From: a virus
Lineage: Duplodnaviria > Caudoviricetes
DNA length: 36,191 bases
Reading direction: 5' to 3' (one strand)
IMG/VR virus record: IMGVR_UViG_3300012942_000088
Coordinates: 1-36,191 of that record
Shown: positions 1 to 36,191 of the stretch, in pieces
Layout of the letters: each line of letters begins with the position of its first letter
Numbering within the stretch: the first letter of the stretch is position 1
Translations under genes and position numbers: made by a program
Notes under the pieces: generated by a model
Told to the model about the DNA's origin: nothing
Database searches by the model: none
Seen by the model: only the letters and a program-made list of their open reading frames with translations

Positions 1-42
1 TGTAGCGCGGCGCGATAAATCGGTGGCCATGACTGAGATATT
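1..42 (+). repeat. Phage end (tail side) with putative transposase-binding motifs
   Basis: Terminal TGT; CGCGATA at 11-17 and TGAGATA at 34-40, the same offsets as at the other end. Confidence 0.75.
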
Positions 43-94
43 TTATCTGGTTGGAGAGTTGCACAGTACGCAAGGGAATTGCAGAGAAGAGCGG

Positions 95-1051
95 CTAGAA
101 CGGTCCAACGACATGGAACCCGTAATGAATGCCAGTGATCGAATGCTGCGTCAGGACTACGGGGGAATACGCTCCGGGGAAAAACACGTCACCGACTTTT
201 GCTGGCCACATCGTCTCAGATGACATCGAGTAGTAGCTGTTTCCAATCAGCGAATCAGCAAGCGCCATCCGTTTGGTGGCAGTCGAGTATGAGTACGGGC
301 CGTTAGCAGCAGTGTCCCAGTAGCCCACGAGGATCTCCATGCTCGTTGTCTGATTGGCACGAAGCCCGTTCCTGACGTAATACACGCCGGCTCGCTTGAC
401 TCGATAACAAAAATTTGCAGCGTCCCATGCTGACAGGTCATCCTTTGTGATGGTGTCGTAACCGATCAGCGCGTGTAACCCGGGACCAACTGATGCGGAC
501 GGCAGTAGCGTGGTGTTGGGTGTAGCGCAAAAGACGGTCGTCTGGAAGCGCTTCGACCCACCCGCACCGATTCCATCGGCCGGCCACGCCGCCCCATCCC
601 AGACGTAGATCAATCCATCGGCATCGACAAGGTAAGCCTTGCCAGCGTCCACAGACCCTAGCCCGATGGGAAGCGCGCTGTACGTCGCCACACGCCCGGA
701 CAGTGCGATGCTACCGAGCGTGCTGCTGATCGTCGGCGTCGCACTGGTCGGGTTTGCGATAGAGATGCCATTCCCTTCCTGGTAGACCTTGCCGGCGTCG
801 ATGGGCTTGAGGCGACCGGCAGCGGCATCCCAGCCAAAGACTTGACCGTCGACGATGGCATCCAAGCCAGTCATGGGCACGCTGGTGTAGAGCAGCGCAT
901 TCCATGCCGTGCTCCCGTCGCCGGTTTTCCCGAGTCCCGTATCTGTTTCCAGTGCCGGCTCGCCGGCGAGCAGTACAGGATTGGCCGCAGTCCAGTTCGC
1001 GGCGGTGTCGCGACGCAGGCGAAAGCGGGTTGGGATGACAGTGGCAGGCAT
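95..1051 (-). CDS. Tail fibre / receptor-binding protein with Mtd_N-like N-terminal domain
   Basis: N-terminal RFRLRRDTAANWTAANPVLLAGEPALETDTG..KTGDG..AWNAL resembles the Mtd N-terminal fibre domain; last gene of the tail operon; C-terminal coding region is less GC-rich. Confidence 0.8.
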   Translation of the reverse strand: MPATVIPTRFRLRRDTAANWTAANPVLLAGEPALETDTGLGKTGDGSTAWNALLYTSVPMTGLDAIVDGQVFGWDAAAGRLKPIDAGKVYQEGNGISIANPTSATPTISSTLGSIALSGRVATYSALPIGLGSVDAGKAYLVDADGLIYVWDGAAWPADGIGAGGSKRFQTTVFCATPNTTLLPSASVGPGLHALIGYDTITKDDLSAWDAANFCYRVKRAGVYYVRNGLRANQTTSMEILVGYWDTAANGPYSYSTATKRMALADSLIGNSYYSMSSETMWPAKVGDVFFPGAYSPVVLTQHSITGIHYGFHVVGPF

Positions 1052-1053
1052 GG

Positions 1054-3696
1054 TCAGGGCGCTCCGGCGTTGCCGCCGTCGTAGATGATGCCGTCGTAGA
1101 CGGGAGTATAAGCCGTGGCCGTGATGACATCGGCGGGGCTGGACGGCGGCAGATAATCGAAGGTGCGTCGATGCATCTGCAGGCTAGTTCCAATATCGTC
1201 GATGCACCACAGCTCCATTGTCACTGCGCCGGCGTAGCTGAGTGTGACATCGGCTGTGGACGGCCCGATGTCGGCGCGCTCAACCAGCACTGCACTTGTG
1301 TCGGCACGGCGAAAGCGCAGGCCGTAGCGAGTATTCGGCGCCGGTGTGACATCCGGCATGCTGGTATCGACGAGCTGGTCTGCCTGGGCGACACGGTTAC
1401 GGTGAGCCCATGTAACTGTGAATGATCCGGACACCGACGCAGGTGCATCCGTTCCAGCAACGGTGACACGACCCGGCGGATATGGCAGCGCTGCTCGGCC
1501 AACCAATGCGACCGTCATGGACGTGGCGTTCGACGGATCAAGCTGCGACCCAAATGCGTTCGTCAGCAGCCGGATATCGACCGACTCCCCGGCGATCAAT
1601 TCTGTTGCTTCACTGGCAAACGCTGCATCGACAAATAGGATGCGCGAATTTTCCGCGTGCGGGGCCGGCACGGTATCTGCACATCCACGCCCAAGCGTGA
1701 GCGTGTTGGCCGATGAGTCGATAGCGTCGATGCGGACAATCTCGTCATCCCAGAGCGCCCAACTACCCACGTCCACACTGGCCAGGCCAGTGGCACTGGC
1801 GAGGGTAAATGCAGTTCGTGGCGCGGCACCGATCATGGTGTCACCTTCCACGATTAATGCCGTCGGGCACCATTCGCCGCTGCCGACATTACTGTATGCA
1901 TCCGCCGCGTGAGGGGACAATTGCATCGTGTAGTCGCGTGACGCAGCAGGGTCTACAGCGGCGGCCAGCACGAACGCCGCCTCGTTATCCAGACCATTCA
2001 GCGTGCTGGATGCCAATGTGGCGCACAACACGATATACGGAGCCTCGATCGCGATCTGCGTAACGATCGGCACGGCAATCGGTGAGTGGCGTGTATCCAC
2101 GCCATGCTCCGTGTCGACGAAACTCACCGTGGCAAGACTGTAGATATCCTGGGAGGCCGTAATCTTGATTGCCCCCGACTTCAGCGTGCCTGTGGATTTC
2201 TCCGCGAGGATACACACCATGTCGGCAATGCCGCGCTTGGGCGACTGCAGCCGGAAGTATGTACCGACACGCCATGCGTAGCTGATACGCGTGGTAGTGA
2301 GGGTGAATGCCCGCTTCGGCGTCACGTCGGCACGCAGATCTCGGTCAGCCAAACGCAAGGCCAATCCGCTGGTGGGCACTTCAGGGTAAGAAACTTGGTC
2401 ATGAAGCGTGCCGAATGCATCGATCAGCGCCATTGCCTGCACCGGCGCAGTGCTGATCGATTCTTTCTGCGCTGGGTCGAAATACTGCACGCTCTTGCTG
2501 TTGGGCGCGCTGTCGTGCAGCCCGGGCGATTCGCTGAAATCCAGGATATCGTCATCGGTAAGGATGGGCAGCGACGCGAGATCGTAGACGCCGTTGGCAA
2601 CGTCGAGATACCACAACCCGTCGATCGGGCTGCGGCTCATGCTGCAGCCAGCCACTTTTTCGATGCGCGCGATGAAGTCGTCCAGGCTTTCGTTGGCCGG
2701 GTCGTATTCGGTGCACAGGCCGAAGCCTTGCGCGTAATACCAGTCCGCCGCGCCGCGAAAGCTCGCATCATGCATGTTGGTGGTGGCCTCGCGACCCATG
2801 TCATTCTGGGTACGGGCGTAGTAGAGAATGTGGGCGGGGTTCACTCCACGCACCGGACCAACCACTGCATTGAAGGTCAGATTTCCGCGGTTGTTGCCCC
2901 CCTCAGTGTCACCATCCCACAAATAAATGACGTAATTGCCCGGCGTCGCCAATAGAACCTGTGTCGCCGAGGCAGCGGCCAACGCAGCGGCGGCCGTGTC
3001 GTATTCGGTAGTGAAATACGCTACGGGCGCCGCGCCGTTCAACGACACGTTGAGTGTGCACCGCCAGGGCTTGCGTCCCACCGGTGCATCGCCATCGCTC
3101 GGCCAGAGCGAATAGCCGCCGGCTACGATGTTGATGGCCAATACCTCGCCGGGCGCCACCGTCACCGCTGCTTCTGCCGCGTTGTACCCGGGCGTCATGT
3201 GTGCAGTAGTACCGTCGAAGGTGTAGCTACCACTATCTGCCGCGCCCGCGATAGCCGACATCCAGATCACCGCTTTCTGCGGATACCAGCATTGGTCATC
3301 ATCCCATCCCTTAACCGCACGCAAAATTTTGTACGCCGGCTTCTGCGGATACGGATTCATCGCGCCATAGCGGCCGCCCTTGAACACCAACGTTGACAGT
3401 CCACGCCAAGCTGGCACCTGCGGCCCGAAAGTCTGCTTCAGGTATGCACTCGGCACTTGATCAGCCTCACCGAACATCACGTCGACGTCGCTCTGGATGC
3501 CGCCTTGGTCTTTCTCGCCGCCGAAGAGGTTGGGCTGGTCGATATGGATGGTGCCGCTGGCGGTGAGGTTGCCGGCCCATGCCGTCTTGTCGCCGGCGCG
3601 GAATTCCAGGAACGCGTCGATCGGGCCGATGCCGAGACCCGCGTGGTAGGCCACACGGTAGTGATAGCCGACGGTGACTTTGCCGCCCTTACCCAT
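1054..3696 (-). CDS. Tail tip / central tail (host-specificity) protein
   Basis: Probable start MGKGGKVTVGYHY at 3696; NLFGGEKDQGG, PAWRG and NPAHILY motifs typical of D3112/B3-like tail proteins. Confidence 0.8.
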   Translation of the reverse strand: MGKGGKVTVGYHYRVAYHAGLGIGPIDAFLEFRAGDKTAWAGNLTASGTIHIDQPNLFGGEKDQGGIQSDVDVMFGEADQVPSAYLKQTFGPQVPAWRGLSTLVFKGGRYGAMNPYPQKPAYKILRAVKGWDDDQCWYPQKAVIWMSAIAGAADSGSYTFDGTTAHMTPGYNAAEAAVTVAPGEVLAINIVAGGYSLWPSDGDAPVGRKPWRCTLNVSLNGAAPVAYFTTEYDTAAAALAAASATQVLLATPGNYVIYLWDGDTEGGNNRGNLTFNAVVGPVRGVNPAHILYYARTQNDMGREATTNMHDASFRGAADWYYAQGFGLCTEYDPANESLDDFIARIEKVAGCSMSRSPIDGLWYLDVANGVYDLASLPILTDDDILDFSESPGLHDSAPNSKSVQYFDPAQKESISTAPVQAMALIDAFGTLHDQVSYPEVPTSGLALRLADRDLRADVTPKRAFTLTTTRISYAWRVGTYFRLQSPKRGIADMVCILAEKSTGTLKSGAIKITASQDIYSLATVSFVDTEHGVDTRHSPIAVPIVTQIAIEAPYIVLCATLASSTLNGLDNEAAFVLAAAVDPAASRDYTMQLSPHAADAYSNVGSGEWCPTALIVEGDTMIGAAPRTAFTLASATGLASVDVGSWALWDDEIVRIDAIDSSANTLTLGRGCADTVPAPHAENSRILFVDAAFASEATELIAGESVDIRLLTNAFGSQLDPSNATSMTVALVGRAALPYPPGRVTVAGTDAPASVSGSFTVTWAHRNRVAQADQLVDTSMPDVTPAPNTRYGLRFRRADTSAVLVERADIGPSTADVTLSYAGAVTMELWCIDDIGTSLQMHRRTFDYLPPSSPADVITATAYTPVYDGIIYDGGNAGAP

Positions 3697-3910
3697 GCGC
3701 CTGCTCCACGCGCTTGCGCGCCCACGCCACCAACGCCAGTGCCAGAGCGTCGCCCGTGGCCTCCAATGCGGTCGCAGCGATGCCATCACGCACGAAGGCC
3801 GACCAGTCGAGGTCGTGGGCGTTGAACCAGCGACGTGCACCATCGCGACAGAACCCGGGCCGCTTGCTGTAGCCGGGAATGGTGAACAGGTCGCGCGTGG
3901 TGACGATCAC
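3689..3910 (-). CDS. Small tail assembly protein
   Basis: 73 aa with C..GARRWF..HDLDWSAF..DGI motif seen in tail-tip clusters; overlaps both neighbours. Confidence 0.75.
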   Translation of the reverse strand: MIVTTRDLFTIPGYSKRPGFCRDGARRWFNAHDLDWSAFVRDGIAATALEATGDALALALVAWARKRVEQAHG

Positions 3911-4329
3911 TTCTTGCCTCCGTCCGACTTGATCGGGTCGCGGCCGACGATCTTCCAGGCAAGCAGGAAGCTGTCGTCAACCCAACAGGTGCCGAAGTAA
4001 TGCTTCACCGACTGGCCGTCGTCCGTCGTTGGCGTATCTGCCTGCGTCGGCGCCGCTTGCTGCCGTCCCTTGGCGGCCATCGCGTAGCCGATGATCGCGG
4101 ACACAATGATGATCACCGCCCACACGATGAACCACACCACGGCCTCGCGCGGTTGGTCGGGCGGCGCCGGCTGCGACATCTTGACGATCACGACGATGGT
4201 GTCGGTAATCACTGCCAGCGAGAACATCACGGCGAGCACGATGCGCGCGTGCAGGCCACCTGGCGTATCCAGCCACCAATACCGCAGCCGCCAGCCGTAG
4301 ACGTGGCGCCAGCGCTTGAGGGTGTGCAT
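3907..4329 (-). CDS. Tail tip assembly protein with hydrophobic N-terminus
   Basis: ATG at 4329 overlaps the upstream stop (TGATG); C-terminal PTTDDG..VKHYFGTCWV...IKSDGGKK motif; two hydrophobic segments. Confidence 0.7.
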   Translation of the reverse strand: MHTLKRWRHVYGWRLRYWWLDTPGGLHARIVLAVMFSLAVITDTIVVIVKMSQPAPPDQPREAVVWFIVWAVIIIVSAIIGYAMAAKGRQQAAPTQADTPTTDDGQSVKHYFGTCWVDDSFLLAWKIVGRDPIKSDGGKK

Positions 4330-5183
4330 CAGCCCCATGACATGCTCTGCCCTTTGTAAGGATTCTTGACCGGCTTGTAGATGGCGCCGCCGTAGTTGTC
4401 GGTATTGCCGCGCGCCTCGCATGCCGCCCAGGTGCGCGGGCAGCCCGGCACCACGCTCACCGCCGCACCTACTGCAAGCCCTGCGACACCGGACAGTAGG
4501 GTGATGCTGGTGCCGGTGTGCGCCATGATGCTGAGCCGCTGCACCAGGCCCGCGACGTCGGTGAAATCCAACGCGCCGCCCGCCAGCGACAACGGCGCCG
4601 TGCCGAATTCATCCGCGGTCACCGTGAGGCCGTTTACCCCTGTGAGCGTGGCGGTGATGGTTTGCGCCGTGCGGTCCAGGTTGCAGCCACGCAGACCGAT
4701 GGAATACACCGTTTTCCAGCAAGCGATCTGCCACTTCGCGCCTTGCCGCTGCGCCTTGCCCAGGCTGTTAGTGGGCACGCAGGTCAGCTCCAGCTTGCCG
4801 TCGGTGAACTTGGGCTGGCCCACCTGGCCCATCCACTCCACGATGACTTGTTGGTCCGGGTCGTTGAGGTGGGTGGACAGGCACACCACGCCCACGGTGT
4901 CGCCGGGCGTGTACGGGTGCCAGTTGTCGCCCAGCGATTGCGTCACCGGGTCGGCGTTGGCTGGGTCTCGGTTGTACGGCAAGGTGATGGTGACGCTGTC
5001 CTGCGCCTTTTCGATGGTCTGCTTGATCTCGCTGCGCGACATGGGCGCCGCCAACCAGGTGAAGCCGCCGATCACCACGTCGCGCTCACACGCGGCGTAC
5101 CGCCATACCACACCCTGCCGCGTGAAGCGGAACAGGTGGGTGGGCTTGCCGCCCCGGCGCGAGAGCTCGAAATCGTCAAACAT
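4329..5183 (-). CDS. Phage BR0599 / DUF2163 family tail protein
   Basis: Conserved cysteines (C..TVY...GC; PGCPRTWAAC..RGN..NYGG) and tail-tip position. Confidence 0.85.
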   Translation of the reverse strand: MFDDFELSRRGGKPTHLFRFTRQGVVWRYAACERDVVIGGFTWLAAPMSRSEIKQTIEKAQDSVTITLPYNRDPANADPVTQSLGDNWHPYTPGDTVGVVCLSTHLNDPDQQVIVEWMGQVGQPKFTDGKLELTCVPTNSLGKAQRQGAKWQIACWKTVYSIGLRGCNLDRTAQTITATLTGVNGLTVTADEFGTAPLSLAGGALDFTDVAGLVQRLSIMAHTGTSITLLSGVAGLAVGAAVSVVPGCPRTWAACEARGNTDNYGGAIYKPVKNPYKGQSMSWG

Positions 5184-6375
5184 CGCTCTTCACCGCCTGC
5201 CAATTGAGCTGCGCACTGGCTACGGCGCCGGGCGTGTCGTGGGTAATCGTCACTGTGTCGGTGGCCAGCTGGCACATGGCCAGCCAGCTGATCTGGCGCA
5301 CCTGCGTGGGATCCACGGCAATGCCCAGCGCGGCATCGATCTGCAGCGTCTCGCTGCTGGCCAGCTGCGCGCTGCCAGTGATGCGGCGATAGAACACCGT
5401 GCCGTCGTTGAGCTCGATGCGGATATCGCGGCGGTTGCGCTGCTGTGCGCCGAACACGCTGTAGTAGCACGGCGCCATCTGCAGTTGAGTTGCCGCGGCC
5501 GTCGCCGCTTGCAGCAGGCGCAAGTCGTTTTGCCAGCTCGGTACCCACAGCTGGCCAGCCCGGCCGGCCAGCGCATAGGCCAGCGCGCGGAAGCGCGTCA
5601 GCTCGTCGCGGCCATGCAGCTTGAAAAGCTGCGACTGCACGCGAAACGGCATGCCTGGCAGGTCGAAGTAGTAGATCGGGCCGGTGTCTTCATCGACGGA
5701 GCTGGCTGCACGGGTGTACTGATCGGTCGGGTCACGGCTTTCGTCGCCGCGCCATTCCAGTATCGGCACGCCGCGATACGTCGACGCGCTGGGCCATGCC
5801 GGCAGCCAGTCGCACGGCTCATCGATGAGCACCGCCACCTGCATGCCCAGGATCTCCACGCCGCCCCAGGCACGCTGCGGCGCATCCTGCAAGCGCGCGC
5901 GGCGCACCGGGTAGAGCCGCGTACCAGCCGGCCAGGCATTCGACGTACCGGTGGTCAATGTGATCTGGTCAGCTGCAATGCTGTCCACGGTGGCCAGCTC
6001 CCACGCCTGCGCGTTCTGCCATAACGCCACCTGGCCGCCCGCCACGAAGTCGAAGCCGGCCGTGTCGCACGGCACCGTCACCGCGTCCATCGCCAGCGGT
6101 GCGGTCAGCCATTGCACGTCGTGGTAGATCGGCAACAGGAAGCCCATCACGCCCAGGTCAAACGCGATCGCATCGACGATGCGGCTGTCGTCCTCGTAAT
6201 CGCGCGTGTTGAAGCTGAAGCTGCGACGCGGCGCGCCACGTAGCTGGCGCACCTGCTGCCGGCCGGTACCGCTGGCCTGCATCAGATCGGTCAGCCAGGC
6301 CAACGTCTCAGTGACGGGGTTGCTCCACTCCGCCGGTGCAGGCCACAGCACGGGTTGGCCGACGACATAGCCCAT
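5176..6375 (-). CDS. Distal tail / virion structural protein
   Basis: Start MGYVVGQPVLWP overlaps the tape measure stop; W..PVTETLAWLTD...Q...LR.APRR motif; directly after the tape measure gene. Confidence 0.75.
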   Translation of the reverse strand: MGYVVGQPVLWPAPAEWSNPVTETLAWLTDLMQASGTGRQQVRQLRGAPRRSFSFNTRDYEDDSRIVDAIAFDLGVMGFLLPIYHDVQWLTAPLAMDAVTVPCDTAGFDFVAGGQVALWQNAQAWELATVDSIAADQITLTTGTSNAWPAGTRLYPVRRARLQDAPQRAWGGVEILGMQVAVLIDEPCDWLPAWPSASTYRGVPILEWRGDESRDPTDQYTRAASSVDEDTGPIYYFDLPGMPFRVQSQLFKLHGRDELTRFRALAYALAGRAGQLWVPSWQNDLRLLQAATAAATQLQMAPCYYSVFGAQQRNRRDIRIELNDGTVFYRRITGSAQLASSETLQIDAALGIAVDPTQVRQISWLAMCQLATDTVTITHDTPGAVASAQLNWQAVKSDV

Positions 6376-9300
6376 CACCGGCTCCACTTGCCCTGGATGG
6401 TGCGCGGGTTGTCGCCCACGATGTGCACCACCGCCTGCTGCATCGTCGGCGACGCGGCCAGCTTCTCCGCCGCCTCCTCGATGCTCCATACGTGGATGTG
6501 CGTGGTACCGCTGTCCCGCGCGTTGTCGTTGCTTGCCGGCGACACAACATCCGGCGCGCGGAAGGGCATGCCGGCGTCACTGCGGAAGCCCAGTTGCATC
6601 GGCGTCGGCGCATTGGCCAGCGGGTGCACGAAGCCACCTTCGGCGTAGCCGTGCAGGCCGCGGCGGAAGGTCTCGAAGGCGGCAGGGCCGCCGAGCGCGG
6701 ACATGTCGCGCTGGCTCAGAACGCCTTCACCGGCATGCACCACGCCCGCGACCTGGTATTTGCCGCCGGGGCCGGTGTAGCCGCCTTCGGCGTAGCCGCC
6801 GACCGGCTGCGCGCGGATCTGCGCCACGTTGGCCAGGCCGGTCGCAATGGCCACCGCCGCCGCGGCTGCGCCCAGCGCGGGGCCCACATACGGGATGCTG
6901 GCCATCGCGCTATACGACGCCGTGGCCGCCTGGTAGGTGTTGATGATCGCCTGCGCGATCGCGGCCGCCTTGCCGATCCGCGCCATCTTGCTGTTGTGGC
7001 TGCTGCTGAGCACGGCCAGTTGGCCGAACAGGTTCGCCGAAGTCTGCAGCACCAGCTGGCCGCGCGACTGCTCGATCACGACGCGTTCCTTCGCGTATTT
7101 TTCCTCGATGGCCTTCAGGCGCTGCTGGTACACCTCCTCGTTCGCCGCATCCTGCGCGCGGAACGCGTCGTTCGCCGCCAGCTGCTGCTGGTGCCACTGG
7201 TCCAGCTCGGCCTGCGCGCGCAGGTTCTTGTTCAACTCACTACCGATGCCGCCCACCGAGGCATCGATCCCCTGGTACTGCGGCGCCTTGCCCACGCTGT
7301 TGTCGGCGATGCGTTTCACCGCATCGGCGTACTGCTGCGGGCTGATCTCGTCCTTGGTGCCCTTCAGCTGCGTCATCAGACGATTGAGCTCGGTGAGCTG
7401 GGCGACGGCCTTGTCGGTGACGACTTCGACGGGCGTGCGCAGGCTGTCGCGCAGCTTCTCCCAGGCCTCGCGGTCCTTGTCCGTAAGCTTGGCCAGCGCG
7501 TTGTCGCGCGCAGTGGCGGCGAGCTGCACGATGGCATTGCGCTCGGCGTCAATCGCCTGGACATTCGCACCGCGGGCTTGCTTAGCTGTGGCGGCTTGCT
7601 TGTCGGCTTGGGCGACCGCCTGGTTGTACTTCACCCAGGCGGCGGCGACGGGATCAAGCTCGCCCTGCAGCTGTGCCAGGGAATCGATCAGGGCCTGCTG
7701 CGCAGTTGCGGCCGCGCGATCGATGGCGGCTTGCTTGTTATTGCTGCGCGGATGCCGTCCCTGGGACTGCAATGATTTTGCATAGTCTGCTACTGCTGCA
7801 CGTAGCAGATCGCCACGCTGGGCATTGAGTTCAGCCGCTTTCGCGGGTGTGGCTTTGATTTGCGCATCGAATTGCTTATTGATGTCGTCGATGGTGCTTT
7901 TGTATTTCTGCGCCGCCGTGGCGTAACGCTGCTGATACGTGGCGATCTTGTCCAGTGCAGCGTTGCCAGCCTCCTGTTCCTGCCGGTGCTTGGATTCGGC
8001 TTGTGCACCGGCTTCTTCTGCCGCAGTGCGTGCCTTCAGCGCGTCGATCTGTTTATCGATGGCGGCAATACGTGCTGTCGCCATCGACTGCACGCCAGGG
8101 ATATTTTTGGTGAGGAAACTGTCGGCGAGATTCTGCGCGCTACCACGTTCCGCATACAGTTGATCGAGCTGCTGCTGGATATTTTGTGCACCCCAGCTCT
8201 TGAGGAGATTCCAGCCGCGCTGGATTTCATCATTGAGGCTTTTCCAAGCGCGCTGAATATCGCCGAGGTTCTGTTCATCGCGCGTCCGGCGGCTGTCCAT
8301 TGCATCGGCCAGCGTCTTTTGTGCCAGGGCCACTGCCTCCGCATGATTACCTTGATCTTCAAGTGCGCGAATCTGTGCGTAAGTCGATGTTTCGAGGAAA
8401 TGGTATTGCTCATCTAGCTTGCGAACAGCCTGCACGGGCTTGTCGCCAATGGCGATGACCTCATTCACCACATCCTTCACGCTTCGCCCCGTCAACTGGG
8501 CCAGTGCAACGGTGGCGCGTGTTGCATCTGCCATCGTGTCTTCGGTGATCTTGCCCGACCCTGCCAAGGCGAGCACAGCCGCACGTGCGTCGCTGTAATC
8601 GCGCTGAGAACTCCCCACCGTGGAGGCGAGATTCGCCAGCTGGGTGCCGGTATAGCCAGCATAATTGCCGGTGGTCAGCAGCACCGTGTTGTATTGCTGA
8701 GCTTCAAGGTAACCCTTGACCAAACCGGCCGTCACAAGCGCGAGCACGCCGACTAAGCCACCCAGCGCCAAACGTGCCGGCGTAAGCACAGACAAGACGC
8801 CCTGGATCGCCGGCTTCACGCCGCCGAAGGAATCCTTGATCTGCGAGCCCTGCTGCAGGAACACCAGCCATACCGGCATACCCGCGGCGAGGCTGACCGT
8901 GACGTCGGTGATTTGCGCAGGCAGCTGGCGCATGGCCTGCCGCGTTTGCCCCGCGCTGATACCCATGCGATTCAGCGCCGCGCGGCTGGCCTCGATCTGC
9001 GTGCGGAACGCCTGGAAATCCTGGGCATCGATCGCGCCCGCCTTATGGAAGCGTGCGAGTTCTGCCTCTTGCTGGTCCAGCCGCTCGAACGCGGCAATGG
9101 TCGGGTCGATCTGACCCAGCAAACGTCCCAGCGCAGCAGTTTGGTCTTCGGTGCTTGCGGTGGTTTTGCGCTCGGCGGCGGCCATCTCGGCGGCAGCCAC
9201 GCTGGACTGACGCATCTGTGCGTTCTGGCGCTGCACGATGGCCGCGGTGTCCTGGACGGACGCAGCGTGCTGCTGGGCGGCAGTGCTGGCTTCCTGGGTT

Positions 9301-9701
9301 GCCGCTGCTGCCGTCTGTTCGGCCGCTGCCTGTTCGCGTGATGCCGCGATCATGTCGCGGATGCGGGCAGTGGCTTCGGCCTCGCTTTCGCCGACGGCCT
9401 TGATTCCCTCTGCGGCGGCACGGGCGCCGGCCTCTACCGTCGACGTGGCCCGAGCAGCCTGCACGGAACTCTGGACCAGTGCCGCCATCCGTTCGTCCAT
9501 GCCCTGCAGCAACTGCACCGCTTGCCCGGTGTTGGTCACCAGCGCGTCAAGCTGCTGGCTCAACCGACCCAGTCCGGCCTTGCCGGTATCTGCCGATTTG
9601 CCGGTGTTGGTCACGGTTTTGTTGATGGCGTCGATCTGCGCCTGGGCGTCTTTCAGATCCGCCGTGACGCGCAGGGCAATGTCGAGGTTACGGTCAGCCA
9701 T
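6375..9701 (-). CDS. Tape measure protein
   Basis: 1108 aa, Ala/Gln-rich and helical; QLPAQITD....LAAG....LVFLQQGSQIKDSFGG lambda-type TMP motif; C-terminal GYAEGGYTGPGGKYQVAGVVHAGE. Confidence 0.93.
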   Translation of the reverse strand: MADRNLDIALRVTADLKDAQAQIDAINKTVTNTGKSADTGKAGLGRLSQQLDALVTNTGQAVQLLQGMDERMAALVQSSVQAARATSTVEAGARAAAEGIKAVGESEAEATARIRDMIAASREQAAAEQTAAAATQEASTAAQQHAASVQDTAAIVQRQNAQMRQSSVAAAEMAAAERKTTASTEDQTAALGRLLGQIDPTIAAFERLDQQEAELARFHKAGAIDAQDFQAFRTQIEASRAALNRMGISAGQTRQAMRQLPAQITDVTVSLAAGMPVWLVFLQQGSQIKDSFGGVKPAIQGVLSVLTPARLALGGLVGVLALVTAGLVKGYLEAQQYNTVLLTTGNYAGYTGTQLANLASTVGSSQRDYSDARAAVLALAGSGKITEDTMADATRATVALAQLTGRSVKDVVNEVIAIGDKPVQAVRKLDEQYHFLETSTYAQIRALEDQGNHAEAVALAQKTLADAMDSRRTRDEQNLGDIQRAWKSLNDEIQRGWNLLKSWGAQNIQQQLDQLYAERGSAQNLADSFLTKNIPGVQSMATARIAAIDKQIDALKARTAAEEAGAQAESKHRQEQEAGNAALDKIATYQQRYATAAQKYKSTIDDINKQFDAQIKATPAKAAELNAQRGDLLRAAVADYAKSLQSQGRHPRSNNKQAAIDRAAATAQQALIDSLAQLQGELDPVAAAWVKYNQAVAQADKQAATAKQARGANVQAIDAERNAIVQLAATARDNALAKLTDKDREAWEKLRDSLRTPVEVVTDKAVAQLTELNRLMTQLKGTKDEISPQQYADAVKRIADNSVGKAPQYQGIDASVGGIGSELNKNLRAQAELDQWHQQQLAANDAFRAQDAANEEVYQQRLKAIEEKYAKERVVIEQSRGQLVLQTSANLFGQLAVLSSSHNSKMARIGKAAAIAQAIINTYQAATASYSAMASIPYVGPALGAAAAAVAIATGLANVAQIRAQPVGGYAEGGYTGPGGKYQVAGVVHAGEGVLSQRDMSALGGPAAFETFRRGLHGYAEGGFVHPLANAPTPMQLGFRSDAGMPFRAPDVVSPASNDNARDSGTTHIHVWSIEEAAEKLAASPTMQQAVVHIVGDNPRTIQGKWSR

Positions 9702-9710
9702 TGCTACACT
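9702..9710 (+). promoter_or_regulatory. Putative extended -10 promoter (TGcTACACT) for the antisense moron
   Basis: Matches TGn-TAnnnT, about 30 nt upstream of the ATG at 9741 and its GGGGAG RBS. Confidence 0.55.
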
Positions 9711-9740
9711 CCCGGCAGGATATGGTCAGGGGAGAACGAC

Positions 9741-10010
9741 ATGGCACTCATCACTTGCCCGGATTGCGCGCAACAGATTTCCGATGCCGCGCCTACTTGT
9801 CCGCACTGCGGGCGTCCCTCCGCAAGTGCAACTGCACTGGGCCGCGCCGATGGCCAACACGGGGCCACCAAGATCATTTCCATCGTATTGATCTTGCTTG
9901 GCGGGTACATGTTCGTCTCGTCGATGTCGGTGCTTGGTGCGTTTCTCGCCATTTGTGGCGTCGTTTGCCTGGCCATTGCCTTGATCGAAGAGCTGCGCCG
10001 AAGTCACTGA
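9741..10010 (+). CDS. Zinc-ribbon membrane protein (moron, antisense to the tail operon)
   Basis: MALITCPDC...ISDAAPTCPHCG zinc ribbon plus two hydrophobic helices; good RBS. Confidence 0.85.
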   Translation: MALITCPDCAQQISDAAPTCPHCGRPSASATALGRADGQHGATKIISIVLILLGGYMFVSSMSVLGAFLAICGVVCLAIALIEELRRSH

Positions 10011-10290
10011 CGCAGCATCTTCACGAACTCGCGCATGGCGCTATGCGACTTGTCGCTGCGGCTACCCGCGTAGCCCATGTTGATGGCTTCGATCAGGTCG
10101 GCGCGACGCCGGTCGACGCCGGCGACGAACCGTCGATAGAAGAGCTGGAGTTGTCGCTCGGTGTACCGCCCGAGCTGGTCGGGCGTGCCGAATCCGGCGC
10201 CGGTGAGGTCGCAGTAGATGTCGCCCCAACGAACGTTGCGCGCCGGGCTCGCTCGGCCGTCCGGCGCATGATCTGACGGACGAAAAAAAG
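10004..10290 (-). CDS. Tail assembly chaperone GT extension (-1 frameshift product)
   Basis: ORF in the -1 frame relative to G, entered at U UUU UUC (about 10282-10288); lies between G and the tape measure gene. Confidence 0.65.
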
Positions 10291-10683
10291 GCCACAAACA
10301 CCCCACCACAGATTCACCAGCAGGTCGCCATCCGCGTCGCCCAGGGATTGCACCCACGCCAGGTCATCCTCACTGGTCGGCTCGCCCGGTACCGCGATGC
10401 TCTGCGCGATCGCGCGCTGCACCAGGTCCGCATGCGCGCCCAGCAGATCCAGCACATCCTCCACCAGCGCTTCGCCGCCATCGGCAAAGACGGTGCCCAG
10501 GTCGGCGGTGAAGGGCCGCATGAAGGCCCGCACGCGCAGGCCCTCCACAAAGCCGTATTCGCGCAGCGTGACGCGGCGGCCGGCGATGACCTCGGTGACA
10601 TCCGGGTGGATGATGACCAGGTCATCGACAGCCTCTGCCGCTGGCGCATCCTTGCGCTGGCGTTTTTCGACCTTGCGCGCCAT
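10093..10683 (-). CDS. Tail assembly chaperone G
   Basis: Start MARKVEK overlaps the tail tube stop (TAATG); contains a slippery T7 run; synteny. Confidence 0.8.
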   Translation of the reverse strand: MARKVEKRQRKDAPAAEAVDDLVIIHPDVTEVIAGRRVTLREYGFVEGLRVRAFMRPFTADLGTVFADGGEALVEDVLDLLGAHADLVQRAIAQSIAVPGEPTSEDDLAWVQSLGDADGDLLVNLWWGVCGLFFVRQIMRRTAERARRATFVGATSTATSPAPDSARPTSSGGTPSDNSSSSIDGSSPASTGVAPT

Positions 10684-11444
10684 TACGGCACCGCCGGCGG
10701 GTCGATCAGCATCAGGCGCGCATAGCCGCCGTATTTGGCATCGCTGATACGCACCGGGTCGATGCGCGCGGCACCGGTGAGTTGCATGTCGGCGAAGGTG
10801 TCGTTGATCAGCGACAGCGTGTTCGTGGGGTCGAACTGGATGCGATGCACCTCGCCGCGCGCCAGCAGCGTGGCACCGTCCACCGTGTTCATGCCGTCGA
10901 ACAGCACGTAGAGGTCCTGCGGCTTGGCCGTGAGCGCGGTGACGATGCTGTATGCGCCATAGGTGTAGCTGGCCTTCACCCCGGTGCACGCGGTGAGGAA
11001 GGTCACCACGCCGGTATCGGGATTGACCGTGTAGTCGGTGTCCAGCGCTGGTGTGGCGGGCGCAGTGCCAGAGAGCACCAGACTCGTCACCAGCACGTTG
11101 TCCAGCGCGACCATGTCACCGGGCACGACGTCACCGATGTTCTCGTCTGTGGCCGTGCCGCCGGTGACCTGCACTGTTTTGCCCGCGATGGAGAGCGCGG
11201 CGTTGCTGTCGTTGATCTGGCCCAGGGTCAGCTTCACGGTCATGGCTTTCTTCTTGGCCATCGTGCCTGCCAAGCCGCGGGCGCCGGAATAACTTTCGAT
11301 CTTCTCGTCGCGATCCACCTGGAAATCCCATTCCAGCGTCGAGGCGTCGTACACCCAGCGCGCAGGGGCGCGCGAACCATCCGCATTGCGCACGCCAATG
11401 GCCACGCGGCCCTGCATGCTGAAGTATTCGGTGGTGTTGGACAT
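10683..11444 (-). CDS. Major tail tube protein
   Basis: 253 aa, YFSMQGRV start, beta-rich; lies between the tail terminator and the chaperone. Confidence 0.8.
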   Translation of the reverse strand: MSNTTEYFSMQGRVAIGVRNADGSRAPARWVYDASTLEWDFQVDRDEKIESYSGARGLAGTMAKKKAMTVKLTLGQINDSNAALSIAGKTVQVTGGTATDENIGDVVPGDMVALDNVLVTSLVLSGTAPATPALDTDYTVNPDTGVVTFLTACTGVKASYTYGAYSIVTALTAKPQDLYVLFDGMNTVDGATLLARGEVHRIQFDPTNTLSLINDTFADMQLTGAARIDPVRISDAKYGGYARLMLIDPPAVP

Positions 11445-11447
11445 GGC

Positions 11448-11621
11448 TCAGTGCTCCTGCTTGGTCGACGTGCTGGTGGCGGTGGCGATCTTGTGCGTGG
11501 CCAGCCAGGCGGCAGCCGCCGGCGACACCTCGATCACGGCGCCCTTGGCGACGGGCCGACCAGCGTGGGTATGGTTGTCGGTCAACACGGTGACCTTCAC
11601 GGTTTGCGGTGTGGTGGACAT
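11448..11621 (-). CDS. Small virion-associated hypothetical protein
   Basis: 57 aa (HTHAG...G..IEV....A.WL); start overlaps the upstream stop. Confidence 0.65.
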   Translation of the reverse strand: MSTTPQTVKVTVLTDNHTHAGRPVAKGAVIEVSPAAAAWLATHKIATATSTSTKQEH

Positions 11622-12088
11622 CACGGGGTCACTCCAATGAAGTGTTGGGTTTGGTACACGTCGGTCCATAGCGCGGTGGACGCGTCGTATCGGGTCAGGT
11701 CGCCGCGTTGCAGGCGACAGGGTCGGGCGCCGGCGCAATCGGGTACGTAACCCATTACGGCGGCGCGCACCTGGCCGAGCACGGTGCGCAGTTCATCAGC
11801 CACCTGTGCACCGCGGCCGGCGCGGTAGTTGCGTGCCACCACCACCACGCCAAAACTCACGATCGCGCGCTGCTGCTGGGCCATCTGCCGGCCACGCTCG
11901 GCGTGTCCGGTCTTGGGTGGTTCATCCATCTGTTCGCATGCCAGCAGCACGTAAGCGCAGGGCGCGGGAAAGTCGGCCAGGCTGGTCACGGCGGCGAAGT
12001 CGGCCGCTCCGGATACCTGACGCAGCGCCGATACCTGCGTTTGCAGGCGATCGATGATGGGCTGCACATTGAACGGGGCCGCGCTCAT
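11621..12088 (-). CDS. Tail terminator / Mu gp37-like protein
   Basis: Start MSAAPF overlaps the gp36 stop; V.GAADFAA...P.P.AYV motif; synteny. Confidence 0.75.
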   Translation of the reverse strand: MSAAPFNVQPIIDRLQTQVSALRQVSGAADFAAVTSLADFPAPCAYVLLACEQMDEPPKTGHAERGRQMAQQQRAIVSFGVVVVARNYRAGRGAQVADELRTVLGQVRAAVMGYVPDCAGARPCRLQRGDLTRYDASTALWTDVYQTQHFIGVTP

Positions 12089-12612
12089 GCGCCGAAATCC
12101 CGCAGGGTGTCGGTGGTGAACACACGCTCCGGTGCGCATACCTGGGGGCTGCCACTGCTCGGCGGCGCCAGCGGATCATCTGCGCCCAGCGCGAACTTGC
12201 CGTCGGCGGTGAGCTGCAGGAAGCGGCAGGCTTCCTTGTAATCGCGCACTACCGGGTCGGTGGCCTCGGCGGTGTTCACGCGGTCCTTGTGCAGCAGATA
12301 GCGCGCAATCCAGCGCGACCACACCGACACGATGCCAGGCACCGGGTTCAGCGGCACGGTGTAGGCCACCGGCTTGCGGTTGCGCAGGTAGCCGTCGATC
12401 ACTTCATCGGCCGAGTCAATCGCCTGGGTGATCGTCACCGCCGCCGCATCGGCCAACGCCACCTGGTCAACCGGCCACGCACTGCGATCAGCATTGCGCA
12501 GAGTGGCTTCCATCAACGCGTCATCGAGCACGGGCGCGTCGTCAGGCGTGGCCACCTGGGCCAGCTCACGGGTGAGCTTGGCGTCGGCGAGTTGAGCGAG
12601 GGTGGCGTACAT
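12085..12612 (-). CDS. Head-tail connector, Mu gp36 / DUF1320 family
   Basis: MYATL...AIDSAD..IDGYL...Y..PL..VP....IARY.L...Y.EA..FL.....GK motif. Confidence 0.88.
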   Translation of the reverse strand: MYATLAQLADAKLTRELAQVATPDDAPVLDDALMEATLRNADRSAWPVDQVALADAAAVTITQAIDSADEVIDGYLRNRKPVAYTVPLNPVPGIVSVWSRWIARYLLHKDRVNTAEATDPVVRDYKEACRFLQLTADGKFALGADDPLAPPSSGSPQVCAPERVFTTDTLRDFGA

Positions 12613-12614
12613 GG

Positions 12615-12872
12615 TCAGGTGCGCTCCGGCCAGAATGCCTGCGCATGGTCATAGACTTCCTGGCACTCGGCCTCGGAATCGTAGAGGTGCACGCTACCCA
12701 GCAGCTTGGCACCGGCCAGATCAGGCAGGACGTGCAAGTTCACCAGCACCTGGCCATCCTTGGTGTCGCCATCCGACCAGATGCGCGTGATGATCGCCGG
12801 TGCCAGGTCGGCACCATTGCTGACGGCACCGCCGCCTTTGACGATAACGATACGACCGATGGACGGTTTCAC
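12615..12872 (-). CDS. Hypothetical protein
   Basis: GTG start (GTGA overlap); KPSIGRIV...PAIITRIW...VNL.V...WPER pattern seen in small phage proteins. Confidence 0.7.
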   Translation of the reverse strand: MKPSIGRIVIVKGGGAVSNGADLAPAIITRIWSDGDTKDGQVLVNLHVLPDLAGAKLLGSVHLYDSEAECQEVYDHAQAFWPERT

Positions 12873-13054
12873 TTGCCGGCCTTTTTGTCGGTTGCCTTCT
12901 TGCCGCTGTCGTCGCTTTCGGCGGCAGCTGGCGCCGCGACGAGATAGCCGTTGTGCACCAGCGGGTCGCCGTCGGCCTGGTCGAGCTCGATGGTGCCGCC
13001 GACCTTGAGCGTCTTGCCGTCGTGTTTGATGGTGCCGGTAACGAGGTACTTCAT
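12869..13054 (-). CDS. Small head-associated hypothetical protein (gp35-like position)
   Basis: 61 aa (IKHDGK..KVG..IEL); AGGAG RBS; follows the capsid gene. Confidence 0.7.
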   Translation of the reverse strand: MKYLVTGTIKHDGKTLKVGGTIELDQADGDPLVHNGYLVAAPAAAESDDSGKKATDKKAGK

Positions 13055-13145
13055 GGGTGAGTGCTCCTGGGCGAAGGGATGCCGTCTCTCCGGCTGTCAC
13101 GTCTGGATCATCGACGACGTTCTCTCCCCGGCCCTCGGCGTTCGG

Positions 13146-14090
13146 TCAGGACGCGGCCGCGCCCGCGTTCTGGATCAGGTAGCCGGCGGTGATGCCCGAC
13201 AGCACCGGGGTGTTGTCGTAGCTCACGCCGTAGATCCAGCTCTTGGCGTTGGCGTCCCAATAGGGCTGCTCGACCAGCGGGTGGCCCTCGATGGTGTAGG
13301 TGTAGCCGTAGCTCGGCTCTTCCACGTTCGGGTCGCTGGAGATGTTGGTGTAGGCCACGATCACGTCGTCGCCCCACACGTCGCCGAAGCTGTCGCTGGC
13401 ATCGGCCACGGTGGCTTCGCCCACCACCACGTTCTGCACGTTCCACAAACGCGCCAGGATGTCGGTGGTGATGGAGTCGCGTCCGGTGTATTTGGTGCGG
13501 TCCAGGATCTTCGCGTTCTCCTGGCAGGCGCTGAACGCGGTAGCCGACAACAACACCGTGTTGGGATACACGCCGATGGTGCTGCGGATGGCCTCGCGCG
13601 CACCGCGGATGTCCGCATTCGGATCGCTGGCGCTGCCGGTCCAGCGGCTGGTGCCGGTGAGCGCGGCCTTGTGGCTGGTGTCGTAGTTGCCGGCGGTGCG
13701 GGCCAGCTGCGCGCAGTTGTATTCGCGCTCCAGCTGCACCGAACGCATCACGGTGTTCACCGCACGCGCGCCCAGGTCGATACCCGGCACCTGGCTGGCA
13801 TCGCGCATCAGCTCGCGCGGCACCGGTGCTTCCAGCGCGCTGGGCACGATGGCGTAGGGCTTGCCCTGGTAGCCGAACTGGATGCGCTTGGTGGCGGTGC
13901 CCGGCGCGCGGCGGCTGTTGTAGAGGCGAAACGCCTCTTTGCCGAACTCGATCACGTTGCCGCCGTAAATGCCGACGTAGCCGGTCGGGAACAGCGTTTG
14001 CGCGACGAGGCCGGCGCCCTTGTAGCCCAACGCATGAGTCGACAGTACCGGATCGACGATGCGTGCCTGGGCGGGAGTCATCTGAGGCAT
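13146..14090 (-). CDS. Major capsid protein
   Basis: 314 aa; ARIVDPVLS..ALGY, FGKEAF..YN.RRAPG and PSYGYTY motifs of B3/BcepMu-like capsids. Confidence 0.9.
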   Translation of the reverse strand: MPQMTPAQARIVDPVLSTHALGYKGAGLVAQTLFPTGYVGIYGGNVIEFGKEAFRLYNSRRAPGTATKRIQFGYQGKPYAIVPSALEAPVPRELMRDASQVPGIDLGARAVNTVMRSVQLEREYNCAQLARTAGNYDTSHKAALTGTSRWTGSASDPNADIRGAREAIRSTIGVYPNTVLLSATAFSACQENAKILDRTKYTGRDSITTDILARLWNVQNVVVGEATVADASDSFGDVWGDDVIVAYTNISSDPNVEEPSYGYTYTIEGHPLVEQPYWDANAKSWIYGVSYDNTPVLSGITAGYLIQNAGAAAS

Positions 14091-14124
14091 GGGAAATTCT
14101 CCGTAGAAAAGGGATGACGCCCGA

Positions 14125-14463
14125 TCAGGCGTTGGGAACCAGCAGGATCTCGATCACCTGGTCGGCGGCGGTGGCGGCTTCCAGCGCCACACCCACCGCC
14201 ACGCCACTGCTCTTGGTGACCGCCTGGCCGCTGGCGGCGACCTCGATGCTGGCGCCCTTGGCGATGGCCGCACTGGCGATCACCTGGGCGGTGCCCAGCA
14301 CGTCAACGGGTACCAGTGCGTCCTTGGCGGCATCGCTGCGAGCGACGCCCACGGCATTGCCGGCGGCCGTGGCGACCGCACCGGCCGCCGTGACGAAGGT
14401 GTTGGCGCTGATGGCGGCGGCGGCCACGATCGAGAGCGCGAGGATGGAATGGTTCTGCGACAT
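14125..14463 (-). CDS. Capsid decoration / cement protein (DUF2190-like)
   Basis: 112 aa, Ala/Gly/Val-rich, G.ALEAATAADQVIEILL; lies between the protease and capsid genes. Confidence 0.8.
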   Translation of the reverse strand: MSQNHSILALSIVAAAAISANTFVTAAGAVATAAGNAVGVARSDAAKDALVPVDVLGTAQVIASAAIAKGASIEVAASGQAVTKSSGVAVGVALEAATAADQVIEILLVPNA

Positions 14464-14479
14464 GGTCGTCTCCTGGTGA

Positions 14480-15625
14480 TCAGCCGCCGACCGCGCGCAC
14501 GGCGGCGAGCCAGTCGGTGTTGGGGTGCTGCGCCTGGTAGGCCTTGGCGCGGGTATAAATGTCGGCGCGTCCGGCCTCGATCACGGTGCCCACAGGCGCC
14601 GCAAAGGCCACGGCGGCCGGGGCGGAATCCGCGCCGGACTTCTCGGCGAATTCGATCTGCTTGGGCAGGCTGGTGAGCAGTTCGCGCAGCAGCTCGGCGC
14701 CGGGCTTGCTCACGGTGGCATCGCCTTCGGCGAAGCTCACCGGCTCGGCCGGAAGCGCCAGCAGCAGTTCCACCACCGGCGCCTGGTGGCGCGGCAGCAG
14801 GCGGCCATCGGCGACCAGCTGCTCGGCGAACTCCGCGGCATCGGTGCGACGCGACTGGGCTTCACGCGCTTTCAGCGCTTGCTCGCGCTTGTCCAGATCG
14901 CTCTGGCGAGTATTGAGGCCGGCTTCGCGCTCGGCGAAATCGGCAGCCTGTTGGGTCTCGGACATGGTGGTCTCCACGGTGGTGCCAGCCTCGGCCGGCG
15001 TGGCGAATGCGGTGGCGGGAATGGCGCCGGCGTCGGCGTCGTCCGCGTGGGTCAACTCGTCGATCGAGCGGAGCTGCCACTGCGGGATGATCTGGTCGGC
15101 TTTTTCGGCGCCCTGGGTTTCCACAAACCAGTCGCGCATGCGCTGCAGCACATCGGTCAGGGTGCGGCCCAGATAGGACACGGGCGCGGCAAACTCGATG
15201 GCCTCGCCGCCGTCGGCGAATTGCGCATCGCGCAGGCCCTTCACCGCGGGTGCCGCGGCACCAAGGAACCCGATGTGACGCAGATAGAGCTTGCCCGGCG
15301 TGGGGTTGCCCGCCGTGTCCGGCAAGTAGAACGAGGCGCTGCGCTTCTTGAAGCGGCCGGCATTGACCATGTCGGCGAATGCGGCATCGACCTGGTGCGG
15401 CGCGGCGTAGAGCACGCCATCCTTGGCGACCAGGGATTGCGCCCAGCCGTAGGCCGGTGCATCCAGCTTCGGGTGACCCACTACCATCGGCGCTTCAGAC
15501 AGCGCGGGATCGTAGGTGGCGGCGGCTTGCGCCACGTCGGCATCGCTGAAGCTCATCATGCGGCCATCGACAGCCGTATGCGTGCCAGCGCGGAAGATCT
15601 CGATAAGGCCGGGGGCGTTGTTCAT
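14480..15625 (-). CDS. Head maturation protease / scaffold (Mu gpI-like) with probable internal scaffold start at 14965
   Basis: IEIFRAGTH, APMVVGHP..DAPAYGW and YLRHIGFLGA..PAVKGL motifs; in-frame ATG at 14965 preceded by GGAG. Confidence 0.88.
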   Translation of the reverse strand: MNNAPGLIEIFRAGTHTAVDGRMMSFSDADVAQAAATYDPALSEAPMVVGHPKLDAPAYGWAQSLVAKDGVLYAAPHQVDAAFADMVNAGRFKKRSASFYLPDTAGNPTPGKLYLRHIGFLGAAAPAVKGLRDAQFADGGEAIEFAAPVSYLGRTLTDVLQRMRDWFVETQGAEKADQIIPQWQLRSIDELTHADDADAGAIPATAFATPAEAGTTVETTMSETQQAADFAEREAGLNTRQSDLDKREQALKAREAQSRRTDAAEFAEQLVADGRLLPRHQAPVVELLLALPAEPVSFAEGDATVSKPGAELLRELLTSLPKQIEFAEKSGADSAPAAVAFAAPVGTVIEAGRADIYTRAKAYQAQHPNTDWLAAVRAVGG

Positions 15626-15631
15626 GGGGCC

Positions 15632-15676
15632 ATCGTCGCCGTTGGCATGTCGGCGGTCTTTGGTCCGGGTTCAAAA
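15632..15676 (-). promoter_or_regulatory. Putative Mor/C-activated late promoter for head genes
   Basis: 22-bp box TTTTGAACCCGGACCAAAGACC, repeated with 20/22 identity at 23398-23419; -10-like GACGAT at identical spacing. Confidence 0.7.
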
Positions 15677-15832
15677 CCTTCGGCGAGGATGATGCTCTGT
15701 CAGATGGTCATGCCGATGCGGGCGTACCCGGTCATCACGTCCAGCGCGCCCGTAAACGGGTGTTAGGCACGATGGGGCCATGCAAGACAAGCGATGGCCG
15801 CCGGTGCGCCCCTGAAGCGCGTACAGCGCGTG

Positions 15833-16321
15833 TCAGGGCGTGCCGCCGTCCGGGGTCAGGTTAAGGTATTCCTGCACGGTATCCAGGATGTTTTCGCCAT
15901 CCTTGTCGGACAGACCGATAAAGGGTCGCGCCGGAATGTCGCCCCACGGAATGGGGTGGTTGCGTGTGTCGCGTCCGAAGGCGCCTTGCAATGCGCCGAG
16001 CTGCTGCGTGCGCGCGTAGATCATGCCGCTGCTGATGGTGACACTGTTGGCCGTGGGCGCGCTGGCAATCCCATTGCTGAGCTGATGTGTTTCACCGATC
16101 AGTGGCCGCGTGCCTTTCTTGCGTGACAGTGTCAGCGGTGAGTTTTCGGGCCACGGGATGCCAGCCGGCGATATGCCGTCCTGGAAACGCTGCTTGGTGG
16201 ATTCCACCAGCAGCTCGCCGATGTCGATCATCAGCGGTGTCAGGTCGCCCAGGCGACCGCTCAGACCATGCAAGGTGGCTTGGGTGCGCTGCGCGTCGAT
16301 TTCCAGCGTGATATGGGTCAT
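15833..16321 (-). CDS. Virion morphogenesis protein (Mu gpG-like)
   Basis: L..IGE.L..ST..RF.....PAG.PW, YART.QLG and IPARPFIGLS motifs. Confidence 0.9.
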   Translation of the reverse strand: MTHITLEIDAQRTQATLHGLSGRLGDLTPLMIDIGELLVESTKQRFQDGISPAGIPWPENSPLTLSRKKGTRPLIGETHQLSNGIASAPTANSVTISSGMIYARTQQLGALQGAFGRDTRNHPIPWGDIPARPFIGLSDKDGENILDTVQEYLNLTPDGGTP

Positions 16322-16337
16322 GTGCTACGCTCCGCTT

Positions 16338-16419
16338 GCCCTGATGGCATTGTCTCGTCCGGCGCATACCCGGAAATCGTCATGGACGTGTAGAGGCTCG
16401 GTTGTCAGGGTTTCTTTTT
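16338..16419 (+). ncRNA. Putative antisense small structured RNA overlapping the muF stop codon
   Basis: Extended -10 TGcTACGCT at 16323-16331; nested helices with G-U pairs that favour the + strand; UUUCUUUUU tail. Confidence 0.5.
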
Positions 16420-17661
16420 GCCCAGCCAAAAGCTGAGTAACGCGAGCATGCGGCGCCCCTTGCGCAGCTCGAACGATGCCCCGATGCGGCGGCCATCGAT
16501 TTCGCCCTCCACGCGCACCACCGGTCGACCCTGCACGGTGCCGCTGCGCGTGATGCGGTCCACGGCATTGAGCAACTGCGGCAGCAGCGGGTAATCCCCG
16601 GACGCGACGGCCTCCTGGCCACGTTGCGCTTCGCCCACGTTGTTGCCGTGGCTGTCGGCGATGTGCAGCACCGCGCTGGCATCCAGCGCCCAGTCGAACC
16701 CGCGCACATCCACACCGGTGGCATGGTGCGCCAGGTCAGCCTGCGCATCCGTCAACAGCCCCAGGGTCTTGGGTGGCACGGCTTGCGCGGCAGGCTCGGC
16801 CAGCGCGTGCTGCGCGTAGCGGCGCACGTCATCGGCCACCGAGGGCAGACTGCGATAGGCGGTGGCCAGCGCATCGCGCGTATCCGCAGGCACGTCCTGC
16901 ATGTAGGCCTTGGCCAGGGTGTAAGGCCATTGCACGGTTTTGGCGGCCATCTCCTGCACGGCATCGGCCACCGTATTGCCTGGCATGTAGCCCCAGCCCT
17001 TGTCGACGCCGGGCGGCTCGCCCGTCTTGGGATCGATGGCATCCCAGCCGTCGGGCAGCGACTTGTCCGGATTGCCGCCCAGACGGCGGGCGGCGGCCGG
17101 TGAGCGTGCGCCCAACACGTAGCACTCGCAGCCCCAACCGTTGGGCGTGTAGTGCGTCTGCCAGAACGGGTGATCGGGTGGCAAGGTGATGCCATTCCAG
17201 CTGACATGCAGCGGGCGCGGGTGTTGCACGGCATCGTTGTGGCGGTATACCCACAGCGGAAACTTGCCGGCGCGCAGTTGCGTCAGGCGCCCGGCATGGT
17301 AACTGGTGCGTGCGTTGGTGACGTAGATGGTGCGCGTGCGCCAGGCCTGGCCGGCCGGCGTGTTCTCGCCGGTCCAGCCCGTCCAGCCGTGGCGCGCCAC
17401 AATGGCGCGGAAATCCTTGCGGAACGCCTCGATGGTGGTGCCTTCGGCAATGCCGCGATCGACGGCCGCAGCCAGGTCGGCGAGCAGGTCGGCCTTTTCG
17501 GCGCCGGCCACCATAAAGCCGTGGTCGTGCTCGGCCTTGAGCATGTCGTCCCACCATTGCGTGGGCACCAGGTTGCCCAGCTTCTGACGGAAGAACGCGA
17601 CCTGCGCATTGAACGGCTGGCGGAATGCACCGTCAATGGTCGAGGGCTGTGCCTCAGACAC
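16405..17661 (-). CDS. MuF (gp30) minor head protein with C-terminal PBECR-like nuclease domain
   Basis: GTG start at 17661; MuF motifs FMVAGA, R..TIY.TN.RTSY.AGR, RPLH.SWNG and PNGWGCEC; extra ~120-aa tail with LDASAVLHIADSHG..E..RGQ. Confidence 0.85.
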   Translation of the reverse strand: MSEAQPSTIDGAFRQPFNAQVAFFRQKLGNLVPTQWWDDMLKAEHDHGFMVAGAEKADLLADLAAAVDRGIAEGTTIEAFRKDFRAIVARHGWTGWTGENTPAGQAWRTRTIYVTNARTSYHAGRLTQLRAGKFPLWVYRHNDAVQHPRPLHVSWNGITLPPDHPFWQTHYTPNGWGCECYVLGARSPAAARRLGGNPDKSLPDGWDAIDPKTGEPPGVDKGWGYMPGNTVADAVQEMAAKTVQWPYTLAKAYMQDVPADTRDALATAYRSLPSVADDVRRYAQHALAEPAAQAVPPKTLGLLTDAQADLAHHATGVDVRGFDWALDASAVLHIADSHGNNVGEAQRGQEAVASGDYPLLPQLLNAVDRITRSGTVQGRPVVRVEGEIDGRRIGASFELRKGRRMLALLSFWLGKKKP

Positions 17662-19120
17662 GGGTCTGTTCCACGTCGTAACGCCCAGCGGCTTGCGCGG
17701 TTTGCAAGGCGGTACCGATGGCGGTGGCGAGCTTGTCTGCCGGCAGATCCGCATAGGCGGCCAGAATCATCTCGCGCAGCTCTGCCAGCGAGCTGGCGGC
17801 ATCGACCATCGCCGCCAATTGATCCACCCAGCCATCCACCACCGGCTGCGCATGCGGTGCCAGTGCACCAGCGATGGATTCGGCCGGCGTGGACGCGACG
17901 GCTGGCGCTTCGGCGAACTGCGCACTGGCCGGCGCCAGCATGCCCGGCGGCCGGGACGGTGGCGTGGTGTCTGGTTCCCAGCCCTCGCCATACGTGGTGG
18001 TGACATAGTCCAGCGTGGGCTTGTAGCCCAGCTGGGCGATCTTGGTGTCGCGGTCAGCGCGCTTGTCCAGGTCTTCCGGCTCGGCGGTGACGCGGTACAC
18101 ACGCGGCACGGCGGCACCAGGGAAGTTCCATTCGGTGAGCCAGCGCGCGGGACCAAGGTTCCAGCTTTCGCAGACCAGGTCGGCGTCGGCCTTCACGATG
18201 TCCGCGCGCACCTGCGCCTGCAGCTGGTCGTTGCCCAGCTTGCCCGGCGTGCCCTGGGTGCTGGCGGTCTGGCCCAGCACCACCTTGGCGATGGTGGCGT
18301 CCATCGTGTCGTGCAGGGTCTTGTAGTCGCCGGTGCCGCTGCGCGCAGCTTCCAGCAGTTCCACCTGCATCTCGGCAGGCATGATGATGCCGCTGTCGGT
18401 CTGGATGGCGCGCACGGCCTGCAGCAGCCGGCTCTTCTCTGCATCCGTGGCGTTGCTGTCGAACTTGCCCACGCCCGTGGGCATGCCGAACTTCTCCAGG
18501 AAGATCAGCCAGAACTTGATGCCATTGCGCTTGAAGAACACCGGCCAGTAGAGCCAGTGCGCGAGGCCCAGACCATAGGGTTCGTCATCGTTGTCGGCAC
18601 CGGTGCTGAAGTTCCAGAAATACGGTGGCTCGGCCGGGATGCCTTCCAGCATGTGCTCGTAGGTGAGCAAGCGCAGATCCATGTGCTTGCCGAAACGGAA
18701 GCGGCGGCGGTTGCGCACCTTGACCTGCTTGATGCCGATATAGCGGCCCTGCACCTCGTAGATCAGCTCAGCCACGGCGTAGCCGTAGAACACGCCGAAC
18801 AGCATCTTGCTGGTGATGTTGTCCCAGCCGATGGCATTGATCTGGTCGCGCATGAAGTCGGCGGCGGCCTTGTCGATGGCGCGCTTGCCGCCGGCATCCA
18901 CCTGCCATTCGCATTGCGTCACGGCCAGCTGGCGCTGCGCAAAGACGGCCTTGACCTCCGCATCGCTGAACACCTGCTCGTACAGGGTGAGGTCGCCGCC
19001 GCGGTTGCGCAGCACGCTGTCGTACGGTGTGAGCAGCGGGCCAAGGTAGCCGCGGGTGATGTCGATGCCATCGGCGGTGGTGGCGATCTCGCGATTGAGC
19101 TGGGGTGTCGGGTCGCTCAT
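17654..19120 (-). CDS. Portal protein (Mu gp29 / DUF935)
   Basis: PYGLGL...LYWP..FK....FW..FLEKFGMP and I.K.VLGQT motifs; follows the terminase. Confidence 0.92.
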   Translation of the reverse strand: MSDPTPQLNREIATTADGIDITRGYLGPLLTPYDSVLRNRGGDLTLYEQVFSDAEVKAVFAQRQLAVTQCEWQVDAGGKRAIDKAAADFMRDQINAIGWDNITSKMLFGVFYGYAVAELIYEVQGRYIGIKQVKVRNRRRFRFGKHMDLRLLTYEHMLEGIPAEPPYFWNFSTGADNDDEPYGLGLAHWLYWPVFFKRNGIKFWLIFLEKFGMPTGVGKFDSNATDAEKSRLLQAVRAIQTDSGIIMPAEMQVELLEAARSGTGDYKTLHDTMDATIAKVVLGQTASTQGTPGKLGNDQLQAQVRADIVKADADLVCESWNLGPARWLTEWNFPGAAVPRVYRVTAEPEDLDKRADRDTKIAQLGYKPTLDYVTTTYGEGWEPDTTPPSRPPGMLAPASAQFAEAPAVASTPAESIAGALAPHAQPVVDGWVDQLAAMVDAASSLAELREMILAAYADLPADKLATAIGTALQTAQAAGRYDVEQTRV

Positions 19121-20559
19121 GCGAAGCCTCCAAAGTCGTTGCCGCCGGGCACGGTGCCGAAGCCGGCGTCGGTGTAGCCGCGGCCCAGCGCGTCGCGCGC
19201 GAAGGCGCGGGTGCCGGCGGATTGATATTCGATGGTCACCGCCGGTGCACTGCCCGCGTGCTGTGCCAGTGCCAGCGCCCAGAAATGGTCGGCATGGCCG
19301 TCGGGCGTGCGCTCGGCGGTAAAGCGGATGTTGCCGGCTGCGGTGGTCTGCTTGGTAACGCTGCGCAGGTCGGCGCGGATGGCCGGGTCGTAAGGGATGC
19401 GCACGGTGCGGTCCTGCATGCGCCCGCGCACCGGGTAGGCCAGGGCTTCCTTGGTCTTGGGCGTGAAGGTGACGCCTTCCACGCGGCTCTCGCCGAAGCG
19501 CCGCTGCGCGTCATCCACCCAGCCGATGCCCAGACCAGTGCCGTCGATGCAGGTGCGACGGCAGCGCGCGATCCACGGCCACAGAATGGCCTCCTGGTCG
19601 GGCTTGCTCATGTTGCGCAGCGCTTCGACGTGTCGGGTATACAGCACATCGCCCAGGCGCTCGAACACCCACAACACGGTGAGGTCTTTCTTGCGGCCGA
19701 TATCGATGCCGGCATACAGCTCCGTGCCTTCCAGTTGCTGCCACATCGCACCTTGCGCGTATTCGCAGCTGGCGATGAGGTCGTATTCCAGGAACGCCAC
19801 GTCGTCATCGGCGGGACGACACATGTATTCCTGCTGGAAGCTTTCCTCGTCGGCGCAGCCGGCGCGCACGAAGTCGAAATAGGCGGCCTCGTCCATTGCC
19901 TGGCGCTCGTCGTCGGCCGGCAACTTCTCCTGCAGCTTGTAAAGCAGGCCCTGGTCCAGTGCATCCTGCAGGGTCACGGTGTGCAGGCTGATGCCCTTGG
20001 GGTTGCCGGCTTCCTTGATCTCACGCACCAGCTGGTTGAAAAAGTTGTGGCTGCCGCGGTGGGTGCTGATCAGCTCCAGGCTGCCGCCCCAGGTGATGCC
20101 GGGATAGGCAATGGACCACAGCTTGCGCGGATCCGGGTGCAGCGCGAATTCGTCCAGCACGCGGCCGCCGCGCTTGCCGGCCTGCGCGTCCGGGTTGCTG
20201 GACATGCTGTGAATGCGTCGATCGTTGACGAACTGCAGCACGTAGGCGCTCTGCTTGGCACCGGCGTCCACCACCTGCTCGCCCAGGTCTTGCGCGGCCA
20301 GCTGCACCACGCCGGCGAACAGCTTGCAATCCTCCACGAACAGCCGCGCCTGCAGGTCATCGCGACTGGACACCCACTGATCCCATTTGGCACCGGCCAT
20401 GCCGGTGCGGCGCACGCAGGCGTAGGCACTGGTCCAGCTCCAGCCGATCTGGCGCGACTTTTCGCCCAGCTTCAAGCGGCTGTGATCGTTGATCCAGCGA
20501 CTCTGGAACGGCAGGAACGTGGCCTTGCGGTCGGCCGGGATGCAGCGTGCATTGCCCAT
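19117..20559 (-). CDS. Terminase large subunit (Mu gp28-like)
   Basis: Start MGNARC; EKSRQIGWS, VLDEFA, ISTH.G, FQQEYMC, GIDIGRKKDLTV and HAD.FWA motifs. Confidence 0.93.
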   Translation of the reverse strand: MGNARCIPADRKATFLPFQSRWINDHSRLKLGEKSRQIGWSWTSAYACVRRTGMAGAKWDQWVSSRDDLQARLFVEDCKLFAGVVQLAAQDLGEQVVDAGAKQSAYVLQFVNDRRIHSMSSNPDAQAGKRGGRVLDEFALHPDPRKLWSIAYPGITWGGSLELISTHRGSHNFFNQLVREIKEAGNPKGISLHTVTLQDALDQGLLYKLQEKLPADDERQAMDEAAYFDFVRAGCADEESFQQEYMCRPADDDVAFLEYDLIASCEYAQGAMWQQLEGTELYAGIDIGRKKDLTVLWVFERLGDVLYTRHVEALRNMSKPDQEAILWPWIARCRRTCIDGTGLGIGWVDDAQRRFGESRVEGVTFTPKTKEALAYPVRGRMQDRTVRIPYDPAIRADLRSVTKQTTAAGNIRFTAERTPDGHADHFWALALAQHAGSAPAVTIEYQSAGTRAFARDALGRGYTDAGFGTVPGGNDFGGFA

Positions 20560-21104
20560 CACACCAGACCTTGCAGGCGCGCGTCGATCGCCGCCATCGT
20601 GTCGGCGCTGATGCCGGCTTGCGTGCCGATTTGCTTGATGGCGGCTGCGGCGGCGTCCAGTTTCACGCGTACCTCGGCTGCCCACTTGTTGCGGGTGACG
20701 CTGGCACGGGTGAGCGTGGCAATGTTCTTGGCTGCCTTGCCCAACACCTCCACCTTTTTGGCCGGGTTGGTTTCTTCCTCGGCTTCCTGCATGGCCAGCA
20801 GCGCGTCGAAGATCTCGGTCTGCACCAGGCTGATGATCGCGTTGCTGCGATCGTCCGCCTCGTCTGGTGCCGCCTCGCTGATCATGCGCGCGGCTTCAGT
20901 ACTGGCCTTGATCGCCGCCAGCCGGCGCTGCAGCTTGCTGCCGTAGCGCTGCAGGCCGGAGCTGCCGCCGACATCCGCACCCAGTTCGTCGCGGATGCGC
21001 TGGGTCAGCCAGTCGTAGCCGGCAAAGCCGGCCTTGATCAGCAGCCGGTCAATCTGCGCGCGGATCTCGTCCGGCTGCTGGTCGATCTTCGATCGGCGAG
21101 CCAC
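20559..21104 (-). CDS. Terminase small subunit (Mu gp27 / DUF3486)
   Basis: RRSKIDQ.P.EIR...S.LQRYG motif; GTG start at 21104, alternative at 21113. Confidence 0.85.
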   Translation of the reverse strand: MARRSKIDQQPDEIRAQIDRLLIKAGFAGYDWLTQRIRDELGADVGGSSGLQRYGSKLQRRLAAIKASTEAARMISEAAPDEADDRSNAIISLVQTEIFDALLAMQEAEEETNPAKKVEVLGKAAKNIATLTRASVTRNKWAAEVRVKLDAAAAAIKQIGTQAGISADTMAAIDARLQGLV

Positions 21105-21109
21105 GGCGG

Positions 21110-21418
21110 TCACCAATACTTCGCGGGGCGCGCAATGCCCGGCAGGCAGTCCACGGTGTATTCCGCCACGTCCACGCCGTAGTGGGTCAGATCCGCGCGC
21201 CAACGGCCGCCGGGCTCCTTCACCACCACCACCAGCTTGCGGTCGTCCAGGTAATCCAGCTCGCGGCGCAGCTCCAATGCCGTGGCATCGGTATATACCG
21301 CCTGCACCACGGCAAGCATCACCTCTTCGTACAGATAGGTGGGTCGGCCGTTGTTGAGCGTGAGCAGAATCGTCCAGCGGATTGATTCGCGCCGCACCTT
21401 GTCCATGTCTACCGTCAT
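21110..21418 (-). CDS. Mu gp26-like winged-helix protein
   Basis: RRE.IRW.IL..L...LRRELDYL..R.LV....LT..G.DVAEY....PGIARP motif. Confidence 0.82.
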   Translation of the reverse strand: MTVDMDKVRRESIRWTILLTLNNGRPTYLYEEVMLAVVQAVYTDATALELRRELDYLDDRKLVVVVKEPGGRWRADLTHYGVDVAEYTVDCLPGIARPAKYW

Positions 21419-21729
21419 TGCTTCCCCCTTGCTCCGTCGATCTGTACGCGTTTGAGCTCGCCGGCAATGGCGTCGAGCTTGGCTTCAATCACACTCTGGC
21501 CGCGCACGTAGTCCTCGCGACGCACGTATTGCACGGCCATGTCGGCCTGGAATCTCAGGAAGTCGCGTTCCAGGTCTTGCCACGACGCGGCTTGCGTTTC
21601 GACCGCGCGAAAGCGCTGGTCCAGCGACTTCTGGATCTGCACCAGCAGCACCTTGCCGAAGGTGGCCAGCAAGCCGACCAACGTGAGCAACAGGCTCACC
21701 ACCTGCCACAGTTCCACGGAGAACGTCAT
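21415..21729 (-). CDS. Membrane protein in the Mu gp25 position
   Basis: N-terminal TM helix, coiled coil and YVRREDY motif; lies between the spanins and gp26. Confidence 0.75.
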   Translation of the reverse strand: MTFSVELWQVVSLLLTLVGLLATFGKVLLVQIQKSLDQRFRAVETQAASWQDLERDFLRFQADMAVQYVRREDYVRGQSVIEAKLDAIAGELKRVQIDGARGKQ

Positions 21730-21965
21730 CGGCCACCTCGCAGGTGGCGCTCATGCTCGGCCGCACACGCGACGCAACGGCTGGTGGCATGGCGCATGGC
21801 GTGCAGGCGTGCGGGCTCGATGGGTTGTTCGCAATCGATGCAGCATCCGTCCACACGCGTGTCGCGCGGCGACAGCGACGCGGCAATGCGTGTTTGCACC
21901 TGGGCCAGTGCGCGTTCGCGATCGAAGGCTTCCTGTGTCTGTGCGCGATCCATGTCATCGATCAT
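21726..21965 (-). CDS. TraR/DksA C4-type zinc-finger protein
   Basis: D.MDRAQ...C.DC..PI..ARL.A.....RCV.C motif. Confidence 0.88.
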   Translation of the reverse strand: MIDDMDRAQTQEAFDRERALAQVQTRIAASLSPRDTRVDGCCIDCEQPIEPARLHAMRHATSRCVACAAEHERHLRGGR

Positions 21966-22290
21966 GCGTGTTGCTCCCTTGCGGTGTGGCGTGCGCCGCT
22001 GCGGCGCGATCGGCATTGGCACGTTGCAGCAGACCGCGCCATTGCTCGATCCACGCCAATGCATCCACCACACATACCGCAGGTTGCCCATTGCGCAAGC
22101 GACAGCGCGACGGTGGCGGCGCGGGCGCGGGCAGTGGATCGGTAAGGGTGTGGTCGAGTGGCGCATAGACCTCAACGGGCACCTTGATAACTTGGGGTCG
22201 TGTCAGTACCTGCGACTGGACCCCACAAGCGGTGAGCCACGGCAGGACACACAGGCAGATCAGCCAATGGCTGGCAGTCGGACGATTCAT
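21955..22290 (-). CDS. o-spanin (Rz1-like lipoprotein)
   Basis: Lipobox LTAC, Pro-rich, overlaps the 3' end of the i-spanin in another frame. Confidence 0.75.
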   Translation of the reverse strand: MNRPTASHWLICLCVLPWLTACGVQSQVLTRPQVIKVPVEVYAPLDHTLTDPLPAPAPPPSRCRLRNGQPAVCVVDALAWIEQWRGLLQRANADRAAAAHATPQGSNTHDR

Positions 22291-22606
22291 GGGCGGCCTG
22301 TTGGACGGCGCGCGTACGCGCGGAGGTAAGTTGCACGATGCGCGCCTGTGCGGCATCGCGTTGATCCAGCGCCATCGACATGGCATCGCGCAGCTGCTGC
22401 AGCTGATGCAGACGATCGGCGGATTGCGTGGCCAGCGTGTCCAACGCGGACTGCGTGGCTTTGGCATCGTTGACGCAGGTTTGCTTGTCCATCCGCGACT
22501 GGGAGAGCGCGTCCGTGTCGCGGCGCGACTGCCAATGCATGCCGATGCCGAAGCCGATGATGCCCAGCAACAGCAGCGCGCCCAGTTGGGTCAACAGGCT
22601 TTTCAT
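22172..22606 (-). CDS. i-spanin (Rz-like)
   Basis: N-terminal TM helix followed by coiled coil; directly after the endolysin. Confidence 0.75.
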   Translation of the reverse strand: MKSLLTQLGALLLLGIIGFGIGMHWQSRRDTDALSQSRMDKQTCVNDAKATQSALDTLATQSADRLHQLQQLRDAMSMALDQRDAAQARIVQLTSARTRAVQQAAHESSDCQPLADLPVCPAVAHRLWGPVAGTDTTPSYQGAR

Positions 22607-23289
22607 GATGCATGCACCGCATGTTGTGCGCGGTGCTGCCGCCACCAGGCCCAGCCGGCGGCGCCCAGCGATACCAGCACCAGCATGGCGCCCAGCAGCC
22701 GCAACCATTGCGGCCAGCCCGCGGTGGCGGTGACCACTTGCCCCGTGGCCTGCAGCAGCGGTTGCACCTGCTGCACGGCTTCCACCGCGGCGGCGGTACC
22801 GCCAGCAGCGGCGGCGACACCGACGGCCGTGGGACGCACTTTTGCCGGCCGCGGCGCCACGATGCCGGCCATGCGCAAGCCTTCGTCCAGCGTGACGGTG
22901 TCGTACCACTGGCCAGTGCGCGTGGGTGCCGGGCCGTTTTCGTGGCGGATGATGGCGCGCACCAGCGGCGCCATGACGGCGTGATCGTGCACGTCGATCA
23001 CGCTGCCGGTGGCCACGCCCAGGTCATGCGCTACCGCCTGCATGTAGGCGGCGGTGTTGTTTTCCTTGGGTGGCGCCCAACGCATGACCATGCCGGCGAC
23101 CGTGTGCAGGTGGTGCTTGTCCTGGTAGGCAATCAGGGTGATGGCGATGGCGCGGATACCCCAGGCAGGGGCCGCGAACTGGCAGAAATCCGGATCGGTG
23201 CGCTTGGCAGGAGCCAGCAGGCCTTGCCAGGGATCACCCCAGCGCAGGTTGCCGGGGTTGCAGTTGCGAATGCCGCGAGGCTTGTCCAT
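22603..23289 (-). CDS. Endolysin (lysozyme-like) with C-terminal membrane segment
   Basis: RGIRN.NPGNLR, F..P.WGIRA, RWAP..ENNT.AY and HENG motifs; first gene of the lysis operon; hydrophobic C-terminus; GTG at 23292 is an alternative start. Confidence 0.75.
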   Translation of the reverse strand: MDKPRGIRNCNPGNLRWGDPWQGLLAPAKRTDPDFCQFAAPAWGIRAIAITLIAYQDKHHLHTVAGMVMRWAPPKENNTAAYMQAVAHDLGVATGSVIDVHDHAVMAPLVRAIIRHENGPAPTRTGQWYDTVTLDEGLRMAGIVAPRPAKVRPTAVGVAAAAGGTAAAVEAVQQVQPLLQATGQVVTATAGWPQWLRLLGAMLVLVSLGAAGWAWWRQHRAQHAVHAS

Positions 23290-23309
23290 CACCGTCTCCG
23301 AAAGAAGGC

Positions 23310-23343
23310 GGCCGATGGCAGCGAGGAGGAACTGCCACCGGCC
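23310..23343 (-). terminator. 12-bp hairpin with CCUCC loop in the lysis leader (terminator or translational control)
   Basis: GGCCGGUGGCAG-UUCCUCCUCG-CUGCCAUCGGCC, followed by GCCUUCUUUC and the GGAG RBS. Confidence 0.5.
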
Positions 23344-23374
23344 AAACGCGCGTCAATGCGCGCTGCCGGTGACG

Positions 23375-23419
23375 AGTGTCCTCAATGGTGGCGGGTGGGT
23401 CTTTGGGCCTGGTTCAAAA
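23375..23419 (-). promoter_or_regulatory. Putative Mor/C-activated late promoter for lysis and packaging genes
   Basis: TTTTGAACCAGGCCCAAAGACC box with -10-like GACACT at the same spacing as the copy at 15632-15676. Confidence 0.7.
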
Positions 23420-23444
23420 GATGGCGAACGTTCTTGGCCAACGA

Positions 23445-24413
23445 TTATTCATCGTCTGGAATCAGTCGTTCCATTTCAATGGCTACAGGCTTTTGTACGC
23501 CTGTACTGGCCGGCTTGCTGTAAAGAACGGTAACGTCCGCCCGCACCGCAGCGTTATCGGCCAACTGGTCGGGCAAGATGTTGTCTGGCAGGATCAGCTT
23601 TACACGGCGGTCGACGATGCCTGGAATCACTGCACGCCAGCCACTGGTATGGGAATCACGATCCGTGGCACGGATCTGCAGATCTACATCGGGATAATGT
23701 TGTTCGAACTCGGCGCGACCGAATTCGGGGTGCTTGGGAGTGGCCTTGACCGTGTCGGGTGTAAATATCAAGCCCTGCTGGCCATCCACCACCACCTTGG
23801 CTTGCGGATCATGCTTGGCGGGCGCCAAGACGCGAGCAGCGCCATCGGCAAGCTTCTTCTTGTCAGCTCCCACAGCGGCTTCAATGATGGTGGCAAACGC
23901 CTTGGGATCTACCGAATACGATTCGGCACCAATCGCGATGATGAGGTTGTTGTTAGCCTCGATCTGCACCTGAGCACGCTTGTCATCATGCGCGGCATAC
24001 CACGCACCAGCGCCAATAAGCGCGGCAAGCACTACAGAGATAGCGGCAATCTTTCCCACGGGCTTGTCCCCTCCTGGAAGGGCATCATAGGCGATCTTCC
24101 AAGCGTCACGGTATTCGCCGGCGTTCAGTTTGCCAAGGAAGTTGAGCAAGTCTTCCTCGCTACGGAAAAACAATTTGGTAAGCGCCTGCGTGATGAAGGA
24201 GCCCTCCTCAAAGCCCTCCACATACAGCTCGGCACCGATGATTTCTTCATGCGAAAGCACCGCCAGCATGCGCGGCAAAAAGCGTGTGGATAATTCCTGC
24301 AGGCCCTTCAGTGATTCGATGACATCCCTTACGGGCAGCGGTTGGCGATTGGTATAGGTGACCGCATGTTCAACCGCAATGTAATACGCACTTGCTCCTG
24401 TCATTGCTTCCAT
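23445..24413 (-). CDS. Accessory protein with one predicted TM helix, function unknown
   Basis: 322-aa ORF, less GC-rich than its neighbours, AAGGGG RBS, hydrophobic segment IAAISVVLAALIGAGAWYAA. Confidence 0.8.
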   Translation of the reverse strand: MEAMTGASAYYIAVEHAVTYTNRQPLPVRDVIESLKGLQELSTRFLPRMLAVLSHEEIIGAELYVEGFEEGSFITQALTKLFFRSEEDLLNFLGKLNAGEYRDAWKIAYDALPGGDKPVGKIAAISVVLAALIGAGAWYAAHDDKRAQVQIEANNNLIIAIGAESYSVDPKAFATIIEAAVGADKKKLADGAARVLAPAKHDPQAKVVVDGQQGLIFTPDTVKATPKHPEFGRAEFEQHYPDVDLQIRATDRDSHTSGWRAVIPGIVDRRVKLILPDNILPDQLADNAAVRADVTVLYSKPASTGVQKPVAIEMERLIPDDE

Positions 24414-24427
24414 CCCCTTTGTTGAAT

Positions 24428-25057
24428 TCAGTCTTTCGACTTCGTGCTGCTACTCCGCGCGGCATCCACCTTTGCCATGAATTTGCGAATCGACAGGATG
24501 GCCGTGGCCTGACCGCCTGGGATGCGCTCGATGTTGAATTGGGCATCCTCGTAGCCATCACCGGTGTGGAACCGCAGGCGGCAGTCCTTGGCGGCCACCA
24601 TCCGTTTGAGTAGCGAATATGGAATCACCACGCTGTTATTGCTGGCGGTGTAGATGGTGCGCGACACGGTGTTGTAGTCGCTGCTGCTTAGCTTGGTGGG
24701 CGCCCCGGCCTGCCACTTCGTGATCTCGCCATCGACATTGATGTCCATGCCGCTGAGGCGTGTGTACATGGCGCTGCCGTAATTCGCGTTGGCCTGATAG
24801 GACATGTCCAGCGCCACGTAATCAGGTGATGCGCTACTCCAGTGCGCGCCAAGCCGAACCGCATTGCCCCAGCTGCCTTCGGCCCACAAAGGCATGGCCG
24901 ACACAGAAACCTCGGTGGCGTTGTCGAAGGTGGCGTGATGCTCGCTTACCACTCCCATGCCAGCGGCTGCCGACATGGCATCGGTCATGGTGGCGCAGCC
25001 GGTGAGGCCGATGGATGTCAGCATGACCGCTATGGTCAGCATGCAACGTGTCTTCAT
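24428..25057 (-). CDS. Accessory lipoprotein
   Basis: Signal peptide with lipobox LTGC; AAGGGG RBS. Confidence 0.85.
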   Translation of the reverse strand: MKTRCMLTIAVMLTSIGLTGCATMTDAMSAAAGMGVVSEHHATFDNATEVSVSAMPLWAEGSWGNAVRLGAHWSSASPDYVALDMSYQANANYGSAMYTRLSGMDINVDGEITKWQAGAPTKLSSSDYNTVSRTIYTASNNSVVIPYSLLKRMVAAKDCRLRFHTGDGYEDAQFNIERIPGGQATAILSIRKFMAKVDAARSSSTKSKD

Positions 25058-25107
25058 GACATTCCCCTTCTGGTTGGTCGATCAATCCTTCTTGCATGGT
25101 GTGGCGC

Positions 25108-25491
25108 TCAGAAATACTGCTTGCAGGCAGCCGGAGCGTGAGCGACCCGAGTGAAGTGCAGCGTGAACATGCCGCCCCATGTCTTGGCGTCAAAGCTGTC
25201 CTGGCCTGTTCGCGTCAGCGTATAGGTGTTGTTGAGGTAAGCCTTGTTGCCGGCAATGGAAAGGTCGACAACCAACGGGGCCACGCCAAGTTGCATGGAG
25301 GTCACCTCGCAATGCACGCCCGTGCCGTCGGGGCGTACGAACCAATTGATGCGGTGGCCGCCACCGTTTGCCGACCAATACCCGGCGAGATCAGTGGGCT
25401 GCGCCTTGACGTTCAAAGCCTGGTTTGTTGCGCATGCAGAAAGTCCTGCACCAACCAGCGTGACGACAAACAGCTTGCGAAGTGTCTTCAT
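25108..25491 (-). CDS. Accessory lipoprotein
   Basis: Signal peptide with lipobox LSAC; beta-rich mature region (LAGYW). Confidence 0.85.
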   Translation of the reverse strand: MKTLRKLFVVTLVGAGLSACATNQALNVKAQPTDLAGYWSANGGGHRINWFVRPDGTGVHCEVTSMQLGVAPLVVDLSIAGNKAYLNNTYTLTRTGQDSFDAKTWGGMFTLHFTRVAHAPAACKQYF

Positions 25492-25515
25492 GACGTTCCC
25501 TCTTCGTGGTGATGG

Positions 25516-26031
25516 TCAGTTCTTGGGTTTGCGGGTGCGTGGCGCAGGCTTGGGCGGCTTCTTTGCGGGCGGTGATTGAGCATTGGGTACAGTCGCCGCG
25601 GCAGCGGCTGCAGCGCTGGCGAGAATAATGGCGCGCCCTGTTTCGTCCGCCTTTCGATAATCATCGAGCAGCTTCGCCTCATCTTCCGGCAATGACGACA
25701 TGCGTGCCTGGAACACCACGTCCATCACTTGAGCCTGTTGCTGTTTTGTCAAACCCGATATCGAAACTGTGGCCTCGGATGCTGCGCGCACGTGAGACAA
25801 CCGTCGCTCCAGCTCCATCTCTGCCGGCGTGATGCGCTGGCCCGTCACCACATAGCGCACATCCACACCAGCCTTGCCCAACGCTTCGAAGTACGCGGCA
25901 TCAGGCGTGCGATCGCCTTTTTCATATTTGAGCTGCGCTTGTTTCAGCACGCCGCCAAGTTTTCCGAACTCAGCTTGACTCAGATGCATGTCTTGGCGCA
26001 CCTGGCGCAGCCTTCCGCCAACGGTATCCAT
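25516..26031 (-). CDS. Prophage repressor (XRE HTH)
   Basis: MDTVGGRLRQVR....LSQAEFG..GGV....Q.KYEKG.R.PDA.Y; divergent from the early operon; no S24 peptidase domain. Confidence 0.88.
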   Translation of the reverse strand: MDTVGGRLRQVRQDMHLSQAEFGKLGGVLKQAQLKYEKGDRTPDAAYFEALGKAGVDVRYVVTGQRITPAEMELERRLSHVRAASEATVSISGLTKQQQAQVMDVVFQARMSSLPEDEAKLLDDYRKADETGRAIILASAAAAAAATVPNAQSPPAKKPPKPAPRTRKPKN

Positions 26032-26050
26032 TTGAACCCCGCAAAAGATA

Positions 26051-26079
26051 TTGACAGGTACGCAATTGCGTACCATCAT
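26051..26079 (+). promoter_or_regulatory. Early promoter with a perfect 18-bp palindromic operator
   Basis: TTGACA (26051-26056), 17-bp spacer, CATCAT; GGTACGCAATTGCGTACC at 26057-26074. Confidence 0.85.
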
Positions 26080-26118
26080 TTGCCTCAACAAGACGCAATA
26101 ACACGCGAGGTTACAACG

Positions 26119-26334
26119 ATGCGCAACAAGAGTGCCGTCCGCACGCCTGAACAGGCGCGCGAGTGGATCAAGGCCAACGGCATCAACATCACGACGTTTG
26201 CCCAGGAACACGGCATCAGTCGGTTCGCCGTGGTCGATGTGCTGCGTGGCCACCGCAAAGGACTGCGCGGCGATTCGCACCGCGCCGCCATTGCCCTTGG
26301 CATGAAGCGCAACCCGAAGGAGATCGAGCTGTGA
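26119..26334 (+). CDS. BcepMu gp16-family DNA-binding protein (Ner/Cro analogue)
   Basis: TPEQAREW....GI....FA...G.....V..VL.G..KG.RG.SH.AA.ALGMK; first early gene; GAGG RBS. Confidence 0.88.
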   Translation: MRNKSAVRTPEQAREWIKANGINITTFAQEHGISRFAVVDVLRGHRKGLRGDSHRAAIALGMKRNPKEIEL

Positions 26335-26720
26335 CCGGCAAAGCACCGCCGATCACGCATTTCGGAGAATGCCTGCTGCGACTCAAGCAAGTACTTGGGG
26401 TCGCTTCGGATATGGCCGTGGCCGACGTCTTGGGTATGAGTAACAAGGCGTTGTCAGCGCGCAAGAGATGCGGCTCATTTCCGGTTGACAAGGCTCAAGC
26501 TCTCGTCGCGCGCGGCTTATGTACGGCTGAATCCATCGCCTACGTGCTGCAGTCCGAGCAGCTCGGCTCGGAACACATCGCAACAACGCACAAGGCTGCT
26601 TACAGCCAAGCAACCCTAGACGGCGCCCAGCTGCTCGCTCTCGCCGCCAAGCTTGCCGACCATCCCACCAAGGCTCGCGCCGCCTACGGCGCCCTGCTGC
26701 TTGTCGAGGCACTTTCATGA
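26331..26720 (+). CDS. CI-type HTH protein
   Basis: LLRLKQVLGV.SD..VAD.LGMS..ALS.RKR.GSFP resembles the P2/186 CI-like HTH; GTGA overlap with the upstream gene. Confidence 0.72.
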   Translation: MTGKAPPITHFGECLLRLKQVLGVASDMAVADVLGMSNKALSARKRCGSFPVDKAQALVARGLCTAESIAYVLQSEQLGSEHIATTHKAAYSQATLDGAQLLALAAKLADHPTKARAAYGALLLVEALS

Positions 26721-26917
26721 ACGCCACCCAGAAAGCCATCGTGGAGTGCGCCCAGCTGTGCGAGCGCGCTCTGAATCGCGTCGCCCGGAACGAAGCGCGT
26801 GGCCTTGCCGTGGCCGCCGACGAATGGCGCGAGCGCGCCGAATGGTGGGCCTGCCAGGCCTTCCGCGAGTTGGATGCCGACCTGGCGGAGCAGGCGCTGG
26901 CGCGGGTGGCGGCATGA
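26717..26917 (+). CDS. Hypothetical protein
   Basis: 66 aa with ATGA overlaps on both sides. Confidence 0.65.
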   Translation: MNATQKAIVECAQLCERALNRVARNEARGLAVAADEWRERAEWWACQAFRELDADLAEQALARVAA

Positions 26918-27210
26918 GCCAGCAATCCGCCCAACGCGCCTTGCGCGTGCTGAAAGCGCTCAAAGGCGCCACCTACACGGGCCTCTCCAACACCGACGTC
27001 GCCAAGGCGCTCGGCGAGACCCCAAGCAATGTGTCGCGCTCGCTGGCCGTGCTGGTCGAAGAAGGCTTTGTGCTGCGACTGGACAACGGCCGCTATGCGC
27101 ACTCCATCGCGCTGCTGCAGATCGCCCAGGCGCATGCCGACCACACCGCGCGCCTGCAGGCACGCATGACCGAAACCACCCAGCGGATCGCCGCGGGTTC
27201 TCTTTCCTGA
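26914..27210 (+). CDS. IclR-type HTH protein
   Basis: RALRVLKAL.G....GLSN.DVAKALGE.P..VSR.L..L..EG.V motif. Confidence 0.82.
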   Translation: MSQQSAQRALRVLKALKGATYTGLSNTDVAKALGETPSNVSRSLAVLVEEGFVLRLDNGRYAHSIALLQIAQAHADHTARLQARMTETTQRIAAGSLS

Positions 27211-27219
27211 GGAGGCAAC

Positions 27220-28110
27220 ATGGCACGCAAGGCAACTACCACTGTCACACCTGCTGACACGGCGTCACTGCCGGTTGCGGCGATCGAGGAAACCCAGAAC
27301 GCAATGGCCGCGCATACGGCCGAAGTCGTGGAGGCATTCGGCGACGGCCTGACGTGGAGTCCGCAGCACTACGAAACGGCGATCCGCAATGAGCTGCGCC
27401 GGGGCTGCGACGCTTTTCTCCGCGCAGGACGCTACCTGGTAGTGGCACGCGAGTGTTCGGAACACGGGGAATGGCTTGACATGCTGGGGCGGCTGGGCAT
27501 GGAGCCGCGCCAGGCGCAACGCATGATGGAGGCTGCGCGCCGAATCGTCGCCCTGCCAAATGCGTCGCGCGCGACGCATTTGATGGCCGCCACCGGTACT
27601 CAATCCAAGCTGATCGAGCTGCTTTCCCTGCCCGAGGATCAGTTCGCAGAACTGGCCACCGATGGTGAGACCAGTGGCCTGGCTATCGACGATTTGGCAT
27701 CGATGACGCGCGACGAGTTGCGCGCCGCTGTGCGCGAAGCTCGCGCAGAGGCTGATGCTGCGCGGGCCCATACAGCCGAGCGCGACACCAAAATCAGCCG
27801 CCTGCAGGACGATGTGGCCAAGGCCAAGCGCAAATGGAAAGAGGCCACGCCGGACGAACGGCTGGCCGATCTGCAGCGTGAGGTGAACGCTGCCGTACTG
27901 GCAGTGCGCGCGGCCCTGTCGGTCGATGACCCTGCGTCTGGTCTATATGGCGCCGTGGTGATGCTGGCGGAACATGCCGACAGCAACAACCTCGACGTCA
28001 GCGACTTCCTGGCTGACGTTTTTGCGCAACTGCTGACTGCGGTGCGTATCGTCCGTGACGACGAAACCATGCCGTTCTCCATTCCGATCCGTCGGGACGA
28101 GGAGGCTTGA
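27220..28110 (+). CDS. DUF3102-like protein
   Basis: AGRYL...RE..EHGEW...L..LG...R.AQR.M motif; AGGAGG RBS; lies before the transposase. Confidence 0.78.
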   Translation: MARKATTTVTPADTASLPVAAIEETQNAMAAHTAEVVEAFGDGLTWSPQHYETAIRNELRRGCDAFLRAGRYLVVARECSEHGEWLDMLGRLGMEPRQAQRMMEAARRIVALPNASRATHLMAATGTQSKLIELLSLPEDQFAELATDGETSGLAIDDLASMTRDELRAAVREARAEADAARAHTAERDTKISRLQDDVAKAKRKWKEATPDERLADLQREVNAAVLAVRAALSVDDPASGLYGAVVMLAEHADSNNLDVSDFLADVFAQLLTAVRIVRDDETMPFSIPIRRDEEA

Positions 28111-28113
28111 TCC

Positions 28114-29910
28114 ATGCCCATCGACTCTCGCATTGAGGCTGCCGCCGCCGAACTGCTGGCGTCGCCGCATGGACGCAAGGGCGCGATCGTGGCCGCCCTG
28201 GCAACGCAGATGGACATCAGCGTGCCGACCGCCTACCGGCGGCTCAACAAGGTGTTGGCCACGTTGCGATCGCGCAAGCGGCGCAGCGATGCCGGCCAAT
28301 GCGTGGTGACTCGCGAGGAGGCGCTGCACATCGCCGCGCTCACCGAGGAGACTCGCCGCCTTACCGGCACCGGCACGCTGCCTCTGGAAGAGGTTGTGGG
28401 TATGGCTCGCGCCAATGGCCTGATCGACGCCGGCCATGTGGACACGGCTACCGGTGAGTTCACGCCGGTCAGCCTGTCCACGGTGCGCCGCGCGATGCGC
28501 ATGCACCACGTGCACCCCGCGCAGCTGGCGGCGCCGTCGCCCGCGGCATCGCTGAGCAGCCCGCACCCCAACTGGTGCTGGCAGATCGACGCCTCGGTGA
28601 GTCGCCAGTTCTATCTAGGCGATGACGGCGCGCATGTGATGCCGCAGCGCGAATTCTACCGAGGCAAGCCGCAGAACTTCGAACGTATCGCCGACCGCCG
28701 CCTGTGGCGTTACGTGGTCACCGACCACTCCTCGGCTGCCTTCAGCCTGTTCTACGTGCAAGGCGCAGAGAGCGCCGTCAACCTGCTCGCGTCACTGATG
28801 CACGCCATGATCGAACGGCCTGGCAGCACGATGCACGGCGTGCCGCACATCCTGATGACCGACCCCGGCAGCGCGATGACCGCGGCGGCGACGCGCAACT
28901 TCTGCGCAGCGCTGAACATCCGCCTGCAGATCAACGCCGTCGGAAATGCTCGCGCCAAAGGTCAGGTCGAGAACAGCAACTACCTGGTCGAGCGCCACTT
29001 CGAGGCCGGCCTGAAACTGCGCGCGCCGGTGACCAGTCTGGAAGAGATCAACACGCTGGCCCAGCAATGGTCCTACGCGTATCAGGCCACCCGCACGCAC
29101 AGCCGCACTGGCATGACCCGCCGCGATGGCTGGCTGCGCATCATGCCCGATCAGCTGCGCTTGGCGCCGTCGATCGAAGTGCTGCGCACGCTGGCCAACA
29201 GCGAGCCGAAGGCGTGCACGGTACGCAACTGCCGCATCAAGTTTCGCGGCATGGAGTGGGATGTTTCCGGCGTCGATGGGCTGATCAACGGCGAGAAGGT
29301 CGATGTGATCCGCAACCCGTTCGACGGCGACGCCAGCGTGCGCATCGTACGCGCAGGCGATGATGGCCAGCTGGTGCACTTGCTGGCTCCGCGCATCGAG
29401 ACTGACGCGTTCGGCTTCCGGGCAGGCTCGGCCGAGATCGGCACGTCGTACCACGCCCCGCGCGCCACGCCGGCCGATGCGGCGCGTGCCGAGATCGAGC
29501 GCCTGGCGATGGATGTACGCACGGACGCCGAGGCATTGGCCGCGCGTAAATCCAAGCGTCTGGCCTATGGCGGCAAGCTGGATCCGCACAAGCATCTGTT
29601 GGATGCCGCAGTGGCCCCGGCCCTGCCGCGCGCCGGCACGCCGGCAACGGTGAACGCCCCGATGACGCTGGCCGCACCGGCGCGCGTGGAGCCAGTGGCG
29701 ATCCGCCCGGAATTCCCTCCGCTGAATCACGTCGACGCGGCCCGCGCGGTGAAACCGCTGGTGGAGCGTGCCGGCGGCACCTGGTCGGCTGAGCTGTACC
29801 AACGCACGGTGCAACGTTGGCCCGACGGCCTGCCGCTTGACCAGGTGGAGGCCTGGGCGGCCGAGCTGGCCGCAGGCACGCGGTTGCGTGTGGTGGGAGG
29901 TGCGGCATGA
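28114..29910 (+). CDS. DDE transposase (MuA analogue)
   Basis: WQIDAS, LMTDPGS and ARAKGQVE give the catalytic triad. Confidence 0.92.
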   Translation: MPIDSRIEAAAAELLASPHGRKGAIVAALATQMDISVPTAYRRLNKVLATLRSRKRRSDAGQCVVTREEALHIAALTEETRRLTGTGTLPLEEVVGMARANGLIDAGHVDTATGEFTPVSLSTVRRAMRMHHVHPAQLAAPSPAASLSSPHPNWCWQIDASVSRQFYLGDDGAHVMPQREFYRGKPQNFERIADRRLWRYVVTDHSSAAFSLFYVQGAESAVNLLASLMHAMIERPGSTMHGVPHILMTDPGSAMTAAATRNFCAALNIRLQINAVGNARAKGQVENSNYLVERHFEAGLKLRAPVTSLEEINTLAQQWSYAYQATRTHSRTGMTRRDGWLRIMPDQLRLAPSIEVLRTLANSEPKACTVRNCRIKFRGMEWDVSGVDGLINGEKVDVIRNPFDGDASVRIVRAGDDGQLVHLLAPRIETDAFGFRAGSAEIGTSYHAPRATPADAARAEIERLAMDVRTDAEALAARKSKRLAYGGKLDPHKHLLDAAVAPALPRAGTPATVNAPMTLAAPARVEPVAIRPEFPPLNHVDAARAVKPLVERAGGTWSAELYQRTVQRWPDGLPLDQVEAWAAELAAGTRLRVVGGAA

Positions 29911-31067
29911 CGCTGCGTCTCAAATCCGTCTTGGCCAGCGCTGGCATCAAGCAGGGCGCTGTCGCCGCGACCGCGGGTATTTCGCGGCCCGCGCTGAACG
30001 TGTTTCTCAATCGCGGTTTTCTGCCGCTCGGCGCGGAGCGCGCGGCGGTCGAACGCGCGATCACCGCATTTGTACACCGGCACGGCGGATCCACCGCCGG
30101 CCTGTTTGAAGTGGCTGCGCCGTGCGTCAACACGGCGCAGCCGGTTTCCCCGCCCGACCCCTTTGCGAAAGACCAGGAGGAGATGGACATGTTACTGCGT
30201 AAGCAAACGCTCACGCCGGCCGCGCGCCGGCATTTCAACCTGCAGCGCGATCCGTTTGCGGACCCCGCCGTGGCCGACGATGTGTTCATGTCGCCGGATA
30301 TCCGCTATGTGCGCGAGGCGATGTACCAGGTGGCACGGCACGGCGGCTTCATGGCCGCCATCGGCGAGAGCGGCGCGGGCAAGAGCACGCTGCGCGAGGA
30401 GCTGGTCGACCGGCTGAACCGCGAAGAGCAGGCGGTGATCGTGATCGAGCCGTATGTGTTGGCGATGGAGGGCAATGACAACATCGGCAAGACACTCAAG
30501 GCGCAGCACATTGCCGAGGCGATCATGTCCGCCGTGTCGCCGCTGGCGAAGACCCGGAGCAGCCCGCAGGCGCGTTTCGAGCAGCTGCATGCCTCGCTGC
30601 GCGACAGCGCTCGCGCGGGCCACAGTCATGTGTTGGTGATCGAGGAGGCGCACAGCCTGCCGCTGGCCACGCTGAAGCACTTGAAGCGCTTCCGCGAGCT
30701 GAAGGATGGCCTGCGTCCGCTGCTGTCGGTGATCCTGATCGGCCAGAGCGAGCTGGCGATCAAGCTCAGCGAGCACAACCCGGAGGTACGCGAGGTGGTG
30801 CAGCGCATCGAGATCGTCACGCTGCCGGCACTGGATAAGGATCTGGACGCCTACCTGGTGCACCGCTTCAAACGGAGCGGCACGCCGATCGATCAGGTGC
30901 TGGCCAAGGGTGCCATCGACGCGTTGCGCACCAAGCTCACGCCCACGCGCGCGGGTGGCACGTTGCTGTATCCGCTGGCGGTGCACAACGCGCTGGCCGC
31001 GGCGATGAACCGTGCCGCTGACCTGGGTGTGCCGCAGGTGAATGCCGACGTGATCCAGGGGGTGTGA
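29907..31067 (+). CDS. Transposition ATPase (MuB analogue, ExeA-like AAA) with N-terminal HTH
   Basis: Walker A GESGAGKS, Walker B LVIEEAH, ILIGQ.EL. Confidence 0.92.
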   Translation: MTLRLKSVLASAGIKQGAVAATAGISRPALNVFLNRGFLPLGAERAAVERAITAFVHRHGGSTAGLFEVAAPCVNTAQPVSPPDPFAKDQEEMDMLLRKQTLTPAARRHFNLQRDPFADPAVADDVFMSPDIRYVREAMYQVARHGGFMAAIGESGAGKSTLREELVDRLNREEQAVIVIEPYVLAMEGNDNIGKTLKAQHIAEAIMSAVSPLAKTRSSPQARFEQLHASLRDSARAGHSHVLVIEEAHSLPLATLKHLKRFRELKDGLRPLLSVILIGQSELAIKLSEHNPEVREVVQRIEIVTLPALDKDLDAYLVHRFKRSGTPIDQVLAKGAIDALRTKLTPTRAGGTLLYPLAVHNALAAAMNRAADLGVPQVNADVIQGV

Positions 31068-31068
31068 C

Positions 31069-31404
31069 ATGCGCATCGAGATCGACGAATTGGTGCAATC
31101 GGTCAATGACGAGTTGCAGATGATTGCGGACCACGCGGACGATATCCAGGCGCGCATGGATGCGCTGGGTGAGATCGAGGATGCGGTGAGCAGGGCTCTG
31201 GTCCATCTGCGTGAGCGTGCTGCATCGACGTTGGCGCGGCGCCAGGCGGATGGAATGATCGACGTCAGCATCCCCGGGACGCCGGTGATGCGCCTGCCGG
31301 AAAGCGATGCCCTTGCGTTGCGCGACCAGTTGGATGTGGCGCTGCATGTTCCACCGCCGCCTGATTTGCCTGTCGATTCGATGCGTGCCGGCGGCACGGA
31401 CTGA
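31069..31404 (+). CDS. Hypothetical protein
   Basis: 111 aa, acidic and helical, tightly packed in the operon. Confidence 0.65.
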   Translation: MRIEIDELVQSVNDELQMIADHADDIQARMDALGEIEDAVSRALVHLRERAASTLARRQADGMIDVSIPGTPVMRLPESDALALRDQLDVALHVPPPPDLPVDSMRAGGTD

Positions 31405-31408
31405 CGCG

Positions 31409-31786
31409 ATGTACCAGGCCGACCTCTACGCCCAGGAGCTGACACCGCATGCGGTGCGCGCGGCCTTGCGCATGGGGTCCGCCAATGGGCAAACGGCCGA
31501 GCAGTTGGTGCGGGTGCTGCTGGGCAAGCACAGCGCGGCGGCAGAGCGGCAGTTGCGCGATGTGATTGTGGCGCTACGCCTGGCTGGCCATGCCATCTGC
31601 GCGGAACCGACGCATGGCTATTACATCGCCGCGGACAGCAACGAATTGAACCGCGCCTGCGAATTCCTGCTGGCGCGTTCCATGACATCACTTCGGCAGA
31701 TCAGCGCGATGAAGCGCGTGTCGCTGCCGGATCTACGCGGGCAGCTTGGGCTGCCCCTGGAGAAGCCACATGAATCCCATGAATGA
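31409..31786 (+). CDS. Winged-helix hypothetical protein
   Basis: R.LRDVI..LR..GH.ICA.P..GYYIA motif. Confidence 0.72.
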   Translation: MYQADLYAQELTPHAVRAALRMGSANGQTAEQLVRVLLGKHSAAAERQLRDVIVALRLAGHAICAEPTHGYYIAADSNELNRACEFLLARSMTSLRQISAMKRVSLPDLRGQLGLPLEKPHESHE

Positions 31787-32054
31787 CATTCTGCGCGCGG
31801 CCAGCTGCAAAGCGCTTGGCGCGCTGCATTTCCTCGACGACGCTGGCGCCACGGTGACCGGCATCGAGATCCGCGGCGGCCGTCCGCTGATCACGCTGGA
31901 CGGCCAGCCGCCGCGTTTCGTGCGCGGCGCGCTGCACAAGAGCCACACCATTGGCGGCCGACGCGAACATGTGATGGTGGCGCTGGTGCAAGGGTGCCGG
32001 GTGGAATGGACGGTGCATACCGTGCGTGGCTGTGCCATGCAGGAGCGTGCGTGA
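31770..32054 (+). CDS. Hypothetical protein
   Basis: GGAG RBS; ends GCRVEW; within the operon. Confidence 0.68.
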   Translation: MNPMNDILRAASCKALGALHFLDDAGATVTGIEIRGGRPLITLDGQPPRFVRGALHKSHTIGGRREHVMVALVQGCRVEWTVHTVRGCAMQERA

Positions 32055-32608
32055 TGGACGTTCTGCACAACGAGGTGCTGATGGTGATGCGCGCAGCGGG
32101 CAAGCCGGTAAGCGCGGGCGATGTGGCGCGCGACATGCACATGAAGGTGCATGACGCCCTGGACGTGATTGGCTTCCTGGTACGCCACGGCGGGGCCCGA
32201 CGCCACCACTGCGATGACGCGGTGATGCGTTACAGCGCGGTGCCGCGCGCAACACCGCGCTTGCGTCGGCCAGCCTCCGCGCCCAAGGCCGACGCGGTGT
32301 TGGCGGCGATCGATGCTGGCCATAGGCGTGCGCGCGATATCGGCGCGGTTTGCGGGCTCGACTCGACATATACGTCGGTGGTGCTGCATCGACTGGCCGC
32401 GAAGGGGCTGGTACGCGGCACGGGTCCCACGTGGCGCACGGAATGGCGCCGCGTGGACAACGGCGACAACGCGTTGCCGCCCCATCTTGCCGGTGCCGTG
32501 CGTGCCACGCCTTCCGATGACGACAACGCGTTGCCGCCATGCATCGGCGAGCGCCTGCGCGACTCCATTTACGACATTCACCGCCGCGCCAGTGGCATCG
32601 AGGATTGA
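32054..32608 (+). CDS. Hypothetical tandem HTH-like protein
   Basis: Two winged-helix-like segments; AGGAG RBS; internal DNALPP duplication. Confidence 0.62.
   Translation: MDVLHNEVLMVMRAAGKPVSAGDVARDMHMKVHDALDVIGFLVRHGGARRHHCDDAVMRYSAVPRATPRLRRPASAPKADAVLAAIDAGHRRARDIGAVCGLDSTYTSVVLHRLAAKGLVRGTGPTWRTEWRRVDNGDNALPPHLAGAVRATPSDDDNALPPCIGERLRDSIYDIHRRASGIED
32464..32538 (+). repeat. 18-bp direct repeat CGACAACGCGTTGCCGCC
   Basis: Copies at 32464-32481 and 32521-32538, in frame with a 57-bp period. Confidence 0.9.
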
Positions 32609-32610
32609 GC

Positions 32611-33228
32611 ATGACCGACCACAACACCATTCCCGCCGGTCATCGGCAAGACGCGCAAGGCCGACTGGTGCCGGAAAGCCAGATCAAGCCCATCGACAAG
32701 ACGCGCGATGACCTTGTGCGCGAGCTGTTCGACAAGGCCACCGCGCTGCACAAGGCGATGGCAGCGTTCAAGTTGGCCGCATTCGCGGATATTGCTGCGT
32801 TCGTGGACCTTTCCGCCGAGCAATACGGCGTGAATCTGGGTGGCCAGAAGGGCAACGTGCAGCTGCTGAGTTTCGACGGTTCATTGCGCGTGCAACGCGC
32901 CATCGCCGAGACCATCGTGTTCGACGAACGCTTGCAGGCTGCCAAGGAGTTGATCGACGAATGCCTGCGCGAGTGGACCGCCGACGCGCGCCCCGAGATC
33001 GCGGTGCTGGTGCAAGACGCCTTCCGCGTGGACCAGGCGGGCAACATCCGCACCGGCAGCGTGTTGGCCCTGCGTCGCCTGGATATCCAGGACCCGCGCT
33101 GGCGCCGCGCGATGGATGCCATCGGCGATGCGGTGCAGGTGGTGGGATCCCGGTCTTACGTGCGCTTTTACAAGCGTGCCGAGAATGGCAGCTATCAGGC
33201 GCTGAGCCTTGATCTGGCGGGGGTGTGA
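32611..33228 (+). CDS. DUF3164 family protein
   Basis: DAQGRLVPES.IKPID..RD, GG.KGNV.L.SFDG, FDERLQAAK.LIDEC and YVRFY motifs. Confidence 0.9.
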   Translation: MTDHNTIPAGHRQDAQGRLVPESQIKPIDKTRDDLVRELFDKATALHKAMAAFKLAAFADIAAFVDLSAEQYGVNLGGQKGNVQLLSFDGSLRVQRAIAETIVFDERLQAAKELIDECLREWTADARPEIAVLVQDAFRVDQAGNIRTGSVLALRRLDIQDPRWRRAMDAIGDAVQVVGSRSYVRFYKRAENGSYQALSLDLAGV

Positions 33229-33229
33229 G

Positions 33230-33460
33230 ATGGGTGCAATCACACTCGACTACGAAGACTCCATTCGCATTCTCGCCGACGAGGATGCCGGCCCGAATGC
33301 TCATGTCATTGCAGCTTGCGCAATCGCTTTTTTTGTCACCAAGGACAATGCCGACCACATCGATGCAAAAACGCGTGCAATTGCCTTGAAGCTGTCGCGC
33401 ATGGTCGCTGCCGCGATTGATGCCACTTTCGAGACGGATGATGTGGAGGACGCGGGATGA
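33230..33460 (+). CDS. Hypothetical protein
   Basis: 76-aa ORF filling the operon gap, with an ATGA overlap downstream. Confidence 0.6.
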   Translation: MGAITLDYEDSIRILADEDAGPNAHVIAACAIAFFVTKDNADHIDAKTRAIALKLSRMVAAAIDATFETDDVEDAG

Positions 33461-33948
33461 TCGCCTACTGCTGGGCCAATGGCCGTATCGAGTTCGGTAC
33501 CTGCACGCCGCCGGGTGCCATCCCTATCGCGCGCGGCAACGCACGCCTAGTACGCCAGGAGATGGGGGTCTTCGCGCGTCACAGCTATACAAAAGGCGTG
33601 CTGCTGGTGCCTGGCGTGCCCGAAGCACCGGATCAGAAGGCTGCCGGCGATGCGCTTGAGCTCTTCCTGCTGTGGCTGAAGCAGCGCGAGCGCAAAGGCT
33701 TCCGCATCGCCATCAAGCCGCGCAATCCGTTCGACTACGACATGTGCGGTCAAGTGGTTTCCAGCCTGTCTGCCGATGATCGCTGCCGCGCGGTCGCCGA
33801 TTTCGACAAGGCAGCCTGCATGGCCGCGCTGTTGATGCCGAACCTGCAGGCGACGGTGCGGATCGCAATCAATCGCCGCATGCGCAAGATGGTTATCACC
33901 GACAAGATCGCGGAGAAATTGTTGCCGACACAGGAGGCAGCGGCATGA
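33457..33948 (+). CDS. Mu-like early protein ('host nuclease inhibitor'-annotated family) with C-terminal extension
   Basis: AYCWANG.IEFG...P.GA..IA.G...ARH.Y...LLVPGVPEA motif. Confidence 0.68.
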   Translation: MIAYCWANGRIEFGTCTPPGAIPIARGNARLVRQEMGVFARHSYTKGVLLVPGVPEAPDQKAAGDALELFLLWLKQRERKGFRIAIKPRNPFDYDMCGQVVSSLSADDRCRAVADFDKAACMAALLMPNLQATVRIAINRRMRKMVITDKIAEKLLPTQEAAA

Positions 33949-34490
33949 ATCTGAGTGCGCGCGGTCTGCGTCCGCTCAACGAATTGGCCCGTGATCGCGC
34001 CCACGGCGACCGCCTGCGCTACATGGCCGGCTGTCGCTGCGATGCGTGCCGCAAAGCCAACAGCGCTTACGAGTGTGCGCGTCAACGAGCCCGCAAGGCC
34101 GGCGACTGGAACGGCATTGTGCCGGCGGACAAGGCCCGCGCGCATATGCATAAGCTGGCGCGCCGCGGCGTTGGTCGCCGTGCTATCGGTGCCGCGACGG
34201 ATATTGCCGACACCGTGCTTTCGGATATCCGTTCGGGCCGTAAACGGCAGATTCGTGCCCGTACGGAACGCCTGATTCTTGGTGTAACGCCTAGCGTGGC
34301 ATCAGATCACGCCATTATCTCGGCCCGTCGTACGCGCCAACTGATCGCGCAGCTGCTCGATGAGGAATACACCGAAGCTTTCCTGGCCAAGCGTTTGGGC
34401 TACGCCAACCGCTACCTGCAATTCGGCGAACGCATCACCGTGCGCAATGCTGCACGGGTACAACGGCTATATCGGGAGCTGATGTCGTGA
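33945..34490 (+). CDS. Putative Zn-binding / HTH protein
   Basis: HG...RY..GCRC..CR.AN motif followed by an HTH-like region. Confidence 0.7.
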   Translation: MNLSARGLRPLNELARDRAHGDRLRYMAGCRCDACRKANSAYECARQRARKAGDWNGIVPADKARAHMHKLARRGVGRRAIGAATDIADTVLSDIRSGRKRQIRARTERLILGVTPSVASDHAIISARRTRQLIAQLLDEEYTEAFLAKRLGYANRYLQFGERITVRNAARVQRLYRELMS

Positions 34491-35131
34491 CAGAAGCCAT
34501 CCAGGCGAAGCGTCGCCGCAACGCGATCGCAGCGATCCACATCGCTCGCGCTCAGCTGGCGAAACACGGTATGGACGAGGAGGCTTACCGCGCCTTGATC
34601 CGCCGCGTGTCGGCCGCGCATGGAATGGAAACCGACAGTTCGGCCAAGCTGGATGACAAGCAACGCCAGGCGGTGCTGGACGAGATGCGCCGGCTTGGCG
34701 CCGCGCGACCAGGCAAGCCCGGGCGGTACCCTGGCAAACCGCATAATTTCAACAGCTCGGCCATGCCCGAGATGATCACCAAGGTCGAGGCGCAGCTTGC
34801 CGACATGCAGCTGTCGTGGGCCTATGCCGACGCGATCGCCAAGCGCCAATGCGGCGTCGCCAAGGTGGCCTGGGTGCGCAAGGAAGAACAGTTGAAGGGC
34901 ATCATCGCGGCCCTTGACGTGGAGCAACGCAAACGCGGCGCCAATGCGTTCATCGACGAGGCCGTGAAGCGATTGGGCATCGGCGACAAACAGTTCACCG
35001 AGCTGACGGGCAAGCTGCCCGCCAACTGGCGCCGCAATCTGCACCTGCTGAAACCGGTTTGCAATTACCTCCACGCCCAGATCGACATGCTGGACCAGCG
35101 TGAACAGCCAGCTGATGGAGGAATGGATTGA
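34487..35131 (+). CDS. gemA: GemA / Mu gp16 (DUF1018) family protein
   Basis: IAAIHIARAQL...MDEEAYR.L, S..L...Q...VLDEM..LG and K.EAQL....LSW.YA motifs. Confidence 0.85.
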   Translation: MTEAIQAKRRRNAIAAIHIARAQLAKHGMDEEAYRALIRRVSAAHGMETDSSAKLDDKQRQAVLDEMRRLGAARPGKPGRYPGKPHNFNSSAMPEMITKVEAQLADMQLSWAYADAIAKRQCGVAKVAWVRKEEQLKGIIAALDVEQRKRGANAFIDEAVKRLGIGDKQFTELTGKLPANWRRNLHLLKPVCNYLHAQIDMLDQREQPADGGMD

Positions 35132-35727
35132 TCCAGTTGACTTGCCCCTGCTGCGGTACGGCCTTTCCCTGGGAGGCGGGACTTGTCGAAGCCGATGCCA
35201 AGAGGCTCGGCGCGGTGCTGGCTGATATGGAGCCGGCGTTGGCGCGAGCGGCGATGTCGTACCTGCGCTTGTTCAAGCCTCCCAAGACGGCGCTGCGCCT
35301 GCCGCGCGCCGTGAAGCTGCTGCAGGAGGTCGCCGCCCTGGTTTCCGACGGTACGGTTTGCCGCGATGAACGGTCCGGCGTGCGCCGTCCTGCGCCACCT
35401 GCGATCTGGATCGCCGGCATCGATCAGATGCTGCACCAGGCCGATCGCCTCACCTTGCCGCTGACGGGCCACGGCTACTTGCGTCAGGTTGCCTTCGGCC
35501 TCGCTGATGAGGCGGATGCCGCTGCCGAGAGGCAGCGTGAAGCGGATAAGCGCGCTGGACGACACCTGGCACAGCCAGAGCCTGGTGGCGCTTCCGCTCG
35601 ACGCAATTTCGCCCTTCATGATGCATTGATGCGGATCGATGCCGACCTACGCCTTGGCCTCATTGACCAGGGCGAAGCCGATCGCCGTGCAGCGGAGGCA
35701 CGCGCACATCAGGGGCGCACGCCATGA
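35128..35727 (+). CDS. Hypothetical protein with N-terminal CPCC zinc motif
   Basis: TTG start after GGAGG; YLRLF.P.K..L and LPL..HGYL motifs, common before mor. Confidence 0.75.
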   Translation: MIQLTCPCCGTAFPWEAGLVEADAKRLGAVLADMEPALARAAMSYLRLFKPPKTALRLPRAVKLLQEVAALVSDGTVCRDERSGVRRPAPPAIWIAGIDQMLHQADRLTLPLTGHGYLRQVAFGLADEADAAAERQREADKRAGRHLAQPEPGGASARRNFALHDALMRIDADLRLGLIDQGEADRRAAEARAHQGRTP

Positions 35728-36071
35728 CCTCGCCGATGGAAGCCAAACGTGCAGAACTCCTGGGCGACCTGGCTGCGCACACTACGGCCGTGCTGCAGGA
35801 GCTTGGCGTCACCGATGACCTGGCAACGCATGCCGCAGCGGCTCTCGCCGACCACCTGGCCTCCCACTGGGGCGGCCAGGTAATCTCATTTCCTAAGGAT
35901 GCGTCCTATCGGCTGGCCGAGCGCGAGCGCGCCATCCTGGCAGCCTTCACCGGCAACAACTATGCCGAGCTGGCCAAGGCGTATAACATCACCGAACGCG
36001 GTCTCCGCAAGCTGATCGCCCGCGCACTCATCCGCCAGCGGGATCTTCTCCAGGGCAACTTGTTCGAGTGA
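35724..36071 (+). CDS. mor: Mor/C family transcription activator
   Basis: WGGQ.I.FPK...R...I...F.G.N..ELA..Y..TER...K.I motif. Confidence 0.92.
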   Translation: MTSPMEAKRAELLGDLAAHTTAVLQELGVTDDLATHAAAALADHLASHWGGQVISFPKDASYRLAERERAILAAFTGNNYAELAKAYNITERGLRKLIARALIRQRDLLQGNLFE

Positions 36072-36149
36072 CCGATTGCATTGCAATATGCGCAACACTC
36101 TTGCACTTCTCGCCCCACATTGCCCCGATTTGACCCTCTTCACCCCGCT

Positions 36150-36191
36150 ATTTTCTCAATCCTTTCTCTGTGAATATCTCAGGCGGGAACA
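36150..36191 (-). repeat. Phage end (early side) with putative transposase-binding motifs
   Basis: Reading inward: TGT, TGAGATA (offset 11), AGAGAAA (offset 23), TGAGAAA (offset 34). Confidence 0.75.

What the first reader, a model, noticed from the sequence alone, without database searches (positions are those of the whole stretch)
16321..16776. MuF-PBECR nuclease with no immunity protein but a dedicated antisense structured RNA: candidate RNA-neutralised virion toxin
Seen: MuF carries a ~120-aa C-terminal extension (LDASAVLHIADSHG..EAQRGQ..V...DY..LP.LL...D). The gap to gpG is only 83 nt and has no room for an immunity gene. On the opposite strand there is an extended -10 (TGcTACGCT, 16323-16331) followed by a ~74-nt nested hairpin. 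GCCCUGAUGGC (16338-16348) pairs with GUUGUCAGGGU (16401-16411); GUCUC pairs with GAGGC, GUCC with GGAC, and GGCG with CGUC. A UUUCUUUUU tract follows. Several pairs are G-U, so the fold favours the + strand, and the RNA overlaps the muF stop codon. Known: PBECR (phage Barnase-EndoU-ColicinE5/D-RelE-like) domains occur on MuF proteins, and described MuF polymorphic toxins are usually followed by a protein immunity gene. Inference: a lysogen-expressed sRNA acts as antitoxin, decoy or ligand for a head-delivered RNase, resembling a type III toxin-antitoxin pair built into a structural gene.
Basis: partly seen in the sequence, partly recalled or inferred. Interest (0 to 1): 0.85.

Follow-up and report, generated by a model that had tools for sequence, protein, structure and literature searches.

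The report
Phage head nuclease with tRNA-mimic antidote
A phage head protein ends in a predicted RNA-cutting domain, and across many phages that domain is followed on the opposite strand by a conserved sequence predicted to make a small folded RNA with one arm matching the initiator tRNA; this RNA is likely the antidote to the nuclease, a job normally done by a protein.

Summary
Confirmed and extended. MuF (16405-17661, minus strand) ends in a PBECR3 domain with both conserved histidines. The 74-nt antisense element (16338-16411) belongs to an RNA family absent from Rfam. It folds as a three-way junction, not the nested hairpin proposed, and its stems covary across 67 distinct copies. One arm matches the tRNA-fMet anticodon arm at 17 of 18 consensus positions (A38 is C). 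The RNA tracks the intact domain: present in 20 of 20 MuF-PBECR3 with the invariant His, absent in 5 of 5 without it (at least two independent losses) and in 91 of 91 other MuF genes. Its core hairpin also lies antisense inside polyvalent-protein genes (translated trace after 58 of 71 internal PBECR3 domains; background 3.9%). Orphan copies occur in bacteria lacking the nuclease, once as a 385-bp insert between CRISPR repeats. Best reading: a virion-borne tRNase neutralised by a tRNA-mimic RNA (0.65). Transcription, toxicity, binding and rescue are untested. I found no paper describing it. The scan noted a MuF-convergent RNA before on other DNA (e1-6788319), without these links.

The parts
16405..17661 (-). 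muF (Mu gpF-like minor head protein), 418 aa from a GTG start: Phage_Mu_F plus C-terminal PBECR3. Searches used 16405-17655, which lacks the first two residues.
   Evidence: Pfam, PHROG 220; homologue P0002 is 418 aa
16411..16728 (-). PBECR3 domain. His44 (16663-16665), His49 (16648-16650), G50, E55, R58, G59, Q60, D67 and S121 (P0001 numbering) are all present.
   Evidence: H49 98%, H44 91% of 168 stretches; model pLDDT 91.7; fold search
16323..16331 (+). Predicted extended -10 promoter TGCTACGCT; overlaps the gpG ribosome-binding region on the other strand
   Evidence: G.TA...T upstream of 51 of 68 RNA copies; shuffled mean 8.3, maximum 18; 2 of 68 at the opposite end
16338..16411 (+). Predicted 74-nt structured RNA: P1 (16338-16348:16401-16411), internal loop, P2 (16352-16356:16393-16397), three-way junction
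   Evidence: covariance model hit 58.2 bits (the window was in the training set); cognate-strand test
16358..16374 (+). P3: tRNA-fMet-like anticodon arm, UCCGG-CGCAUAC-CCGGA, with CAU at 16365-16367. The window has G at position 33 and C at 38.
16378..16388 (+). P4 hairpin CGUC-AUG-GACG, the core shared by all variants of the RNA
16411..16419 (+). U-tract, possible 3' end; weak, since it is also antisense to Lys codons
   Evidence: sequence; no terminator call
15833..16321 (-). gpG (virion morphogenesis / tail completion), the next late gene; no immunity ORF lies between it and muF
   Evidence: Pfam PF05069, PHROG 26, ORF list

Best explanation
MuF carries a PBECR3 domain that is predicted to be an active RNase, likely cutting initiator tRNA, and the conserved antisense element behind it likely makes a small tRNA-mimic RNA that would bind the domain and block it. 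Shown by comparison: the fold, the covariation, the match to the tRNA-fMet arm, a conserved -10 box, and coupling of the RNA to the intact active site. Inferred: a host-polymerase promoter makes the RNA in the lysogen and soon after DNA entry. P4 and the junction would give the binding surface common to all PBECR3 partners. In this subfamily P3 would fill the substrate site as a poorly cleaved copy of the fMet anticodon arm. The RNA would protect the producer while MuF is made late in infection, and would protect lysogens, or bacteria holding orphan copies, from MuF brought in by related virions.
For: (1) Coupling: of 25 distinct MuF-PBECR3, the 20 with His49 have the RNA core. The 5 without it have none and abut gpG (gap 3 nt or overlap). 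The tree needs at least two separate losses; one is the window's sister L003 (65% identity, support 100/99). Phage Mu, whose MuF-C domain Iyer et al. call inactive (PMC5512222, passages), overlaps gpG by 4 nt and lacks the His segment of its relatives. (2) RNA-first scan of viral contigs: 21 of 22 hits sit at the 3' end of MuF-PBECR3. (3) Sample of 400 genomes: 6 had the domain; 5 of 5 terminal copies have the full RNA, and the internal copy has the -10 box and P4 antisense in its linker. (4) Translated trace of P4 after 58 of 71 internal domains against 234 of 6063 background windows; DNA of L318 and L321-L324 shows the embedded RNA. (5) Covariation: 98.7% of cells paired, all 5 P3 pairs with double changes, 0 of 500 shuffles as high; slid controls 33-56%. 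(6) Consensus arm identical to E. coli tRNA-fMet at 17 of 18 positions, against 6 of 18 for elongator Met and 8 of 18 for Ile2. (7) PBECR3 is placed in the colicin-like BECR group, whose characterised members mostly cut tRNA (bioRxiv 2026.08.28.747851, section 10 and passages); colicin D cuts between positions 38 and 39 (PMC9990079, passage), the position that differs here. (8) Orphans: 4 of 5 genomes tested hold the RNA and no PBECR3, and the fifth holds only a C-terminal stub.
Against: No transcript, toxicity, binding or rescue is shown. I found no paper with an experiment on PBECR3. Fold matches are middling (best Z 6.9; no Foldseek hit at E <= 0.001). The CAU loop is not universal: 8 of the 20 His-intact MuF-PBECR3 carry variants without it (6 circularly permuted, 2 with another loop), and phage RC1 has a different loop. 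So the anticodon-decoy step can hold only for this subfamily. The window's own arm matches at 14 of 18 positions and has G33, seen in 3 of 67 copies. C38 was part of my search patterns; the unbiased support is the 12 protein-first and 5 sampled copies. 13 of 71 internal domains show no P4 trace. The -10 box overlaps the gpG ribosome-binding site, which could explain part of its conservation. Some orphans lie beside decayed Mu prophages (L264, L266) and may be relics. Enrichment of orphans near defence genes was not tested against a background.
Confidence: 0.65

Rival explanations
1. The RNA is a cofactor, guide or cargo of PBECR3: the two form a particle that is packaged or acts after injection, and the RNA is not an inhibitor.
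For: Joint loss with the conserved His also fits a shared binding surface. Iyer et al. suggest RNA binding for inactive PBECR domains (PMC5512222, passage).
Against: The RNA is kept with its promoter, often in tandem copies, in genomes with no PBECR3. Inactive domains lose the RNA. There is no variable guide segment.
Confidence: 0.1
2. The RNA is a general decoy against host nucleases that attack initiator tRNA, and PBECR3 only processes it or travels with it.
For: Match to the fMet arm. Host defences deplete tRNAs including tRNA-fMet (PMC10264068, passages). Orphans lie near toxin-antitoxin genes in L187 and L236. Other fMet-arm mimics in phage leaders were noted by this scan (unchecked notes).
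Against: It does not explain 0 of 91 other MuF genes having this RNA, its fixed place inside polyvalent genes right behind each domain, or variants with no anticodon loop.
Confidence: 0.1
3. Ordinary antisense control: the RNA pairs with the muF-gpG message and lowers leaky expression of a toxic MuF.
For: It is complementary to the muF 3' end and to the gpG leader, with a convergent promoter.
Against: Pairing needs no conserved loop or junction, yet these are the invariant parts. Orphan copies have no target message. It covers the stop codon, not the start.
Confidence: 0.08
4. The element acts in the sense message or as DNA (processing site, terminator), or is a non-functional relic.
For: The minus strand is transcribed with the late operon (inference from gene order). 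No transcript was shown.
Against: G-U pairs and folding energy favour the antisense strand in 49 of 54 representatives. The -10 box is on that strand. Compensatory changes are present.
Confidence: 0.04

Closest known systems
Type III toxin-antitoxin systems (ToxIN, CptIN, TenpIN; PMC5086642, passages)
   Same: A protein RNase predicted to be held in check directly by a structured small RNA.
   Different: There the antitoxin is a tandem-repeat pseudoknot upstream in one operon, split from the toxin gene by a terminator and processed by the toxin. Here it is one three-way-junction RNA, downstream and antisense, with its own predicted promoter, sometimes inside the coding sequence. The toxin is a BECR domain on a virion protein.
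MuF polymorphic toxins (Jamet et al. 2017, PMC5576092, passages)
   Same: MuF domain plus a variable C-terminal toxin in the head module of a temperate phage; stub-plus-partner cassettes (L127, L259) resemble orphan modules.
   Different: [quoted passage not shown] Here an RNA occupies that place.
PBECR domains of polyvalent proteins (Iyer et al. 2017, PMC5512222, passages)
   Same: Domain family, fusion to MuF or portal, His plus Ser/Thr active site.
   Different: In the passages read they propose mRNA or crRNA targets, argue against tRNA, and mention no partner RNA. I did not see their supplementary files.
Colicin D and CDI tRNases (PMC9990079, passages; bioRxiv 2026.08.28.747851, section 10)
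   Same: Colicin-like BECR fold; tRNA targets; colicin D cuts at 38/39.
   Different: Neutralised by immunity proteins and delivered by secretion or contact.
Phage tRNAs that resist host anticodon nucleases (PMC10264068, passages; PMC11555353, search listing)
   Same: tRNA-like phage RNA with a change at a possible cut site.
   Different: Those are working tRNAs that replace cut host tRNAs. This RNA has no D arm, T loop or CCA end, is not called by ARAGORN, and tracks the phage's own nuclease.

Membership tests
PBECR3 (PF18812) | Profile match at the curated cut-off | tested here: inconclusive
   29.9 bits against 30; homologues at 83% and 74% identity carry PF18812
PBECR3 (PF18812) | [quoted passage not shown] | tested here: met
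   H44, H49 and S121 present; helix 39-49 and strand 116-127 in the model
BECR RNases | BECR fold | tested here: inconclusive
   Top rows are BrnT (Z 6.9, rmsd 2.9, 75 aligned), CdiA-CTs (Z 4.6-5.6), RelE (4.7-4.8) and colicin D (4.2); all below Z 8
BECR RNases | RNase activity | not testable with these tools
   needs an assay
Type III TA | Antitoxin made of tandem repeats upstream of the toxin in one operon with an internal terminator | tested here: not met
   single copy, downstream, opposite strand
Type III TA | ToxN, CptN or TenpN family toxin | tested here: not met
   Pfam gives only Phage_Mu_F and PBECR3
Type III TA | RNA binds and inhibits the toxin directly | not testable with these tools
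   inferred from co-occurrence only
MuF polymorphic toxins | MuF domain with a variable C-terminal extension in the head module of a temperate phage | tested here: met
   portal-muF-gpG order, transposase and AAA ATPase; several extension classes among relatives
MuF polymorphic toxins | Small immunity ORF downstream | tested here: not met
   83-nt gap; in several relatives the gap is about 50 nt and the RNA overlaps the gene end
tRNA genes | Cloverleaf with D arm, T loop and acceptor end | tested here: not met
   ARAGORN 0 genes in L001; Rfam no hit in the window
Any Rfam family | Covariance-model hit | tested here: not met
   none at gathering score in the window or over this RNA in the 20 loci; none at E <= 1 in 7 loci

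The most novel reading that the evidence does not exclude
A class of virion-delivered tRNases with RNA immunity that enforces phage entry. The injected nuclease poisons any cell that destroys the incoming DNA before the antidote RNA is transcribed. Bacteria answer by capturing the RNA gene with its promoter, into CRISPR arrays and beside restriction genes. Each PBECR or MuF-C family has its own tRNA-like RNA, which names its target.
Probability: 0.35. Interest if true: 0.97.

Novelty: new variant of a known kind. Interest (0 to 1): 0.9.

Why it matters
PBECR domains occur in up to 26% of phage and plasmid polyvalent proteins (PMC5512222, passage), with no immunity partner or tested target in the papers I found. 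A cognate RNA would explain how producers survive, and it predicts the substrate from the RNA sequence alone. It would add RNA immunity to polymorphic toxins and tRNA mimicry to RNA antitoxins. It also shows an RNA gene with its promoter hidden antisense in protein linkers, and a whole RNA gene sitting between CRISPR repeats. A 129-aa domain and an 80-nt RNA are easy to test in laboratory E. coli.

Tried and rejected
Nested inner hairpin: rejected. Known RNA family or tRNA: no hit. Intrinsic terminator and full sigma-70 promoter scans: nothing. Domain-only search of viral contigs gave one weak hit. Searches with P0135 and P0080 found no relatives. No solved structure by sequence (best E 0.22). 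Foldseek gave nothing at E <= 0.001. RNA-seq: I searched with the orphan locus L266, not the window. The 4 runs laid are contigs only; one 597-nt piece spans both RNA copies with their flanks and may be DNA, and one 47-nt piece covers the core. Inconclusive. Link to the lambdoid-leader fMet mimics noted by this scan: no blastn match in E. coli genomes, and a pattern allowing A38 gave 5 loci, four on contigs already known as MuF-PBECR3 and one new MuF-PBECR3; probably another family, not settled. P2 is less well supported than P1 and P3 (cognate strand best in 12 of 54, against 33 and 50). Two P3 probability lines used the wrong register and were redone. The formal one-clade test did not finish. 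No protein-RNA complex prediction was available. Literature searches that showed no description: (listings only). Subscription papers and supplements were not seen.

Full report
Setting. The window is a Mu-like temperate phage: transposase and AAA ATPase on one strand; terminase, portal, muF, gpG, protease and major head protein on the other. muF runs 16405-17661 on the minus strand (418 aa) and ends in PBECR3 (29.9 bits, cut-off 30). The domain keeps the residues conserved in 168 related stretches, including His49 (98%) and His44 (91%). Its model (pLDDT 91.7) is closest to BECR-type RNase toxins: BrnT Z 6.9, CdiA-CTs 4.6-5.6, RelE 4.7-4.8, colicin D 4.2. These scores are middling, and Foldseek gave no significant hit. 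RNase activity is a prediction.

The RNA. 16338-16411 on the + strand folds at -31.0 kcal/mol (z -2.55) as P1, an internal loop, P2 and a three-way junction with P3 and P4. A covariance model from 20 copies collected 68 matches, 67 distinct, from 61 selected sources. In P3 and P4, 98.7% of cells pair, all five P3 pairs show double changes, and no shuffle or slid control comes close. That alignment was fitted to these two stems, but RNAalifold found them on the unfitted alignment too. P1 and P2 were not in the model. The cognate 3' strand of P1 is the best partner in 33 of 54 representatives, and both stems beat all 20,000 permutations. The proposed strand folds better in 49 of 54. A -10-like box lies upstream of 51 of 68 copies against 8.3 in shuffles. 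It overlaps the gpG ribosome-binding site in phages but persists in many orphans. Rfam has no match.

tRNA mimicry. The consensus of P3 plus one base equals E. coli tRNA-fMet positions 27-44 at 17 of 18 positions; elongator Met gives 6 and Ile2 gives 8. Mean per-copy identity is 14.6 of 18; the window has 14 and an unusual G33. A blastn of one copy against phage records hit annotated tRNA-Met genes over 21 bases, though only at E 8. The one consensus difference is C at position 38, next to where colicin D cuts its tRNA (PMC9990079, passage). That this change makes the arm uncleavable is my inference. P4 may be a stub of the fMet T-stem (my reading; not tested).

Coupling to the nuclease. Protein-first searches gave 160 loci including the window; 10 ran off their contigs and 116 were distinct (the window's own record was left out). 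Among 25 PBECR3 tails, the 20 with His49 have the P4 core right behind the gene, and the 5 without it have none and abut gpG. None of 62 other extensions and none of 29 short MuF have it. The tree needs at least two independent joint losses, one in the window's sister L003. Phage Mu fits the pattern in the MuF-C family: no His segment and a 4-nt overlap with gpG. RNA-first, 21 of 22 viral hits lie at the end of MuF-PBECR3; 14 of the 22 were new contigs, some near-identical, and L104 is the exception. In a 400-genome sample, all 5 terminal PBECR3 domains had the full RNA.

The RNA follows the domain, not MuF. Rhizobium phage RHph_N28_2 has a stand-alone PBECR3 gene followed by a circularly permuted form. 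In L318 the domain is internal to a protein of about 2,000 aa, and the antisense strand of the next linker carries TGCTATACT, P4 and a U-tract. The translated trace of P4 follows 58 of 71 internal domains against 3.9% background; the set contains some near-duplicates. Four more loci show the whole permuted RNA embedded in coding DNA. P4 is therefore the shared core, and the CAU loop belongs to this subfamily only. The loop-less MuF subfamily also has a shorter protein loop after His49, lacking E55 and R58, so that loop may read the anticodon (inference).

Orphans. Of the 43 genome hits, two look like chance by eye, 20 have a PBECR3 match (several only stubs) and 21 have none nearby; six of these had only 300-nt flanks. 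In five whole genomes tested, four have no PBECR3 and one has only a stub. Several loci hold two copies. In L206 a 385-bp phage piece (muF end, RNA, promoter, gpG start) lies between two CRISPR repeats, at spacing 414 against 61. In L254 and L270 similar pieces abut the end of arrays. Two orphans lie next to MmeI-type restriction genes, two near toxin-antitoxin genes and two beside Mu remnants; the others lie among housekeeping or unnamed genes (52 of 65 ORFs from 16 loci scanned). I ran no enrichment control. L231 carries a MuF with a different tail, its own tRNA-like RNA, and then this RNA.

Mechanism. Joint loss with the catalytic residue and survival of the RNA without the protein are both what an antidote gene should show. 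A cofactor should not persist alone, and a plain antisense RNA should not conserve a loop. I put direct neutralisation with a tRNA-fMet target at 0.65. MuF proteins are head components thought to be delivered with the DNA (PMC5512222 and PMC5576092, passages), so the antidote would matter during late expression, in lysogens, and just after entry. The bolder reading, a poison aimed at cells that destroy incoming DNA, rests on the CRISPR and restriction neighbours and is untested.

Known systems. It would work like a type III toxin-antitoxin pair but fails the two defining features I could test (PMC5086642, passages). It is a MuF polymorphic toxin without the protein immunity gene (PMC5576092, passages). 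Only four papers in the library contain 'PBECR'. I read passages of two and they mention no partner RNA; the other two I saw as listings. Further searches showed no description (listings). Supplements and subscription papers were not seen. CRISPR and colicin labels not tied to a call are recalled.

Verdict. A real, widespread, apparently undescribed RNA family tied to intact PBECR3 domains. Function is inferred, not shown, and is directly testable. Interest 0.9.

Noticed in passing
L031, L037, L044, L046, L051, L065, L067, L078, L140, L141, L143, L154 (behind the muF stop, antisense): MuF tails in the MuF-C-like cluster are followed by tRNA-like elements with a T-loop motif (12 of 20 in the cluster). 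ARAGORN calls tRNA-Arg in L037 (4309-4385) and L067 (4224-4310).
   Followed up: partly
L033, L034, L047, L052, L063; L025, L073, L075, L079, L081; L020, L030; L027, L071, L072, L080: Further MuF tail classes (MuF-C, unnamed, PBECR2) have a gap behind the gene; most groups show their own recurring antisense motif, often with a -10-like box, judged by eye.
   Followed up: no
L206:1777-2226; L254; L270/L319: Phage fragments of several hundred bases holding the whole RNA gene lie inside or at the end of CRISPR arrays; how they were acquired is unknown.
   Followed up: partly
L315, just beyond the gpG stub: An intact MuF-PBECR3 plus RNA plus gpG stub ends at one CRISPR-repeat-like sequence (likeness recalled).
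   Followed up: no
L312:1760-1950 (Burkholderia phage phiE058 portal-PBECR3): The tail behind the domain folds strongly on the antisense strand and holds a P4-like variant.
   Followed up: partly
L104:454-664: Two RNA copies in a phage contig near a repressor-like gene, with no PBECR3 in the 2.6 kb held.
   Followed up: partly
L026, L039, L059, L068: MuF with unrelated tails (two ADP-ribosyltransferase-like) have gaps of 150-300 nt that appear to hold small ORFs, the usual protein-immunity layout.
   Followed up: no
L004:4636-4723: sRNA-Xcc1 (RF02221) match in a related phage, unrelated to this finding.
   Followed up: no
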